A DNA stretch of 64,000 bases from Ferruginibacter sp. (lineage in GTDB: Bacteria > Bacteroidota > Bacteroidia > Chitinophagales > Chitinophagaceae). The stretch is taken from contig JAEUVU010000005.1 in assembly GCA_016786725.1 (NCBI GenBank), positions 270-64,269 of the forward strand. The letters are read 5' to 3'. Shown here piece after piece: positions 1-64,000 of the stretch. A program made the position numbers and the translations under genes. The notes beneath the pieces were generated by a model that was not told the origin of the DNA, did not search any database, and saw only the letters and a program-made list of their open reading frames with translations. Within the stretch, counting starts at the first letter, position 1. Every line of letters starts with the position of its first letter.

Positions 1-1020
1 GATGAAAACCTTTAAATAAAAATCATTGCTGAGTTCGGTGTCGGTTTGGTGATAAATTTTTTTGTACTCATATTGGTAATTGTAGCCAAGAGCAGAAATA
101 TCGCTTAATACTGCAGAGGCTGTTGGAAATGCACCGGCGCCCTTCCCTTTAAAGAAATGTTCATCTGCAAAAGTGCTTTCAGTTGTAAGGGCGTTGAATT
201 CGTTTTGTACATGATAGAGATTGTCTGACTGTGTTACAAATTGTGGCAAAACAAAGGCAGCCAGTGTGCCATTCTCTAATTTTTTTGCGGTTGCTACCAG
301 TTTGATGCTTTGCTTTTTTTCTTTGGCCACAATGGCATCAGGTAATGAAATATTCTCAATCCCATTAAAAATAAAATCGCCTGGCTTAGCAATTACACCA
401 AAGGAGTGAGCCAGTAAAATACTGAGTTTGTTTGCTGCATCAAACCCGCCGATATCCAGTTTGGGATTGCTTTCTGCAAAACCGAGTTGTTGTGCCAGGG
501 TTAATGCAGCTTTAAACTCCAGTTGTTCTTCCTGTATTTTGGTAAGGATGAAATTGGTAGAACCGTTGATGATTCCACGGATAGATTTCAGCAGGTCGTT
601 GTCATAATATTCTTCCAGGTTGCGAACGATGGGCATGCTGGCGCAACAAGCGGCTTCGTAAAGTAAAGCAGTTTTATTTTCCTGTTGCAACTGCAGCAAT
701 TCTTCAAAATGCGCAGCGATCATTTTTTTATTGGCGCTTACAACCGATTTACCTTTTTGTAATGCTGCCTTTACAATTTCGTAAGCTGCATTGGCATCGT
801 CAATAAGTTCAACAACAACATTGATGCTATCGTCATTCAGTATTTCATTTGCATCGGTTGAAAAATTTTCAGCAGCAATGCTTCTTTTCTTTTCAGGATT
901 TTTTATGACTATTTTTTTGATAGATGCCTGCAATGTTGGTGTGGTGTGTAACACATCGTAAAGGCCTTTGCCTACTACACCAAAACCAAAGAGTCCGATA
1001 TTGAGTTGTTTGTTTGCCAT
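1..1020 (-). CDS. hom: homoserine dehydrogenase (N-terminal ~340 codons; C-terminus runs off the left edge)
   Basis: Open minus-strand frame from ATG 1020-1018 to the window edge; absent from the ORF track because no stop lies in the window. My translation starts MANKQLNIGLFGFGVVGKGLYDVL (GxGxxG Rossmann) and contains SANKKMIA, LLYEAACCASMPIV and INGSTNFILT blocks. It lies downstream of the riboswitch-controlled Met gene. Confidence 0.8.
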   Translation of the reverse strand, partial: MANKQLNIGLFGFGVVGKGLYDVLHTTPTLQASIKKIVIKNPEKKRSIAAENFSTDANEILNDDSINVVVELIDDANAAYEIVKAALQKGKSVVSANKKMIAAHFEELLQLQQENKTALLYEAACCASMPIVRNLEEYYDNDLLKSIRGIINGSTNFILTKIQEEQLEFKAALTLAQQLGFAESNPKLDIGGFDAANKLSILLAHSFGVIAKPGDFIFNGIENISLPDAIVAKEKKQSIKLVATAKKLENGTLAAFVLPQFVTQSDNLYHVQNEFNALTTESTFADEHFFKGKGAGAFPTASAVLSDISALGYNYQYEYKKIYHQTDTELSNDFYLKVFI

Positions 1021-1021
1021 A

Positions 1022-1068
1022 GCCTCACCCCAACCCCTCTCCAAAGGAGAGGGAACCCGAAGGGGGAT
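1022..1068. repeat. GC-rich hairpin repeat (CCTCACCCC arm plus 8-bp hairpin CCCTCTCC-AAA-GGAGAGGG at 1035-1053)
   Basis: Direct reading. Related CCTCACCCC / GGGGTGAGG arms occur at 8331-8340 and 32002-32010. It fills the spacer between hom and the upstream PLP-enzyme gene. Confidence 0.6.
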
Positions 1069-1169
1069 CGTTTTAATTGTTAAGAATTCTTTTTAAAAAA
1101 TATGCTTTCGTTTAGATAAAAATTCAGTAATGCTAAAAAAACACAAGTGAGTGACACAACGATGCTGGG

Positions 1170-2351
1170 CTATGCACTTAAGCTTGTTACAAAATTTTCC
1201 TTTTCTGTTTTAAGTTTTGAGAAAGCCTGTTCTAGATCGTTGATAAGATCATCCACCTCTTCCAGTCCAACACTAAGCCTTATAAGGCTGTCAGCTACAC
1301 CGGCGGCACGCCGCTTTTCAGCAGGAATGCTTTTGTGCGTCATTTGTGCAGGATGGCAAAGCAGGCTTTTTACACCGCCCAAACTTTCGGCCAGTTTAAA
1401 ATACTGGGTGTTGGTTACAAAATCTGTTGCAGCTTTTTCTGTATCATTCTTTAAAGTGAAAGAAACGATACCGCCAAAACCTTTGCTTTGTTTTTTTGCT
1501 ATTTCGTGGTTGAAATGATTTTTTAAACCCGGATAATAAACTTTATCAACTGCAGGATTTGTTTCTAAATATTCAGCAACAGCCTGTGCATTGCGGCAAT
1601 GTTGTTGCACACGCAGGTGCAATGTTTCAATCCCACGTATAACCAGCCAGCTATCGAAAGGAGCCAGGATAGCACCGCTGGCATTTTGTATGAATTTTAT
1701 TTTTTCGCCCAGCTCTTTTTCTTTGGTAACAACAAGCCCTGCGATAAGATCACTATGGCCCCCTAAATATTTAGTGGCGCTGTGAATCACAATATCAGCT
1801 CCCAGCGTGAGAGGCTGTTGTAAGGCTGGCGATGCAAAAGTGTTATCCACGCAAAGCAAACACCCATGGGCCTTTGCCGCCTGTGCAATGGCCCGTATGT
1901 CGCTTACTTTTAATGTTGGATTGGTTGGAGTTTCTAACCAGATCAGTTTTGTATTTGGAGTTAATGCGTTGAAAACATTGGCTGCATCGGTTGTATCAAC
2001 ATAGTTTACAGTGATGCCGAATTTTTCGTAGATGTGAGTGAAGAGACGAAAGGCGCCACCATAGATATCATCAACTGCAACGATCTCGTCGCCGGCTTTT
2101 AAAAGTTTTACCACCGCATCAATGGCTGCAAGCCCGCTGCCGAAAGCAACGCCCACGCTTCCTTTTTCAAGATTGGTAATAATGTCTTCTAAAGTTCCTC
2201 TTGTTGGGTTATTACTACGGGCATAATCATATCCTTTGTTTACACCGGGTGCTTCCTGCACATACGTACTTGTTTGATAAATGGGAACACTGATTGCTCC
2301 GGTTAATGGATCTACGGGAATACAGTGGATCACTTGTGTTGCGTTGCTCAT
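1170..2351 (-). CDS. Cys/Met-metabolism PLP enzyme (cystathionine gamma-synthase / beta-lyase family)
   Basis: ORF 1170..2402 trimmed to ATG 2351 (MSNATQVIH). Has the PLP-lysine motif HSATKYLGGHSD and the YARSNNPTR block. A SAM-I riboswitch lies directly upstream. Confidence 0.88.
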   Translation of the reverse strand: MSNATQVIHCIPVDPLTGAISVPIYQTSTYVQEAPGVNKGYDYARSNNPTRGTLEDIITNLEKGSVGVAFGSGLAAIDAVVKLLKAGDEIVAVDDIYGGAFRLFTHIYEKFGITVNYVDTTDAANVFNALTPNTKLIWLETPTNPTLKVSDIRAIAQAAKAHGCLLCVDNTFASPALQQPLTLGADIVIHSATKYLGGHSDLIAGLVVTKEKELGEKIKFIQNASGAILAPFDSWLVIRGIETLHLRVQQHCRNAQAVAEYLETNPAVDKVYYPGLKNHFNHEIAKKQSKGFGGIVSFTLKNDTEKAATDFVTNTQYFKLAESLGGVKSLLCHPAQMTHKSIPAEKRRAAGVADSLIRLSVGLEEVDDLINDLEQAFSKLKTEKENFVTSLSA

Positions 2352-2446
2352 CTTGTTATTTTTTAATTTTTGATGAATGATTGTTATACAGGTTCTGAAC
2401 AATCACTTAACAAGTGAGCAAGGTTACCGGAGGAGTTTTTGTGTTA

Positions 2447-2478
2447 GCCGCCGTCGGGGTTTTCAACCGCCGACGGGG
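2447..2478. repeat. CCGNCGG-word repeat around GGTTTTCAACC (same family as 37357-37430)
   Basis: GCCGCCGTCGGGGTTTTCAACCGCCGACGGGG. CCGTCGG and CCGACGG are complementary. The 11-mer GGTTTTCAACC (2458-2468) recurs at 37410-37420. Confidence 0.6.
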
Positions 2479-2482
2479 CATT

Positions 2483-2657
2483 AAAAAAGCTCATCCGGTA
2501 AATCAGATGAGCTTTGAATATTTTGAAGTATTTGTAAGCTTTGAATCTGACTTATCTTTCCCTAAAATCGGGATGGAATTGGCACCTTTTCCCGGTTAAA
2601 CCGGGATAGGTTGTCAAGGCTTCAGCGGGCCATTACCCTCTGCCTTTCTTGATAAGT
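2483..2657 (-). promoter_or_regulatory. SAM-I (S-box) riboswitch with intrinsic terminator
   Basis: Minus strand reads ACTTATCAAGAAAGGCAGAGGGTAATGGCCCGCTGAAGCCTTGACAACC...AAAGGTGCCAATTCCATCCCGATTTTAGGGAAAGATAAGT. This matches the conserved SAM-I core (UUAUCAAGAG, GAGGGA, GGCCC, UGAAGCC, GGUGCCAAUUCC, P1 closing AGAUAAG). It is followed by the hairpin AAAGCTCATC-loop-GATGAGCTTTTTT (2483-2515). It sits upstream of Met-pathway genes. Confidence 0.9.
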
Positions 2658-2676
2658 GATAATTAAAGAACTGGTA

Positions 2677-2684
2677 CAAAGATA
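2677..2684 (-). promoter_or_regulatory. candidate Bacteroidota -7 promoter box TATCTTTG
   Basis: Exact TAnnTTTG match on the minus strand, about 20 nt upstream of the riboswitch P1 stem. Confidence 0.45.
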
Positions 2685-2769
2685 ATGGCGGAATTTTCAA
2701 ACAACCAAATAAAATCTGCACAATAATTTATAAAAAATTTAAAACGCTTTACTGTAAAGGGTTTTGGGG

Positions 2770-3324
2770 CTAAAATTTTTTTATGTTTTTCTTCATCCAT
2801 TCTTCCTGGGAAGCTGCCGATTGTTCAAAGGTGATAAGTTTGGCAATTTTTTCCTGCCCGTTTATGATGGACTTTGTTACCATTTTGTGTTCGATCGCTT
2901 CCTCTTCCTTCATGCCGATCATTTTTATGAGCGGAATAATTTTATCGCTGCCGAAATGCCTGAACAAAGGCTCATCCAGGGCGCTGTACACCACAATTTT
3001 TTTTGCATCCCAGTTTTTGATGAGGTCAATCTCTTTGGTATGCAAAGGATAATGTTCAACAAATACCGGTGTTTTGCCGATGAGTTTGGATGTATGCAGG
3101 TGATGTGTATCAACAATTAAATTTTCATCCAGGCTTTGCTGCCTGAAAAATTCTCTGAATTTAGCAGCGGTGTCAGCAAACCAGCATATGAATAAAACAG
3201 CGGGTTCTTTTTTGGCAAATTCAACACAGGCTTTCAGTTTGGCTTCTGTCGAAACATAAGCCCGGTCTACAAAAACATGTTCTTCTGCCTCCTCATCCTT
3301 CTTTCCAAATAAATTAAATAACAT
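2770..3324 (-). CDS. hypothetical protein (184 aa)
   Basis: Clean ATG-initiated ORF filling the gap between the riboswitch region and uvrA. No motif I recognise. Confidence 0.6.
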   Translation of the reverse strand: MLFNLFGKKDEEAEEHVFVDRAYVSTEAKLKACVEFAKKEPAVLFICWFADTAAKFREFFRQQSLDENLIVDTHHLHTSKLIGKTPVFVEHYPLHTKEIDLIKNWDAKKIVVYSALDEPLFRHFGSDKIIPLIKMIGMKEEEAIEHKMVTKSIINGQEKIAKLITFEQSAASQEEWMKKNIKKF

Positions 3325-3416
3325 ACGTTTAATTGAGTATCAAATTTACATAACTAAGTTTCGTTCAACAAATCAATGCTCAATTTGTTAGTATCTTTAC
3401 AGTAAGTAAATAAATA

Positions 3417-6284
3417 ATGGCAAAAGTTAAGAAAGCTTCTATAGAAGAAACTATTGATAAAGATTTTATTGAAGTATTTGGGGCAAAGGAACACAACCTT
3501 AAAGATGTTGACATCAAAATTCCCAAGAACAAACTGGTTGTTTTTACCGGTGTGAGCGGCAGTGGAAAATCTTCGCTGGCCTTTGATACCATTTACAACG
3601 AAGGGCAGCGCAGGTACATGGAAAGTTTTAGTGCCTATGCCCGGCAGTTTGTGGGAGATATGGAACGGCCCGATGTAGATAAGATCACTGGCCTTTCTCC
3701 TGTAATTTCTATTGAACAAAAAACAACCAACAAAAATCCACGCAGTACTGTTGGAACGGTTACAGAAATTTATGATTTCCTCCGCCTGCTGTATGCAAGG
3801 GTGGGAGAGGCTTACAGCTACAACACCGGCAAAAAGATGGTGAAGTTCAGCGAAGAAGAAATTGTAAACAACATCTTTGAAAAATTTAAGGATAAAAAGA
3901 TTAGTTTACTGGCGCCTTTGATAAGAGGAAGAAAAGGGCATTACCGGGAACTGTTTGAAGACATCCGCAAGAAAGGGTATTTAAAAGTGAGGGTTGATGG
4001 TGAAGTGATGGACCTGAAACCGAGGATGCAGGTTGACCGGTATAAGATACATGATATTGAAGTGGTGGTTGACAGGATGGCTGTTACGGATGATATGAGA
4101 GTGAGGTTGAGCCAAAGCGTACAGAAAACTTTACAGCTTGGTAAAGAACTGATGTTTCTGCTGATCAATGACGATGATAAAGTGGTGCAGTACAGCAAGC
4201 AACTGATGTGTGAAGAAACAGGGATTAGTTACGAAGAACCATCGCCCAATGCATTTTCATTCAATTCGCCTTATGGTGCCTGCGCTACCTGCAGGGGCTT
4301 GGGTAATGTTTATACTATTGATATGGATGAAGTATTACCTGATACTTCTAAAACAGTTGCAGAGGGAGGTATTGCCCCGCTTGGCGAAGAAAGAGATGCA
4401 AGTGTTTACCAACAGGTGGTTGCATTTGCAAAAAAACATAAGATCAACCTGAAAAAGCCAGTCAGGGATTTACCCAAAGCACAACTCGATCTGCTCTTAT
4501 ATGGCGACCAGGGAATTAACCCTGACCTCGAATTGGATATGAGTGATGAAACCGTGCCGCAGGAATATACCGGGAGTTATGAAGGAATTATTCCCATGCT
4601 TAAAAGATGGTTTGGCTCTGCACAAAGCACCGACGGTTTGCGCAGCTGGGTAGAAGGGTATATGCAGCTGGCACCCTGCCCGTCATGCAACGGAACAAGA
4701 ATAAAAAAAGAGAGCCTTTGGTTTAAAATTGATAAAAGGAATATTGCTGAACTAAGCAATTTAAATTTAGATAATCTTGCCGCATGGTTTGATGGAATAG
4801 AATTGCGCCTGAGCGATAAGCAAAATGCAATTGCCAAAGATGTTTTAAAAGAGATAAGAGAGCGTTTGCAATTTTTGCTTGATGTCGGTCTTACATATCT
4901 TTCCCTCAACAGGTCCTCTAAAAGCCTTAGTGGCGGCGAATCACAACGTATCAGGCTGGCTACACAGATCGGATCTCAGCTTCAGGGCATTACTTATATT
5001 TTAGATGAGCCTAGTATTGGCTTGCATCAAAGGGATAACCAACGGTTGATAACGGCTTTACGGAATTTGAGAGATATCGGCAACAGCGTTTTGGTGGTTG
5101 AGCACGACAAGGATATTATGCTGGCATCTGATTACTTAGTTGATATAGGCCCGAAGGCCGGTAAGCATGGCGGTGAAATTGTGGCGATGGGAACCCCGCA
5201 AACGATTTTAGATTCTAATTCAGAAACATCTCAGTATTTATTGGGAACAAAAAGTATTGCTGTACCAGAAGAAAGGAGAAAAGGAAACGGAAAGTTTATT
5301 GAATTAAAAGGGGTGAAGGGAAATAATTTACGGAACGTGGATGTTAAATTTCCCCTGGGTAAATTGATATTGGTTACCGGTGTAAGCGGCAGCGGCAAAT
5401 CAACCTTAATAAATGAAACACTATACCCGTTGCTGAGTAAGTATTGCTATGATTCAAAAGCAAACCCACTGGAGTATAAAACTATAAAGGGTTTGGAGCA
5501 GATAGATAAAGTGATTGAAATTGATCAGAGCCCCATTGGAAGAACGCCGAGAAGCAACCCGGCAACTTACTGCGGATTCTTTACTGATATAAGAACTTTG
5601 TTTGCGATGGTGCCCGAAGCAAAAATAAGGGGCTATACAGCAGGCCGCTTTTCTTTTAATGTAAAAAGCGGCAGGTGCGATGTTTGCGAGGGTGGTGGTA
5701 TGAGAGTTATCGAAATGAATTTTTTACCCGATGTACATGTGCATTGCGAAAAATGCAATGGCAGAAGATACAACCGGGAAACACTGGAGATCCGCTACAA
5801 AGGAAAATCCATCAGCGATGTGCTGGATATGACGGTTGACGAAGCAGTTGAATTTTTTCAGGCAGTGCCATACATCTACCGTAAAATAAAAGTGCTGCAG
5901 GATGTTGGGCTTGGCTATATAACACTTGGCCAAAGCGCTGTAACCTTGAGTGGCGGCGAAGCACAACGTGTTAAACTTTCTACCGAGCTGGGTAAAAAAG
6001 ATACCGGTAAAACATTTTACATACTGGATGAACCCACAACCGGGCTTCACTTCCAGGATATAAAACTTTTGCTTGATGTAATAAATAAACTTGTTGACAG
6101 GGGCAATACCGTACTGGTAATTGAGCACAATTTAGATGTAATAAAAGTAGCCGATCATATTATTGATATCGGGCCAGAAGGTGGCGATGGCGGTGGCAGG
6201 GTTTTATTTGAAGGGGTACCGGAAGAACTGGTAAAAGTGAAAGAAAGTTTTACCGGGAAATATTTAGAGCCTGAGCTTGTTTAG
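3417..6284 (+). CDS. uvrA: excinuclease ABC subunit A
   Basis: 955 aa with two ABC modules (GVSGSGKSSL and GVSGSGKSTL Walker A; two LSGGE signatures) and CxxC zinc-finger pairs (CATCRG, CPSCNG, CDVCEG, CEKCNG). Confidence 0.97.
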   Translation: MAKVKKASIEETIDKDFIEVFGAKEHNLKDVDIKIPKNKLVVFTGVSGSGKSSLAFDTIYNEGQRRYMESFSAYARQFVGDMERPDVDKITGLSPVISIEQKTTNKNPRSTVGTVTEIYDFLRLLYARVGEAYSYNTGKKMVKFSEEEIVNNIFEKFKDKKISLLAPLIRGRKGHYRELFEDIRKKGYLKVRVDGEVMDLKPRMQVDRYKIHDIEVVVDRMAVTDDMRVRLSQSVQKTLQLGKELMFLLINDDDKVVQYSKQLMCEETGISYEEPSPNAFSFNSPYGACATCRGLGNVYTIDMDEVLPDTSKTVAEGGIAPLGEERDASVYQQVVAFAKKHKINLKKPVRDLPKAQLDLLLYGDQGINPDLELDMSDETVPQEYTGSYEGIIPMLKRWFGSAQSTDGLRSWVEGYMQLAPCPSCNGTRIKKESLWFKIDKRNIAELSNLNLDNLAAWFDGIELRLSDKQNAIAKDVLKEIRERLQFLLDVGLTYLSLNRSSKSLSGGESQRIRLATQIGSQLQGITYILDEPSIGLHQRDNQRLITALRNLRDIGNSVLVVEHDKDIMLASDYLVDIGPKAGKHGGEIVAMGTPQTILDSNSETSQYLLGTKSIAVPEERRKGNGKFIELKGVKGNNLRNVDVKFPLGKLILVTGVSGSGKSTLINETLYPLLSKYCYDSKANPLEYKTIKGLEQIDKVIEIDQSPIGRTPRSNPATYCGFFTDIRTLFAMVPEAKIRGYTAGRFSFNVKSGRCDVCEGGGMRVIEMNFLPDVHVHCEKCNGRRYNRETLEIRYKGKSISDVLDMTVDEAVEFFQAVPYIYRKIKVLQDVGLGYITLGQSAVTLSGGEAQRVKLSTELGKKDTGKTFYILDEPTTGLHFQDIKLLLDVINKLVDRGNTVLVIEHNLDVIKVADHIIDIGPEGGDGGGRVLFEGVPEELVKVKESFTGKYLEPELV

Positions 6285-6312
6285 GTCTCGCTTCGACTTC
6301 GCTCAGTACATG

Positions 6313-6353
6313 AAACCAAAAATCCATGCCTCATAAACATGGATTTTTGGTTT
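6313..6353 (+). terminator. 16-bp perfect hairpin downstream of uvrA
   Basis: AAACCAAAAATCCATG - 9 nt loop - CATGGATTTTTGGTTT, 29 nt after the uvrA stop. Confidence 0.6.
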
Positions 6354-6598
6354 AAAAAAGTGTAAGACATGTCAACGAAATCTAAATGTTGTGGTTTCAG
6401 GGGTAATCTTTGAATATAAAAATACTCATAGCTCCTCTTTGGGGTCAAACTTCTGTTGTATAACCTACACTTAATAAGGTTACTGTTATTTAAAAACTTC
6501 AAATACCACGATCACACAGATGGTAAAAAATAACACCACCTTGTAAGATCCGGGATTTAACTGGTAATTGTTACTCATGTTTTTATTTTTTATCAGTA

Positions 6599-7582
6599 TT
6601 AATAAAATTTCGGGCACCTTGTCTGCCTCATCACATTGCTTTGATTAACCGGCCCAAGGCGGATGCCTAATTTAAGTACCACAGAAAAATAAGTATCGCC
6701 ATCTTTTGAATCTCCTCTTTGCGTATCGGCAGGATACCTCGTCATGCCAGGATAAATAATGCCAATTGATTTGTCTGATAACTTGTAAGCCAATGCTGCA
6801 TCTGAGGCTGATAAGTATTTTGAATAGGTGTTAGGATCAATATAATTTCTGCTTACATCGTCAATATAATCTGTAAAAGTTTTCCTATACAAAAGTTCGG
6901 TACTTAAGTTTATACGTTCAGATGCATAATACTTTATGCCTGCGCCAATCGGTACGTTAAACTGAGTTAACTTATATGGTTTGCTCTCCGGGTATTCACT
7001 CATTCCCTGCCCTTCAAGTTTTAAAGGATGAAGTTTGTGCCAGGTTTTATTTCCTGATGCATCAGTAATAGAGCCTTGTGGATTAAAATGAAAGATACCT
7101 GCACCTATCAAACCATAAGGTCTTAGCTTAGGGCCATTTTCTGCACTTCCCCAAAACATCATGGTCGGAAAAATTTCGAATGCAGCATATGCTTCAAAAA
7201 TATTTGTCTTAAAATCAAGATTACGTTGTTTGCGCCAAAGCTCATCAATGCCGGTTGTATTAATAATATCATCGCTGCCTTCCAGGTAAGTTATATCGGC
7301 CGCAAGCCTTATACCCAGCCATTTATTGGGATATGCGGTTACAAAAACACCCTTCATCAGTTTGGTAAATTCAAGGTTCATATCCTTGATATTATTTGTT
7401 CCTTTACCGGAATTACCACCAAGGTCGCCTAAGAAAAAGCTGGGTCCGAAATTAAAACCTACTTCCCACTTGGTTTTTCCACCAAATATAAATGACTGTG
7501 AAAATGAATTGCTGATGATTGTGAAGCTTACCAGGAGCAACAGAAGATGCTTCCCCACAAATTTGTGTAAAAATGGCTTCAT
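6599..7582 (-). CDS. outer-membrane beta-barrel-like protein (327 aa)
   Basis: N-terminal signal peptide (LLLLVSFTIISNSFSQ), alternating aromatic/Gly beta-strand pattern, aromatic C-terminal residue. Confidence 0.6.
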   Translation of the reverse strand: MKPFLHKFVGKHLLLLLVSFTIISNSFSQSFIFGGKTKWEVGFNFGPSFFLGDLGGNSGKGTNNIKDMNLEFTKLMKGVFVTAYPNKWLGIRLAADITYLEGSDDIINTTGIDELWRKQRNLDFKTNIFEAYAAFEIFPTMMFWGSAENGPKLRPYGLIGAGIFHFNPQGSITDASGNKTWHKLHPLKLEGQGMSEYPESKPYKLTQFNVPIGAGIKYYASERINLSTELLYRKTFTDYIDDVSRNYIDPNTYSKYLSASDAALAYKLSDKSIGIIYPGMTRYPADTQRGDSKDGDTYFSVVLKLGIRLGPVNQSNVMRQTRCPKFY

Positions 7583-7722
7583 CAGAAATCGGATTTAGTC
7601 TTTCTAAGTTTATTGGATAATTGGCATGGCTATAACCCCAAACTGCCTTTAATGCAGCAGAAAAAGTACAAACCACAATCATAAAAACGGCAAAGAAGGA
7701 AAGATATTGCCTTAGCAGTAAA

Positions 7723-8172
7723 TTATTTATGTAATGTCATTTCAATATGCGGAATGTTATCTTCCAGGTATTCTGGCCCGCTTTGCACAAAGCCCAGCGA
7801 CTGGTAGAATTTTGTAAGATAAACCTGGGCGCCGATCTTGATGGTATCACAGTTAAACAGGCCGAAAGTACGGTCAATGCTTTCTTTCATCAGCTGCCTG
7901 CCTGCGCCGGTGCCGCGGTATGCAGGTGATGTTACCACCCGGCCGATGCTGGCTTCGGCATAGGAAATGCCCTGCGGAATTATACGGGTGTAGGCAACCA
8001 GTTTATCACCATCCCAGCCACAAAAGTGGAGTGATGCCTGGTCTTTATCATCAGCATCCTGGTACACACAATCCTGCTCCACCACAAAAACCTCATTCCG
8101 TAACTGCATTATTTTGTACAGTACTGCTGATGATAGTTCTTCAAATTTTTTTAAGGTCCAGTTTAATTGCAT
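7723..8172 (-). CDS. GNAT family N-acetyltransferase (ElaA-like)
   Basis: 149 aa. Acetyl-CoA motif A RVVTSPAYRGTGAGRQLM (Q/RxxGxG/A). The LRNEVFVVEQ block is typical of ElaA-type GNATs. Confidence 0.85.
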   Translation of the reverse strand: MQLNWTLKKFEELSSAVLYKIMQLRNEVFVVEQDCVYQDADDKDQASLHFCGWDGDKLVAYTRIIPQGISYAEASIGRVVTSPAYRGTGAGRQLMKESIDRTFGLFNCDTIKIGAQVYLTKFYQSLGFVQSGPEYLEDNIPHIEMTLHK

Positions 8173-8180
8173 GATGTAAA

Positions 8181-8208
8181 GCCCCCTCTATCTCCCCCGC
8201 AAGGGGAA
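8181..8208. repeat. G/C hairpin module, long subfamily (GCCCCCTCTATCTCCCCCGCAAGGGGAA)
   Basis: Direct reading. Near-identical layout to 46211-46239 and to the in-CDS copies at 21269 and 21428. Confidence 0.7.
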
Positions 8209-8284
8209 GAAATTTTGAAGATAAAAGCTGAGATGATGCTTTGCATAAAGTGTAATTTAAAAGATTAAAAGTTGCCCATTCCAG

Positions 8285-8340
8285 TTCCCTCTCCTTTGGA
8301 GTTCCTTGCAAAGGAACGAGCACAGCTCACTGGGGTGAGG
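8285..8340. repeat. composite GC-rich repeat (CTCC-TTT-GGAG and GTTCCTT-GCA-AAGGAAC hairpins plus a GGGGTGAGG arm)
   Basis: Direct reading. The GGGGTGAGG arm overlaps the last four codons (TSPQ) and stop of the 8327..9586 gene. Confidence 0.6.
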
Positions 8341-9586
8341 TCTTTAAAAAAAGCAAAATATCAGCTAAGCTCACCGGTTTCTGCTGGTCATCAATTTCAA
8401 TTACCACGCAATATCCGTTAGCACCGCCGGCTTTTTTAATTGCATTCACTAATTTTTCCTGGTCGCTTTCCAATCTCTTTCCACCTGTACCGCTCCATAT
8501 TTCTTTGGTGCATAAGCAGCCTTCTGTTGGCGTTAACGGGTAGTAAGTTTGCTTTTTATAATACTCCGGATTTATGGTTGTGCCATGAGCAATAATTTCT
8601 GTTCGCCCGGCTTTGCCGGCATAATATGCTTCAAAAACGGGATAATAACTTTTCCAGGATGCCGGCAGTAAATACCTGTAATTATCACCCAGCGACCTTG
8701 TAACCGAATCACCCACATCCTGTGATTGCTCATAAGGCAAAACCATCTGTATATTAGTTGTTGGCCCAATGGCAGCACTTTTTGAAGTATCAAAACCAAA
8801 TACTTTGAAAATGCCCTGCGGTGTATTTCCGTTGGTAATATATCCCGGCATATTGCTGCAACTGCGTGCCAGTTGAGGAACAGCAAAATATTTTCCAGTT
8901 TCATTTTTAATGAATGCACCATTTTTATTTCTCACCATTACCAGGCCTGCAAAGTTTCTGTTGCTGCGTTGAAAACTGAACAGCACCATTTCTCCCGGCA
9001 AAAAATCTTTAGCCAAAAGATCGGCCAGGGGCGGTTTAGAGGGTGTTTTTAAATTGAGTTTGTTTTGCAAAACCCTGAAAAAAGGATTTTCTGTAGTTGG
9101 ATTGACCGGATTGTCATTAGCCTTTTTTGATAACAGTTCTTTGCATTCGGCTTGCCGGTTGTTCAGCAAAAGATATTCGCAGCACATGGCAAATAACTTT
9201 GCATCAGTTGTTTTACCGGCCAGAGAAATTACCTCTGGAACAAAAGCTTTGGGATACAACGGGTATATCATTTGTAATAAAGAACGCTGAAAGCCGGTAC
9301 TTCTTTTTTCAACAGAACCCATCGCAGTGTGTATCCTGCTGTCAATAAAAGGGGCATGATAGTTTAATAACATCATTGCTGCAAAAGCATCCTGCCAGTT
9401 TTCTTCGGTGCTGTCAACCAGCTCTGTTAATAAATTTTTGTTGATGCTGCTGATAAGGTATTTATATTCTTTTGCCCTTGCTTCTTTTGTTGTATTTGGG
9501 GCATATGTTGGTTTAGTTGTTTGAGCTTTCAGGTTCACCAACGAAAAAATTATTACCGTACCTATAAAAACTATTCGCCTGATCAT
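8327..9586 (-). CDS. secreted hypothetical protein; possible YkuD-like (L,D-transpeptidase-fold) C-terminal region
   Basis: Signal peptide. C-terminal IIAHGTT...TPTEGCLCTKE resembles the H...GC catalytic arrangement of L,D-transpeptidases. That functional call is tentative. Confidence 0.5.
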   Translation of the reverse strand: MIRRIVFIGTVIIFSLVNLKAQTTKPTYAPNTTKEARAKEYKYLISSINKNLLTELVDSTEENWQDAFAAMMLLNYHAPFIDSRIHTAMGSVEKRSTGFQRSLLQMIYPLYPKAFVPEVISLAGKTTDAKLFAMCCEYLLLNNRQAECKELLSKKANDNPVNPTTENPFFRVLQNKLNLKTPSKPPLADLLAKDFLPGEMVLFSFQRSNRNFAGLVMVRNKNGAFIKNETGKYFAVPQLARSCSNMPGYITNGNTPQGIFKVFGFDTSKSAAIGPTTNIQMVLPYEQSQDVGDSVTRSLGDNYRYLLPASWKSYYPVFEAYYAGKAGRTEIIAHGTTINPEYYKKQTYYPLTPTEGCLCTKEIWSGTGGKRLESDQEKLVNAIKKAGGANGYCVVIEIDDQQKPVSLADILLFLKTSPQ

Positions 9587-9600
9587 TACTGCAAAGTAAA

Positions 9601-9630
9601 TAAAAAAACATCCCGCCGGTTGGCGGGATG
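9601..9630 (-). terminator. rho-independent terminator of the hydrolase gene
   Basis: Minus strand CATCCCGCC-AACC-GGCGGGATG followed by TTTTTTT. Confidence 0.8.
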
Positions 9631-9650
9631 CATATTAAAGAATTAATTTT

Positions 9651-10538
9651 TTACGGAACGTGTACACCCAGAAATACCTGTATTTTATTAAAGGCATCTG
9701 TATATGTTGCCGCATCCCAATCGCCGTGCCCGCCGGCTGGATAAAATACATATTGGTTTGGAACAGAGAAGCTGGATAATTTAGTAACCAGGGCCTGCGA
9801 TTGTGTTGTGGCATTTACCACCGGGTCAGCACCGCCCTGAATAACTATAGTCGGGCAGTTTAAAGCATCTACAAATTGTATAGGGCTTGATGACTGGTAC
9901 AAAGCAGGATTTGTTGCCGGTGTGCCGCTCATTAAAGAGGCAATGGCAAATTGTGTGGGTATATTTGTAGAATAGTCATTGTACAAAGCTGCCATATCAG
10001 TTGGCCCAAAAAAATCTACCAACGCTTTTATTTTTACTACCGACCGGTGTTTATATGCCTGTAATAAAGATAAGTGGCCGCCGGCACTTGTGCCCATCAA
10101 AACAAATTTATCGCTTACCAGGTAGGCGGAACGGTTGTTATAAATAGATTCAACTGCTGTTTTTATATCCATTTCCTGTGTAGGAAAAAGATTATTGGTT
10201 GGAAACGATGCCAATCTGTAATTAAGGTTAAAGATGGCATAACCAGGCAAGCGTTGCTTTAAGGTATCAATAACGGCAGCAAAGTCTGATTTATCTCCAC
10301 CTGTCCATCCGCCGCCATGAATCAAAATCAAAACTTTGGTAGAAGTTGTGGAGCGGTTTGCAGGCAGGTAAATGTCCATTTTTTGTTTTAGATCAGCGCC
10401 GTAACCAGTATCCATTATTGTTCTTGCAACTACGGGCGTTGGAGCAGGAGTTGTGCCACCACCCGAATCTGATTTACTGCATGAGGCAAATACTATTACA
10501 ATGAAGGCGGCTAACGGAAAGAGGTTTTTTACTTTCAT
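9651..10538 (-). CDS. alpha/beta hydrolase (esterase/lipase family) lipoprotein
   Basis: Lipobox VFASC, oxyanion motif HGGGW, nucleophile elbow GTSAGGH. Confidence 0.85.
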   Translation of the reverse strand: MKVKNLFPLAAFIVIVFASCSKSDSGGGTTPAPTPVVARTIMDTGYGADLKQKMDIYLPANRSTTSTKVLILIHGGGWTGGDKSDFAAVIDTLKQRLPGYAIFNLNYRLASFPTNNLFPTQEMDIKTAVESIYNNRSAYLVSDKFVLMGTSAGGHLSLLQAYKHRSVVKIKALVDFFGPTDMAALYNDYSTNIPTQFAIASLMSGTPATNPALYQSSSPIQFVDALNCPTIVIQGGADPVVNATTQSQALVTKLSSFSVPNQYVFYPAGGHGDWDAATYTDAFNKIQVFLGVHVP

Positions 10539-10602
10539 ATAATTTTTGATTGAAGCTTAAAAATACATTGAGTAAACTTAAGAATAAGTTATTATTTTAC
10601 CA

Positions 10603-12450
10603 TCAGGCTATTTTCTGCATCAGTGTAAGCCGTTTATAAATACTTTCTTCTATTTCAATCAGTTCAAAATGGTTGCCCCGTTCAACAATACAACCATCCT
10701 GCAGTATTAAAATTTCATCCGCTTCTTTAATGGTGCTTAAACGGTGTGCAATTACCAGGGTTGTTCTGCCTTCCATCAAATTATTCAACGCTTCCTGTAC
10801 TGATTTTTCAGATTCGGTGTCTAATGCAGAAGTGGCTTCATCTAAAATTAAAATAGCAGGGTTCTTAAAAACTGCCCTTGCAATACTAAGGCGCTGGCGT
10901 TGACCTCCTGATAAACGGATGCCTCTGTCGCCGATATTGGTTTCGTAACCATGTTCAGTATCAATAATAAATTCGTGTGCATTGGCAATTTTTGCAGCCC
11001 TTATAACTTCTTCCATACTGGCATCGGGTTTCCCCAGGGCTATATTATTAAAGATAGAATCATTAAAGAGAATGATATCCTGTGTAACAAAACTCATGTG
11101 GCTCCTCAAAGATTCCATGGTATATTCCCGTATATCTTTTCCATCAATGCTGATGCTGCCTCCGGTTACATCGTAAAACCTCGGCAACAGGTCGGCAATG
11201 GTTGATTTACCAACTCCCGAGGGGCCAACCAGGGCAATGGTCTTTCCTTTTTCAATGGTAAAACTGATATCATTTAAAACCTGTCTTTCAGAGTATCCAA
11301 AACAAACGTTTTTAAATTCTACAAGCTTATTAAAAGTCTGCAAAGTCGTGGCATTGGGATGATCGGCCACTTCAATTTTTGTATCCAGTACTTCTAATAT
11401 TCTTTGTCCTGATGCTTCGCCACGCTGTATATTGGCCAATGCAACCACCATCGCTTTGGCCGGCCTTATCACCTGCGAAAAGATAGCGATAAAGGCAATG
11501 AATTCGCTTGCCTGCAAACCCGAAGGGTTGCCGCTGTTGTTTTGCAGTATCATGGTGCCGCCATAAATTAAAATACAAGCCACCACAATTACACCCGATA
11601 CTTCTGAAAAAATGGGCGCCAGCTCTCTTCGTTTAAAACCCTGCAGGCTTGCTTTGCGGTAAAAATCATTTTCACGGCTGAATCTTTTTACTATAAAGCC
11701 GGTAGCATTAAAAGAACGGATGATACGCATGCCCATCAGCGTTTCATCAATAATAGTAAGTAATCTACCGATGGAGGATTGCATATCAGAAGCTTCTTTA
11801 CGCAGCCTTTTTGTTACCGTTGCAATGCCAATGGCAGAGATGGGGATGATGATCAGCGTAAACAACGTAAGTTTTACCGAAATGGCGAACAATGCAATAA
11901 AATAACCAATCATAATGTAAGGCTCCTTGAATAATACTTCCAGCGAATTGGCAGCCACGGCTTCAATTTCAAAAACATCTGAGTTCATTCTTGAAAGCAG
12001 GTCGCCTTTTTTTTCTTTGGTAAAATACCCCATGTGCAGGTAGTTTATCTTTTCAAAAATGGCTTCCCTTATTTTTTTTACCAGCATGGTTCTTGCGCTA
12101 ACCATGCTGCGCTGTGCAAAATACCTGAACACGTTTGTAAGCACTACAGATAAAACGATCAGCGATGCAATAAAATATAGGGCATATACCGGGTTGAGTG
12201 TTTTTAAACGGTAAACCTGGTGATAGAAAAGGTCTTTAAAATAGGAAGCTGACAAAGAAAACTCCGGCGCTGCAGCATAACGCTGCATACTTTCGGCAGT
12301 TTGGTTGTCAAACAAAAAATTAAGCAGGGGAATGATGAGTGCAAACTGAAAAATGCTGAAGAATACAGCAATGAGCGTAAATCCAAAGAAGGGTATTACA
12401 AATCTTCCATAGGGCTTTGCAAATTTTAATAACCTGCGGTATGTCTTCAT
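10603..12450 (-). CDS. ABC transporter permease/ATPase fusion, MsbA-like lipid exporter
   Basis: 615 aa. N-terminal 6-TM domain, Walker A GPSGVGKST, signature LSGGQRQR, Walker B ILILDEATSALD. Adjacent to glycosyltransferases. Confidence 0.85.
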   Translation of the reverse strand: MKTYRRLLKFAKPYGRFVIPFFGFTLIAVFFSIFQFALIIPLLNFLFDNQTAESMQRYAAAPEFSLSASYFKDLFYHQVYRLKTLNPVYALYFIASLIVLSVVLTNVFRYFAQRSMVSARTMLVKKIREAIFEKINYLHMGYFTKEKKGDLLSRMNSDVFEIEAVAANSLEVLFKEPYIMIGYFIALFAISVKLTLFTLIIIPISAIGIATVTKRLRKEASDMQSSIGRLLTIIDETLMGMRIIRSFNATGFIVKRFSRENDFYRKASLQGFKRRELAPIFSEVSGVIVVACILIYGGTMILQNNSGNPSGLQASEFIAFIAIFSQVIRPAKAMVVALANIQRGEASGQRILEVLDTKIEVADHPNATTLQTFNKLVEFKNVCFGYSERQVLNDISFTIEKGKTIALVGPSGVGKSTIADLLPRFYDVTGGSISIDGKDIREYTMESLRSHMSFVTQDIILFNDSIFNNIALGKPDASMEEVIRAAKIANAHEFIIDTEHGYETNIGDRGIRLSGGQRQRLSIARAVFKNPAILILDEATSALDTESEKSVQEALNNLMEGRTTLVIAHRLSTIKEADEILILQDGCIVERGNHFELIEIEESIYKRLTLMQKIA

Positions 12451-12465
12451 CTGATTGTTTTATGG

Positions 12466-13527
12466 CTAAAATAAAGAACGGTAAATTTTCCAGTATTCCT
12501 GTGCAGCAATATCCCAGTTGTATTCTTTCCCTTTTTGTATGATCTTATCCTGCATATTAAAAACCTTGTATTGCTTCATACCGGCAACAAAAGTCTGCTG
12601 CATGTGATCGGCCGAAAAATTCTCAAAATAAAAAGCAACATCGCCGCCAATTTCGGGCAATGCGGTTTTGTGCGACAAAAATAATGGTTTGCCAACTGAC
12701 ATTGCTTCTGTAACCGGTAGCCCAAAACCTTCGGAAATGGATGGAAATGCAAATGCGTGGCAATTATTAAAGTACCATGATTTTTCGGATTCTGATATTG
12801 GCCCCAGCAGTTTCAGGTTTTTTGATATGCCTGCTTTTTCTGCAATATCCAATATTGACTGGTAATAGCCCACATCATCAATGCGGCCTGCTATGACCAG
12901 TTCAAACTGGTCCTGGCCCTCTATTAATGGTAATAAACTGTGAAAATTCTTTTTGGGCATAATGGTGCCCAGCGAAAAAATAAAAGGCTTTTCCGGTTTG
13001 TAAGATTGCTTCAGCAACTGCGGTATGGTAAGCGTATTGGTGCCGTTGTAAATTACCTGAACAGGTTTGTTTGCAAGGTTGCAGTAAAAAGCAAGGTCTC
13101 TACGGGCATATTCACTGATGCAGATGATCACATCGGCCCTGTTAACAAGTTTTTGTAAACGTTTGAGGTTTCGCTGTTTTTTAAACTCAGATTTTGAAGC
13201 GTCGTACATAAAATTCAGATCATGTACGGATAGAACAACTTTTATTTTCTTATTTCTTAAAGGCAGGTAATAGCTATCCTGGTAAGTAGCATGCCACACA
13301 GCATAGTTGGTTAACGTGGGCATCCTGAATTTATGAAGCTCTGTTTGCTGCAGGTGTTTTGTTTCCTTGCCAAAAAGATTCTCCATGCCATAAGGGCTGT
13401 AAAAGGATAGCTCTTCTTCTCCTGGCCTGTTAAACCTGCCAAGATGATTACCCAGGTTTAAACAATAGTGGTATAAACCGGTGTTTTCATACTTCATCCT
13501 TTCGCAATCAAAAATAATCCGGTTCAT
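12466..13527 (-). CDS. glycosyltransferase family 4 (GT-B)
   Basis: 353 aa. PSISEGFGLPVTEAM (EX7E region). Paralogous to the divergent neighbour. Confidence 0.85.
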   Translation of the reverse strand: MNRIIFDCERMKYENTGLYHYCLNLGNHLGRFNRPGEEELSFYSPYGMENLFGKETKHLQQTELHKFRMPTLTNYAVWHATYQDSYYLPLRNKKIKVVLSVHDLNFMYDASKSEFKKQRNLKRLQKLVNRADVIICISEYARRDLAFYCNLANKPVQVIYNGTNTLTIPQLLKQSYKPEKPFIFSLGTIMPKKNFHSLLPLIEGQDQFELVIAGRIDDVGYYQSILDIAEKAGISKNLKLLGPISESEKSWYFNNCHAFAFPSISEGFGLPVTEAMSVGKPLFLSHKTALPEIGGDVAFYFENFSADHMQQTFVAGMKQYKVFNMQDKIIQKGKEYNWDIAAQEYWKIYRSLF

Positions 13528-13739
13528 ATTGTGTTGAAGGTGGTTAGCTCAATTAATTTAAAGACTGTAATTTATAAAAATAAGCTGCCTGTTTACAGCA
13601 AAAACTATGCAAGATCAGTTTTAGTGATGATTTATTTCACAACAAGACTTCTTAAAATAACTTAACTTGATTTTTAAAGCGGGCGAAATTACTTACTTTG
13701 GTACGATTATAGCTGCAATCAGCATTTTTGTAAATAATT

Positions 13740-14801
13740 ATGCATAAAATAATCCTTGATTGCGACCTGATGCGTTACCGGGATTCGGGACTTTATCATT
13801 ACTGCCTTAACCTGGGTACTTATGTAAAGCGCTTATTAGATAAGGAAAAGAATGTATATATAGGATTTTATGTGCCTGCTGCAGAGCAGCATTCTTTTGG
13901 CCCTGCTGCAGGATGCATCGTTGAAAAAAAATGGCACAGCAAATTCATCAAACCTTTTTTATGGGATTGTGATATCTGGCATGCGCCCTTTCAATCAGGC
14001 AGGATCTTACCATCAGCCAATAAAAAAATTAAGATACTGCTTACCATTCATGATCTTAACTGCCTGCACGAAGGCAAATCTGCAAAAGAGCAAAAAGAAA
14101 GCCTTCAAAAAACACAAAAACTCATTGACCGCAGCGATGCATTGGTATGCATCTCCAATCATTGTAAAAAAGATGTGCTTGAGAACCTCGATGTAAAAGA
14201 TAAGCCGGTTCATGTAATTCATAATGGTACACATCATGTGCATATTCCTCCTGCAAAGCCCGCTGCCTATTTGCCAGCAAGGCCTTTTTTATTTACCATG
14301 GGGTATGTAAATCAAAAAAAGAATTTTCATACACTTATATCGTTGTTAAAAGACGAATCGCTTGAACTGGTGGTGGCAGGCAAACAGGATGACGCTGATT
14401 ATGTAAATAAAATGAAAACAATGGCAGCTAAAGAGGGTGTTGCAGACAGGCTGCACATCCTGGGCCCGGTATCAGAAGCAGATAAAGCATGGTACCTGCA
14501 GAATTGCTATGCTTTTTTACTGCCCTCGCTGGCAGAAGGTTTTGGAGCGCCTGTGGTGGAGGCAATGGCTTTCGGAAAACCTTTATTCCTTGCTAAAAGA
14601 ACTTCGTTACCGGAGATAGGCGGCGACGTTGCTTTTTATTTTGAAAATTTTGGAGCAGACCACATGCTGGATGTTTTTAAAAAAGGAATGATGCTTTATC
14701 AGCAAAACGGTCTTGCACAAAAGATCATTGATCGTGGGAATGATTTTAGCTGGGAAGAAAAAGCGAAGGAGTATTTAAATGTTTACCGGTCACTATTATA
14801 A
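13740..14801 (+). CDS. glycosyltransferase family 4 (GT-B), paralog of 12466..13527
   Basis: 353 aa. PSLAEGFGAPVVEAM. Shares GLYHYCLNLG and LPEIGGDVAFYFENF.ADHM blocks with the divergent gene. Confidence 0.85.
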   Translation: MHKIILDCDLMRYRDSGLYHYCLNLGTYVKRLLDKEKNVYIGFYVPAAEQHSFGPAAGCIVEKKWHSKFIKPFLWDCDIWHAPFQSGRILPSANKKIKILLTIHDLNCLHEGKSAKEQKESLQKTQKLIDRSDALVCISNHCKKDVLENLDVKDKPVHVIHNGTHHVHIPPAKPAAYLPARPFLFTMGYVNQKKNFHTLISLLKDESLELVVAGKQDDADYVNKMKTMAAKEGVADRLHILGPVSEADKAWYLQNCYAFLLPSLAEGFGAPVVEAMAFGKPLFLAKRTSLPEIGGDVAFYFENFGADHMLDVFKKGMMLYQQNGLAQKIIDRGNDFSWEEKAKEYLNVYRSLL

Positions 14802-14812
14802 AATTGAGATGT

Positions 14813-15649
14813 ATGGAACAGGCTGAACGGAAATGGAATACCAACCTGGTTTATGACTTCGGAAAAAGAAGATCGGAGTTGTGCAGGGCCATGGACTTTA
14901 AAACCGACTGGTTTAAACGTTGGTGCAATGAACTGGATGAACAACCCAATTTTCACCGCAAGCAATGGGAGTTTGTTTACATCATGCAGGCATTGTGGGA
15001 GCGTAATTGTATTCAACCCGGTAAAAAAGGATTGGTATTTGCCGTAGGTACAGAACCATTGCCCGCTATGTTTGCAAAGTATGGCGCTGATATTTTAGCA
15101 ACAGATATTTTGCCGGAGAAAGGGATTGAAAAAGGCTGGGATAATGGTAACCAGCTTTGTTTTGGTACAGAATCATTGAACAGGAGAGGAATTTGCCCTG
15201 AAAGTGAATTTAAAGAAAGAGTGCACTACCGTGCAGTTGATATGAATGATATACCAACTGATTTGGCTGATTTTGATTTTAACTGGAGCAGTTGTTCATT
15301 TGAACACCTTGGGACACTGGAAAAAGGATTTGCGTTTCTGAAGAACCAGTTAAAAACTTTAAAGCCCGGAGGATGGGCAGTGCATACTACTGAATACAAT
15401 GTATCCAGCAATGATGAAACGCAACAAAATAATGATACAGTAATTTACAGGCAAAGAGATATTGAACAAATTGTAAATGAGCTGAGAAGCGATGGACATT
15501 TTGTAGAAGAAGTGAATTTTGCCTTGGGAGGATTACCGGAAGATTTTATGGTAGATACTGAACCTCATCAGCAAAAAGTACATTTAAAACTGCAGGTAGA
15601 TAAATATGTGGTTACTTCTATCGGGCTTATCATTCAAAAAAAGCATTAA
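14813..15649 (+). CDS. class I SAM-dependent methyltransferase-like protein
   Basis: ORF 14804 begins with TTG, so I prefer ATG 14813 (MEQAERK). Glycine-rich motif-I-like VFAVGTEPLP and LKPGGWAV. Starts 11 nt after the GT4 stop. Confidence 0.65.
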   Translation: MEQAERKWNTNLVYDFGKRRSELCRAMDFKTDWFKRWCNELDEQPNFHRKQWEFVYIMQALWERNCIQPGKKGLVFAVGTEPLPAMFAKYGADILATDILPEKGIEKGWDNGNQLCFGTESLNRRGICPESEFKERVHYRAVDMNDIPTDLADFDFNWSSCSFEHLGTLEKGFAFLKNQLKTLKPGGWAVHTTEYNVSSNDETQQNNDTVIYRQRDIEQIVNELRSDGHFVEEVNFALGGLPEDFMVDTEPHQQKVHLKLQVDKYVVTSIGLIIQKKH

Positions 15650-16908
15650 TACCCGTATTTATCCTTCCACAGCATTTTTAAAAATTTCCTTAATTCTTCT
15701 TCCCGCAAATTTTTACCAGGTTCAAAAAATTTAGTGCCCTTAATATCTTCGGGCAAATATTCCTGCGGCGAAAAATTGTTTTCGTAGTTGTGAGAATATT
15801 CATAACCTTTTCCATAGCCTTCCTTCTTCATGAGTTTGGTTGGTGCATTGCGGATGTGCAGAGGCACAGGCAGGTCGCCATGTGTTTTTACGGCACTCAT
15901 GGCCGCACCAATAGCCACAGTAGCGGAATTGCTTTTAGCGCTGCTGGCTAAGTAAATGGCACATTGCGAAAGTATCAGTTGCGATTCTGGATAGCCAATT
16001 TTATTTACGGCTTCAAATGTTGCATTGGCAAGCAGCAAAGCATTGGGGTTTGCATTGCCGATATCTTCACTGGCGAGTATCAGCATTCTTCTTGCAATAA
16101 ATTTTACATCTTCGCCACCTTCTATCATTCTTGCCAAATAATAAACTGCCGCATTGGGATCGCTGCCACGGATTGATTTTATGAAAGCAGAAATGATATC
16201 GTAATGTTGCTCACCTTTTTTATCGTAAAGTGCAATGCGTTGCTGCGCAATTTCCATCACTGCTTCATCTGTAATAATTGCTTTATTGCTCAATGCATCT
16301 GTAACCAGTTCTAAAAGATTTAACAGCTTTCTTGCATCGCCACCGGAGATGTTGATGAGGGCCTCTGTTTCTTTAAGCTCTATCTTTTTTGTTTTTAAAA
16401 CTTCATCGTTTTTGATGGCATGTTGCAGTAAAGCAACCAGGTCTTTTTCATCCAGCGCTTTTAAAATATACACCTGCGTTCGGCTCAGCAAGGCGCTGTT
16501 CACTTCAAAGGATGGATTTTCTGTTGTTGCACCAATTAAGGTGATGATGCCTTTTTCTACAGCACCCAATAGAGCATCCTGCTGGCCTTTGTTAAAGCGG
16601 TGTATCTCATCAATAAATAAAACAGCGCCGCTTTGTTTTTTCGCCAGTTCGATCACTTCTCTCACTTCTTTTACTCCGGATGAAATGGCGCTGAGTGTAT
16701 AGAACGGAACCTGTAATGTTTGTGCAATAATATTGGCGATGGTTGTTTTGCCAACCCCCGGCGGGCCCCAAAGGATCATGCTGGGAATTTTGCCATGCTC
16801 AATGGCTGTACGTAAAATACTTCCCTTGCCGGTAAGGTGCTGCTGGCCCACAAGTTCATCAAGCGTTGTGGGGCGCAGGCGTTCGGCGAGTGGAGGAAGA
16901 GAAGCCAA
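15646..16908 (-). CDS. rarA: replication-associated recombination protein A (AAA+ ATPase)
   Basis: [20 protein letters not shown], Walker [10 protein letters not shown], Walker [12 protein letters not shown], MgsA C-terminal blocks. Only a TTG start (16908) is available. Confidence 0.92.
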
Positions 16909-16917
16909 TAAATTAAG

Positions 16918-16936
16918 AATTAAAAATTAGGAATTA
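16918..16936. repeat. 19-mer AATTAAAAATTAGGAATTA (identical copy at 27654-27672)
   Basis: Direct comparison. Lies 9 nt upstream of the rarA start codon, within a run of AATTAAGAATT words. Confidence 0.8.
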
Positions 16937-16994
16937 AGAATTATACTCTCAGGGCACAATATCTTACGTATATTTCAAACCATTTATTGTTAGG

Positions 16995-17029
16995 AAATTC
17001 GTGTAATTCGTGCCTCAAATTCGTGTAAT
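16995..17029. repeat. AATTCGTGTAAT word array
   Basis: AAATTCGTGTAATTCGTGCCTCAAATTCGTGTAAT immediately 3' of the aspS stop. Same word as the 19341-19480 array. Confidence 0.75.
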
Positions 17030-17035
17030 AAAAAC

Positions 17036-18886
17036 CTATCCCTTCAAATCAAGCCTTATCTGCAACTCATCAAACTGTTTATCAGCAATACCTGAAGGCG
17101 CATCCAGCATCACATCCCTTCCTGCATTATTTTTAGGGAAGGCGATAAAATCACGGATGGTTTCATTGCCACCGATGATGGCACAAAGACGGTCAAAACC
17201 AAAAGCAATACCACCATGCGGTGGCGCACCATATTCAAAAGCGCCGAGTAAGAAACCGAATTTGTGTTGCTGTTCTTCTGCATCCATACCTAAGGCGGCA
17301 AACATTTTTTCCTGCAGATCTCTTTGATAAATTCGAATTGAACCGCCCCCAACTTCATTACCATTCAACACCATATCATAAGCATTGGCTTTAATGTTGG
17401 CATATGGATGTTCTAAATATTTATCAAGATCTTCAACCTTGGGAGAATTGTTTATCATGATATCAACATCAGAAGGCTTGGGACTTGTAAACGGATGATG
17501 CCTTGCCACCCAGCGCCCGGCACCGCCGCCATCCTGGTCCTCAAGCGCAAATTCAAACAAAGGAAAATCTATCACCCATAATAATTTAAATTCATCTGGC
17601 TTGCGCATGCCCAGGCGTTCGGCCATTTCCATACGCAGAGCACTGATGGCTTTACGGGTCCTTTCTTCGGTGCCGGCCAAAATTAAAATCAGGTCGCCGG
17701 CATTTGCATTGGCTGCTGCTGCAATGGCTTTTAATTTATCTTCTGTATAAAATTTATCTACACTGCTTTTAAATGTTCCGTCGGTATTGCATTTAATAAA
17801 TACCAAACCTTTCATACCAATCTGCGGACGCTTTACCCACTCAGTCAGCTCATCGGTTTGCTTGCGGCTATATTCGCTGCAGCCAGGCACAGCAATGGCA
17901 AGAATAGTCTCAGCCCCCCAGCCCCCCAAAGGGGGGATTGAAAGCAACTCTCTGCTTACCTCAGGCTCCTTACCAATAAATAAATGAGAAGGGAATTGAA
18001 GATTGCAAACTTTCATATCAAAACGGATATCCGGTTTGTCGTTACCATAAGTGAACATGGCATCTTCCCAGGTCATACGTTCAAGTGTTTCTGTATAGTC
18101 AATACCTTTCACATCTTTAAGAATGCGTTTTACCAAACCTTCAAACATATTGATGATATCGTCCTGCTCTACAAAAGCCATTTCGCAATCTATTTGTGTA
18201 AACTCGGGCTGGCGGTCGGCACGAAGGTCTTCATCCCTGAAACATTTTACAACCTGGTAGTAACGGTCGTAACCGCTCACCATCAGCAATTGCTTAAATG
18301 TTTGCGGAGATTGTGGTAAGGCGTAAAACTGTCCGGGATTCATTCTTGAAGGAACCACAAAATCCCTGGCGCCTTCCGGTGTGCTTTTGATCAGGAAAGG
18401 CGTTTCAATATCCATGAAATTATTTTCATGCAGGTAATTTCTTGCAGAGCGGTTTACCTGGTAACGCAATTCTAAATTTTTCTTCACCGCATTTCTCCTC
18501 AGGTCCAGAAAACGGTATTTCATTCTTATGTCGTCGCCGCCATCGGTATCATCCTGTATGGTGAAGGGTGGAACGGCTGATTTATTCAGAATCTTAAATT
18601 CACTTACAACAATTTCAATTTCACCGGTTGGTATGTTTGCATTCTTGCTGCTGCGTTCATTTACTTTACCGGTAACCTGCAACACATATTCTCTTCCCAA
18701 TGGATTAGCATCCAGGGCAGCATTTAGTGTTTCTGAAAATAATAACTGGGTAATACCGTAGCGGTCACGCAGGTCAACAAAAGTGATGCTGCCGAATTTA
18801 CGAACGGTTTGTACCCAACCGGCCAGGGATACTTCTTTATTGATATCGGTTAATCTTAATTCGCCACAGGTGTGAGTTCTGTACAT
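17036..18886 (-). CDS. aspS: aspartate--tRNA ligase
   Basis: ORF trimmed to ATG 18886 ([11 protein letters not shown]). Class II motifs [32 protein letters not shown] and the C-terminal PPHGG.AFG.DR block. Confidence 0.95.
17923..17947. repeat. G/C hairpin module, short subfamily, in frame inside aspS
   Basis: GCCCCCCAGCCCCCCAAAGGGGGGA. Coding strand reads TCCCCCCTTTGGGGGGCTGGGGGGC, translated IPPLGGWGA. Confidence 0.75.
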
Positions 18887-18926
18887 AATCTGAATAAAAT
18901 TGAGCGGCAAAGATAAATTAATTGGG

Positions 18927-19325
18927 TTACATCGTCTCAGCCTTCTTTTTATAAATGACCTTAAAAACGAGATAATAATATGCAAGGATAAGGATGCCAA
19001 TAACAAAAGGTATAATGGCAATGTATTTATATTCAATACCGGCATACACCGGCAGTTTATCAAACGAAAAAAATTCGCTGATCATCCAGTAAGAGTTGGC
19101 AGCTATCCAGAAAACGATGGCCCAGTTATGGCAAACCTCACTTACATATTTCCGGTTTTTAATTGAAATGATGATGGCAATGACCAGGGTAGGAAATATC
19201 ATCGCTATGCCCAGTGGTTTCCAAACCATACACCAGCTGATGTCTTTCAGCAGCCAGAAAATAATATGCATATTTTCCATACGGCGAAAACGGAGTGGGA
19301 TATTGTAGGTTTGTTCGGTTGACAT
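18927..19325 (-). CDS. small integral membrane protein (about 4 TM), unknown function
   Basis: ORF start is TTG at 19331, with ATG at 19325. Hydrophobic segments. Ends 40 nt upstream of aspS on the same strand. Confidence 0.5.
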
Positions 19326-19340
19326 AGCCAATAATTTATT

Positions 19341-19480
19341 GCACGAATTTTACGAATTACACAAATTACACGAATTATGTGACACGAATTGTGCGAATTA
19401 CACTAATTGAAGAATGCGGAAATAAAAACACGAATTGGCTTCTGAACCAATTCGTGTAATTCGTTTTAATTTGTGTAATT
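19341..19480. repeat. dense array of ACGAATTACAC / AATTCGTGTAATT words (direct and inverted)
   Basis: At least six direct copies (CACGAATT at 19342, 19352, 19369, 19383, 19393, 19429) followed by inverted copies (AATTCGTGTAATTCGT 19449-19464, AATTTGTGTAATT 19468-19480). Confidence 0.8.
19424..19457 (-). terminator. terminator-like hairpin after the A2M gene, built from two inverted repeat words
   Basis: ACACGAATTGG - 8 nt - CCAATTCGTGT (11-bp stem). The minus strand then reads TTTTTATTTCC. Confidence 0.65.
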
Positions 19481-19482
19481 GT

Positions 19483-22400
19483 TTACTCCACAATAACTCT
19501 TATTCCCTCGCTGTGTGAAGTAAACTCCGGTGCATACATACACTGTATGGTGGTAATGCCATTGCTGAAGTTACCGGCATGTGTAACAAACATGGGATAC
19601 TCAAAAACATAACTGCCCCGGTTTAACCAGCCAAAGAAGAAGTTGGTGCTTGCATCTTTGGTGCTTTCATAATAACCCAGGCCCCCCTGGTATTTATAAC
19701 TGCTTAAAACATTTACCGGTTCCATACAGGCGGCACGCATGTCTTTCATGTGTACGTATTCCATGTCACGGTCAACTTTGAGTTCGATACGCACTTTTAC
19801 TTTATCACCCACTTTTAATTGAGCGCCATCTTCCAAAGCAACCAATACCGGACCGGTTGGTGAATTTTTTTCGATGAATAATTTCTTCACCAGTTTTAAT
19901 GGTGTTTCGGCCGGGGTTATTTTGTCGAGGTCTTCAAAGTATTGCCAGTAAACGGAACCCCAAGCCCCCCCACCCCCCATGGGGGGATTTTTGGAGTCTG
20001 ATGATTTTGTACTTACTGATATGTAGCCCATGTCGGCTTTTACTTTATCGCCTTCTATTCTTTCTTTGAAGTAACCAGTGCCGGCTTCGGTCTTGTCATC
20101 TGTACTATTTATTACTGTGCTACCTAATGTTATTGTTACGGCATTATCCTGTTCCAACCAGACACTTGCTTTGTTTCCCCCTTGGGGGGCGGGGGGGCTT
20201 AGCAACAATGCGTAGCAGGCTTCTGCTGTGGCTTTGGTGGTCTTCCAGTTTTGTGTTTGCTTTTGTTTGAGTAACCATGTTTTAAGGTCATCAACAGTTG
20301 TGTTGTTCTTGTCAATATCCATAAAGGCTTCTATCATCATTGCTTGCGACTCAATAGGGGCCTGGTGCCAGTAGTAGCCGCCGGTTGTCCATTCTTTCCA
20401 GTACATGCCCAGTTCTTCTTTGTTAATTGAGTTTTCTTTTAAAGATCTGATGATGGCTTTTGGAGTTGTGGCATCATTGCTTCTGTGCAATGCAAGTGCT
20501 ATCATCGCCTGCATGTATTTGCTGTTGCTGAGCCAGTATTTTTTTGCCTGTCCTGTATAATAGTTGTAAGCCGTTTGCGAAGCTGCTGCAACTTTATACT
20601 CAGGAAAGAAGCTGCGCATATACAAATACTGGATAGCAATATAGCTTAGATGATTCTCTTTAAGTTTTGCTTTGTATTTGATGAGATCGTCATAATCTTC
20701 TTTTATCTTTTTATCAAGATAAGGAACCGCTTTATCAACTACAGATTTTATGGATTGATAATTATCGCCCGTTAAAGCTTCCAGTTTTCTTAAATGGCCG
20801 ATACCGGTTGTGATGTATTGCGTCATATAGCGGTCATCGGCCCCGCCTTTGAACCAGGTAAAGCCGCCATTGCTGCTCTGCATTTCTTTCAGTTTGTTGA
20901 ACGCTTTGCTTTGCTCTGCACTCATTTTAACCATATCAAACAGTAAGGCAATATTTTTCTTTTGCTGTGCTTCGTTTTGTGCTTCCAGTACCCAGGGGGT
21001 TTCCTGCAATAAGGCTGATTTCAATTCTTCATTTTTTTGCAGGTTAGAAAGCAAGGCTGCGGTATCCACAGTCTTCCATTTTTCAAACACCGTTTTAATT
21101 TTTGGCATAGAACGGCTGATATAACTTGCCAGCGTATTTGCATAATAGCGATTGAATGTTTGCTCGGCACATTCGTAAGGATATTCCATTAAATAAGGCA
21201 GCGCCTGCACTGCATACCAGGCCGGGTTGCTGGTGTATTCAACAGTTAAGGCATGGTTGGTAAGTGTAGCCCCCTCCCGGCCTCCCCCGGCGGGGGAGGA
21301 GTTTAGCAGCTTTTCAAATTTGAAAGTTTTACTGCTAACGCCACGCATGTTCAATGGCATGCTTTCTGTAACCAGCATGCGGTTGGTTAAAATGGGGATC
21401 GCCATTTCTTCACCATCAGAAAATTCTGCCCCCTCCAAACCTCCGCCGGCGGCGGGGGCTTTTGAAACAGCTTTTATCCTGTAAGTGAGTGCTGAGTTAA
21501 AATTGAACGGTATTTCCATCGGGAATTTTACCGCCTGGCTTTGGCCGGGAGCTACAGTAAAATACTGGTTTGGAAAAACATTCTTGAACCAGCCATCAAT
21601 AGGTTTGTTGGTTGCCGCATCCAGCAATTCAAGCGTTGCAACACCGGTAACTTCTTTCTCACCCAGGTTTACAATTTTTGCGCTGAACTCCATGTTATCA
21701 CCCTCCCTCATAAACCTTGGCGCATTAGGTTGCACCATCAATGGTTTTTGTGTTACAACAGTTTTTGTACTATAAGCAGAGGCCATATCTTTTGTGTGGG
21801 CCAATGTCATCAGCTTCCATTGTGTTAATGCTTCGGACATGGTAAATGAAAATTCAATATTGCCTTCAGCATCTGTTTTAAGATCGGGAAAAAAGAATGC
21901 AGTTTCGTTAAAGTTTTTGCGGATTTGTACTTCAGACCCATTTGACTTTGTTGTAGCCCCACTTATTGTATCTTTTATATCAAGCAAACCGTCTTTATCG
22001 TTATCTAATTTAACCGAAGATTTTCCACGTACTTGTATGCCTGCGACTTTTCCTGCCAAAGCCTCATTTACATTTCCTGCCGCAACTGGACTTGGGGGCG
22101 GAGGTGGAGGAGGTGCACCAGATTCCGCATAAGATCTCTGCGCAATTTTCATATTTCGTCCTCCACCATATCTATCATATTCATAGTAATCAGACATCAA
22201 AAGCCTGTCATAAGATTTATCCGGTACAGTTAAGTATTCACGATCTGCTCCGTTTAATTCATCCGAATTCACTTTTCCAAATCCATTGATGTTCCAGTAA
22301 ATGGTATTGTATAGAACGGGCCATACATTTGGTTTGTACCAGCTATGCGCTTTAAACTGGTCGAGGCTTGCATCATACATGCCTGCCAGCATTTCGGCAG

Positions 22401-25400
22401 CAACTTTTTCTCCTTTATTACCTGTTATTTTTATTTTCCATTTTTCTTCGGCGCCGGGTAATAATTTATCACGGAAAGTCTCATAACTGATCTGCAGGTC
22501 TTTATTACTCCAGGGAATGCTGAACCCCTGGTTGCCTTTATAAACACGGTTGTGTTTTACAAAAGCATAGCTCATAGCCATGCCGCCACGGTCTGCTTCT
22601 GTTACCGGCTGTACAAAACCTGCAGGTTGAGTGTTGCTGACCGTTTTATAAGAAAAATTATTCGTTTTATCCATTTTGCTTAATGAATGAATAAGCCACA
22701 CATTATCGAAACCGGTTTTAATGTTGTAATTGATAGTTTCGCCGGGTTCTGCATTTCCTTTTGTAACCTCAAGTTTAACGGCATCGTAAATTCTTTCATT
22801 ATTACCGGTTAGCTGAATATATTTTTCGGCCTTTACCAATTCACCGTACTTGTCTTTTGTTACAGCAACAACTTTGTACCAGCCTGCCACAAACGGGAAA
22901 CCAGAAACAAGAAACGATGTATTTTCTTTTGTGCTGTCAGTCTTATCTAAAACTTTTTCACCTAAAGGCCATTTGTTTTGCTGGTCCTCGTCTTTATAAA
23001 TGTCATAAGGAAAATAGCCTTCGTATTCATTCTTACTCATCATAAACTGGTCGGGCATTTCCCAATACCTTTCCCGATAAATTTTTGTGGGTGATATTAC
23101 TTTGGTGATGGTGACATTCACACTTGCCTTTTCAAAAATATCATTGAGGTTGGTAGTTGAAATGCTGAGGTTTTTCAAACTATCAACCGGTAAGGTTTCA
23201 GGCATGTTGATGTTAAGTTGCAGCATTTGATAAGCAACAGCTACAGATGTATTGCCGCTTCTTGTTTCGCCATTGATATCTGTAATGTCGGCACTTACTT
23301 CGTAATAAAAAGTTGGCTGACTTGCCTTATCAACCGTTTCATCAGGTATTGCTTTGAATTTAATTTTGAATTCACCCTTTGCATCGGTTTTGGTTTCCCC
23401 GTTTGTTATTTCCATTTCTTCATTACCGCCCGATGGGTATCTTTTGCCTCCCCAACCTCCCGAATACATCGGGACAGGCCACCAGACAGGATAGCGTACT
23501 TTACGAACCACACGGTATTTTACACTGGCGCCATCAATATTGTTTCCGGCATAAGCTTTGGCTGTACCGGTTACTTCAACACTGTCGTTGATGCGGTAAG
23601 TGCCTTTTGGTTTTTGTATCTCTGTAAAAAATTTAGGGCGCTTGTATTCTTCTACGCTAAAGCTTATATAAGATTTGGTAGCCGTATCAAACAGGCTAAA
23701 ATTTCCGTTCATAACACCTTCGGGCAATTTGAACGATCCTTTGTAGCTGCCGAATTCATTGGTTGTAACGGTTAGTTCTGCTGATTTTTGACCATTGGCA
23801 TCTTTTAACTGAATGGTGGTTTTAAAACCAGGGATCACCGCAGTTTTTGATGCATCTTTTTCTTTTGAAACAACCAGGCCTTTAAAATACAATAATTGTC
23901 CGGGCCTGTAAATGCTGCGGTCGGTAAATAAAAATGTTTGTGGTTTATATTCAGGCACGTAATTATTATAAACATAGCTGGAATGGTTTTCATCAAGGAA
24001 TAATTCATCCGCTCCGTTAATAACCTGTACCATAAAATTCCGGTAGTTGTCTTTGCTGTCTTTTAGTTTGAAATACCCGTTTTTATCCGTTGTATATTTC
24101 TCGTGTTTTACTTCTTCGTATTTGCTGGTGTTGTAATCGTATTTAGATTCCCAGATCTGGACCGTTGCATTGCCAAGAGGCTGGCCATTATCCCTGTCAA
24201 GCACATAGTATTCGTTGGTGCTGGTATGTATGTAGCTGATATTGCTTACATAGGTTTGTTGTTTGGCAATGATGTTTTTTGTAAGAGCAAACCCCGGATC
24301 AATACCAGCCAGTACCAGGTAAGTACCGTTTGGTAAACCATCAATTTTTATTTCGGTACTATGCTCCTGGTAATCCTGCAGGTCGGGCAGATTGATGCTC
24401 CAGCTTTTAACCGGCTTCATCTCTGTGTAAGCTTTCCAGAGTTTCTCATATTCTCTACGGTCCAGGTTCTTCAATTCTTCCCTGGTAGTTTTTATCACAC
24501 GCAGGTAAAGCGTTTTGATGTTCTTATATTTTACCAGGCTTCTGAAAGGCTGCATCGGTACATTTACCTGATCCGTTTCAATATTTAATGATGGTTGTTC
24601 AATTTGCATAACAGCATTCTTTGCGTTAATACCACCTTCAGATTTTGGGAACCTGGCATATGCTGATTCAAATAATTCCTTTGCCCTTTTTATCTCGTAC
24701 TGGTTTTCGGTTTTTGTGAGTGCCTCATACTGTTGTCCACGTGATAAATAGATGTTGCCACGCAGGTACATGGCCTGTGCCACAGCAGGGTTGGCTGGAT
24801 ATTTTTGTTCGATTGCAAGCAATGCTTCTTCATACAGCTTTTCTTTATTTTCAAGTACGGCATTGGTGTGTACAAAATTTAAGCGTATCAGGTCAGCATC
24901 AATCAATGCATCAGCATTGGCATCTGCCAAATGAAATTTTAAAATATCCTGGAAAAGCAGGAGCGCTTTCTGTTGCAATGAAGCAGTATCTTTTGTTTTA
25001 AAAGAAGCATTGATAAAATCAGCAGCTTTTGTAAATGCAGCCGCATCATCTATTTTAAACTGGTAGGCCGGTTTAATTATATCGTTTTCATCATTGGTGA
25101 AAAACTCAATGGCCCTGTGTGCTAAAAAATCATACAGGGTAGGGCGCAGCTGGCGGGTGTTTTCTCCTTTGATAAGAATGGCATCAAGACCATCTAATTT
25201 TGTATTTTTTAATAGCGGTTCGTTTTGAAGGGATGCTTTATATAGTTTACTGATGGTTGCATATAATTTATTAATGCTCCAGGTAGTAATGTCTTTGCTT
25301 TTTTCCTGTGCCAGTTTGGTGCGGTTATAAAATTTCCAGCGGTTGTTTTGCAGGTATTGCCAGAACATTTCGGCATACATACTTTGCAGGATATTTTTAG

Positions 25401-25710
25401 CCGGGGCTTTTGCTTTTTCGATCAGTGTGTCCACAAAAAAAATATTGTTCTCCTGGCTGTCTTCTTCTACCATGTTGCGGTATTTGATCTGGTACATACT
25501 GGCTTTTATCTGCTGGGCATCGTTATTTTCTTTTATGGCCAGGTTATAAATGGCCAGCACTTCCTGCAAAGCAGATTTGGTGAGCCCTTTCTTTTCAAAC
25601 GCTTCAACCTTTTTCCAGTTTTTAGCGTAGTCGTTTTTTGTTTGTGCCATCAGATTTACAGTGATGCCGGTTATCATAAAAATCACCAGCCATATTTTTT
25701 TTATAAACAT
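19483..25710 (-). CDS. alpha-2-macroglobulin family protein, stand-alone, thioester-containing (2075 aa)
   Basis: ORF 19483..25737 begins with TTG, so I prefer ATG 25710 (MFIKKIWLVIFMITG..., signal peptide). MG-domain motif TDRSIYRPGQLLYFKG, post-bait motif IRKNFNETAFFFPDL, thioester YPYECAEQT. Confidence 0.88.
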   Translation of the reverse strand: MFIKKIWLVIFMITGITVNLMAQTKNDYAKNWKKVEAFEKKGLTKSALQEVLAIYNLAIKENNDAQQIKASMYQIKYRNMVEEDSQENNIFFVDTLIEKAKAPAKNILQSMYAEMFWQYLQNNRWKFYNRTKLAQEKSKDITTWSINKLYATISKLYKASLQNEPLLKNTKLDGLDAILIKGENTRQLRPTLYDFLAHRAIEFFTNDENDIIKPAYQFKIDDAAAFTKAADFINASFKTKDTASLQQKALLLFQDILKFHLADANADALIDADLIRLNFVHTNAVLENKEKLYEEALLAIEQKYPANPAVAQAMYLRGNIYLSRGQQYEALTKTENQYEIKRAKELFESAYARFPKSEGGINAKNAVMQIEQPSLNIETDQVNVPMQPFRSLVKYKNIKTLYLRVIKTTREELKNLDRREYEKLWKAYTEMKPVKSWSINLPDLQDYQEHSTEIKIDGLPNGTYLVLAGIDPGFALTKNIIAKQQTYVSNISYIHTSTNEYYVLDRDNGQPLGNATVQIWESKYDYNTSKYEEVKHEKYTTDKNGYFKLKDSKDNYRNFMVQVINGADELFLDENHSSYVYNNYVPEYKPQTFLFTDRSIYRPGQLLYFKGLVVSKEKDASKTAVIPGFKTTIQLKDANGQKSAELTVTTNEFGSYKGSFKLPEGVMNGNFSLFDTATKSYISFSVEEYKRPKFFTEIQKPKGTYRINDSVEVTGTAKAYAGNNIDGASVKYRVVRKVRYPVWWPVPMYSGGWGGKRYPSGGNEEMEITNGETKTDAKGEFKIKFKAIPDETVDKASQPTFYYEVSADITDINGETRSGNTSVAVAYQMLQLNINMPETLPVDSLKNLSISTTNLNDIFEKASVNVTITKVISPTKIYRERYWEMPDQFMMSKNEYEGYFPYDIYKDEDQQNKWPLGEKVLDKTDSTKENTSFLVSGFPFVAGWYKVVAVTKDKYGELVKAEKYIQLTGNNERIYDAVKLEVTKGNAEPGETINYNIKTGFDNVWLIHSLSKMDKTNNFSYKTVSNTQPAGFVQPVTEADRGGMAMSYAFVKHNRVYKGNQGFSIPWSNKDLQISYETFRDKLLPGAEEKWKIKITGNKGEKVAAEMLAGMYDASLDQFKAHSWYKPNVWPVLYNTIYWNINGFGKVNSDELNGADREYLTVPDKSYDRLLMSDYYEYDRYGGGRNMKIAQRSYAESGAPPPPPPPSPVAAGNVNEALAGKVAGIQVRGKSSVKLDNDKDGLLDIKDTISGATTKSNGSEVQIRKNFNETAFFFPDLKTDAEGNIEFSFTMSEALTQWKLMTLAHTKDMASAYSTKTVVTQKPLMVQPNAPRFMREGDNMEFSAKIVNLGEKEVTGVATLELLDAATNKPIDGWFKNVFPNQYFTVAPGQSQAVKFPMEIPFNFNSALTYRIKAVSKAPAAGGGLEGAEFSDGEEMAIPILTNRMLVTESMPLNMRGVSSKTFKFEKLLNSSPAGGGREGATLTNHALTVEYTSNPAWYAVQALPYLMEYPYECAEQTFNRYYANTLASYISRSMPKIKTVFEKWKTVDTAALLSNLQKNEELKSALLQETPWVLEAQNEAQQKKNIALLFDMVKMSAEQSKAFNKLKEMQSSNGGFTWFKGGADDRYMTQYITTGIGHLRKLEALTGDNYQSIKSVVDKAVPYLDKKIKEDYDDLIKYKAKLKENHLSYIAIQYLYMRSFFPEYKVAAASQTAYNYYTGQAKKYWLSNSKYMQAMIALALHRSNDATTPKAIIRSLKENSINKEELGMYWKEWTTGGYYWHQAPIESQAMMIEAFMDIDKNNTTVDDLKTWLLKQKQTQNWKTTKATAEACYALLLSPPAPQGGNKASVWLEQDNAVTITLGSTVINSTDDKTEAGTGYFKERIEGDKVKADMGYISVSTKSSDSKNPPMGGGGAWGSVYWQYFEDLDKITPAETPLKLVKKLFIEKNSPTGPVLVALEDGAQLKVGDKVKVRIELKVDRDMEYVHMKDMRAACMEPVNVLSSYKYQGGLGYYESTKDASTNFFFGWLNRGSYVFEYPMFVTHAGNFSNGITTIQCMYAPEFTSHSEGIRVIVE
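19964..19987. repeat. G/C hairpin module, short subfamily, in frame in A2M
   Basis: GCCCCCCCACCCCCCATGGGGGGA, translated NPPMGGGGAWG. Confidence 0.75.
20176..20198. repeat. G/C hairpin module, short subfamily, in frame in A2M, inverted orientation
   Basis: TCCCCCTTGGGGGGCGGGGGGGC on the plus strand, translated SPPAPQGGNK from the minus strand. Confidence 0.75.
21269..21299. repeat. G/C hairpin module, long subfamily, in frame in A2M
   Basis: GCCCCCTCCCGGCCTCCCCCGGCGGGGGAGG, translated SSPAGGGREGA. Confidence 0.75.
21428..21459. repeat. G/C hairpin module, long subfamily, in frame in A2M
   Basis: GCCCCCTCCAAACCTCCGCCGGCGGCGGGGGC, translated APAAGGGLEGA. Confidence 0.75.
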
Positions 25711-25834
25711 AATCAGGTATTTAATTACAAGATACAATTTGTACCTGTACCGTTAAATTAATCTTATCAGCTTTTAGATGTATTGCTGCATAACATTGCA
25801 CAATTTTGACTGCCTTTTTTCTTTAACTTTTCTT

Positions 25835-25842
25835 TAGGTTTG
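25835..25842 (+). promoter_or_regulatory. candidate -7 box TAGGTTTG
   Basis: TAnnTTTG match 56 nt upstream of the ATG at 25898. Confidence 0.35.
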
Positions 25843-25897
25843 CTTTTTACCAAACGGCACAGCGTTTGAAAATTATTTTCTATAAAACCTAAACAGC

Positions 25898-26608
25898 ATG
25901 AAAAAAACTTTTACACTTTCAGCATTACTATTTATTTCAACTATTTTATTTGCCCAGTCAAAACTCACTATTTCTGCTTCAGGCAATACAGACCTGCGGG
26001 TTATGGTTGACGGGGTAAAGTACACATCAAACGGCCGCGACATTGTGATAAGTAATTTAAAAAACGGCAACCGCATTGTTAAAATATTCCGTGCAGGCAA
26101 TGAGCGTAACCGTTTTAATAACAGTAACCGTAACAATGGGTATCAACTGGTTTACAGCAGCAGTGTTTTTGTAAAACCACAGTACCATATTGATATTACC
26201 ATCAACCGCTTTGGCAAAGCATTTGTTGATGAGCAAATGATCAACGGTGGTTATAATGATGACGATGACGAATGGGGTGTTGATAATAATGACCAGTATT
26301 ATGACCGCTACAGCCGCAGGGCTATGGACCAAGCCACTTTCGATCAGTTTAAGCAGGCGCTAAAAAAAGAAAGTTTTGATGACACCCGTTTAAAAGTGGC
26401 AAAGCAATTTGTAGGCAATAATTATTTTAGTGCAGTACAGGTGAAAGAACTGGTGGGTTTATTTGCTTTTGAAGAAAGTAAACTGGTGTTGGCGAAGTAT
26501 GCTTATGATTATACAGTTGACAAAGGCAATTACTTTATAGTTAATGATGCGTTTGCGTTCAGTTCAAGTAAGGAAGAACTGATGAATCATATTCAGAACA
26601 GGAAATAA
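25898..26608 (+). CDS. DUF4476-like secreted protein
   Basis: Signal peptide. The C-terminal block FDDTRLKVAKQFVGNNYFSAVQVKELVGLFAFEESKLVLAKYAYDY matches my memory of DUF4476. Confidence 0.65.
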   Translation: MKKTFTLSALLFISTILFAQSKLTISASGNTDLRVMVDGVKYTSNGRDIVISNLKNGNRIVKIFRAGNERNRFNNSNRNNGYQLVYSSSVFVKPQYHIDITINRFGKAFVDEQMINGGYNDDDDEWGVDNNDQYYDRYSRRAMDQATFDQFKQALKKESFDDTRLKVAKQFVGNNYFSAVQVKELVGLFAFEESKLVLAKYAYDYTVDKGNYFIVNDAFAFSSSKEELMNHIQNRK

Positions 26609-26656
26609 ACAATTCAACTTTCATGGCTATACTTTAGCCTGCGTGGCGCAGGCGGG

Positions 26657-26681
26657 CCGGGGCGAAAGCCCCGGTTTTTTA
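26657..26681 (+). terminator. rho-independent terminator
   Basis: CCGGGGC-GAAA-GCCCCGG followed by TTTTTT. Confidence 0.85.
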
Positions 26682-26708
26682 TTTGCCAGTAAGGTGTAAT
26701 AGCGGTAA

Positions 26709-26739
26709 TGAAAAAAGCCCGAAAACAAATACGGGCTTT
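26709..26739 (-). terminator. rho-independent terminator of sucD
   Basis: Minus strand AAAGCCCG - 10 nt - CGGGCTTT followed by a T run. Confidence 0.75.
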
Positions 26740-26765
26740 CAACTTATTTTTCTTTATATACTTTT

Positions 26766-27641
26766 TTACTTCTTTACAACTTCAGCCATTGTTTTACCAA
26801 TATCAGCCGGGCTTGCTACTACATGAATTCCGCATTCGGCCATTATTTTCATTTTGGCGGCAGCCGTATCATCGGCACCGCCAACAATGGCGCCTGCGTG
26901 GCCCATACGGCGGCCCGGAGGCGCTGTTTGTCCGGCAATAAAACCAACCACAGGCTTTTTATTGCCGGTAGATTTGATATACCTTGCCGCTTCTGCTTCC
27001 ATACCGCCGCCAATTTCACCTATCATAACAATCGCATCGGTTTCATCATCATTCATAAATAATTCAACTGCTTCTTTGGTTGTAGTGCCAATGATCGGGT
27101 CGCCACCAATACCAATAGCCGTAGAAATTCCGAGGCCAGCCTTTGCAACCTGGTCGGCAGCTTCGTAAGTAAGCGTTCCTGATTTTGAAACAATACCAAT
27201 CCTTCCTTTCTTAAAAATAAAACCGGGCATAATACCCACTTTGCATTCTTCTGCAGTTATTACACCAGGGCAGTTTGGTCCAACTAATCTTGTTTTTTTA
27301 CCAGCCAGGTAATTTTTTACTTTCACCATATCCTGCACCGGAATACCTTCGGTGATACAAACCACCAGGCCAATGCCTGCATCGGTAGCTTCCATTATGG
27401 CATCGGCAGCAAAAGCAGGGGGTACAAAAATAATGCTCACATCGGCGCCGGTTGATTTAACAGCATCAGCCACGGTATTAAAAACCGGTTTATCAAGATG
27501 GTTGCTGCCACCTTTGCCCGGTGTAACACCACCCACCACATTGGTGCCGTATTCTATCATTTGCGTGGCATGAAAAGTACCTTCGGTACCGGTAAAACCC
27601 TGTACGATTATTTTGGAACCTTTATTAACTAAAACAGACAT
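26766..27641 (-). CDS. sucD: succinate--CoA ligase subunit alpha
   Basis: 291 aa. [21 protein letters not shown], phosphohistidine loop MGHAGAIV. Confidence 0.96.
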
Positions 27642-27653
27642 AATACAATGAGA

Positions 27654-27672
27654 AATTAAAAATTAGGAATTA
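27654..27672. repeat. 19-mer AATTAAAAATTAGGAATTA (identical to 16918-16936)
   Basis: Direct comparison. Lies 12 nt upstream of the sucD ATG and downstream of the candidate -7 box. Confidence 0.8.
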
Positions 27673-27681
27673 GGAATGCCG

Positions 27682-27689
27682 CAAAGATA
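27682..27689 (-). promoter_or_regulatory. candidate -7 box TATCTTTG for sucD
   Basis: Exact TAnnTTTG on the minus strand, 40 nt upstream of the ATG at 27641. Confidence 0.45.
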
Positions 27690-27855
27690 GGGGAGATGGG
27701 TTATTGTTGGAAATGGAATATTTGGTTACCGGTTCCGATAGCTATCGGGAAGCCTTGATTTTACGGATGTGGCTGAGTATATTCTGGGGACTGAAGGATC
27801 CCTTTCAAAAGCAGCGCTGTGATAGAATTTTTTGTGTAGGGTTAAAATGAATGTT

Positions 27856-28680
27856 TTAATCCAGCTTATCTCCCTTCAGTAACTCATCCATATCCCGGTC
27901 ATCGCTGATCTTGCCTTTGGCTTCAAGCATACGCATATCTTTTGCATCCTGCAGAAATTCTGATGCAAAAATGAAGTTGTTCAGCCGTTCATTTTTTGAG
28001 AAGATGATGTCTTTTTTATTGCCGGTCCATTCTTTTTTGCCTTCAAACAGGTAGATGATATTTTCACCCATTTCCATTACGCTGTTCATGTCGTGGGTGT
28101 TGATTACGGTGGTCATGTTGAACTCCCTGGTAATATCCAGTATCAGCTTATCTATTACCATCGAAGTCTGCGGATCAAGTCCGGAGTTGGGTTCATCACA
28201 AAATAAAAATTTGGGGTTAAGCACAATAGCCCGGGCAATACCCACCCTTTTTTTCATGCCACCGCTTAATTCGGCGGGGTATTTTTTATTCACTCCCTCT
28301 AAATTAACACGGGCAAGCACTTCGTTAACCCGTTTTAATTTATCCCTGAAATTATTTTTAGTGAACATATCAAGCGGGAACATGATATTCTGTTCAACAG
28401 TCATACTGTCGAACAAAGCAGAACCCTGGAAGAGCATACCGATCTGCTGGCGCAGTTCTTTGCGTTCATCCACATTCATATCAGTAAAGCTCATGCCATC
28501 ATAAATGATCTCTCCTTCATCGGGTTCAAACAACCCAACCAGGCATTTTTGTAAAACTGTTTTACCGCTGCCGCTCTGGCCAATGATCAGGTTTGCTTTG
28601 CCGGTTTCCATTACGTGGCTTACATCGTCAAGCACAACCTTTTCGCCAAAACTCTTTCTTATGTTTTTAAATTCAATCAT
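27856..28680 (-). CDS. ABC transporter ATP-binding protein (MlaF-like)
   Basis: ORF trimmed to ATG 28680 (MIEFKNIRKSFG). Walker A GQSGSGKT, signature LSGGMKKR, Walker B LFCDEPNSGLD. Downstream of an MlaE-like permease. Confidence 0.88.
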   Translation of the reverse strand: MIEFKNIRKSFGEKVVLDDVSHVMETGKANLIIGQSGSGKTVLQKCLVGLFEPDEGEIIYDGMSFTDMNVDERKELRQQIGMLFQGSALFDSMTVEQNIMFPLDMFTKNNFRDKLKRVNEVLARVNLEGVNKKYPAELSGGMKKRVGIARAIVLNPKFLFCDEPNSGLDPQTSMVIDKLILDITREFNMTTVINTHDMNSVMEMGENIIYLFEGKKEWTGNKKDIIFSKNERLNNFIFASEFLQDAKDMRMLEAKGKISDDRDMDELLKGDKLD

Positions 28681-28706
28681 GCCCCAAATCCGCCAGCCGG
28701 CGGAGT
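28681..28706. repeat. G/C hairpin module (GCCCCAAATCCGCCAGCCGGCGGAG)
   Basis: Resembles the 21428 copy (CCTCCGCCGGCGGCGGGGGC). Abuts the mlaF-like start codon. Confidence 0.55.
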
Positions 28707-28749
28707 TTTTTTTTGACTCTAAATATTTTAGAGGGTTATAAAAAATCAT

Positions 28750-28783
28750 CCTTCTCCTTTACCCTTTAGGGGACAGAGGTGGC
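28750..28783. repeat. GC-rich hairpin repeat (CCTTCTCCTTTACCCTTTAGGGGACAGAGGTGGC)
   Basis: Direct reading. Lies just 3' of the mlaE-like stop. Confidence 0.5.
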
Positions 28784-28787
28784 TATT

Positions 28788-29531
28788 CTATTTATTCAGC
28801 AACAGCGCAGCCAGCACATAGTCTGCAAACAAAATCATCACACAACTTACAACCACACTTTTGGTACTGCTACGGCCAATTTCCAAAGCGCCACCTTTTA
28901 CATAGTAACCATAATATGATGGAATAGAACTGATGATAAAGGAAAAAGTATAGGCTTTTACCAAAGCAAAAAATACATTATAGGGTACAAAATTCAGTAT
29001 CAGGCCCATGTCATAAGTATCGGTGGATAATATTTTGGTTGCAGCACCGGCAAGCCTTCCGCCTACAATACCCAGCACCATTGATAAAACCACCAGCATG
29101 GGTATAGTAATTAAACAGGCTGCTATTTTAGGCATTATCAAATAGGATTTGGTATTGATGCCCATGATCTCCAATGCATCTATTTGTTCGCTCACACGCA
29201 TGTTGCCCAGTTCGCTGGCAATTTTGCTGCCAACCACACCGGCCAGTACAATACAAACCACGGTTGGCGCAAATTCAAGTATCACGGTATCTCTTACAAT
29301 TTGTGCAATGGTAGTGAGCGGTATCAGCGGGCTCACCAGCTGGTAAGATGTTTGCACTGCACTAACAGCACCCATAAAAAATGAAATGATAATAACAATA
29401 CCCAGCGATCCGATGCCGATTTCCACACACTGGTGCATAAGCTCCTTCCAGTACATACGCATATTCTCAGGCCTGGTAAACATGCCTTTGAGCATTAGAA
29501 GGTAACGGCCAAAGTGATTGAAAAAAAGCAT
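28788..29531 (-). CDS. MlaE-family ABC transporter permease
   Basis: 247 aa, multi-TM. Blocks SLGIVIIISFFMGAVSAVQ and TDTYDMGL are typical of the MlaE/Ttg2B family. Confidence 0.85.
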   Translation of the reverse strand: MLFFNHFGRYLLMLKGMFTRPENMRMYWKELMHQCVEIGIGSLGIVIIISFFMGAVSAVQTSYQLVSPLIPLTTIAQIVRDTVILEFAPTVVCIVLAGVVGSKIASELGNMRVSEQIDALEIMGINTKSYLIMPKIAACLITIPMLVVLSMVLGIVGGRLAGAATKILSTDTYDMGLILNFVPYNVFFALVKAYTFSFIISSIPSYYGYYVKGGALEIGRSSTKSVVVSCVMILFADYVLAALLLNK

Positions 29532-29534
29532 AGT

Positions 29535-29632
29535 CTTGTACGATGTATGTTGTTAGATGTACGAATGTATGATTATTTAATTTGCACCAGCCTGGCGTAC
29601 ATCGTACATCTGGCATATCAAACATCGTACCT
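29535..29632. repeat. TACGATGTA / TACATCGTA word block (inverted copies)
   Basis: GTACGATGTA (29538), GATGTACGA (29556), GTACATCGTACATC (29597) and CATCGTAC (29623), between the maeB stop and the mlaE-like start. Confidence 0.65.
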
Positions 29633-29638
29633 GTAAAA

Positions 29639-31987
29639 TTAAGCCTCTTTTGCAGTGCTGCTTTTCCGTTTCCACCATTTACTTTTTTTTACCTCTTCTT
29701 TAGTATTTGTGATGCATTTGATTTGTGCATCTACCACGGCAATCAATACCATATTAAAGATAGAGCGGATGGAACTTCCCAACTGCAAAACGTGAACTGG
29801 TTTGTTGAGGCCAAGCAAAATAGGGCCGATGGAATCTGTTCCGCCAACTTCCTGCAGCAGATTGTAGGCAATATTACCTGCTGCCAGGTTGGGGAAGATA
29901 AGTGTGTTTACATCGCCGCTCAGTAATTCAGTAAAAGGATAATTCTCTTTCAATATCTCTTTGTTGAAAGCAAGAATACCCTGTACTTCACCATCGCAGA
30001 TGAGTGAAGGGTCTTTTTCTTTTACGATCTCCCTTGCACGGCGAACCAGGTTTGCCTCCGGCGAATCGCTGCTGCCGAAGTTGGAGTAGGAGAGCATGGC
30101 GATCCTTGGCTTCAGGTTAAACAATTTCACTTCTTTGGCAACCAGTAAAGTTATTTCGGCCAGTTCTTCTGCAGTAGGATTGAAGTTCACCGTAGTATCA
30201 GCCAAAAATAGAGGGCCACGTTTGGTGAACATGATGTACATACCGGCAATTTTTTTAACACCCGGTTCTGTACCTACAATATGCAGGGCCGGACGAATAG
30301 TATCAGGATAATTCCTGCTCAGGCCGCTGATCATACCATCTGCCTCACACCTGTCAACCAGCATGCAACCAAAATGGTTGCGGTCCTTCATCGCTTTATA
30401 ACTTTCATACCGGTTAATGCCCTTGCGCTGCCTTTTTTCAAAAAAGAGGTCGCCGTATTCTTTTCTCAACTCTTCATGTTCATCGTCGGCAGGGTTCATA
30501 ATAGGCATTCCTTCCAGGTCTATACCATTTTCTTCCGCCATTTTTTTGATCCTTTCGGGCCTGCCAAGTAAAATGGGATAAGCAACGCCTTCTTCAAGCA
30601 CCAGTTGTGCTACTTTTAATATTTTGATGTTTTCTGCATCGGCAAAAACAATACGCTTAGGATCTTTACGTGCCTTGCTGCCGATAACACGGCTTAACTG
30701 GTTACCCAAACCAAGGCGGCTGTTCAGGTCTTCTTCATATTTATCCCAATCTACAATTGGATATTTTGCCACACCACTTTCCATGGCAGCTCTTGCAACA
30801 GCAGGTGCCACTGTTGCCAATAAACGTGGGTCCAAAGGTTTTGGAATGATATAGGTTGGCCCGAAGGTGATCGTTTTTTCATTGTAAGCAAGATTCACAA
30901 TATCCGGCACCGGCGCTTTTGCAAGTTCGGCCAAAGCTTTTACTGCGGCCAGTTTCATGGCTTCGTTAATAGCAGTTGAACGTACATCCAATGCGCCTCT
31001 GAAAATATATGGGAAGCCCAGTACATTGTTTACCTGGTTGGGATAATCACTGCGGCCTGTTGCCATGATGATATCTTTACGGGAAGCAACTGCAAGCTCA
31101 TAGTTAATTTCCGGGGTTGGGTTAGCCATCGCAAAAACGATGGGATTTTTTGCCATGCTTTTCACCATCTCCGCTGTAACAACGTTGCCAATACTCAGGC
31201 CGATAAATACATCAGCATCTTTCATCGCCCTTGCAAGATCATAGTTTTTATATTTTGCATCCACGCAAAATTTGGCTTTCATTTCTTCCACATCAGGCCG
31301 GCCTTTATACAATATTCCCTTGCGGTCGAAAACCATGAAGTTGCTGTGCTTTGCACCGAGAGATTCATATAATTGTATGCAGGCAAACGCTGCCGCACCG
31401 GCTCCATTCACTACAAATCTTACTTTATCAATTTTCTTTTTTTGAAGTATCAACGCATTCAATAATGCAGCAGCGCTGATGATGGCTGTGCCGTGCTGAT
31501 CATCGTGCATGATGGGTATTTTGCAACGCTTCTTCAGTTCCTGTTCAATATAAAAACACTCAGGCGCTTTTATATCTTCTAAATTAATACCACCAAATGT
31601 TGGCTCCAGCGATTGCACAATCTGCACAAATTTCTCCGGGTCGGTTTCGTTGATCTCGATATCGAACACATCAATATCAGCAAATATTTTAAACAATACG
31701 CCCTTACCTTCCATTACTGGTTTACCTGCTTCGGGGCCAATATTGCCCAGGCCTAAAACGGCTGTACCATTGCTGATAACACCCACCAGGTTTCCTTTGG
31801 CAGTGTATTTATAAACATCTTCAGGGTTGGCTGCAATTTCCAGGCAGGGTTCGGCAACGCCGGGGGAGTATGCAAGTGAAAGGTCTCTTTGTGTTTTGGC
31901 CTCTTTGGTGGGTATCACTTCAATTTTACCCGGGCGGCCTTTTGAGTGGTAATCTAAAGCTTCCTGTTTACGTAAGTCTTTTGCCAT
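29639..31987 (-). CDS. maeB: NADP-dependent malic enzyme (malic enzyme plus PTA-like domain)
   Basis: 782 aa. [12 protein letters not shown](P)-binding [13 protein letters not shown]-terminal phosphate acetyltransferase-like half. Confidence 0.92.
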
Positions 31988-32000
31988 AAAATATATTTAC

Positions 32001-32033
32001 TCCTCACCCCGCAGTGGCGGAGAAATGGAGAAG
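32001..32033. repeat. GC-rich repeat with CCTCACCCC arm
   Basis: TCCTCACCCCGCAGTGGCGGAGAAATGGAGAAG, immediately upstream of the maeB ATG. Confidence 0.5.
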
Positions 32034-32190
32034 ATTATGTTTTAATTTTTTTTGTAGCAAGCATTTGAATTTCTGTTCAGCATAGCTGTGTTATTCACTT
32101 GTACTGCAACAATACTACTGAACTTTTTAATCCCATACATCTGAAAACAAATTGCCGGGGAGGTGCAATTTACGTAATAGTAAGTTTATA

Positions 32191-32682
32191 TCAGGTTATA
32201 TTAGATTTAACTTTAAAACTCCAGGTAACAGCAAACTCAGCTACAATTTCTCCGGCCTCATTTTTACCAACTGATCTTGATGTAATTGTTTTCCCTTCTT
32301 TGCTGCTGATGGCATCTTCAATAGTTTGTTTAATAACAGCGCCATCTTCGCAGGTAAAAACGGTGATGCCGGTTGCTTTTTTAAAAAACTCGCCTTCGAT
32401 TTTTACCACCAGCATACTTACAGGCAGTTGCCTTTTGTGCAGGTGTATCAGGCATAGCAGGCCGGTACTCATTTCTGCAGCCATGCTCAGGCACGCAAAA
32501 TAAGTGCTTTTAAAAGGGTTTTGGCTAAGCCATTTGTAAGGAACTTTTACGGAACATTTATTTTCATCTGCATCCACAACCCTTACCCCGCAAAAAAATG
32601 CGCTGGGCAATTTGGCCAGCATGAACAATTTGAATTTGAAAGGATGCTTTATGAGTTGGAGGAATCCAGCGGCGTTACCCAT
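32191..32682 (-). CDS. DUF4442-like hotdog-fold protein
   Basis: 163 aa. The N-terminal FKFKLFMLAKLPSAFFCGVRV pattern matches my memory of DUF4442; tentative. Confidence 0.55.
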   Translation of the reverse strand: MGNAAGFLQLIKHPFKFKLFMLAKLPSAFFCGVRVVDADENKCSVKVPYKWLSQNPFKSTYFACLSMAAEMSTGLLCLIHLHKRQLPVSMLVVKIEGEFFKKATGITVFTCEDGAVIKQTIEDAISSKEGKTITSRSVGKNEAGEIVAEFAVTWSFKVKSNIT

Positions 32683-32686
32683 GATC

Positions 32687-32767
32687 GATTTTAGGTTTTA
32701 GATTGCCGAATTTAGATATCATTAGATTGCGGGTTCCTCATAAATCTACAATCGTCAATCTAAAATC
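32687..32767. repeat. TTTAGATTG / CAATCTAAA word block (direct then inverted copies)
   Basis: GATTTTAGGTTTTAGATTG, TTTAGAT and TTAGATTGC, followed by AATCTACAATCGTCAATCTAAAATC. Confidence 0.65.
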
Positions 32768-32775
32768 AGCAATTT

Positions 32776-33264
32776 TTATTTGTACTGTTTAGGATCCAGT
32801 GCCTTTGGTCCCCACATTTCTAAAAACATCCGTACTTTGTACGGATCGTAACTACGTTTACCATCTTCAAGGTATTCGCTGTTTTGTGTATGAATGCGTT
32901 CGCCTTTTTCATTTAAGATGATGAACACCGGAAAACCAAAACGCTGGGCATAACCATACTTGGCAAACACGGCTTTGTTCTCATTCTCTTTGCTGTAGTT
33001 TAAATGATACCAAATAAAGTTTGCATTCATCACCGAATCAACCTTTGGCTCAGCTTTGGCAAAGCGTGCAAACTCAATGCACCAGCGGCACCAGTTGCCG
33101 CCGGCCTGCAGCAGCACATATTTTTTTTCGGCTTTGGCTTTTTTTAATGCATCAGCAATATCAGCTTCAGCATTGGCATTGGGGTGATAAAGTTTTGCGC
33201 TATCCTGTGCATTGGCAACAAAGCCGGTGATAGAAAGTGCAACCATTAATATAAGATTCTTCAT
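32776..33264 (-). CDS. secreted thioredoxin-fold protein (CxxC)
   Basis: Signal peptide. The GGNWCRWC active-site-like motif follows the KKYVLLQAG beta-strand. Starts 3 nt after the peptidase stop. Confidence 0.7.
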   Translation of the reverse strand: MKNLILMVALSITGFVANAQDSAKLYHPNANAEADIADALKKAKAEKKYVLLQAGGNWCRWCIEFARFAKAEPKVDSVMNANFIWYHLNYSKENENKAVFAKYGYAQRFGFPVFIILNEKGERIHTQNSEYLEDGKRSYDPYKVRMFLEMWGPKALDPKQYK

Positions 33265-33267
33265 TCG

Positions 33268-34848
33268 TTATTTTTTTACTTCTACCACGCTGATAACAGC
33301 ATTTTGATTACCTGCCCTGAAATTTATTGTTCCGTTACTGCCTGCTGAAAACTGCACACCGCTAACGCTGTTTTGTTGTAATGCCGATGCAACCTTTGCA
33401 CCATAATCGGCGCCGCTGCTTTTGCTGATGGCATTGTTTACGGCATACCAGTCGAGCGGCTGCTTTGTTACCACAACCGCAAACACATCTTTGTTGCCAA
33501 CATTGTCGGGCACTAAACTTTTACCCCGTGGAAACAAACGGTAACCGGTTATGCCGCAATAAGGAGAGAAAGCAGTTTTGGTTGCATCTTCTTTACTTGG
33601 GTAAGGAAAGAGGGTGTAACTGCTGCCATCAGTTTCCTGCCCGAAAATGTAGATATTGCATTCGGTAGAATTTTTAATCTCCATTTTAAATTTAGTGCCC
33701 GGTGCAACTGTATTAGCTGTTTCAAAAACATTGCCTCCTTTCAACCGTAAAGGAATATATTGTTTATCATCATTTTTTACCAGGCCAATTGCGGCTTCAA
33801 AACCAATGCTGGTTGCAGCGCCACGTTTAGGCATCGGATCAACACCATAGGCTTCACGTACAAACTCTTTAAAATCGGCATAGCGTACCCAGCCAACGCC
33901 ATTAACGCCCCATTCGGGCCCCCAGCTGTTCATGATCTGGAATGCCTGTTTGCGGTCGTCGTAACCAATCACACACATAGCATGGCCGCCAAAACCCATC
34001 TGGCTGCGGTCTTCATCAGTTGGCGCCCACATTTCCCTGCCCATCATGCCCTGCATAAAACTGCCGCCCACCATCATGCCAATAACCACCGGTGCATCTT
34101 TTGCCAGGTGTTCTTTTACTGCTCTTACACTGATGCCCTGTGTGCTTTCCCCATCTGTTAATCTTGTAAAACCATGTAATTTATTTTGTGCGGCTTTACT
34201 TTCCAGTGATGCGTTGGGTTGCCTGGTGCAATCCTGTTCATCATAAGGAAAATCATTGTATGGCACTACTCCTCTTGTGCTCATAAATTCCATCGCATTT
34301 TGTATATAAGCCCCCTGGCAACCTTCAAGGCCTATCTGGTTGTAAACAAATGCGGGGCTGTATGCAGTGCTGTTGCCGCTGATGTTTTTTGATGCCGCTT
34401 CTACAATGGTACGTGCAGCATAGGTACTGCTCCAGGCAACACAGCTTCCCTGCTGTCCCTGGTTTTGCCTGTCGGGTGCAAACCTTAAAAGCGATACCAT
34501 TTCGGGTAACGGATTTTTAGTATTGTCGTCGGCCAGGCCTTCATATACATTTGCTTTTTTAAATTGCTCGGGACTAAAGCTGTAACCGCTTTGAGAAAAA
34601 AGATTGCTCACCACATCAGACCCGCTGCAGGAAGATCCGTGTCTGAAAAAGAAAAAGTAAGCCGCTGCAGCCGCAATCAGCAGCAATATAATTTTTTTAC
34701 CGCCGCCACCACCCCTGAACAAGGAGAGCAACAAGGGCAGGAAGGCAAGCAAGCCGCCGCCACCGCCCGATCCGCCACCACCCCTTGAGGTATTACTGTC
34801 ATCAAAATCCTGTTGATCCATCGGATCATCTTCCATACGTATTGGCAT
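33268..34848 (-). CDS. membrane-anchored papain-like (C1) cysteine peptidase with DUF4384-like C-terminal domain
   Basis: QGQQGSCVAWSSTYA (catalytic Cys), GGHAMCVIGYD (His), MNSWGPEWGVNGVGW (Asn/Trp). Acidic, Gly-rich N-terminus with a hydrophobic anchor. The C-terminal beta-rich region (NIYIFGQETDGSSYTLFP) resembles DUF4384. Confidence 0.8.
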   Translation of the reverse strand: MPIRMEDDPMDQQDFDDSNTSRGGGGSGGGGGLLAFLPLLLSLFRGGGGGKKIILLLIAAAAAYFFFFRHGSSCSGSDVVSNLFSQSGYSFSPEQFKKANVYEGLADDNTKNPLPEMVSLLRFAPDRQNQGQQGSCVAWSSTYAARTIVEAASKNISGNSTAYSPAFVYNQIGLEGCQGAYIQNAMEFMSTRGVVPYNDFPYDEQDCTRQPNASLESKAAQNKLHGFTRLTDGESTQGISVRAVKEHLAKDAPVVIGMMVGGSFMQGMMGREMWAPTDEDRSQMGFGGHAMCVIGYDDRKQAFQIMNSWGPEWGVNGVGWVRYADFKEFVREAYGVDPMPKRGAATSIGFEAAIGLVKNDDKQYIPLRLKGGNVFETANTVAPGTKFKMEIKNSTECNIYIFGQETDGSSYTLFPYPSKEDATKTAFSPYCGITGYRLFPRGKSLVPDNVGNKDVFAVVVTKQPLDWYAVNNAISKSSGADYGAKVASALQQNSVSGVQFSAGSNGTINFRAGNQNAVISVVEVKK

Positions 34849-34919
34849 AGTAAAAAAGTTTAGGGTTTAAATGTAAGGAGAATTTTTAGAATCAGCGAAA
34901 TCATAAATAATCAAGCAAA

Positions 34920-37337
34920 TCAGCGATTTTCTTTCTCCAGTATTTCAAACTCCCTGCTTACGCTGATGCCGTTTTCATCAACCAAAGTAAGTATATGTTT
35001 TCCGGGTGCTGGATTCAATCCAAGCTGGTGAAAATTTTGTGTAGTGCCCACAAATGCATCATCAATACTCCAGAAAATTTTTGCCCCTGCACGGCGATGT
35101 GCTGCTGTGAAGATGGTTTTGCCACGTTCGCCGTTTATTTCCAGCGGCACATAAATTTTTGCATCGGGTTGCGGGTAGATGATCTCAATCAGTTTACCGC
35201 TTTCAGCAAAATCACAGCCAGGCTTAAAGGGTGGTAGTGGAATGTAATCTATATTTCGCTGCCTGTAATAAAATTCCATAGCAGGGGATAAAATGAACCA
35301 GCTTTTGTGCTGCATCGTTGATGGTGATTCACACTGAGCCGTAACACGGTAAGTTCCGGTAGCATCGAGGTGAATTATTTTATGGTAACTGCAAAGAGGT
35401 GCTTTAAGTGCATTGGGCGGCATGAATAAGGTATCAACATCCGGGCAATCAACATTAGCACGATAACCGCTTTGCCTGCAAACCGGCATGTACGTGTAAT
35501 TGTATTTTGGTTTTTCAAACCATTTGGTGCTGGGCAGCAATCGAAAAATATCAAACAGAATGGGCGCTGCTGTTTGTATGCCAACCAACCCCGGCCTTCC
35601 TTCACCATCGGTGTTGCCAACCCAAACGGCCACTACATTTTTGGGTGTTAAACCAATCGCCCATCCATCTCTAAAGCCAAAGCTGGTTCCGGTTTTCCAG
35701 GCAATTTTTTGGGAGGAGGTGAACTGCTGCCACAGGCCTTCTTCGCCGGGCCGCATAACATCCTGCATGGCATTAAAAGTAAACCAGATGGAAGTAGCAT
35801 CTAATGGAATGTTTCTTGTTTCTGGTTTGTTGTTCGTTGTGCGTTGTTCGCTGTTCGTTGAAGTATATTTTGCCGAATGAAAATCTGCTGCATCTATCTT
35901 GCCATAATTTTTTGTTTGATGATTTAATGCTCGTGCCATGGATGCATATACACCGGCAATGTCCCACATATTTACTTCGCAACCGCCGAGTATCAAACTT
36001 AAACCATAAAAATCGGCGTTGTTATTTAAGGTTGTAATGCCGCATTGCTGCAGCGTTTCATAAAAGCGCTGGTATTTATATTGCTGCAGCATTTTTACCG
36101 CAGGCACATTTAAACTTCTTGCCAAAGCTCTTCCGGCAGGTACAGCGCCATCATAACTCAAATCGAAATTTTTCGGAGCATAGCTACCGATCTGTGTAGG
36201 GATATCCGGTATGATTGAGTTGGGCAGAATTTGCCCATCGCTTAATGTAGCGGCATACAAAATTGGTTTTAATGCACTGCCCGGGCTGCGTGGCGCTGCA
36301 ATTACATCCACATCAGCTTCCATTTCTTTATTGTTTACATCGGCAATATTGCCAACATAAACAATGGTGTTTCCTGTTTCTACATCCAGCACCAATGCAC
36401 AGGCATTGTTGATGCCATTGCCTTTTAAAACAGATTGATGTTGTTGTAAAATGATGCCGACATTTTTCTGCAGATTACCATCAAGCGTGGTTTTGATTTT
36501 TGTTTCCTGCTTCCGGTTTTTGTTGTCTTTTATAAATCGCTGCAATAAATGCGAAGCATTTTGCGGCAAGCGATATGGTTCGTTTGGTAAGGGCTCCAGC
36601 CTGGCAAGTTCTGCAGTTGCCTTGTCAATTTTTCCTGTCTGCAATAAATTATCAAGCAGCGTATTTCTTTTTTGCAATAAAACCTTCCTGTTTTTACCCG
36701 GATGAACCAGTGAAGGGGCATTGGGCAAAACAGCCAGTGCAGCCATTTCGCCCCAGCTTAATTTATCGGCGCTGCGGCCATAGTAGCGCCAGGCTGCAGC
36801 ATCCAGGCCAACAATATTGCTGCCGAATGGTGCATTGCTGGCATACAAGGCCAGTATGTTTTTTTTAGAATAAGAAAGTTCCAGCCGCACCGCCATAATG
36901 CTTTCTTTTATTTTATTCCAGATACTTCTCTTGTCATTTTTATTAGAAAGCCTGATGACCTGCATGCTGATGGTGCTGCCGCCTTGCACAACACCTTTGT
37001 TCTTTATGTTTTTGATAGCGGCCCGGCAGATTGCAACAGGATCAACGCCGGGGTGTTTAAAAAAACGTCTGTCTTCAAAAGTGGTGATGCAGTCAATAAA
37101 TTTTTGCGGCACATTTTTGTTGTAAGGAAAGCGCCATTGTCCATCAGCAGCGATGGTTGCGTTCAGCAGGTTGCCATCTTTATCTTCAATTACATAACAG
37201 GTTGGTGTACGAAATAACTTTGACGGGAGAGCCAGCCAGAAACAGGTTAGCAAAGCAATCAACACAATCAATTTAATTTTTGATCTGACGCTGCTTGATT
37301 TTAATCTGATTATTATGTTATTGAAAACTCTGCTCAC
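34920..37337 (-). CDS. pbpC: penicillin-binding protein 1C
   Basis: GTG start. TM anchor, glycosyltransferase motifs EDRRFFKHPGVD and GGSTISMQ, transpeptidase SxxK (GSALKP) and KTGTS, PBP1C C-terminal domain. Directly downstream of an A2M lipoprotein gene. Confidence 0.9.
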   Translation of the reverse strand: MSRVFNNIIIRLKSSSVRSKIKLIVLIALLTCFWLALPSKLFRTPTCYVIEDKDGNLLNATIAADGQWRFPYNKNVPQKFIDCITTFEDRRFFKHPGVDPVAICRAAIKNIKNKGVVQGGSTISMQVIRLSNKNDKRSIWNKIKESIMAVRLELSYSKKNILALYASNAPFGSNIVGLDAAAWRYYGRSADKLSWGEMAALAVLPNAPSLVHPGKNRKVLLQKRNTLLDNLLQTGKIDKATAELARLEPLPNEPYRLPQNASHLLQRFIKDNKNRKQETKIKTTLDGNLQKNVGIILQQHQSVLKGNGINNACALVLDVETGNTIVYVGNIADVNNKEMEADVDVIAAPRSPGSALKPILYAATLSDGQILPNSIIPDIPTQIGSYAPKNFDLSYDGAVPAGRALARSLNVPAVKMLQQYKYQRFYETLQQCGITTLNNNADFYGLSLILGGCEVNMWDIAGVYASMARALNHQTKNYGKIDAADFHSAKYTSTNSEQRTTNNKPETRNIPLDATSIWFTFNAMQDVMRPGEEGLWQQFTSSQKIAWKTGTSFGFRDGWAIGLTPKNVVAVWVGNTDGEGRPGLVGIQTAAPILFDIFRLLPSTKWFEKPKYNYTYMPVCRQSGYRANVDCPDVDTLFMPPNALKAPLCSYHKIIHLDATGTYRVTAQCESPSTMQHKSWFILSPAMEFYYRQRNIDYIPLPPFKPGCDFAESGKLIEIIYPQPDAKIYVPLEINGERGKTIFTAAHRRAGAKIFWSIDDAFVGTTQNFHQLGLNPAPGKHILTLVDENGISVSREFEILEKENR
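35811..35860. repeat. GAACAACG word block in frame inside pbpC
   Basis: Plus strand GTTTCTTGTTTCTGGTTTGTTGTTCGTTGTGCGTTGTTCGCTGTTCGTTG, translated STNSEQRTTNNKPETRN. Confidence 0.7.
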
Positions 37338-37356
37338 AATATTGGTAAGGTTATAA

Positions 37357-37430
37357 AAAACCGCTGTCGGGGCTTAAAGCCGCCGACAGGGTTTTGCGAC
37401 GCCGACAGCGGTTTTCAACCCTGACGGCGG
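37357..37430. repeat. CCGNCGG-word repeat with interleaved complementary arms, between A2M and pbpC
   Basis: A AAAACCGCTGTCGG (37357-37370) is perfectly complementary to A' CCGACAGCGGTTTT (37402-37415). B GCCGCCGACAGGG (37379-37391) pairs with B' CCCTGACGGCGG (37419-37430) with one mismatch. Contains GGTTTTCAACC, as does the 2458 copy. Confidence 0.75.
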
Positions 37431-37441
37431 TTTAATTAATT

Positions 37442-40400
37442 CTATTGCGTTACTTCCACCCACTTGCCATTCACGCCAGCCGTAATACTGTTATCATACA
37501 TCGCTTCGCAATACGTGCCAGGTAAAAAGAAGCGGCCCAGGTATGCGGCATTTAACTGCACATAATAGGTGTAGGTTTGGTTGGCGCCGATGTTGAAATA
37601 AGTGTACACACGGTCATCACGAATATCCTGGTAAGTTGATGAAGAAGATTTGAATGCGCCTTCGCCATCAAACATCCGGGCATTCAAAATTTCCCATCCG
37701 CTTGGGAATATTTGTGATAAAGCCATCTGCGAATAATAACCACGCCTGCCGGGATTGGTGATGGTTACTTTTGCCACAAAATCGCTGCCCTGTGTGAGTT
37801 TGCTGATATCAACAGCGCCGCCATTTTGATTTAAATAACTAACACCCATTACCAGGGTTGCCGGGTTGTTGGTTACTTTGATGCTGTCGCCTGCAAGCGG
37901 CTGACCCTGTATAATTAAACGAACATACAACGTGTTGTTGCCTTTATTATTGATGACGACATTGCTGCTTCCTTTAGCAAATAAGATGGGCAGCTGTTTG
38001 ATGGATGTAGCTGAGTTGATGTCAACATTTTTTCCATCCACAGTTCCGGTTGCAATAATTTTTGAACCTGAGCCATTCTTGCCGCAGTATTTTGCAATGG
38101 CAATTAAACTATAAGCGGTTGTTTGTGTGCTGTACCAATAATCCTGCGAAAGTTTTGCTGCAATGGTAGGCAACAACTCTGCGGCTTTTTGTTTTTTACC
38201 CATGAGCGTTAAAGTTTCGAGTATCATCGCCTGGTCCCGAAGTTCAGAACCAAAAGTTATTCCCGGTGTTGGCCTTTCACCAAAACTTATTGGCAGGCCG
38301 CTGATGAGATCCAGTGCTGTATTATCTTGCCCGGCGAGTTTATAAGCAGCAGCCAGCCGCCATTTTGCTTCGGCAGATAAATATTTAAATTCTTTCAAAC
38401 GGTTCATAGCGCCCAGTTCTGGGGCTTTGGCTAATGCAAGCCCGTACAGGCGATATGCCTGCGTAAGGTCTCCGCCATAAAAATTGGAGGTTGATGGGAC
38501 CCAGCTATTTGCTTTGCCACGCTGGTAATTTTTCCAGCTCTGAATCATGTAATCACTCACCATGTAGCCATTGTTTTGAGCTTCCACTAAAAAATGACCG
38601 GCATAGTTTGTGCCCCATTCATCGCTTTCGTTTGCGCCGGGCCAGTACCCAAAGCCTCCATCAGGACGTTGAAAATTTTGTAAACGGGCAATACCTGATT
38701 TTATATTTCTCTCAACCTGCGCTTTTTTCTGATCATCTAAATCGGTTAATTGATTTAATACCAATTGAGGGAATACAGCTGAAGTAGTTTGCTCAACACA
38801 GCCATGTGGATATTCAATTAAATAATTCAAACGCTTTTGCAAATTCATCGCCGGTACGCTCGAAATTTCCAACACTGCTGTGCTTGATGCTGCAATGCCA
38901 ACAGGATTGGCAATCGTTTTCCATTGCTGCCCTGCAGATAAGGTCATTTCTGTAACCTGTGTTATTGGTGGATTCGGATTACGAATATCCAGTTTAACTT
39001 CATAATCTGCTTTTTCGCCACCAGAACTTGCCAGCAGTTTTACTTTGCCAATACCGGTTGTTGGTTTTACACGAACATCAAAATAAACCATCTGCTCGCC
39101 ATTTTCAGTAAAATTTACCTGCTGTGTATTGCCGCCAACCACTTCCAGGTAAGGGTTAGCCTGCAGCGATACATTTACTTTACGGATATTATTTTCCATG
39201 GCGAATACAGTAACCGGCAGTTTGATGGTTTCGCCGGGGCCAAGCACACGTGGCATGGTAGCAAGCATCATCAAAGGTTTTTTAACGGCTACGGCTTTTT
39301 CAGTGGCGCCATAACTGCCATCATGAGCCGCTACAACCATCGCCCTTACAGAACCGATATATGAAGGCAAGGTGAAAGACTGCTTTTGAGTTTGGCCTCT
39401 CTTTAAATGAAATGGCCCAAGATATTTTACCACCGGTTTAAAACGGTTGGCAGTTTTTTGTTTGCCCGGCCCGGCTTCGTCGTCACCACCGATGGTTAAG
39501 ATGCGTTCCAAATCTCCTCCCCAGGCGCCGATCACATAATCAAAAAGATCAAAACTTTTTACACCGAGCGCTTCTCTTGCATAAAAAGCATTGTGTGGAT
39601 TGGGAGTTTTAAACCTTGTTAAGTCCAGCAATCCTTCATCAACTATCGCCACACAGTAAGTCATTTCTTTTCCGTTCTGTTCACTTACGCTGAACGAAAC
39701 ATTTGTTTCAGGCCTGATGCTTGCCGGGATATTCAACACTGGTTTCAGCACAGTATTCTTATCCTCAATAATAATCGGAACCGAACCATACATACGAATC
39801 GGCAGGTCGTTAATCGTTTGCGAATGCGGCTGCAACAAACTTACCGTTGCATATACATTCGGCGCCATGCCTGCTTCAGCTTTGAATTTTACGTCGGTCT
39901 GACCTTGTTTTGTTTCCTGCCAAAAAGATTTTAAAACCTTGCTGCCGTTCTCGATGCTCACTAAAATTCTTCCGCCCTTGCTGCTTGGTATTTTTAAAGA
40001 AACTTCATCACCCACATTGTATTTTTCTTTGTCAGCCTGAAAAGATAACATCGAAGCAGCAGTCTGATCTTCTTCACCGGCACGGGTTTGCCAGTAGGCA
40101 TCTTCAATGTAGAAGGTTGAGCCAGTTGTGTGGCCGCTCTTCAGATCTTTCACCAAAATGAGATAACGCCCCCATTCATTTTCTGATGTGCCGAACGTCC
40201 AGTTGCCCCGGCCATTGTTTAGTTTTACAGTCTCAGTTTTTAATAACTTGTTGTATTCATCCTGCGTAAAATTGCTGAGGTTGTCACCATTATTATCCCA
40301 CCACCAGCGCCATTGAATGCGATAGAATTGCACTTCTACATCAGTTGATCCTGCTACTAAATTTCCTTTGCCATCCACATCAACGATCTGTACTGTATGT

Positions 40401-43039
40401 TTTTTACCAGCCATCAAATAATCAAACGGTTTTTCGCCATCTGGTAATTTTATACCGGCATAACTGGTGTAAGGACTGTAAGGCATCGTTACATTATCAA
40501 TGCTGAAACTTCCGCCCGGCTCAAAAACTTTTACCATCATATTTGCACTCAACATACCCGGCGCAGTTTCATCAATTTCAAAATTTGTTTTTAATGCTGC
40601 ATTGCCCTGTTCATCCAAAGTGCCTTCGTAGATTGTTTTGCTTTGAGTTGCATAATTTGAAGTTGGATTATCAAATTCAAAACCTGCAAATTTGGGAAAG
40701 GTTGTCCCTCTTGATGAAAGCGATGCATCAATTTTTGCTTTGAGGTTTTTACCCAAAGCGCCAAACAGCCATTTGGCGTTGAGGTTGCCTGTTTCAGTAT
40801 TGCCTTTACCCAAAACAGGGTCTTTACCAAAGTTCAGGTCTATCTTTAACCGGTTCGGCATTATGGTTTCAACCTTGATGCGTTTTTCAAAAACAGCGCC
40901 GCCCACTTTTACTTTTGCCAGCCAGTTACCGGTTGGGGATGCAGCATCGGTATTGGTTTTAAAAAGATAGAAGCCATCTTCGGCATTGGTTTGTACACTG
41001 TGTTTAAATAACTGTCCCTGCGGTGTATATAAACTAAATTCAACCGGGTGGTCTTTGGGCAATTTGCCTTCCTTATCTTCCACAATAAAATTCAGGTACA
41101 TGGTATCGCCGGGCCGCCATACACCACGTTCTCCGAAAATGAACCCTTTAATACCGTCCTTCACTTCTTCGCCACTTACATCAAAGCGGCTAAGCGCCAG
41201 CGAACTTCCATCATCTAATTTTAAATAACCACGTTCGTTGCCTTTGCGTGCAATTAGTAAAAATGGTTTTCTTTTTAAGCTGATGTTTGCAAAACCATCG
41301 CTGCCGCTCTGGCCTTTGCTCACAATGGTGCGTTGATAATCCATGATCTCAATATCAACACCACTCATGGGCTCGGTAGTAAGAATATTGCTTACGGCAA
41401 CCATCAGGCTGTTATCGTTGCCACGCTTGGCTGTAAGGCCGATATTGCTTGCTAAAATATTCCTGCTGGCCCAGCGGTCTTTGTTGTAGTATGATTTGCT
41501 GGCGGGGTCATCCCTGCGTTCCCAATTGTAACCAAAAGGGTAATAGCTGTCGTATCTTTCCCAGAAAGCATCATCTTCATCAACACCATTTTTGTCTCCG
41601 CCATAATCTCCATAATATTCTTCTTCTTCATTTTCTTCTGTTGTTCCGTTTGCAGCGGTATCGGTTGACTGGTACAAAGAATACTCGGGCCTGAAACCGA
41701 TGGTTACTTTATAAATAGCGCCTTGCTCAGTTTTTAAATACTTATCAATGTCTAAAGAGAAATGTTGTTTTTTATGCAGGTCAAGTGTTTTATCATCATC
41801 CAGCCTTAAAGTTTTTTGAACGATGGGTTTGGCAACTCTTCTTAATTCATTGTTTCCACCCAGATCATTTTCCTGCAGGAACTGCGGAACATTGTTTTCA
41901 AATATTTTAATGATGCTGATGTCAACTGCATTTAAGTTGATTGATTCAAAAGGCAAAACCAACCTGCCGCTGTTGGGCAAGATATTTCCTTTACCATGAA
42001 TTTTTACTGACGGCATCCTGTTCTGGAAATTGATATTGGCGGCAAAGCCTTTATCCAATACATCGCCCCAGGTATTTTTTATACCGGCATTTACATTCAC
42101 CGTGTAATTGCCATCTAATTTTCCGTTACCAAAAACTTTTACTTCGCTGCCGTTGATGGTGTAGGAAATATCTCCTTGTCCGCTGATGGTTATTAAGCCG
42201 GTCAGGTCTTGCCCCACAGCAATCATATCACTAAACTGCACCGATGCATATTGCTGTGCTTCATTTACCGCCATCACATCCAGTACTTTAAAGTCGCCTT
42301 CAGATGGTACAGCAAGTGAAGCATCGCCTTTGGTATCCATATTCATCGGGCTGCCATTCCATTTCAAATCAACATTGCTAACCGATTTTCCTCTGGCAAT
42401 ATTCTCAATAGTATAGCGGTGAGATTTGGCCGCATCATTATGTTGCCAGCTTATTTTTAAGGCGCTGTTATTTTGAAAAGCGGTCAATAATTTTTCAACT
42501 TCTTTTCCATTCTCAATATCAGCGGTTTCCAGGTCGCCGCTCAAACTCATTTTATTTTTAACACCGCTGCTTCGTAAACCATCGTTGCCCACTTTAAAAG
42601 AAGGCTTCACCGTTTTCATGCTGAATTTAAAGTTTGAAAACTTAGAAGGCGTTTTGGTAACCTTGCCCAGTTTGAATTCTGCCTGGTACATCTGGTCTGG
42701 CTTCAACCAACTGTCTGGTTTAAATTCGATTGTACGGGCATCTATCCAGAAAGCTTTTCCTTTTACGGAAGGGGAGATGTTGAACAGGTCTTCCTTCACT
42801 GCTTCGCCAACCGCATGTGTTGTGCCGGCGTCTTCGGCCAGTTTAATACGAATGGCAGAAGTTTTGGAAATGGTGCCTGTTGTGTATGCATCAATGTATT
42901 TGCTGAAAGCAGGATCTACATCAATCCATTTGTCGTTTTTGTTACAGCTAAACAGGCAGATGGTTGCAAGCAGGCATAACGATGCCTTTACAAAAGTTGT
43001 TTTGAACTTTTTGTTACGGGGTTCACGGTCGTGTTCCAT
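37442..43039 (-). CDS. alpha-2-macroglobulin lipoprotein (YfhM/ECAM type), thioester-containing
   Basis: 1865 aa. Lipobox LFSC, MG motif GVWRPGDTMYLNF, thioester YPHGCVEQT. Followed by pbpC, the established bacterial A2M-PBP1C pairing. Confidence 0.92.
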   Translation of the reverse strand: MEHDREPRNKKFKTTFVKASLCLLATICLFSCNKNDKWIDVDPAFSKYIDAYTTGTISKTSAIRIKLAEDAGTTHAVGEAVKEDLFNISPSVKGKAFWIDARTIEFKPDSWLKPDQMYQAEFKLGKVTKTPSKFSNFKFSMKTVKPSFKVGNDGLRSSGVKNKMSLSGDLETADIENGKEVEKLLTAFQNNSALKISWQHNDAAKSHRYTIENIARGKSVSNVDLKWNGSPMNMDTKGDASLAVPSEGDFKVLDVMAVNEAQQYASVQFSDMIAVGQDLTGLITISGQGDISYTINGSEVKVFGNGKLDGNYTVNVNAGIKNTWGDVLDKGFAANINFQNRMPSVKIHGKGNILPNSGRLVLPFESINLNAVDISIIKIFENNVPQFLQENDLGGNNELRRVAKPIVQKTLRLDDDKTLDLHKKQHFSLDIDKYLKTEQGAIYKVTIGFRPEYSLYQSTDTAANGTTEENEEEEYYGDYGGDKNGVDEDDAFWERYDSYYPFGYNWERRDDPASKSYYNKDRWASRNILASNIGLTAKRGNDNSLMVAVSNILTTEPMSGVDIEIMDYQRTIVSKGQSGSDGFANISLKRKPFLLIARKGNERGYLKLDDGSSLALSRFDVSGEEVKDGIKGFIFGERGVWRPGDTMYLNFIVEDKEGKLPKDHPVEFSLYTPQGQLFKHSVQTNAEDGFYLFKTNTDAASPTGNWLAKVKVGGAVFEKRIKVETIMPNRLKIDLNFGKDPVLGKGNTETGNLNAKWLFGALGKNLKAKIDASLSSRGTTFPKFAGFEFDNPTSNYATQSKTIYEGTLDEQGNAALKTNFEIDETAPGMLSANMMVKVFEPGGSFSIDNVTMPYSPYTSYAGIKLPDGEKPFDYLMAGKKHTVQIVDVDGKGNLVAGSTDVEVQFYRIQWRWWWDNNGDNLSNFTQDEYNKLLKTETVKLNNGRGNWTFGTSENEWGRYLILVKDLKSGHTTGSTFYIEDAYWQTRAGEEDQTAASMLSFQADKEKYNVGDEVSLKIPSSKGGRILVSIENGSKVLKSFWQETKQGQTDVKFKAEAGMAPNVYATVSLLQPHSQTINDLPIRMYGSVPIIIEDKNTVLKPVLNIPASIRPETNVSFSVSEQNGKEMTYCVAIVDEGLLDLTRFKTPNPHNAFYAREALGVKSFDLFDYVIGAWGGDLERILTIGGDDEAGPGKQKTANRFKPVVKYLGPFHLKRGQTQKQSFTLPSYIGSVRAMVVAAHDGSYGATEKAVAVKKPLMMLATMPRVLGPGETIKLPVTVFAMENNIRKVNVSLQANPYLEVVGGNTQQVNFTENGEQMVYFDVRVKPTTGIGKVKLLASSGGEKADYEVKLDIRNPNPPITQVTEMTLSAGQQWKTIANPVGIAASSTAVLEISSVPAMNLQKRLNYLIEYPHGCVEQTTSAVFPQLVLNQLTDLDDQKKAQVERNIKSGIARLQNFQRPDGGFGYWPGANESDEWGTNYAGHFLVEAQNNGYMVSDYMIQSWKNYQRGKANSWVPSTSNFYGGDLTQAYRLYGLALAKAPELGAMNRLKEFKYLSAEAKWRLAAAYKLAGQDNTALDLISGLPISFGERPTPGITFGSELRDQAMILETLTLMGKKQKAAELLPTIAAKLSQDYWYSTQTTAYSLIAIAKYCGKNGSGSKIIATGTVDGKNVDINSATSIKQLPILFAKGSSNVVINNKGNNTLYVRLIIQGQPLAGDSIKVTNNPATLVMGVSYLNQNGGAVDISKLTQGSDFVAKVTITNPGRRGYYSQMALSQIFPSGWEILNARMFDGEGAFKSSSSTYQDIRDDRVYTYFNIGANQTYTYYVQLNAAYLGRFFLPGTYCEAMYDNSITAGVNGKWVEVTQ

Positions 43040-43181
43040 AAATGTAATTGATTGTTGAAGTTGGTTGACGTTAATGGAATCATCAACATCGGCATTTTTG
43101 ATTTGCTACGTAAATGTGGAAAGAAATTTTGACATCTCCAATAGCCGGAGAAATTATTTTTAGTTAAAGGATTCGTAAATC

Positions 43182-43205
43182 GTTTCTTGTTTGTTGTTTC
43201 TGGTT
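43182..43205. repeat. intergenic relative of the pbpC word block (GTTTCTTGTTTGTTGTTTCTGGTT)
   Basis: Shares GTTTCTTGTTT and TTTCTGGTT with 35811-35830. Lies upstream of the A2M gene. Confidence 0.5.
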
Positions 43206-43260
43206 CCCCGTTCCTAACCCAGGTTTAGTTGCTGCCTGTATAGATTATTTTCTATGTTGA

Positions 43261-43656
43261 CTAATTCAGTTTTGTAACTTCAATATTGTAAGTGCCGTTA
43301 ATCAGGGAAGAAGCTGTTTCCTGGATATAGCTGGTGTTGGTTGTTCGGGTAATCTTTACTTTTATTTCCAGGTTGGATGGGAAGTCTATTTTATTGTCAT
43401 TCCGGATCACTTTATCCAGTTTTAGGGTGTAAGAACAGTTGTCCTGCCAGGAAATCCTGAAACGCACCACGGCTTTTAAAACATCGCTGGTTTCCGTTTG
43501 GTATATGCTGTTTCTTTCGGCAATGATCACGGATCCGGCACGGGTATCGGCAATTCGGAATTTGCCTTCACGAAATTTGGCGCAATCGGGAGTTTGGCTG
43601 AAGGCAAATCCGAAGCACAAATTCAATAATATAAGTACCACAATTTTTTTCATCAA
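43261..43656 (-). CDS. small secreted hypothetical protein (131 aa)
   Basis: Signal peptide (LLNLCFGFAFSQ). Its ATG overlaps the lysA stop (ATGA). Confidence 0.55.
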   Translation of the reverse strand: MMKKIVVLILLNLCFGFAFSQTPDCAKFREGKFRIADTRAGSVIIAERNSIYQTETSDVLKAVVRFRISWQDNCSYTLKLDKVIRNDNKIDFPSNLEIKVKITRTTNTSYIQETASSLINGTYNIEVTKLN

Positions 43657-44858
43657 TCTATAATTTGATTTTTGAGCAGATCTTCAAACTCATCTCTTCT
43701 TCTTATCAATTGTACCTTATCATCTTTTACCAACACTTCTGCCGGCTTTTGGCGTGAGTTAAAGTTACTGCTCATTTCAAAGCCATAGGCGCCGGCGTTG
43801 TAAAACACCAGCAGATCGCCTTCTTTTACTTCGTTCAGTTTCCTGTCCCAGGCAAACGTATCGGTTTCGCAGATGTAACCGGTTACGGCGTAGCTTTTTT
43901 CTTCGCCGGTTGGGTTGCTGATGTTTTCAATTTTATGATAAGCATCGTAAAACATGGGGCGTATCAAATGATTCAAGCCGCTGTTGATACCAACAAAAGT
44001 GGTGTTTGGATTTTCTTTTATCACATTCACTTCGGTTAGCAAATAACCGGCGCCACTAACTAAAAACTTTCCAGGCTCAAACCAAACCTGTAAATGTTTT
44101 CCGTTGGGATTGGGGTGGTTGCTGAAAGCTTCATTCACTTTTTTTGCCAGCAACGGCATATCAGTTTCTCCATCTCCATCCTGGTAAGGTACCTTAAAAC
44201 CACCACCCAGGTCAATTGATTCCAGTTTTTTAAAAGATGGAATGATATCGAACAACACTTCAATCCCCTTCACAAAAACATCTACGTCCTTAATATCGCT
44301 GCCGGTGTGAATGTGCAGGTTTTGAATATGCAGGTTGTATTTTGAAACTACGTCCAGAATTTGATCCAACTGGTCAACAGGTATCCCAAACTTGCTTTGA
44401 TCATGACCAGTTGAAACTTTCAAATTTCCCCCACCCATGATATTAGGTCTCAATCTTAAACCAACAGGATAACTGTGGCCAAACTTCTGCCCGAATTTTT
44501 CAAGATTGCTTAAACTGTCAATATTGATATGTACGCCCAGGTTTTGGGCTTCTTCTATCTCACTAAAATGAATGCCATTGCTGGTGTACAAAATCCTTTT
44601 TGGTTCAAAACCGGCAAGGAACGCAAGTTTAACTTCATTAACCGAACTGCAATCTACATTGCAGCCAATGCTGTTGATGTGCTTTAAAATATTGATATTG
44701 GTTAAAGCCTTGCAGGCATAAAAGAATTTAGTATCGGTTTGAGCAAAAGCATCAGTTAGTTTTTTGTATTGAGCAGTTATGTGTTCTGCGTCATAAACAT
44801 AAAGCGGAGTTCCAAACTCCGCCGCAAGATTTTTAAGTTGTTGCTGTGATAAAGCCAT
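43653..44858 (-). CDS. lysA: diaminopimelate decarboxylase
   Basis: ORF trimmed to ATG 44858 (MALSQQQLKNLAAEFGTPLYVYD). PLP-lysine FYACKA, HIHTGS, IDLGGGF, EPGKFLV and YICETD motifs. Confidence 0.9.
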   Translation of the reverse strand: MALSQQQLKNLAAEFGTPLYVYDAEHITAQYKKLTDAFAQTDTKFFYACKALTNINILKHINSIGCNVDCSSVNEVKLAFLAGFEPKRILYTSNGIHFSEIEEAQNLGVHINIDSLSNLEKFGQKFGHSYPVGLRLRPNIMGGGNLKVSTGHDQSKFGIPVDQLDQILDVVSKYNLHIQNLHIHTGSDIKDVDVFVKGIEVLFDIIPSFKKLESIDLGGGFKVPYQDGDGETDMPLLAKKVNEAFSNHPNPNGKHLQVWFEPGKFLVSGAGYLLTEVNVIKENPNTTFVGINSGLNHLIRPMFYDAYHKIENISNPTGEEKSYAVTGYICETDTFAWDRKLNEVKEGDLLVFYNAGAYGFEMSSNFNSRQKPAEVLVKDDKVQLIRRRDEFEDLLKNQIID

Positions 44859-44935
44859 GTTGCGAAAGTAAGAAACGAATTGGTGATTGAAGCAATGAAA
44901 AAGGTAAGTCTTTACCTTCGGCAAAAAAATATTGC

Positions 44936-44986
44936 CACTGAAACACAGAAGCACAGAAAAACATTCCCAAATTCTGTGTTTCAGTG
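44936..44986. repeat. 15-bp perfect inverted repeat CACTGAAACACAGAA / TTCTGTGTTTCAGTG
   Basis: Direct reading, 21-nt loop. Lies between the mrp terminator and the lysA start. Confidence 0.7.
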
Positions 44987-44994
44987 CCTCCGTG

Positions 44995-45020
44995 GCAAAA
45001 ACATTTCTCCTTCGGAGAAA
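44995..45020 (-). terminator. rho-independent terminator of mrp/apbC
   Basis: Minus strand TTTCTCC-GAA-GGAGAAA followed by TGTTTTTG. Confidence 0.7.
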
Positions 45021-45026
45021 TAAAAG

Positions 45027-46130
45027 CTAGGCTACTATTTCCTGTATCTCTGTGGGCGCCAGGTTTGCATTACGCATTGCAATCCCTCTTACTGCATTGG
45101 CAGCAAAATCCATAAATGCCTTTTTTGTGATCTCATCATCGCTAACCATCGCCGGCACACCAATATCTCCGCCTTCACGAATACTTTCTACAATTGGTAT
45201 TTGCCCTAAGAAAGGAATATCGAGTTCTTCTGCTAAATTCTTTCCTCCATCTTTTCCAAAAATGTAGTATTTATTTTCGGGCAGTTCGGCCGGTGTGAAA
45301 TAACTCATGTTCTCAACCAAACCAATCACCGGTACTTTTAACTGGGCCTGTCCAAACATGGCAATACCTTTTTTAGCATCGGCAAGGGCTACGGTTTGTG
45401 GAGTTGTTACCACGATAACACCGGTCACCGGTACAGTTTGCACCATCGTTAAATGAATATCACCGGTGCCGGGCGGCATATCAACAATTAAATAATCCAG
45501 TTCGCCCCAATCAACCTCACTCACAAACTGCCGTATGGCGCTGCTTACCATGGGGCCACGCCAAACCACTGCCTGCTTTTCATCAATCAGCAAACCAATA
45601 CTCATCATTTTAATATCAAATTTTTCAATCGGTACTATCAAACCTTTGCCGGTATTTGTACCGTCATCTTTCATCATCGGCCTTTCGCCCCGTACACCAA
45701 ACATAATATGCTGGCTGGGGCCGTAGATATCTGCATCCATCAATCCCACTTTTGCGCCTCCCTGCGCCAGGGCAATTGCCAGATTGCTTGACACGGTGCT
45801 TTTGCCAACGCCGCCTTTGCCACTCACTACAGCAATTATATTTTTCACGCCATTCAAAACTGTTTTTCCATCCTGGCGGTTGCTGCTGGTATTACTGGTA
45901 AAGTTCACTTTAACTATTGCCTCTTTATTTACCAATAATTTTACTGCATTAATGCAGGCATTCATGATCATGTCCTTCAGCGGACATGCAGGCGTGGTAA
46001 GCACCACCGTAAAGGAAACATGGTTGCCCTCAATAGCAATATCTTTCACCATATTCAATGTTACCAGGTCTTTGCCCAGGTCGGGTTCCTGCACATTTGA
46101 TAAAGCCTTTAAAATATCTTCGTTCGTCAT
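45027..46130 (-). CDS. apbC: Mrp/NBP35 family iron-sulfur cluster carrier ATPase
   Basis: 367 aa. N-terminal DUF59-like domain, deviant Walker A SGKGGVGKST, DMPPGTGD, and the conserved C-terminal region. Confidence 0.92.
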   Translation of the reverse strand: MTNEDILKALSNVQEPDLGKDLVTLNMVKDIAIEGNHVSFTVVLTTPACPLKDMIMNACINAVKLLVNKEAIVKVNFTSNTSSNRQDGKTVLNGVKNIIAVVSGKGGVGKSTVSSNLAIALAQGGAKVGLMDADIYGPSQHIMFGVRGERPMMKDDGTNTGKGLIVPIEKFDIKMMSIGLLIDEKQAVVWRGPMVSSAIRQFVSEVDWGELDYLIVDMPPGTGDIHLTMVQTVPVTGVIVVTTPQTVALADAKKGIAMFGQAQLKVPVIGLVENMSYFTPAELPENKYYIFGKDGGKNLAEELDIPFLGQIPIVESIREGGDIGVPAMVSDDEITKKAFMDFAANAVRGIAMRNANLAPTEIQEIVA

Positions 46131-46210
46131 CGTTCAATTATTTGTTAAAAAGTTACCGGGAACGCAAATTTAAACATTGATACCCTTACTTTGTTTATTA
46201 AATTGGGAAA

Positions 46211-46239
46211 GCCCCACCTATCCTCCCCGGAGGGGAAGG
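46211..46239. repeat. G/C hairpin module, long subfamily (GCCCCACCTATCCTCCCCGGAGGGGAAGG)
   Basis: Direct reading. Parallels the 8181-8208 copy. Confidence 0.7.
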
Positions 46240-46357
46240 AAACAAGGTAGAAAAAAGTGAAGTGTATGTGTTTCTTTATATACCCAACGTCATTAATTCT
46301 ATTTAACTTCGGTGGCGTCGTACTCTTGCACTTCATATCTATATTGAACTTTTTTTG

Positions 46358-46999
46358 ATGAAGAAATTTATACCATACTTACTTTTTGCTGCTTTATTTT
46401 TTTTACCTGCTGCTGCCAAAGCCCAGTTTGAAACTTTTAAAGATTCTGTTGTGCAACTCTACGGTATTGTAATGACGGCTGACAGTTTAAAAGGGCTGGA
46501 GTCTGTAACCGTAATGATCAAAGGACAAAACAGGGGAACTATTACCAATAGCAAGGGCGTGTTCAGTATTGTAGGTTTAAAAGGGGATGAAGTGGTTTTT
46601 ACAAGTATAGGTTATAAACCCAAAACAATTTCCATTCCCAAAAACCTGGAAGGTAACCAGCACAGCATTATTCAGTTGATGGTGAATGATACTGTTTATT
46701 TACCTGCAACAATCATTAAGGCAAGGCCAACCCGTGCACAGTTTGAACGTGATTTTTTAAATGCTGAAATACCTGACGATTACATCACCGTTGCCCGCAA
46801 AAATAACAGTGAAGCCACCCGTAAGTTACTGGTTGCAACCCTCCCCCGGGATGGAAGAGAGAGCAGCAATAATTATCTGCGCCAAAATGCAAACAAGGCA
46901 TATTACACTGGCCAGGCGCCTCCCATGAATATCTTCAATCCTTTTGCCTGGGCCGAATTTATCAAGGCATGGAAGAGAGGGGATTTTAAGAGTAAATAA
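46358..46999 (+). CDS. carboxypeptidase-regulatory-like domain protein (secreted)
   Basis: ORF 46355 starts with TTG and an ATG follows at 46358. Signal peptide. LYGIVMTADSLKGLESVTVMIKG...GVFSI..LKGDEVVFTSIGYK is the CarboxypepD_reg pattern. Confidence 0.6.
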   Translation: MKKFIPYLLFAALFFLPAAAKAQFETFKDSVVQLYGIVMTADSLKGLESVTVMIKGQNRGTITNSKGVFSIVGLKGDEVVFTSIGYKPKTISIPKNLEGNQHSIIQLMVNDTVYLPATIIKARPTRAQFERDFLNAEIPDDYITVARKNNSEATRKLLVATLPRDGRESSNNYLRQNANKAYYTGQAPPMNIFNPFAWAEFIKAWKRGDFKSK

Positions 47000-47002
47000 A
47001 GG

Positions 47003-47055
47003 CCATACCCCAAACCCCCTGTCCCCCTTCCTTCAACTTCGCTCAGAAGGGGAAC
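47003..47055. repeat. GC-rich repeat (CCCCTTCCTTC...GAAGGGGAAC hairpin enclosing CTTCAACTTCGCTCAG)
   Basis: Direct reading. CTTCGACTTCGCTCAG also occurs at 6290-6305, after uvrA. Confidence 0.55.
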
Positions 47056-47125
47056 TTTAATTCATGCAGTCTTCTTCTGTTTTTGTTTCTTTGTTGTTTG
47101 AAGAGAAAATTATATAAGATAATCT

Positions 47126-47668
47126 ATGACACAATCTTCGGGCAATTCCCCCTTTAGGGGGGTAGGGGGCGCCTGTATTTTCTTAATTGGTTTTATGGGG
47201 AGTGGTAAAACCCACTGGGGCAAAATATGGGCCCAGCAGGCAGGCCTTGATTTTTACGATCTTGATGAACTGATTGAAAAAAGGGAAGCTAAAACCATTG
47301 CTGCCATTTTTGAAAAACAAGGAGAAGGATATTTCAGAAAAATTGAAACCGATACATTAAAAACTTTTGAAGGAAAAGAAAACTGCATCATTGCCTGCGG
47401 GGGCGGAACAGCCTGCTTTAATGATAATATGCAATGGATGAATGAGAATGGAACAACCATTTATCTTTATGCAACACCTTCCTGTATTTTATCAAGAGTT
47501 AAGGAAGAAAAAGACAAACGGCCGCTGATTAACAAACACAATGAAGCAGAACTGTTGTTTTTTATTGAGCAAAAATTAAAAGAGCGGGAACCGTTTTACA
47601 GCCAGGCAAAAATTACTTTACCGGTAACCGGGCTGAATGAAAAAAGCCTTTTAACCATTAACATATAA
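47126..47668 (+). CDS. aroK: shikimate kinase
   Basis: IFLIGFMGSGKT Walker A, DLD, CGGG. The N-terminal 16 residues contain a G/C hairpin module. Confidence 0.9.
   Translation: MTQSSGNSPFRGVGGACIFLIGFMGSGKTHWGKIWAQQAGLDFYDLDELIEKREAKTIAAIFEKQGEGYFRKIETDTLKTFEGKENCIIACGGGTACFNDNMQWMNENGTTIYLYATPSCILSRVKEEKDKRPLINKHNEAELLFFIEQKLKEREPFYSQAKITLPVTGLNEKSLLTINI
47147..47170. repeat. G/C hairpin module, short subfamily, in frame at the 5' end of aroK
   Basis: TCCCCCTTTAGGGGGGTAGGGGGC, translated SPFRGVGGA. Confidence 0.75.
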
Positions 47669-47682
47669 CCACTAACCTTCTT

Positions 47683-48069
47683 ATGCACAAAGGATTTTTG
47701 AAAACTGCCGCTTTACTGGGCGCTTTATCTGTAGCGCTGGGTGCTTTTGGCGCTCATGGCTTAAAAAAATATTTAGATCAAAATGACCTGCAGGTATTTG
47801 AGACTGCCGTAAGGTATCAGTTTTACCATGCGTTTGCATTGCTGGCAGTGGGTATTTTGTATGCAACATTTCCTGGTAAATTAATGCAATGGGCAGGCAG
47901 GCTTTTTATAGCAGGAACGATATTATTTTCCGGCTCGCTGTATTTATTAAGTTATATAAAATACGCCCAGCTTCCTTTAAACTGGGTTGGAGCTATTACA
48001 CCGATAGGCGGTGTTTGTTTTATTGCCGGATGGTTATTGCTTTTCGTTGCTGCAGCAAAACGAAGCTAA
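47683..48069 (+). CDS. DUF423 (YgdD-like) membrane protein
   Basis: 128 aa, 4 TM. GAFGAHGL and VRYQFYHA motifs. Confidence 0.8.
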   Translation: MHKGFLKTAALLGALSVALGAFGAHGLKKYLDQNDLQVFETAVRYQFYHAFALLAVGILYATFPGKLMQWAGRLFIAGTILFSGSLYLLSYIKYAQLPLNWVGAITPIGGVCFIAGWLLLFVAAAKRS

Positions 48070-49895
48070 AATTGCTGCACTTTTCTGTGCATGGTTATTA
48101 AAGTACCGTTCTTGTTTTCAATATTGAAATCGCCCCCGATATCTGCCATCCGTTTTTTCATATTCTTTAAGCCGTTTCCAAACTGCCTTAATTTTTTCAT
48201 ATCAATGCCGGGGCCGTTATCGTGAATGTATAAGGTAAGGCTGTCGTCAACCCTCACCAGTGTGATGCTAACCTCGGTAGCTTTTGAGTGCTTTAAAATA
48301 TTGTTCAGGGCTTCCTTCACAACCAGGAAGATGTTTCTTCTGATGTTGCCTATCACCTGTATATTTGGTAAATTTTCGGGGATATCTATTTTACAATGCA
48401 CGCCTGTATCCTCAAAATACTCCAGCGCATAACTACGGATATAAGCGATCATATTGCTCAGTGAATCGTTGCTGTTGTTCATGCTCCAGATGATGGCATT
48501 CATCTTGGTGAGCAGTTCATTGGCTGCAGATGATATCTTTTCAATTTCAGGAATGGGCGTGTTGGTAAGTTTGTTTTTTGCCAGTTCGCTGTATAGCCTG
48601 ATGCTTGTCATACCGGCACCCAGGTCATCATGCATATCAGCACTTATGCGGTTTCTCTCTTCCTGTTTATGTGCTTCTTTTTTCCTGATCTCCTGTATTA
48701 ATTCTTTCTTGTTTTTGTATGTTAATCCTAAAAGAAAAAAAGTAAGTTCTCCTGCAATTCCTAAATAATAATAGAACAGGGCAGTTGAATAAAGCTCGGT
48801 TGGTTTTACTTTAAATGACAGTAGTATGAAAGAGATGATAGAAAAAGATACCAACATGGCATTTCCGGCTGCTATATAATTAAACAGCCGGTCTTTTCTT
48901 TTTAAAGCCAGGTATATAAATGTAAGTCCAAGCAGCAGGAAGAGTATCTTCATACCAAGCTCCAGGTAAAACTGAGGTAAAAACGAATCAGTAAAAAAAT
49001 GAAAACAAGTGAAAACAACCAGCAGCAGCATAACAAAACGTTCGCTCCATCTTAAAATACTGTCGAGCAATTTGTAGTTATCTATTGTATCTAAAAACCA
49101 CCTGGTGAAGGACATATAAAAAACAGAACCGGTAACCAAAAGAAAAAAATCAAAATAGGCATAATAAAAATTCACAAAGCCGGTAGATGATCTTGACAGA
49201 AGCGAATTGAAAAAGATCAGCAAAAGCATACAGAAAGAATAAGCCGCATTATAAAGGAATTCCTTTTTCCTGTTGATGATAAAACTGGTAAGCATAAAAA
49301 GTATCATCATGATCAGCACTCCGCTCATTACCAGGCCAAATACCTGGATGTCTGATTTATGCCTGGTTAAAACCAGTTTGTATTGTGGCAGGTAATCGGC
49401 ATTGATGAGTACCGGGCTGATGGCTCCTACATCTGTTTTAAGGGGCGTTACCTGCATCAGAAAATAGGCTGCTTCACCGGCGTCAAGTGTAATCAGTTTG
49501 TAATTGGATGCATTGCTGCTGTCTTGTATGCTGATATTTTTTTCTTCTATTTTATAAACCCTGAAACCGGTGAAGTACATCCCTGGATCCAGGTATGCTG
49601 AAACAGTTTTGGCGCTGTTGTTCTTTAAAAGCACTTTCAGGTATAAGGTAGAGTTGATGGTTTCGGGGCTTAATCTTTTTTTGGGGAAGGCACTTTTAAA
49701 ACGCTGAAAAGACTTTTGAAGAACCCCGGTAATGGGCAGGCTGCTGTTGCTTTCGAAACAATACTGGGTTTGCGCAAGCAGGCTTTTTTCATTTTTTATA
49801 TCAGTGATATAGACAGTGTCGGTGGTTGGGGCAGACTGGCCTTTACAAAAGTTTGCGGCCAATAAAAATACCAGGAGGGTAGTGATACGTTTCAA
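48066..49895 (-). CDS. sensor histidine kinase (periplasmic domain, 7TM, HisKA_3, HATPase)
   Basis: TTG start with signal peptide. Multi-TM centre, H-box ISADMHDDLGAGM, N box EALNNILKHS, G boxes DNGPGID and GNGLKNM. No response regulator is adjacent. Confidence 0.8.
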   Translation of the reverse strand: MKRITTLLVFLLAANFCKGQSAPTTDTVYITDIKNEKSLLAQTQYCFESNSSLPITGVLQKSFQRFKSAFPKKRLSPETINSTLYLKVLLKNNSAKTVSAYLDPGMYFTGFRVYKIEEKNISIQDSSNASNYKLITLDAGEAAYFLMQVTPLKTDVGAISPVLINADYLPQYKLVLTRHKSDIQVFGLVMSGVLIMMILFMLTSFIINRKKEFLYNAAYSFCMLLLIFFNSLLSRSSTGFVNFYYAYFDFFLLVTGSVFYMSFTRWFLDTIDNYKLLDSILRWSERFVMLLLVVFTCFHFFTDSFLPQFYLELGMKILFLLLGLTFIYLALKRKDRLFNYIAAGNAMLVSFSIISFILLSFKVKPTELYSTALFYYYLGIAGELTFFLLGLTYKNKKELIQEIRKKEAHKQEERNRISADMHDDLGAGMTSIRLYSELAKNKLTNTPIPEIEKISSAANELLTKMNAIIWSMNNSNDSLSNMIAYIRSYALEYFEDTGVHCKIDIPENLPNIQVIGNIRRNIFLVVKEALNNILKHSKATEVSITLVRVDDSLTLYIHDNGPGIDMKKLRQFGNGLKNMKKRMADIGGDFNIENKNGTLITMHRKVQQF

Positions 49896-50100
49896 TCTGC
49901 AGCTGTTTTCTCAAACCTACACAAATTCTGCGAAAGCAGGTATCCCGCCGGCAATTTTTTCAATGTATTTGAAGCAATGGTTTTATACAAGGGTTGCCAA
50001 CCTTTTAAAACCCGGCTGCAAAACAGATTATCTCTATCAAGGTTGGCAACCCTTTGACAAAGCTCCATTTTTTGAATGCAATTGAAGCAATGGTTTTCTA

Positions 50101-50108
50101 TATCTTTG
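50101..50108 (+). promoter_or_regulatory. candidate -7 box TATCTTTG for ftsK
   Basis: Exact TAnnTTTG ending 6 nt before the ATG at 50115, which would imply a very short or absent leader. A TTG lies 16 nt upstream. Confidence 0.35.
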
Positions 50109-50114
50109 TTGCCG

Positions 50115-52604
50115 ATGGCGAATAAACTGAAAACTGCAAAATCAAAAGCTCCTGATCCTGACCAATTAAAGCAGGAAAAAGATGAGACTGTTGAAGTGAA
50201 GCAATTGCTTAAAGACGAACGTACCCATAAAATTGCAGGCAGTATTTTACTGCTGCTGGCCTTTGTTTTTTTTATTGCATTTACCTCTTATTTATTTACC
50301 TGGGCCGAAGACCAGGACAAGTTCAGCTACCGCATGTTGCTGGCAAATGATATTAAAGTGCAGAACCTGCTGGGCACATTCGGCGCTTTTATTTCAGAGA
50401 TATTTATCCGTCATGGTTTTGGTGTAGCTTCTTACCTTATATGCACAACATTCTTTGTTTTTGGTATCAATTTGTTTTTTGGCAAGAAGGTTTTTTCTAT
50501 TTCAAAAAATATTAAATACCTGATCATAGGTTTACCAATTATCAGTGTGGCTACGTCTGCTGTTTTCCAGGGAAATCCTTTTCCATGGGGTGGCGCTGCG
50601 GGAGATATGATAAGAGATAAAATGTACACAACTATTGGGCAGGTTGGCACCATTGCTGTGTTAGCTGTAGCGGTATTATCCTATGTTATCTGGCGTTTTA
50701 ACCCCGTGTTTAAATTGCCTGCAAAAAAAGTTGCCGTTGCAAATGAGGAAATAATACCTGCTGAAGAACAGATATCGGAAAAGGTAGAATGGAACGATGA
50801 GGTAAAACCTGCTAAAGGGAATTCGATGAAAGATGTGGGGCCAATGCTGAATATTCCGGTTGTGGAAAATACAGAATTGAATCATGATCTGAACATAATT
50901 GAGAAAGAAGATGAAAAAACTGCACCGGCGATTGTGCCACCACTAAAAGAAGAAAAAATCATCCTCCCGGTTACAGAACCGGTTGCGCCTGTTGTTAAAC
51001 CTTCAAAATCTGAAAGCGACCTGGCATTGGAAATAAAATCGGTGCCGGAAAAAGTGGAAGAGGAGGAAAAGCCGGCTGCCGCAAAAGTGGCTGCCAGCAA
51101 ACCTTACGATCCAATTCTTGATCTGAGAGATTATAAATATCCAATTCTTGATCTGCTGGCCAACCATGGCAGTGACAAGATAGTACAGGATGCCAATGAA
51201 CTGGAAAATAATAAAAACCAGATCATCGGCACACTCAGGAATTATGATATTGAGATACAGAAAATTTACGCAACGGTTGGTCCTACAGTAACACTATATG
51301 AGATTATTCCCGCTGCCGGTGTAAGGATATCAAGAATTAAAAACCTGGAAGATGATATTGCCCTGAGCCTTGCTGCGCTTGGTATCCGCATTATTGCACC
51401 AATACCTGGTAAAGGAACCATTGGTATTGAAGTACCGAATGCGAAGAAGAGCATTGTGAGCATGAAAACTTTGCTCTCTTCAGAAAAATTTCAGAACAAC
51501 AGCTTTTCATTACCCATTGCTATTGGTAAAAAGATAGACAATGAGAATTTCATTGTTGACCTTGCCAGTATGCCGCACTTGCTGATGGCGGGTGCAACCG
51601 GCCAGGGCAAATCAGTTGGATTGAATGCGATACTTGTTTCGCTGTTGTACAAAAAACATCCATCGCAATTAAAATTTGTTTTGGTTGATCCTAAGAAGGT
51701 GGAGCTGAGTATTTATAAAACCATTGAGAATCATTTCCTGGCAAAATTGCCCGGCGAAGAAGATGCCATCATCACCGATACTAAGAAAGTAGTGCATACT
51801 TTGAATGCACTTTGTATTGAAATGGATAACCGCTACGACCTGTTGAAAGAAGCCGGTTGCCGCAACATAAAAGAATACAACGAGAAATTTGCTGCACGCA
51901 AACTCAATCCTGAAAAGGGGCATCAGTTCTTACCATTTATTGTTTTAGTGGTGGATGAATTTGCCGACCTGATAATGACAGCCGGTAAAGAAGTGGAAAT
52001 GCCGATAGCCAGGCTGGCCCAACTTGCCAGGGCAGTTGGTATTCACCTGATCATTGCTACGCAAAGACCGTCGGTGAATATCATTACCGGTACCATCAAA
52101 GCAAACTTCCCGGCACGTATTGCATTTAAAGTGAGCAGTAAAATTGATAGCCGTACTATTCTGGATGCAGGCGGAGCAGAGCAATTGATTGGTAAAGGAG
52201 ATATGCTCATCAGCTATAATGGTGATATCGTGCGTTTGCAATGCGCTTTTGTGGATACACCAGAAGTTGACAAGATCGTTGATTTTATTGCCGGGCAACG
52301 TGGCTATCCTCAGCCATTTTTATTACCAGAGTATATTGATGAAAAAGATATGGAAGGAAAAGATTTTGACCTGGGCGATAAAGATCCTTTGTTTGAAGAT
52401 GCAGCAAGATTAATTGTTGCCAGCCAGGTAGGCAGCACCTCTTTATTACAACGCAGAATGAAACTTGGATACAACCGTGCAGGCCGCCTGATGGACCAAT
52501 TGGAAGCCGCAGGTATTGTTGGTGGCAACCAGGGCAGCAAGGCAAGGGATGTATTGGTAAAAACAGAAGCTGATCTGCAGCAAATGCTGGATTCATACAC
52601 TTAA
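50115..52604 (+). CDS. ftsK: DNA translocase FtsK/SpoIIIE
   Basis: ORF trimmed to ATG 50115 (MANKLKTAKSK). N-terminal TM segments, Pro/Glu-rich linker, Walker A GATGQGKS, Walker B VVDEFADL, gamma domain LLQRRMKLGYNRAGRLMDQLE. Confidence 0.93.
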   Translation: MANKLKTAKSKAPDPDQLKQEKDETVEVKQLLKDERTHKIAGSILLLLAFVFFIAFTSYLFTWAEDQDKFSYRMLLANDIKVQNLLGTFGAFISEIFIRHGFGVASYLICTTFFVFGINLFFGKKVFSISKNIKYLIIGLPIISVATSAVFQGNPFPWGGAAGDMIRDKMYTTIGQVGTIAVLAVAVLSYVIWRFNPVFKLPAKKVAVANEEIIPAEEQISEKVEWNDEVKPAKGNSMKDVGPMLNIPVVENTELNHDLNIIEKEDEKTAPAIVPPLKEEKIILPVTEPVAPVVKPSKSESDLALEIKSVPEKVEEEEKPAAAKVAASKPYDPILDLRDYKYPILDLLANHGSDKIVQDANELENNKNQIIGTLRNYDIEIQKIYATVGPTVTLYEIIPAAGVRISRIKNLEDDIALSLAALGIRIIAPIPGKGTIGIEVPNAKKSIVSMKTLLSSEKFQNNSFSLPIAIGKKIDNENFIVDLASMPHLLMAGATGQGKSVGLNAILVSLLYKKHPSQLKFVLVDPKKVELSIYKTIENHFLAKLPGEEDAIITDTKKVVHTLNALCIEMDNRYDLLKEAGCRNIKEYNEKFAARKLNPEKGHQFLPFIVLVVDEFADLIMTAGKEVEMPIARLAQLARAVGIHLIIATQRPSVNIITGTIKANFPARIAFKVSSKIDSRTILDAGGAEQLIGKGDMLISYNGDIVRLQCAFVDTPEVDKIVDFIAGQRGYPQPFLLPEYIDEKDMEGKDFDLGDKDPLFEDAARLIVASQVGSTSLLQRRMKLGYNRAGRLMDQLEAAGIVGGNQGSKARDVLVKTEADLQQMLDSYT

Positions 52605-52610
52605 ATATCT

Positions 52611-52683
52611 GAGAGGTGAGTGGTGAGACGTGAGTTGATGCATCCGAATACTCACAAATCACGCCTCATGTCTCACACTTCAC
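52611..52683. repeat. GTGAGACGTGAG / CTCATGTCTCAC word block (direct then inverted copies)
   Basis: GAGAGGTGAGTGGTGAGACGTGAG ... CTCACAAATCACGCCTCATGTCTCACACTTCAC, between ftsK and pth. Confidence 0.65.
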
Positions 52684-52689
52684 GATACA

Positions 52690-53271
52690 ATGTCAAAATT
52701 CTTATTTGTTGGCCTAGGAAATATCGGTGCCGAGTATGCCAATACCCGCCACAATATTGGCTTTGATGTAATGAATGCATTTGTGATGAAACATGGCGGC
52801 AGTTTTAAGGTTGACAGGCTGGCTTATGTGGCCGAAGTGAAACTCAAGGGCAAACAAATCGTTTGCATTTGTCCCACCACTTTTATGAACCTGAGCGGCC
52901 GTGCATTTAAATACTGGCTCGATAAAACCAAAGTGCCACTTGAAAATACATTGACTGTTGTAGATGATTTGGCATTGCCACTTGATAAGTTAAGATTGCG
53001 GCCAAGCGGCACCGATGCCGGGCATAATGGCTTAAAAGATATTCAGCATATTTTGGGTACTGATAAATACCCCAAACTGCGGTTTGGCATAGGCAATAAT
53101 TATCCCAAAGGTATGCAGGCCGGTTTTGTTTTGGGCAAATGGCTTAAAGCAGAAGAGCCTGTGGTAATGCTTAAGATAGAAAAATGCCTGGAACTGATGG
53201 AGAGTTTTATAACAACAGGTATTGAGCAAACCATGACGGCTTTCAACAATCTTTCTATTAAAGCCTCATGA
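52690..53271 (+). CDS. pth: peptidyl-tRNA hydrolase
   Basis: GLGNIGAEYANTRHNIGF and GHNGLKDI motifs. Confidence 0.95.
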   Translation: MSKFLFVGLGNIGAEYANTRHNIGFDVMNAFVMKHGGSFKVDRLAYVAEVKLKGKQIVCICPTTFMNLSGRAFKYWLDKTKVPLENTLTVVDDLALPLDKLRLRPSGTDAGHNGLKDIQHILGTDKYPKLRFGIGNNYPKGMQAGFVLGKWLKAEEPVVMLKIEKCLELMESFITTGIEQTMTAFNNLSIKAS

Positions 53272-53363
53272 AGGTTTATTTGGCTCTGATATACAGTTAG
53301 TTGTTTTTTTTTGGCTATTTGTATATATTCGTGCTGTAAACGCAATACCTAAAAAAACTTGTA

Positions 53364-53975
53364 ATGAAGATTATTTGTGTTGGCCGGAATTATGCAGACC
53401 ATGCTAAGGAATTGGGAAATAGTATTCCTGATGAACCGGTAATTTTCATGAAACCCAAAAGTGCTTTATTGCAAAGCCACACCCCGTTTTATTATCCCGA
53501 ATTTACCAACGAACTTCATTATGAATGTGAAATTGTTTTGCGTGTAAGTAAGAACGGAAAATACATCCAGGAAAAACATGCCTCCAATTATTATGATGCT
53601 GTAACAGTAGGGATTGATTTTACTGCCCGTGACCTGCAGGATGAACTAAAAAAGAAAGGCCTGCCCTGGGAAAAAGCAAAAGCATTTGACAACTCAGCCG
53701 TTGTTGGCAAATTCATACCCATCACTCCGGATTTTAACAGGAAGAATATCAGTTTTTCATTATTAAAAAATGGCGAAAAGGTGCAGGATGGTAATTCAGG
53801 GCAGATGATATTCAGCATTGACAAGATCATTGAAAATATCTCCAATTATTTTTCCTTAAATATCGGCGACCTCATTTTTACCGGCACTCCTGCTGGTGTT
53901 GGCGAATGCGTAACCGGCGATGTGCTGGAAGGCTTTATAGATAAGCAAAGCCTGTTCAGTGTAGAGATAAGATAA
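53364..53975 (+). CDS. fumarylacetoacetate hydrolase family protein
   Basis: 203 aa. CVGRNYADHAKE, ELHYECEI and GDLIFTGTPAGVG motifs. Confidence 0.88.
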   Translation: MKIICVGRNYADHAKELGNSIPDEPVIFMKPKSALLQSHTPFYYPEFTNELHYECEIVLRVSKNGKYIQEKHASNYYDAVTVGIDFTARDLQDELKKKGLPWEKAKAFDNSAVVGKFIPITPDFNRKNISFSLLKNGEKVQDGNSGQMIFSIDKIIENISNYFSLNIGDLIFTGTPAGVGECVTGDVLEGFIDKQSLFSVEIR

Positions 53976-54075
53976 TGTTGTCTCCTGTTATGCAGGCGAT
54001 ATGGGCAACCCGTTTAAATAAATTTATAGATTTCTCCTTACGTCGAAATGACAAGTTAATTATAAACTCAATTAC

Positions 54076-54108
54076 AAACCGCTGCTTACCAAACAGCGGT
54101 TTTTTATT
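54076..54108 (+). terminator. rho-independent terminator
   Basis: ACCGCTG - 9 nt - CAGCGGT followed by TTTTTATTT. Confidence 0.8.
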
Positions 54109-54110
54109 TA

Positions 54111-54118
54111 TACCTTTG
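54111..54118 (+). promoter_or_regulatory. candidate -7 box TACCTTTG
   Basis: TAnnTTTG match 36 nt upstream of the ATG at 54154. Confidence 0.45.
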
Positions 54119-54153
54119 CCCATCTTTTTTCATTCAAACGCTTGCAATTTTAG

Positions 54154-56238
54154 ATGACCAATAACGATATTTTATTAAGAGCCTGGAAACTGATGTGTAC
54201 TGCCAAAGCCATGGCCGACACTTATGAAGACAACCGGCCCATCTGCAAATATGTACATTCAACCAGCCGTGGTCATGAAGCTATACAACTTGCAACCGCT
54301 TTCAACCTGCTTCCCTGCGATTATGTGAGTCCGTATTATAGAGATGAGAGCCTGTTACTTGGGCTTGGTTTTTCACCTTACGAACTGATGCTGCAGTTAC
54401 TTGCCAAAGGCAATGATATTTTTACCGGTGGCAGAGAATATTATTCTCACCCCAATTATAAAGGAGATGAGAAACCTAATATCATTCACCAAAGCAGTGC
54501 AACCGGTATGCAGGCTATACCAACAACCGGTATTGCACAAGGCATCAAATTTTTAGAAAAGATTGCACAGAACGAACAACGAACAACCAGCAACGAACAA
54601 CCAATTGTCGTTTGCTCTTTAGGCGATGCATCTGTTACCGAAGGAGAAGTAAGTGAAGCATTCCAGTTTGCAGCTTTGCATCAATTGCCAATTATTTATT
54701 TAGTGCAGGATAATGGCTGGGGCATTAGTGTAACATCTGAAGAAGCCCGAACAACCAATGCCAACGAAATGGTGAAAGGTTTTAAAGGCATCAAACGCAT
54801 TAGTATTGACGGAAGTGATTTTGAACAGAGCTATGATGTGATGAAGAATGTGGTGGAAGAAGTGAGAAGAGACAGAATCCCTTTCCTGGTTCATGCAAGA
54901 GTGCCACTGCTTGGCCATCATACCAGCGGTGTACGAAAAGAGTTTTACAGAACAGAAGAAGACCTGGCAAAACATTATGCAGATGATCCGGGGCCAAAGC
55001 TCAGGCAAAGATTACTCAATACCGGAATTGCAGAAGAAACCTTATTTCAAATTGAAAAAGATGCTGCAACAGAAGTTGCCCATCATTTTCAGGGAGCGGT
55101 TGCTGCTCCTGAACCTGATCCTTCAACTGTAAGCGAGCATGTTTTTGTACCAACACCGGTAACTGAAGAAAGAGGTGAACGTTCTCCCGCAAACAAAGAA
55201 AAAGTATTGATGGTTGATGCGGCATTGTTTGCCATAAGAGAAATAATGGAAGACCATCCAACATCGCTTTTATATGGGCAGGATGTAGGGCGCAGGCTGG
55301 GAGGTGTTTTCAGGGAGGCTGCAACATTAGCCGAGCAGTTTGGCGACCATCGTGTTTTTAATACAGCTATACAGGAAGCATACATCATCGGTTCAACAGT
55401 TGGTATGTGTGCGGTTGGTGCCAAGCCAATTGTGGAGGTTCAGTTTGCCGATTATATTTACCCGGGGTTGAACCAACTGGTAACAGAAATTTCCAAGAGC
55501 TGTTATTTAAGCTGCGGTAAATTTCCGGTTCAAACTTTAATACGTGTGCCAATTGGCGCTTATGGCGGCGGCGGCCCATATCATAGTGGTTGTGTTGAAA
55601 GTACTTTGCTTACCATCAAAGGAATTAAAATTGTTTATCCCAGCAATGCGGCAGATATGAAAGGTTTGCTGAAAGCTGCTTTTTTTGATCCCAATCCTGT
55701 GGTAATGCTGGAGCATAAAGGCTTGTACTGGAGTAAAGTTCCCGGAACCGAAGAAGCAAAAACGGTAGAGCCATCCCGTGATTATATCATACCCTTAGGA
55801 AAAGGAAATATTGTTTTGCAGGCAAATGAGGATTGCGTTGATAATGGCGAAAGTTGCTGCATCATTACCTATGGCATGGGTGTGTATTGGGCAAAAGCTG
55901 CGGCTAAAAACCTTGCCTACCGGCAGGCAGGTTTCCCGGGCCGTGTTGAAATTGTTGACTTACGTACTTTATTTCCATTGGATGAAGCACTTGTTTTTGC
56001 AACTGTAAAAAAACACGGCAAGTGTTTAATCGTAACAGAAGAGCAGCAAAACAATTCTTTTGCCGAAGCATTGGCAGGCAGAATTTCAAAAGAATGTTTC
56101 CGCTATTTGGATGCACCGGTGGATGTTTTAGGCGCATTAAATTTACCGGCAGTGCCAATGAATGTGATTTTGGAAAAAGCCATGTTGCCTAATGCAGAAA
56201 AAGTTGCTGCAAGATTAGAACGATTGCTAAGTCAATAG
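54154..56238 (+). CDS. 2-oxoacid dehydrogenase E1 component, fused alpha/beta subunits (TPP-dependent)
   Basis: 694 aa. TPP motif region GDASVTEGE...YLVQDNGWGIS. The C-terminal half has transketolase-like pyrimidine-binding blocks (FNTAIQEAYIIG, VEVQFADYIYPG). Confidence 0.85.
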   Translation: MTNNDILLRAWKLMCTAKAMADTYEDNRPICKYVHSTSRGHEAIQLATAFNLLPCDYVSPYYRDESLLLGLGFSPYELMLQLLAKGNDIFTGGREYYSHPNYKGDEKPNIIHQSSATGMQAIPTTGIAQGIKFLEKIAQNEQRTTSNEQPIVVCSLGDASVTEGEVSEAFQFAALHQLPIIYLVQDNGWGISVTSEEARTTNANEMVKGFKGIKRISIDGSDFEQSYDVMKNVVEEVRRDRIPFLVHARVPLLGHHTSGVRKEFYRTEEDLAKHYADDPGPKLRQRLLNTGIAEETLFQIEKDAATEVAHHFQGAVAAPEPDPSTVSEHVFVPTPVTEERGERSPANKEKVLMVDAALFAIREIMEDHPTSLLYGQDVGRRLGGVFREAATLAEQFGDHRVFNTAIQEAYIIGSTVGMCAVGAKPIVEVQFADYIYPGLNQLVTEISKSCYLSCGKFPVQTLIRVPIGAYGGGGPYHSGCVESTLLTIKGIKIVYPSNAADMKGLLKAAFFDPNPVVMLEHKGLYWSKVPGTEEAKTVEPSRDYIIPLGKGNIVLQANEDCVDNGESCCIITYGMGVYWAKAAAKNLAYRQAGFPGRVEIVDLRTLFPLDEALVFATVKKHGKCLIVTEEQQNNSFAEALAGRISKECFRYLDAPVDVLGALNLPAVPMNVILEKAMLPNAEKVAARLERLLSQ
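54569..54602. repeat. GAACAACGAACAAC word block in frame inside the E1 gene
   Basis: CAGAACGAACAACGAACAACCAGCAACGAACAAC, translated QNEQRTTSNEQ. Confidence 0.7.
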
Positions 56239-56260
56239 CAGGATCATCAAAAAAAGAAAA

Positions 56261-59200
56261 CTATTCCCTGATAACTCTTGCTGTAAAACGTTTGCCATTC
56301 ATGATGATGGCTTTTAGCAGATAAGTTCCTTTACTTAAATTCCCGGCAGGTAATTTGAAACGAATCTGTTGCTCGCCTTTTTGAAAATTTTGTTTTGCAT
56401 ACAGTTTTCCGCTCATGTCCAATAAACTTAATTCACCGGCAGATTCTGTAGCTTTTACAAACCGGATTATCAGGTCATTCCTGAAAGGATTACCAAAAAC
56501 CAACATATCCTGGGGGGCATCAGTTAATTTAATAAGCACTACATCGCTTAATTTAAAGTTGCCATCTATATCAATGCTTCGCAAACGGTAATAATTTTTT
56601 TCTGTAAGCGGCAGTTTATCGGTATAGTTATAAGATCGTTGTGTACTGCTGTTTCCTGCCGCAGGTATTATTGCGATGTTACTAAAGTTAATGCCGTCAG
56701 AAGATTTTTGTAATTCAAAATGTTTACTGTTGATTTCCTGGGAGGTCTTCCATTGCAATAAAACATTTTTTTGATGCAGAATACCTTTGAATTCGATGAG
56801 TGTCAGCGGTACAGGCGAAAGGTCAACATAGGTGTACCACATACCATAACCATGTGTGCCTACCAGCAATTTATTATCAATAGGGCGCAATGCAAGACTT
56901 GAAACAACAGCATTGCCCATCTCTGTAGTCCCATCCTGCGCCCAGGCACCGCCTGCAGGAAGCCCGGTACGGGTATATAATCCTACAGAAGTTCCCACAA
57001 AATATTCCACACCGGCAGAGGTAAGTGCAATGGCGCTGCTCCGGAAAGAAGGAAGTGTTAGGGTACCTTCAACACTGGTCCATGTTGGTGTGGCCGAATT
57101 GGCATCCCCAGTCCAGTAAACGCTGGTAATGCCATAGTTTGATAATGTAACAAGTACGGTATCATCGTTGCGGGGGTTTACCGCAATACTGCTTATAAAT
57201 CCTCCCGCAGGAAAAGTTGATCCGGAAATATCAACCGGGCCGGTTCCGGCAGCTGAGCCTGCCGGATCATCCAAACGAAAAACCTTTGGTACAATTGTTA
57301 AAGGGGAGGTAACATCACTTGTTCCAATAAAAAGGCTTGCAGTTGCAGGACTATAGGTTCCCCTGGTTGTTGCCAGCGCTGTGATAGAACCTATCGGGAG
57401 TGCTGCACCCGCAACACCGCTCATTGTTGTCCAGGTGCTTGATGTTACTGTAGAACCTGAAGTTGTTCTGTACAGTACATTATCATTGGCATAGTAGAGT
57501 ATCTCTGAGTTATCAGGGTCCAGTTTGTGCATGGTTACAAATAGTCCTGTTCCGCCTTCACCGGTTGGCGTTATATCTGTGGTTGCACCTAATGCAGATG
57601 CTGAACTTCTGCGGTTGATATATCCTGATTGCGAACCTACATACTCATAAGTGCTGCCCGATACGAGATCGGATAAGCCTACGGATACACCATCTCCCCC
57701 ATACACCATTTCAAAACTGATGCCTGTTCCGCCAATATTTCTTGTAGAACCATTATCCTGTGCACCACCAAGCACTTTATCGTTACCACCACGGGGATCA
57801 AGTGTTACATGATAATATTGATAGGTGCGGTATCCTGTATTAACCGGTGTCCATGCAACAGTAGCTGCTAAATTATCTGCGGTGCGTTGAATGCCTCCGT
57901 CATTTCCGCACAACATAGTTGTGAAGCTCGTTGGTTGAAAAGCAAAGCAATGAATATCGGGATGGGAACCAGCATATAAACTGTAACTGGCAGGGCTTGC
58001 ATACCCACCGATTCTTGTCCAGGTAAGCCCTGCATCGGAAGACCTGTAAGCGTTGGTACCGCCTATAAATAAAGTGCTGGCATCATCTGGCTTTGCTGCT
58101 ATAACAAGATCATAACCTCCCTGGCATGCAAAAGGGTCATTGCCGGCAAGGCACCCAGCTTCATCCGGTAAAGTAGCTGAAAGGTCGGTCCAGGTAGCCA
58201 GACCATCATCCCATCTGAATAATTCCGCATCCACAAAAGGACCTCCGCAGGTTGAAGTAGCCCCTGCGTAATAAAGCGCATATAAAAATGATTCACTGCT
58301 GGGTGGAATGGCAAGTACTATCCGGCCATAAAAAGGTTCACTGTTCCATCCTGTGGGTGAGCCACCCGAACCAGCTCCGGCAATACGTGTCCAGGAGCCA
58401 ACATCACCCGAAGTTGCACCTGTTGGCGAAGCCCATACACCATCTACTCCTGAACCATTGGTACCACCAAATGCGGCATACAATCTTCCTGTACTTGTTA
58501 CAGCAATATCTGTATGCTGACTGGAAGATGACAGAACTCCTGGTAAAACGGTTTCCCAGGTGGTGCCTCCATCTACTGATCTTCTGATGGCTGCAGCGCA
58601 GGCAATATAAACATAACCGTCAGCAGGATTAACGATCACCCTGCTGATATAATCTTCAGGAACGCTGAAGGATTCCAGTGGGGTGGTATTAGATGATGTG
58701 AGCCTGGCCCAGGTTTCGCCATTATCAGTGGACTTGTACACTCCGTTACCCGAATATCCTGCACCCAGCATAGAGGCAGAATTACCAGATGCTTCACCTA
58801 CGGTGTAATACCAGGTATCTTCCATACCCGGGCGGGTGTCCTGGGCAATGCTTGTACAACTGAAATGTTCGCCGGTAGGGCTTTTACGTAGCCAGGTAGC
58901 ACCATCATCAGTTGATTTATAAACGCCTCCGCTCACGCCTCCGGCTATAATTATACGGTTGCTGGTACCATTATATCTTTTATCATAAACTACAGCTCTT
59001 GTGCGCCCTCCCAGGTTATCAGGGCCCTGAAAGAGATAACTGTTTGCACTTACAATGCCGGCCGGTTGATTATTAAAAATGCTTTTTGCCTGTGCAAGTT
59101 CTGCCGCATAAACACCTTCGGGAATATCACCCGTAGCAGGATTTCTTGCCATGATAAATTCATACTCCATGGCACCATCAAATTCGGTATGAGGTTTATT

Positions 59201-59335
59201 ATTTAATATACTCCCGGTTTTTTTTAAACGGCAGCCTGTATAGAAGACTATAGCAGAGAATAAAACGAAAAGAAAAAAGTTAACCCGTATTGTAAATAAC
59301 CATTTCATAAAGTTATTTTTTAAATCTGGCAACAT
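56261..59335 (-). CDS. BNR/Asp-box (sortilin-type) repeat protein with T9SS C-terminal sorting domain
   Basis: Asp-box repeats STDDGATW, STDNGETW, SVDGGTTW and SSDAGLTW. C-terminal ~80 aa Por-secretion-tail-like (LSLLDMSGKLY...GTYLLKA). Alternative ATG at 59308 (MKWLF...YTGC). Confidence 0.8.
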   Translation of the reverse strand: MLPDLKNNFMKWLFTIRVNFFLFVLFSAIVFYTGCRLKKTGSILNNKPHTEFDGAMEYEFIMARNPATGDIPEGVYAAELAQAKSIFNNQPAGIVSANSYLFQGPDNLGGRTRAVVYDKRYNGTSNRIIIAGGVSGGVYKSTDDGATWLRKSPTGEHFSCTSIAQDTRPGMEDTWYYTVGEASGNSASMLGAGYSGNGVYKSTDNGETWARLTSSNTTPLESFSVPEDYISRVIVNPADGYVYIACAAAIRRSVDGGTTWETVLPGVLSSSSQHTDIAVTSTGRLYAAFGGTNGSGVDGVWASPTGATSGDVGSWTRIAGAGSGGSPTGWNSEPFYGRIVLAIPPSSESFLYALYYAGATSTCGGPFVDAELFRWDDGLATWTDLSATLPDEAGCLAGNDPFACQGGYDLVIAAKPDDASTLFIGGTNAYRSSDAGLTWTRIGGYASPASYSLYAGSHPDIHCFAFQPTSFTTMLCGNDGGIQRTADNLAATVAWTPVNTGYRTYQYYHVTLDPRGGNDKVLGGAQDNGSTRNIGGTGISFEMVYGGDGVSVGLSDLVSGSTYEYVGSQSGYINRRSSASALGATTDITPTGEGGTGLFVTMHKLDPDNSEILYYANDNVLYRTTSGSTVTSSTWTTMSGVAGAALPIGSITALATTRGTYSPATASLFIGTSDVTSPLTIVPKVFRLDDPAGSAAGTGPVDISGSTFPAGGFISSIAVNPRNDDTVLVTLSNYGITSVYWTGDANSATPTWTSVEGTLTLPSFRSSAIALTSAGVEYFVGTSVGLYTRTGLPAGGAWAQDGTTEMGNAVVSSLALRPIDNKLLVGTHGYGMWYTYVDLSPVPLTLIEFKGILHQKNVLLQWKTSQEINSKHFELQKSSDGINFSNIAIIPAAGNSSTQRSYNYTDKLPLTEKNYYRLRSIDIDGNFKLSDVVLIKLTDAPQDMLVFGNPFRNDLIIRFVKATESAGELSLLDMSGKLYAKQNFQKGEQQIRFKLPAGNLSKGTYLLKAIIMNGKRFTARVIRE

Positions 59336-59475
59336 AGTAAAATAACAAGAATAGCTGACAAATGCAAGCCATTATTACATTTACTACAGAATTGCGTTAC
59401 CGGCCGGAAAATCTCATCACCCCCGATGATCAAATAAAAGGCTATTGCGAGGCCTTATTTTTAACTATAATCGCC

Positions 59476-59483
59476 TATATTTG
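59476..59483 (+). promoter_or_regulatory. candidate -7 box TATATTTG for the tRNA
   Basis: TAnnTTTG match 25 nt upstream of the tRNA 5' end. Confidence 0.45.
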
Positions 59484-59507
59484 CACCCCGTTGAAATAAA
59501 CGGAGTT

Positions 59508-59581
59508 GCCGGGGTAGCTCAGCTGGTTAGAGCACAGGATTCATAACCCTGAGGTCGGCAGTTCAAGTCTGCTCCCCGGTA
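59508..59581 (+). tRNA. tRNA with CAT anticodon (elongator Met, or Ile2 if lysidine-modified)
   Basis: Hand-folded cloverleaf. Acceptor GCCGGGG/CCCCGGT, D arm GCTC-AGCTGGTTA-GAGC, anticodon loop TTCATAA, T arm GGCAG-TTCAAGT-CTGCT. CCA is not encoded. There is one A-C mismatch at the base of the anticodon stem. Confidence 0.88.
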
Positions 59582-59584
59582 CTA

Positions 59585-59610
59585 AAAAGGCCCTTTTAAG
59601 GGCCTTTTCT
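59585..59610 (+). terminator. rho-independent terminator after the tRNA
   Basis: AAAAGGCCC-TTTTAA-GGGCCTTTT. Confidence 0.85.
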
Positions 59611-59798
59611 ATTATTGTGTTTATAGCTACTACAGGCAAAAAAATATCTTTTTTACAAATACATTGAATAGTAAAAACACTATCTTAGTATTGTTATCAT
59701 TATTAACGTCAAGACCAGCTTAACTAAAAAGATGCCCGTGATCTTTTACCCCTCCTATGATACCAAAAGGTATTGACCCAACCAACTAAATTGTTTTT

Positions 59799-62700
59799 AT
59801 GCGATTTTCAAAATTTACTCAACTGCAAATCAGTTTTTTAAAAAAGTGCACCCTTTTGTTTCTCCTGCTTGCATTTATTACTTCGCAGGTATCACTTGCA
59901 CAAAGTAATGAATGTGCAACGGCTACTGTGCTTACCCCGGGCGCAACCTGTGTTACCACAGCAGGAACCAATGTGGGTGCAACCCAAAGTATAGCACCGA
60001 TTACCTGCGCCGGGTTTACAAGTTCTTCTGCATTGGATGTGTGGTATCAGTTTACAGCTACTGCAACAGCCCATACAGTTACTGTGGTAGGTGGCGGACT
60101 ATTTGATGCTATAATAGATGTACGTTCAGGTGCCTGTAATGGTACCAACATTGGCTGTGCAGATGCAACAACTGCAGGTGGTACGGAAGCTGTAACAGTG
60201 GGCGGATTAACCATTGGTAATGTATATCTCATAAGAGTATATGGCTGGGCAGGAGGAACAGGAACATTCACTATTTGTGTAACAGGCGCTGCAGCAGCAC
60301 CTGCAAATGATAACTGTACAACCGCTACTACACTTACTTCGGGTACTACATGTACTTCTACTGCGGGCTCTAATGTAGCCGCAACTCAAAGCCTGGCACC
60401 CATTACCTGTGCAGGTTTTACCAGCTCCTCCGCATTGGATGTATGGTATCAGTTTACAGCAGTAGCAACTACGCATACAATCACTGTAGTAGGGGGCGGA
60501 ACATTTGATGCTATTATTGATGTGCGTTCGGGTGCCTGTAACGGAACTAATATAGCTTGCGCCGATGCAACAACAAGTGGCGGTACAGAAGTAGCGACAG
60601 CAACAGGATTAACCATCGGCAATACTTACCGGGTAAGGGTATATGGCTGGGCAGGAGGAACAGGAACCTTTACTATTTGCGTTACCCATGCTTCATCAGC
60701 TCCTGCGAATGATAATTGTGCAACTGCTACTTCACTTACTTCGGGTACCACCTGTACTACTACTGCAGGTACCAATGCATCTGCAACGCAAAGTATTGCA
60801 CCCATTACCTGTGCAGGTTTTACCAGTTCTTCTGCACTGGATGTGTGGTACCAGTTTACAGCAGTAGCAACAACCCATACTGTTACCGTGGCAGGTGGCG
60901 CCGGTTTTGATGCAATTATAGATGTACGTTCGGGTGCCTGTAACGGCACTAATATTGCCTGTGCAGATGCAACAACAAGTGGCGGCACAGAAGTAGCAAC
61001 TGCTGCCGGATTAACGATAGGCAATACTTACCTCATAAGAGTTTATGGCTGGGCCGGCGGAACGGGAACCTTTACCATCTGTGTTACACATGTAGCAACA
61101 CCACCTGCCAATAATGATTGCGCTAATGCAGTGACACTTACGCCAGGTACAACCTGTACACCAACTGCGGGCACAACCGTAAATGCAACCCAATCTCTTG
61201 CGGCAATTACCTGTGCTTCTTTTACAGGAACAGCCGATGATGATGTTTGGTATCAGTTTACAGCTACTTCAACCAGTCATATTGTTACGGTAGTTGGTGC
61301 AGCAGGTTTTGATGCCGTGGTAGATGTGCGTTCGGGTGCATGTAATGGAACTAATATCGGCTGCGCCGATGCTACTGTATCCGGCGGTACTGAAGTTGTG
61401 ACGTTAACCGGGCTTACGATAGGCAATACTTACCTGGTAAGGGTGTATAGCTTTGGATCATTGGCAACAAACCGGGGAACATTTACGATTTGTGTTACTA
61501 CACCTCCGGCTTGTAACTGTACTATAACAGGTGCCAATCCTGTTTGTGCAGGTGCTACAGGCATCAGTTATTCTGGCCCGGCAGGCATGACAACTTATGC
61601 CTGGAGTATTTCAGGAAATGGTACGATCACCAGTGCAACCAATGGACAGAACGTTACTGTAACTGCAGGTGCAGCAGGTTCTTATACACTTTCTTTAACT
61701 ACATCCAATGCCGGCTGTACTTCAAATACGTGTACCTTCCCGGTAACAGTAAATCCTGCTCCTTCAGCAACGATCAGTTATGCAGGTTCTCCTTATTGTT
61801 CCAATGCAGGTACTGCTTCAGTTACACAAACCGGTACCACAGGTGGCACTTACAGTTCAACTGCAGGTTTAACTTTAAATACAACAACGGGTGATGTAAC
61901 ATTAGGAACCAGCACAGCAGGTACATATACAGTTACATATACAATTGCTGCTGCCGGCGGCTGTGCGGTATTTACTACAACTGCTTCGATAACGATAACA
62001 GCATTACCGGCTGCAACGATCAATTATGCAGGTTCTCCTTACTGTTCCAATGCTGGAACTGTTTCGGTAGCACAAACCGGTACCACAGGAGGAACCTACA
62101 GTTCTACAGCAGGCTTAACCCTTAATTCAACAACGGGTGATGTAACAACGGCGACAAGTACAGCAGGTACTTACACGGTTACCTATACTATTGCAGCAGC
62201 TGGAGGATGCCCTGCTATAACGGCTACTGCCAATATTACGATTGCAAATCTTCCGGTAGTTACAGCACCTGCAGTAACACAACCAACGGTTGCAACACCT
62301 ACCGGAACCATTGTGGTTAATGCAACTGGCGGGCCAACATTAGAATATAGTGTAAATGGAGCAGGCGGGCCATTCCAGCTTTCAAATACCTTCAGCGGCC
62401 TTACACCAGGTTCCAGCTATAACATAGCCGTACGTTTGCAAAATTCCACAGGTTGTGTTGTATTATATAGCGGCAATCCTATCATAATGAATACAATAAG
62501 TGGCCGCATAACAGATGTGTTGGTTGGCACCTCACCATTCCAGGATTCAATGTGGACAATCAACCTGGCTAATTACCAGATTGTAAGAAGACTGGGCCCA
62601 ACATTAGCCGGCTTCACTATAACAGGCATGAACGGCATTGCTACAAATCCTTTAACCGGGCAACACTTTATGATTGCTAAAGTAACTGGAGGGCGCAGGC

Positions 62701-64000
62701 TTGTGAAAGTAAATGTACAAACAGGAGTTTGTACTGATATAGGAAGTTTAGGTGCAGGAAATGCAGGTAACTTCTCTACCTTGGCATTTAAAACCAATGG
62801 TGAACTATATGGAGTAACTGGTGATGGTGCGACGCCTCCAGAAACGATGTTTAAAATTGATACTTTAAATGGATCATCAACTCTATTCAGAACATTGGGC
62901 AATGGTGCAGACGGAGAAGTTATTGCTTTTAATCCCGATGATAATTTCTTCTATCATTGGTCTGGAAACGGTACTGTTATATGGGAGAAATTTGCTACGG
63001 CAGTTGATCCGGTCCAGCCTTTAACAACACCACAAAATGGCGAAGTATTTGGAGCATTATATGCAGGGGCGGGTAAAATGTGGGTAAGCAGTATTAACTC
63101 CGATATACGTCTTTGGGATATACCGACACAAACGGCTTCTGCAGTTTTAATAAATACACCTGATGACCTGCGTGGCCTGGTAAAAGAATCTTGTTCGAGT
63201 TCTTTAACTGCAGGCGGATCAACAGCTATATGCTCAGGTAACAGCGTTTTACTTTCTGTGATTGGAGGAGTATCTAACTATCAATGGTATTTGGATGGCG
63301 CACCGATTGGTGGAGCCAATGCATCAAGCTATAGCGCAACGGCTGCTGGGGTATATAACTGTATGTACATGGACGGATGTGGAATAATAGATAGTGTTTC
63401 TGCGGGGATCACTGTGACTTTAGCACCAACACCTGATGCGATAGCCACACCATCATCACAGGCTATTTGTTCTGGTTCATCCATAACAACCATTGCAATC
63501 ACAGGATCAGTAGGCGGAACAACATTTAACTGGACAAGAGATAACACCGGTACTGTAACGGGTATTGCATCAAGCGGTGCAGGAGACATCATCGGCAATT
63601 TAACAAATACGACCAACGCACCTGTAACAGTAACATTTACTATTACTCCTACAGCGGGAAGTTGTACCGGAACACCTGTTACTGCAACTGTAATTGTTAG
63701 TCCTACGCCAGATGTTACTCAGCCAGCTAACCAGGCTGTATGTAATAATACATCAACAGCACCTGTTAACTTTAGCGGTTCTGTTCCCGGTACAATATTT
63801 AACTGGACAAACAATACGCCTTCTATTGGTTTAGCTGCCAGCGGAACGGGTGATATTGCATCGTTTACTGCAACCAATGCAACTACCAGTCCGGTTGTAG
63901 CAACGGTTACTGTAACTCCTGCTTTAGGTGGTCCTGGTGCTCCAACATCTATAACCATGCCTCCACAAGTCTCTACCAATTCGCCGAATGTAAGAGGATA
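59799..64000 (+). CDS. giant secreted repeat-rich surface protein (adhesin-like), 5' part; continues beyond the window
   Basis: Frame opened at ATG 59799 (MRFSKFTQLQISFLKKCTLLFLLLAFITSQVSLAQS). I checked it codon by codon over several stretches to 63240 with no stop; it is absent from the ORF track because there is no stop in the window. Contains 4x134-aa Cys-containing domains, 2x82-aa Ig-like repeats, a propeller-like segment and PKD-like CxGxS repeats. Confidence 0.8.
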   Translation, partial: MRFSKFTQLQISFLKKCTLLFLLLAFITSQVSLAQSNECATATVLTPGATCVTTAGTNVGATQSIAPITCAGFTSSSALDVWYQFTATATAHTVTVVGGGLFDAIIDVRSGACNGTNIGCADATTAGGTEAVTVGGLTIGNVYLIRVYGWAGGTGTFTICVTGAAAAPANDNCTTATTLTSGTTCTSTAGSNVAATQSLAPITCAGFTSSSALDVWYQFTAVATTHTITVVGGGTFDAIIDVRSGACNGTNIACADATTSGGTEVATATGLTIGNTYRVRVYGWAGGTGTFTICVTHASSAPANDNCATATSLTSGTTCTTTAGTNASATQSIAPITCAGFTSSSALDVWYQFTAVATTHTVTVAGGAGFDAIIDVRSGACNGTNIACADATTSGGTEVATAAGLTIGNTYLIRVYGWAGGTGTFTICVTHVATPPANNDCANAVTLTPGTTCTPTAGTTVNATQSLAAITCASFTGTADDDVWYQFTATSTSHIVTVVGAAGFDAVVDVRSGACNGTNIGCADATVSGGTEVVTLTGLTIGNTYLVRVYSFGSLATNRGTFTICVTTPPACNCTITGANPVCAGATGISYSGPAGMTTYAWSISGNGTITSATNGQNVTVTAGAAGSYTLSLTTSNAGCTSNTCTFPVTVNPAPSATISYAGSPYCSNAGTASVTQTGTTGGTYSSTAGLTLNTTTGDVTLGTSTAGTYTVTYTIAAAGGCAVFTTTASITITALPAATINYAGSPYCSNAGTVSVAQTGTTGGTYSSTAGLTLNSTTGDVTTATSTAGTYTVTYTIAAAGGCPAITATANITIANLPVVTAPAVTQPTVATPTGTIVVNATGGPTLEYSVNGAGGPFQLSNTFSGLTPGSSYNIAVRLQNSTGCVVLYSGNPIIMNTISGRITDVLVGTSPFQDSMWTINLANYQIVRRLGPTLAGFTITGMNGIATNPLTGQHFMIAKVTGGRRLVKVNVQTGVCTDIGSLGAGNAGNFSTLAFKTNGELYGVTGDGATPPETMFKIDTLNGSSTLFRTLGNGADGEVIAFNPDDNFFYHWSGNGTVIWEKFATAVDPVQPLTTPQNGEVFGALYAGAGKMWVSSINSDIRLWDIPTQTASAVLINTPDDLRGLVKESCSSSLTAGGSTAICSGNSVLLSVIGGVSNYQWYLDGAPIGGANASSYSATAAGVYNCMYMDGCGIIDSVSAGITVTLAPTPDAIATPSSQAICSGSSITTIAITGSVGGTTFNWTRDNTGTVTGIASSGAGDIIGNLTNTTNAPVTVTFTITPTAGSCTGTPVTATVIVSPTPDVTQPANQAVCNNTSTAPVNFSGSVPGTIFNWTNNTPSIGLAASGTGDIASFTATNATTSPVVATVTVTPALGGPGAPTSITMPPQVSTNSPNVRG
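59907..61514 (+). repeat. 4 tandem in-frame 402-bp repeats (134-aa domain)
   Basis: The first Cys codons of successive units are at 59913, 60315, 60717 and 61119, exactly 402 nt apart. Units 2 and 3 are nearly identical at the protein level. Confidence 0.9.
61764..62255 (+). repeat. 2 tandem in-frame 246-bp repeats (82-aa Ig-like domain)
   Basis: SATISYAGSPYCSNAGTASVTQTGTTGGTYSSTAGLTLN... is repeated as AATINYAGSPYCSNAGTVSVAQTGTTGGTYSSTAGLTLN... 246 nt later. Confidence 0.9.

Follow-up and report, generated by a model that had tools for sequence, protein, structure and literature searches.

The four short G/C hairpin modules that lie in frame within an alpha-2-macroglobulin (A2M) family gene of Ferruginibacter sp. 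are not native to that gene and belong to a dispersed family of very short G/C hairpin repeats, which is spread phylum-wide across Bacteroidota and is physically associated with genes encoding DUF559 nucleases. Since inverted pairs of such modules bound DUF559 insertions elsewhere, the A2M modules are best interpreted as ends of this DUF559 element family that lack the nuclease, an explanation that we hold to be fairly probable. The module-bounded mobile insertion with a DUF559 nuclease is a new result and represents an undescribed element; no published description of the G/C repeat or of nested DUF559 elements was found in the literature searched, from which subscription journals were excluded.

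Host Gene and Its Four Modules

The host gene lies on the minus strand at positions 19483–25710 of the 64-kb window (the whole stretch of DNA analyzed here) and is intact, encoding 2075 aa; the minus-strand ORF that encloses all four modules spans 19483–25737, with a likely start at 25710. Its translation, Pfam matches to bMG10, A2M, and MG2, and alignment at 100% coverage to 120 orthologous A2M proteins (66–83% identical; our comparison set) identify the product as an A2M-family protein with MG domains, an A2M domain, bMG10, and the thioester motif CxEQ, here CAEQ.

As the original prediction had it, the four modules all lie inside this single ORF and are read through in frame without a stop, giving the peptides NPPMGGGGAWG, SPPAPQGGNK, SSPAGGGREGA, and APAAGGGLEGA. 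Module 1 (19964–19987, minus strand) is of type A, reads TCCCCCC-AT-GGGGGG-T-GGGGGGGC in the sense strand of the gene, and encodes NPPMGGGGA, whereas module 2 (20174–20198, plus strand), also of type A, is in the opposite orientation, with the C-rich strand as the sense strand, and encodes SPPAPQGG. Module 3 (21269–21299, minus strand) is of type B, CCTCCCCC-GCC-GGGGGAGG-CCGG-GAGGGGGC, and encodes SSPAGGGREGA. Module 4 (21428–21459, minus strand) is a variant of type B with an outer GCCCCC...GGGGGC, an inner GCCGCCGGCGG palindrome, and the spacer-tag GGAGGTTTGGAGGGGGC, and encodes PAAGGGLEGA. The earlier description of every module as a simple hairpin of C-run, loop, and G-run needs amending for module 4, in which the outer GCCCCC/GGGGGC runs enclose an inner GCCGCCGGCGGC palindrome. 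The modules are 23–32 nt long, and their predicted hairpin stabilities range from −14 to −23 kcal/mol; z-scores are uninformative here, as shuffling leaves the C and G runs in place. Judged from sequence alone, a G-quadruplex or i-motif would need more G or C runs than are present and would compete with a far more stable hairpin, and this reading was dropped.

In an AlphaFold model of the A2M protein that is poor overall (mean pLDDT 57), the four modules are shown in predicted loops, all four sites being stretches of pLDDT<50 between secondary-structure elements. The loop of module 1, predicted with low confidence, connects two strands, and that of module 2, also predicted, comes after the final helix of the thioester domain. 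When the sites were compared with solved A2M structures, a single-sequence search matched nothing, and a profile search aligned the MG2 region along with a short piece of A2M and left the C-terminal part unaligned. The modules are presumably useless to A2M.

A Dispersed Family of G/C Hairpin Repeats

In the G-rich direction, the modules have a common architecture, namely a C-rich arm, a loop of 2–5 nt, a G-rich arm, a spacer of 1–5 nt, and a terminal GGGGGC tag. The pattern CCCC-N2-6-GGGG-N1-9-GGGGGC occurs at six distinct sites of the window, compared with an average of 0.00 over 100 shuffles that preserve dinucleotides, and clusters of 16-nt segments with at least 15 G/C number 9, against 0.58 in mononucleotide shuffles. 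In the window and 1.2 Mb of related loci, there are 26 C5+-loop-G5+ hairpins and none of the mirror type, G5+-loop-C5+. The end GCCCCC(TC)/GAGGGGGC is conserved in all 28 local copies and in more than 100 genome copies, and the same bases outside the stems turn up again between genes, in other orders, and in genes that have no relation to one another; these bases are the spacers TTTG, TTTA, and CCGG along with the tag GAGGGGGC. Chance or native sequence is ruled out by the shuffle counts, the mirror-hairpin count, and the ortholog alignment described below.

Most of the copies that had been predicted outside A2M were found. A type A module lies in aspS (17036–19063, minus strand) at 17913–17937 on the minus strand, where it encodes SIPPLGGWG, and another lies in the N-terminal extension of aroK (47126–47668) at 47146–47170 on the plus strand, where it is read in another frame as NSPFRGVGGA; the aroK module is probably translated, as there is no alternative start between it and the aroK P-loop. 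The intergenic copies are a type B module, CTTCCCC-TTGC-GGGGGAG-ATA-GAGGGGGC (8181–8209, minus strand), and a type B-like module with four-base runs, GCCCC-ACCTATCC-TCCCC-GGA-GGGGA (46211–46243, minus strand). The presumed copy at 28681 (28681–28714, no strand assigned) turned out to be only a loose relative outside the family pattern, in which a GCCCC tag and a CCGCC/GGCGG hairpin are followed by T9, and it looks like a terminator. Direct reading also revealed a probable diverged module at 47015–47060 (minus strand), 15 nt past the stop of the ORF at 46355–46999, in which a CCCCC tag precedes a long-looped CCCCTTC...GAAGGGG hairpin; it was missed by the strict pattern, and its membership in the family is uncertain. 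An Rfam scan of the window returned only a SAM riboswitch and tRNA, with no match at the modules, and a type A scan of viral contigs yielded mostly polyC/polyG artifacts at contig ends and few genuine copies.

Across genes, one module sequence is read in three reading frames and in both orientations, and it also occurs in intergenic DNA; therefore, the unit is a DNA repeat and not a native peptide. The copies elsewhere and the ortholog alignment together bear out the claim that a dispersed palindromic repeat, rather than native A2M sequence, resides in this coding DNA in both orientations. An origin in place, by selection for Pro/Gly loops with CCC/GGG codons or by slippage or template switching at native GG codons, is strongly disfavored. 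Empty sites often hold GGNGGN or TGGGG beforehand, and Pro/Gly loops are structurally benign, but the recurrence of the same spacers and tag in unrelated contexts, the use of different reading frames, and the one-sided hairpin count all argue against such an origin.

Genomic Distribution

The family is depleted from coding sequence, yet is frequent there: of the 72 copies at loci with GC<0.5, ORFs of at least 150 aa contain 30, compared with 85% of random positions. Stop codons are followed at 0–4 nt by a copy about 15 times as often as by a random position; of 126 copies in the C orientation, 23 have their start between −1 and +8 nt from the stop of an ORF, versus 1.2% at random. The copy at 8181–8209, for example, starts on the plus strand 1 nt past the TAA that ends a 105-codon ORF, as its printed context (TAA-A-GCCCCC) shows, although the scripted tally of stop offsets lists it at offset 6. 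Inverted pairs, 25–270 bp apart with the tags outermost, are common in intergenic DNA without a nuclease gene. Modules 1 and 2 are arranged as such a pair, in the canonical geometry, but native A2M sequence fills the 187 bp that separate them, and these two modules did not arrive as one unit. Counted by hand from record titles, Bacteroidota account for 56 of 80 named genome matches.

Might the modules instead be structures that the host keeps for their function, as terminators or 3′ stabilizers after genes and antisense terminators within genes, and not be selfish at all? Copies begin 0–4 nt past stop codons, the stems are kept at the nucleotide level, the hairpin in its C-rich orientation is often followed by CTTTT(T)G, and module 1 is, on the plus strand and thus antisense to the A2M gene, the top-scoring terminator-like site of the region. 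However, a T4 tract is present in only 21–30% of copies, and the A2M gene has its own distinct terminator at 19428–19457. Presence and absence at the same site among close orthologs, the replacement of a conserved aspS segment, and the physical tie to a nuclease gene likewise speak against host function, which we consider very improbable as the explanation; our main explanation leaves room for some intergenic copies to be functional.

Occupancy and Replacement Among Orthologs

Alignment to the orthologous A2M proteins, a check suggested by the original prediction, shows the peptides at sites 2–4 to be present/absent insertions that are missing from most of the 120 orthologs. Carriers number 15 at site 2 (the empty site, LLL-GGNNW, is found in the other 105), 20 at site 3, and 15 at site 4, where a different insert, NSPSGDGG, occupies the same loop of other orthologs. 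Site 1 is a replacement, with PP..GGGG in 58 of the 120 orthologs and unrelated loops of the PLNQTATS type in the rest. A fifth polymorphic insert in A2M, PVPMYSG (23458–23478), falls outside the module family. The aspS module stands in place of a conserved G-x-DFKVFDE segment and recurs at one other locus only (L064) among 14 aligned aspS orthologs. The modules are thus observed to reside in frame in coding genes at lineage-specific sites, and the native codons beside them are often replaced, not merely added to. No target-site duplication is visible between filled and empty sites, several of which show replacement of native bases, and no target consensus was detected, although GG-containing codons tend to be present, as does TAA-A ahead of the tag.

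Within the modules at sites 2–4, third-codon identity between loci is mostly ~60–100% (lowest 2/8), against a gene-wide third-position identity of 46–59% for the same locus pairs, which we count as a likely sign of nucleotide constraint or of recent spread. Occupancy lacks phylogenetic signal, the parsimony steps being equal to random (13 for 15 carriers at site 2, 16 for 20 at site 3, and 15 for 15 at site 4), and it is correlated between sites (p ~5e-4); the apparent patchiness may be inflated, as some metagenome-derived orthologs could be chimeric assemblies. By the flanks of site 3, the nearest neighbor of a carrier is a fellow carrier in 16 of 20 cases, compared with 3 of 20 by whole-gene distance. 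This nearest-neighbor test is positive for site 3, whereas it gives a weak signal for site 2 and none for site 4, and a group-mean distance test for shared local ancestry of the carriers was negative. Flanking markers appear to have been co-converted at site 3, and the sites are old and common to many lineages, with linked flanking substitutions.

DUF559 Nuclease Insertions Bounded by Modules

In other Bacteroidota, inverted module pairs bound 459–637-bp insertions that encode a DUF559 (Vsr-like) nuclease. This nuclease, which has a Vsr-like PD-(D/E)XK fold, is the sole cargo of the 0.46–0.64-kb insertion, and the insertions lie either between operon genes or in frame within housekeeping genes, the in-frame hosts being LeuRS, ValRS, a B12 mutase, and other proteins. 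Module-bounded, in-frame DUF559 was found in LeuRS (L273), an IcmF-like mutase (L260), ValRS (L298), and a second site of LeuRS (L037), and Pfam E-values for in-frame DUF559 are about 1e-31 to 1e-33. L273, L260, and L298 were selected for containing the motif, and only its arrangement around DUF559 is unbiased there; the same flanks are present at DUF559 genes found by protein homology alone (L321, L323, L325, L326, and L257). Among the best 150 of 63,116 DUF559 cluster representatives, 48 exceed 300 aa and have an internal domain. Hairpin-type Pro..Gly peptides adjoin DUF559 in 65 of 94 cases upstream and 65 of 93 downstream vs. 15 of 201 control windows. Some DUF559 ORFs carry annotation as methionine synthase, guanylate kinase, or cyclase. 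An Rfam search of DUF559-bearing loci gave no intron match, and neither a Pfam intein domain nor a visible intein motif was found at nested DUF559.

Several copies resemble the ends of these insertions closely. Site 3 of the window shares the 20-mer GGGGGAGGCCGGGAGGGGGC with the right terminal repeat of the L298 ValRS DUF559 element, the peptide of site 1 resembles DPPLGGGGAG at the right junction of a DUF559 insert in CinA, and copies in L004 and L057 match the L273 end except in the loop. As in MITEs, terminal inverted repeats are common to the module pairs and to the ends of an enzyme-coding insertion, here that of DUF559. A six-frame HMM search detected no DUF559 in the 64-kb window, in the A2M gene, or in ~1 Mb of closer Ferruginibacter-like loci, so that in this genome the link is one of module similarity only.

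A point against our explanation is that the association is silent on direction, and a nuclease gene could home into pre-existing palindromic repeats. The modules would then be an independent REP-like family that spreads otherwise, in which DUF559 homing endonucleases land, in modules or in pairs, and never mobilize them. Vsr-like nucleases do include a proven homing endonuclease with a pseudopalindromic target (PMC3239194), module pairs free of a nuclease are common in intergenic DNA, and solo modules far outnumber DUF559 genes in sampled DNA. Against this, the L273 element looks like one unit, its two ends being a perfect 31-bp inverted repeat and the tags lying exactly at its boundaries; the LeuRS insertion sites of L037 and L273 differ, with the alternative site cleanly empty and module-free; and no other mobilizing enzyme was found. 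We regard the landing of DUF559 in an independent family as unlikely.

Movement of the modules by a RAYT (HUH Y1) transposase, as in classical REP/REPIN elements, appears much less likely still. A hairpin with a terminal tag, dimers in inverted orientation, closeness to the 3′ ends of ORFs, and an occasional copy within a gene are all REP traits (PMC3733652), Bacteroidetes have RAYT subclasses (PMC6006769), and RAYT genes adjoin A2M in L024, L033, L078, and L320. The tag here, however, is GCCCCC rather than GTAG or CGTC, and all five Bacteroidota RAYT genes examined (L024, L033, L078, L319, and L320; one RAYT subfamily) are flanked by another hairpin, with core CTAACAGGT (CCTAACAGGTTT-N3-AAACCTGTTAGG in L320), and by no G/C modules. 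In addition, a RAYT-like ORF occurs in none of 120 stretches (up to 8 kb) around modules. The RAYT-like ORFs near A2M in distant relatives carry a different cognate hairpin, and the RAYT link is unsupported.

Proposed Mechanism and Implications

In the explanation that we prefer, two inverted modules with their tags outermost would be the terminal inverted repeats of a DUF559 insertion, and the copies in A2M, aspS, and aroK would be nuclease-less ends that relate to it as solo REPs or MITEs do to a transposase gene. The DUF559 nuclease may act on the hairpin or the tag and thereby spread the modules. This spread could consist of homing-type copying into alleles that were empty, and the co-converted flanks would then be accounted for as well. 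Survival of the modules in genes probably has three reasons: either orientation gives a Pro/Gly-rich, stop-free peptide, because CCC and GGG are reverse complements of each other; the modules are positioned in probable surface loops; and copies that terminate the sense transcript would be selected out, for which speaks that a T4 tract stands behind the hairpin in 1 of 19 sense-orientation intragenic copies vs. 15 of 50 antisense ones. The replacement of native codons at several copies is not predicted by simple transposition and counts against this explanation, as do the separate arrival of modules 1 and 2 and the negative DUF559 search in the window and the closer loci.

More hesitantly, we suggest that DUF559 may be the nuclease of an unrecognized kind of mobile element, whose hairpin ends double as Pro/Gly linkers and which sheds ends of the A2M type. 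As the terminal repeats would double as linker-coding sequence, the unit could live in frame in essential proteins without intron or intein splicing. If this is true, nuclease-less ends colonize gene 3′ ends as well as loops throughout Bacteroidota, and probably in other phyla too. The family combines a clear architecture and a phylum-wide range with a physical link to one abundant nuclease family, DUF559, and this link makes it testable whether Vsr-like nucleases recognize the hairpins and whether homing-type spread occurs between strains; it is also testable whether Pro/Gly linkers let a selfish gene ride in tRNA synthetases. The modules and nested nucleases also break gene calls, and the modules put homopolymer tracts into genes and give surface proteins lineage-specific loops.

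Comparison with Known Systems

Rickettsia and some REP families already provide examples of in-frame palindromic repeats. The Rickettsia palindromic elements (RPEs) lie in frame in coding genes in either orientation, where they are tolerated at the protein surface, and also occur in intergenic DNA and sometimes more than once per gene; they are about 100–150 bp long, restricted to Rickettsia, and conform to the RPE-1 to RPE-8 consensus, and we know of no nuclease partner for them. Like RPEs, the present modules are palindromic, in frame, found in both orientations and between genes, and present several times in one gene. Unlike RPEs, they are 23–32 nt long, are built of C/G runs with a GGGGGC tag, have an unrelated sequence, lie here in a Ferruginibacter-like Chitinophagaceae host and range across Bacteroidota, and are linked to DUF559. 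The analogy with RPEs drawn initially therefore holds for in-frame palindromic repeats tolerated in loops and is incomplete otherwise, as native codons are often replaced, the sites are old and shared, the distribution is REP-like and phylum-wide, and the modules form the terminal repeats of DUF559 insertions.

Yeast mitochondrial GC clusters and the double-hairpin elements of Allomyces are also short G/C-rich hairpins in an A/T-richer genome, with optional in-frame copies in var1 and copies at the borders of mobile endonuclease ORFs. They differ from the present modules in being organellar, in their unrelated sequence, and in the endonuclease families involved.

REPs, described in a paper that also mentions RPEs (PMC3733652), are G/C-rich hairpins of 20–40 nt with a conserved terminal tag that form inverted dimers and lie a few bases from ORF 3′ ends (PMC3733652; PMC6006769). 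Some copies are intragenic and in frame, including in tRNA synthetases, and a nuclease gene may lie within inverted copies, most copies being solo (PMC3733652; PMC6006769). The present modules are likewise short, dispersed, G/C-rich stem-loops, many of them located just 3′ of ORFs and often in inverted dimers. They differ in having GCCCCC as the tag in place of GTAG/CGTC, and the RAYT genes examined, all of one subfamily, have the other hairpin in their flanks. In contrast to REPtrons, the nuclease is a PD-(D/E)XK DUF559 protein and not a HUH Y1 transposase, and the nuclease unit nests in frame in host genes.

Vsr, DUF559, and DUF2726 constitute one nuclease clade (PMC3424549), and known Vsr-like homing endonucleases such as I-Bth0305I reside in group I introns or inteins, which are removed by splicing, or are free-standing phage genes (PMC3239194; PMC2677866). 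The DUF559 insertions resemble them in nuclease fold group, selfishness, fixed sites in conserved genes, and patchy occurrence. Regarding the signs of homing in A2M, a shared site with patchy occupancy and flank co-conversion is strongly indicated at site 3, to some extent at site 2, and not at site 4; the nuclease ORF is missing from the occupied A2M allele and present in full-length elements of other genomes. Unlike nucleases of the I-Bth0305I type, translation continues through the present nuclease, which becomes an internal domain of its host protein, joined to it by hairpin-encoded Pro/Gly linkers.

The A2M Gene and Its Four Modules

The window, which has a G+C content of 41–42% and whose best protein matches carry the name Ferruginibacter (Chitinophagaceae, Bacteroidota), encodes on its minus strand an alpha-2-macroglobulin (A2M) of 2075 aa (ORF 19483–25737, probable start 25710); Pfam recognizes MG2, A2M, and bMG10 domains in it, and it has the thioester motif CAEQ. 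The original prediction placed four G/C hairpin modules in this gene, read through without a stop; its coordinates match exactly (modules 1–4: 19964–19987, 20176–20198, 21269–21299, and 21428–21459), and translation yields the quoted peptides with no stop. Such modules are far beyond chance. The pattern CCCC-N2-6-GGGG-N1-9-GGGGGC occurs at six distinct window sites, vs. 0.00 in 100 dinucleotide-preserving shuffles, and near-pure G/C 16-mers form nine clusters, vs. 0.58 in plain shuffles; across the window and 1.2 Mb of related DNA, hairpins of the C-run/loop/G-run form occur 26 times and those of the mirror form never. Elsewhere in the window are a SAM riboswitch (2549–2658), upstream of a Cys/Met-metabolism PLP enzyme gene (1170–2402, minus strand), and one tRNA gene (59508–59581).

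The modules are foreign to native A2M sequence, as alignment with 120 orthologous proteins (66–83% identical) bears out: the peptides at sites 2–4 are lacking in most of them. Site 2 reads LLL|GGNNW in 105 orthologues and LLL-SPPAPQ-GG in 15, site 3 reads NS-SPAGGGREGA-T in 20 and NS-GSS-TT in most, and site 4 is filled in 15, while at site 1 PP.GGGG (58/120) alternates with PLNQTATS-type loops. Empty sites are also visible in the DNA, in codon alignments with metagenomic orthologues. The modules often substitute for a few native codons and are not merely extra length: at site 3, 33 nt stand in place of AGC GGC AGC AGT ACA, and in aspS (17036–19063, minus strand) the module at 17913–17937, at the entrance of the GAD insertion domain, displaces a G-x-DFKVFDE segment with almost no length change, a segment that 13 other orthologues, some only 57% identical, have conserved. 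AlphaFold modelling of A2M (C-terminal 815 residues; modest quality, mean pLDDT 57) puts all four sites in low-confidence stretches between secondary-structure elements.

Two other features of the gene fall outside the family. A fifth polymorphic insert, PVPMYSG (23458–23478), common only to one comparison locus (L007) and three protein orthologues, is encoded by a different small hairpin, TCCCGA-tgtat-TCGGGA, and is no member of the G/C family. The poly-proline tract APPPPPPPSP (~22080–22125), in the most length-variable part of the A2M alignment, has mixed CCN codons and does not belong to the family either.

Architecture and Reading Frames of the Repeat

When all copies from the window and 80 related A2M loci were aligned in one orientation, a single architecture emerged: a C-rich arm, a loop of 2–5 nt, a G-rich arm, a spacer of 1–5 nt, and a terminal G-run ending in C. 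In type A (TCCCCCC / GGGGGG / GGGGGGC, spacer 1–2 nt) belong modules 1 and 2 and the copies in aspS and aroK (47146–47170); type B (YCTCCCC / GGGGAGR / GAGGGGGC, with TTTG, TTTA, CCGG or a similar spacer) comprises modules 3 and 4 and the intergenic copies at 8181 and 46211. Module 4 is a variant whose inner palindrome is enclosed by an outer GCCCCC and GGGGGC. Stem folding energies range from −14 to −23 kcal/mol.

The repeat unit is DNA, not peptide. One module is read as NPPMGGGGA in A2M, SIPPLGGWG in aspS, NSPFRGVGGA in aroK and, reversed, as SPPAPQGG. The 69 copies inside long ORFs represent all six combinations of frame and orientation, with the G-rich strand favored as sense (50 vs. 19) and the frame giving SPxGGxLEGA favored in 31. 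Both orientations give Pro/Gly because the reverse complement of CCC is GGG and no frame of the core contains a stop.

Distribution and REP-Like Habits

A scan for the type B pattern in one genome per species gave 80 named matches among those listed, of which 56 were Bacteroidota (hand count from record titles), including Mucilaginibacter, Prevotella, Bacteroidaceae, Chitinophagaceae, Ferruginibacter, Draconibacterium, and several Flavobacteriia; related sub-families were listed in Devosia, Rhodocyclaceae, Chloroflexus, and Nitrospira. The stem-completing CT is almost always there, though it lies outside the search pattern. Most type A pattern matches in viral loci (L081–L160) are polyC/polyG junctions at contig ends, probably assembly artefacts; one of these loci (L146:210–8930) instead has CCCCCCACCGGGGGGCAGGGGGGC seven times on one strand within 10 kb, amid CTCTAT-rich repeats.

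Of 72 copies in low-GC loci, 30 fall within ORFs of 150 aa or more, vs. 85% of random positions, and 23 of 126 C-orientation copies start −1 to +8 nt after a stop codon (ORFs of at least 100 codons), vs. 1.2% at random. Inverted pairs, 25–270 bp apart with the terminal GGGGGC/GCCCCC tags outermost, are common there. CTTTT(T)G often follows the hairpin 3′ in the C-rich orientation; among intragenic copies this T tract occurs in 1 of 19 with the C-rich strand as sense and in 15 of 50 otherwise, the pattern that removal of terminator-competent copies from genes would leave. Module 1 is the region's strongest terminator-like site, on the antisense strand, and the A2M gene has its own terminator elsewhere (19428–19457). 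These genomic habits are like those of REP elements (PMC3733652), for which in-frame copies inside repair and tRNA synthetase genes are also described.

The REP transposase RAYT is not supported as mobilizer of the modules, since RAYT-like genes are flanked by a different hairpin, with a common core, CTAACAGGT, in all five loci and CCTAACAGGTTT in L320. A RAYT-type (Y1_Tnp) gene directly adjoins A2M in distant relatives, namely L024 (rc 3601–4194), L033, and L078, and in Flavobacterium aestivum (L320:3001–3591), there between A2M and a PBP1c-like gene; in Aequorivita (L319:3001–3570) a gene of this RAYT family has unrelated genes as neighbors.

Population Pattern at the A2M Sites

On a neighbor-joining tree of the 120 proteins, occupancy has essentially no phylogenetic signal: parsimony requires 13 steps for 15 carriers, 16 for 20, and 15 for 15, like random relabelling. 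Occupancy is correlated across sites (2 and 3, p = 5e-4; 2 and 4, p = 4e-4), and copies at a given site, whatever their lineage, have a spacer variant in common: CCGG or CAGG at site 3 and TTTG at site 4. Third-codon identity between loci is mostly ~60–100% (lowest 2/8) in the modules at sites 2–4, vs. 46–59% gene-wide. Site 3 carriers also have flanking substitutions in common, and the nearest neighbor of a carrier is itself a carrier in 16 of 20 cases by flanks vs. 3 of 20 by whole-gene distance. The pattern does not point to random re-insertion; it suggests either alleles that recombination or homing-like conversion carries from one background to another, or strong nucleotide constraint. 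Chimeric metagenome assemblies could contribute to the patchiness.

A DUF559 Nuclease Bounded by Modules

By translating long ORFs that hold two modules, we found an in-frame DUF559 domain (a Vsr-like PD-(D/E)XK nuclease; Pfam E ~1e-31 to 1e-33, with a weaker MTES_1575 match) bracketed by a C-sense and a G-sense module in a Mucilaginibacter LeuRS (L273, 488 bp), an IcmF-like B12 mutase (L260, 637 bp), and a ValRS (L298, 459 bp). The insertion edges lie exactly at GCCCCC...GGGGGC, and the L273 ends form a perfect 31-bp inverted repeat. A fourth case, in a locus found through A2M homology only (L037), has the element at a different site in LeuRS, and each of these two LeuRS genes is empty at the other's site. 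No Rfam match indicated an intron at the insertions, and neither a Pfam intein domain nor a visible intein motif was present.

The same flanking holds for DUF559 genes collected on protein similarity alone: between the two subunit genes of an oxoacid:ferredoxin oxidoreductase (L321), between amylase genes (L323), with a type A module resembling the window's aroK copy (L325), in MetH (L326), and between pccB and pccA in a Devosiaceae genome (L257). In L321 (2400–3000) the gene is free-standing; the upstream ORF runs across the left module to a stop just ahead of the start codon of the nuclease, and the downstream subunit gene begins within the nuclease 3′ end and reads across the right module, so the element provides the junction sequences of both host genes. 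Several small DUF559 ORFs (P0245, P0262, P0284, P0300, and P0310) have the database names methionine synthase, guanylate kinase or cyclase; P0245 sits inside the fragmented methionine synthase gene of L326.

An exhaustive profile search gave 63,116 DUF559 cluster representatives. Among the best 150, 48 exceed 300 aa with an internal domain, and the hosts include LeuRS, another class I tRNA synthetase, CinA, adenine deaminase, an epimerase, a SpoIID-like protein, and type ISP restriction enzymes. In the 45 residues upstream of DUF559, Pro..Gly hairpin-type peptides were present in 65 of 94 cases, and in the 45 residues downstream in 65 of 93; control windows had them in 15 of 201.

The window modules resemble these ends. 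Module 3 and an L298 end have the 20-mer GGGGGAGGCCGGGAGGGGGC in common, Ferruginibacter-like copies (L004 and L057) differ from the L273 end in the loop alone, and the module 1 peptide matches DPPLGGGGAG at the right junction of the insert in CinA. No DUF559 gene was found in the window or in the sampled loci of closer relatives, as one would expect of a gene with one or a few copies per genome, but the link is indirect for this organism. The best-supported reading takes modules 1–4 for ends, lacking the nuclease, of a mobile element family associated with DUF559, which the protein tolerates as Pro/Gly loops. Under the main rival, the DUF559 gene merely homes into palindromic repeats already in place. 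The modules may spread by a homing-type mechanism, which would explain same-site patchiness, linked flanks, adjacent-codon replacement, and a module sequence that looks young. The Vsr/PD-(D/E)XK clade, to which DUF559 belongs, also includes the homing endonuclease I-Bth0305I (PMC3424549; PMC3239194).

Comparison With Known Systems

We found no published description of the G/C module family or of nested DUF559 elements in the openly available literature. In-frame palindromic repeats are a known kind of element (Rickettsia palindromic elements, some REPs), as are nuclease genes flanked by cognate repeats (REPtrons). The present family differs from these in its tag, in the extreme brevity of its modules, and in its candidate enzyme, and its DUF559 unit nests in frame without an intron or intein. 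There is a substantial chance that this unit deserves recognition as a class of its own.
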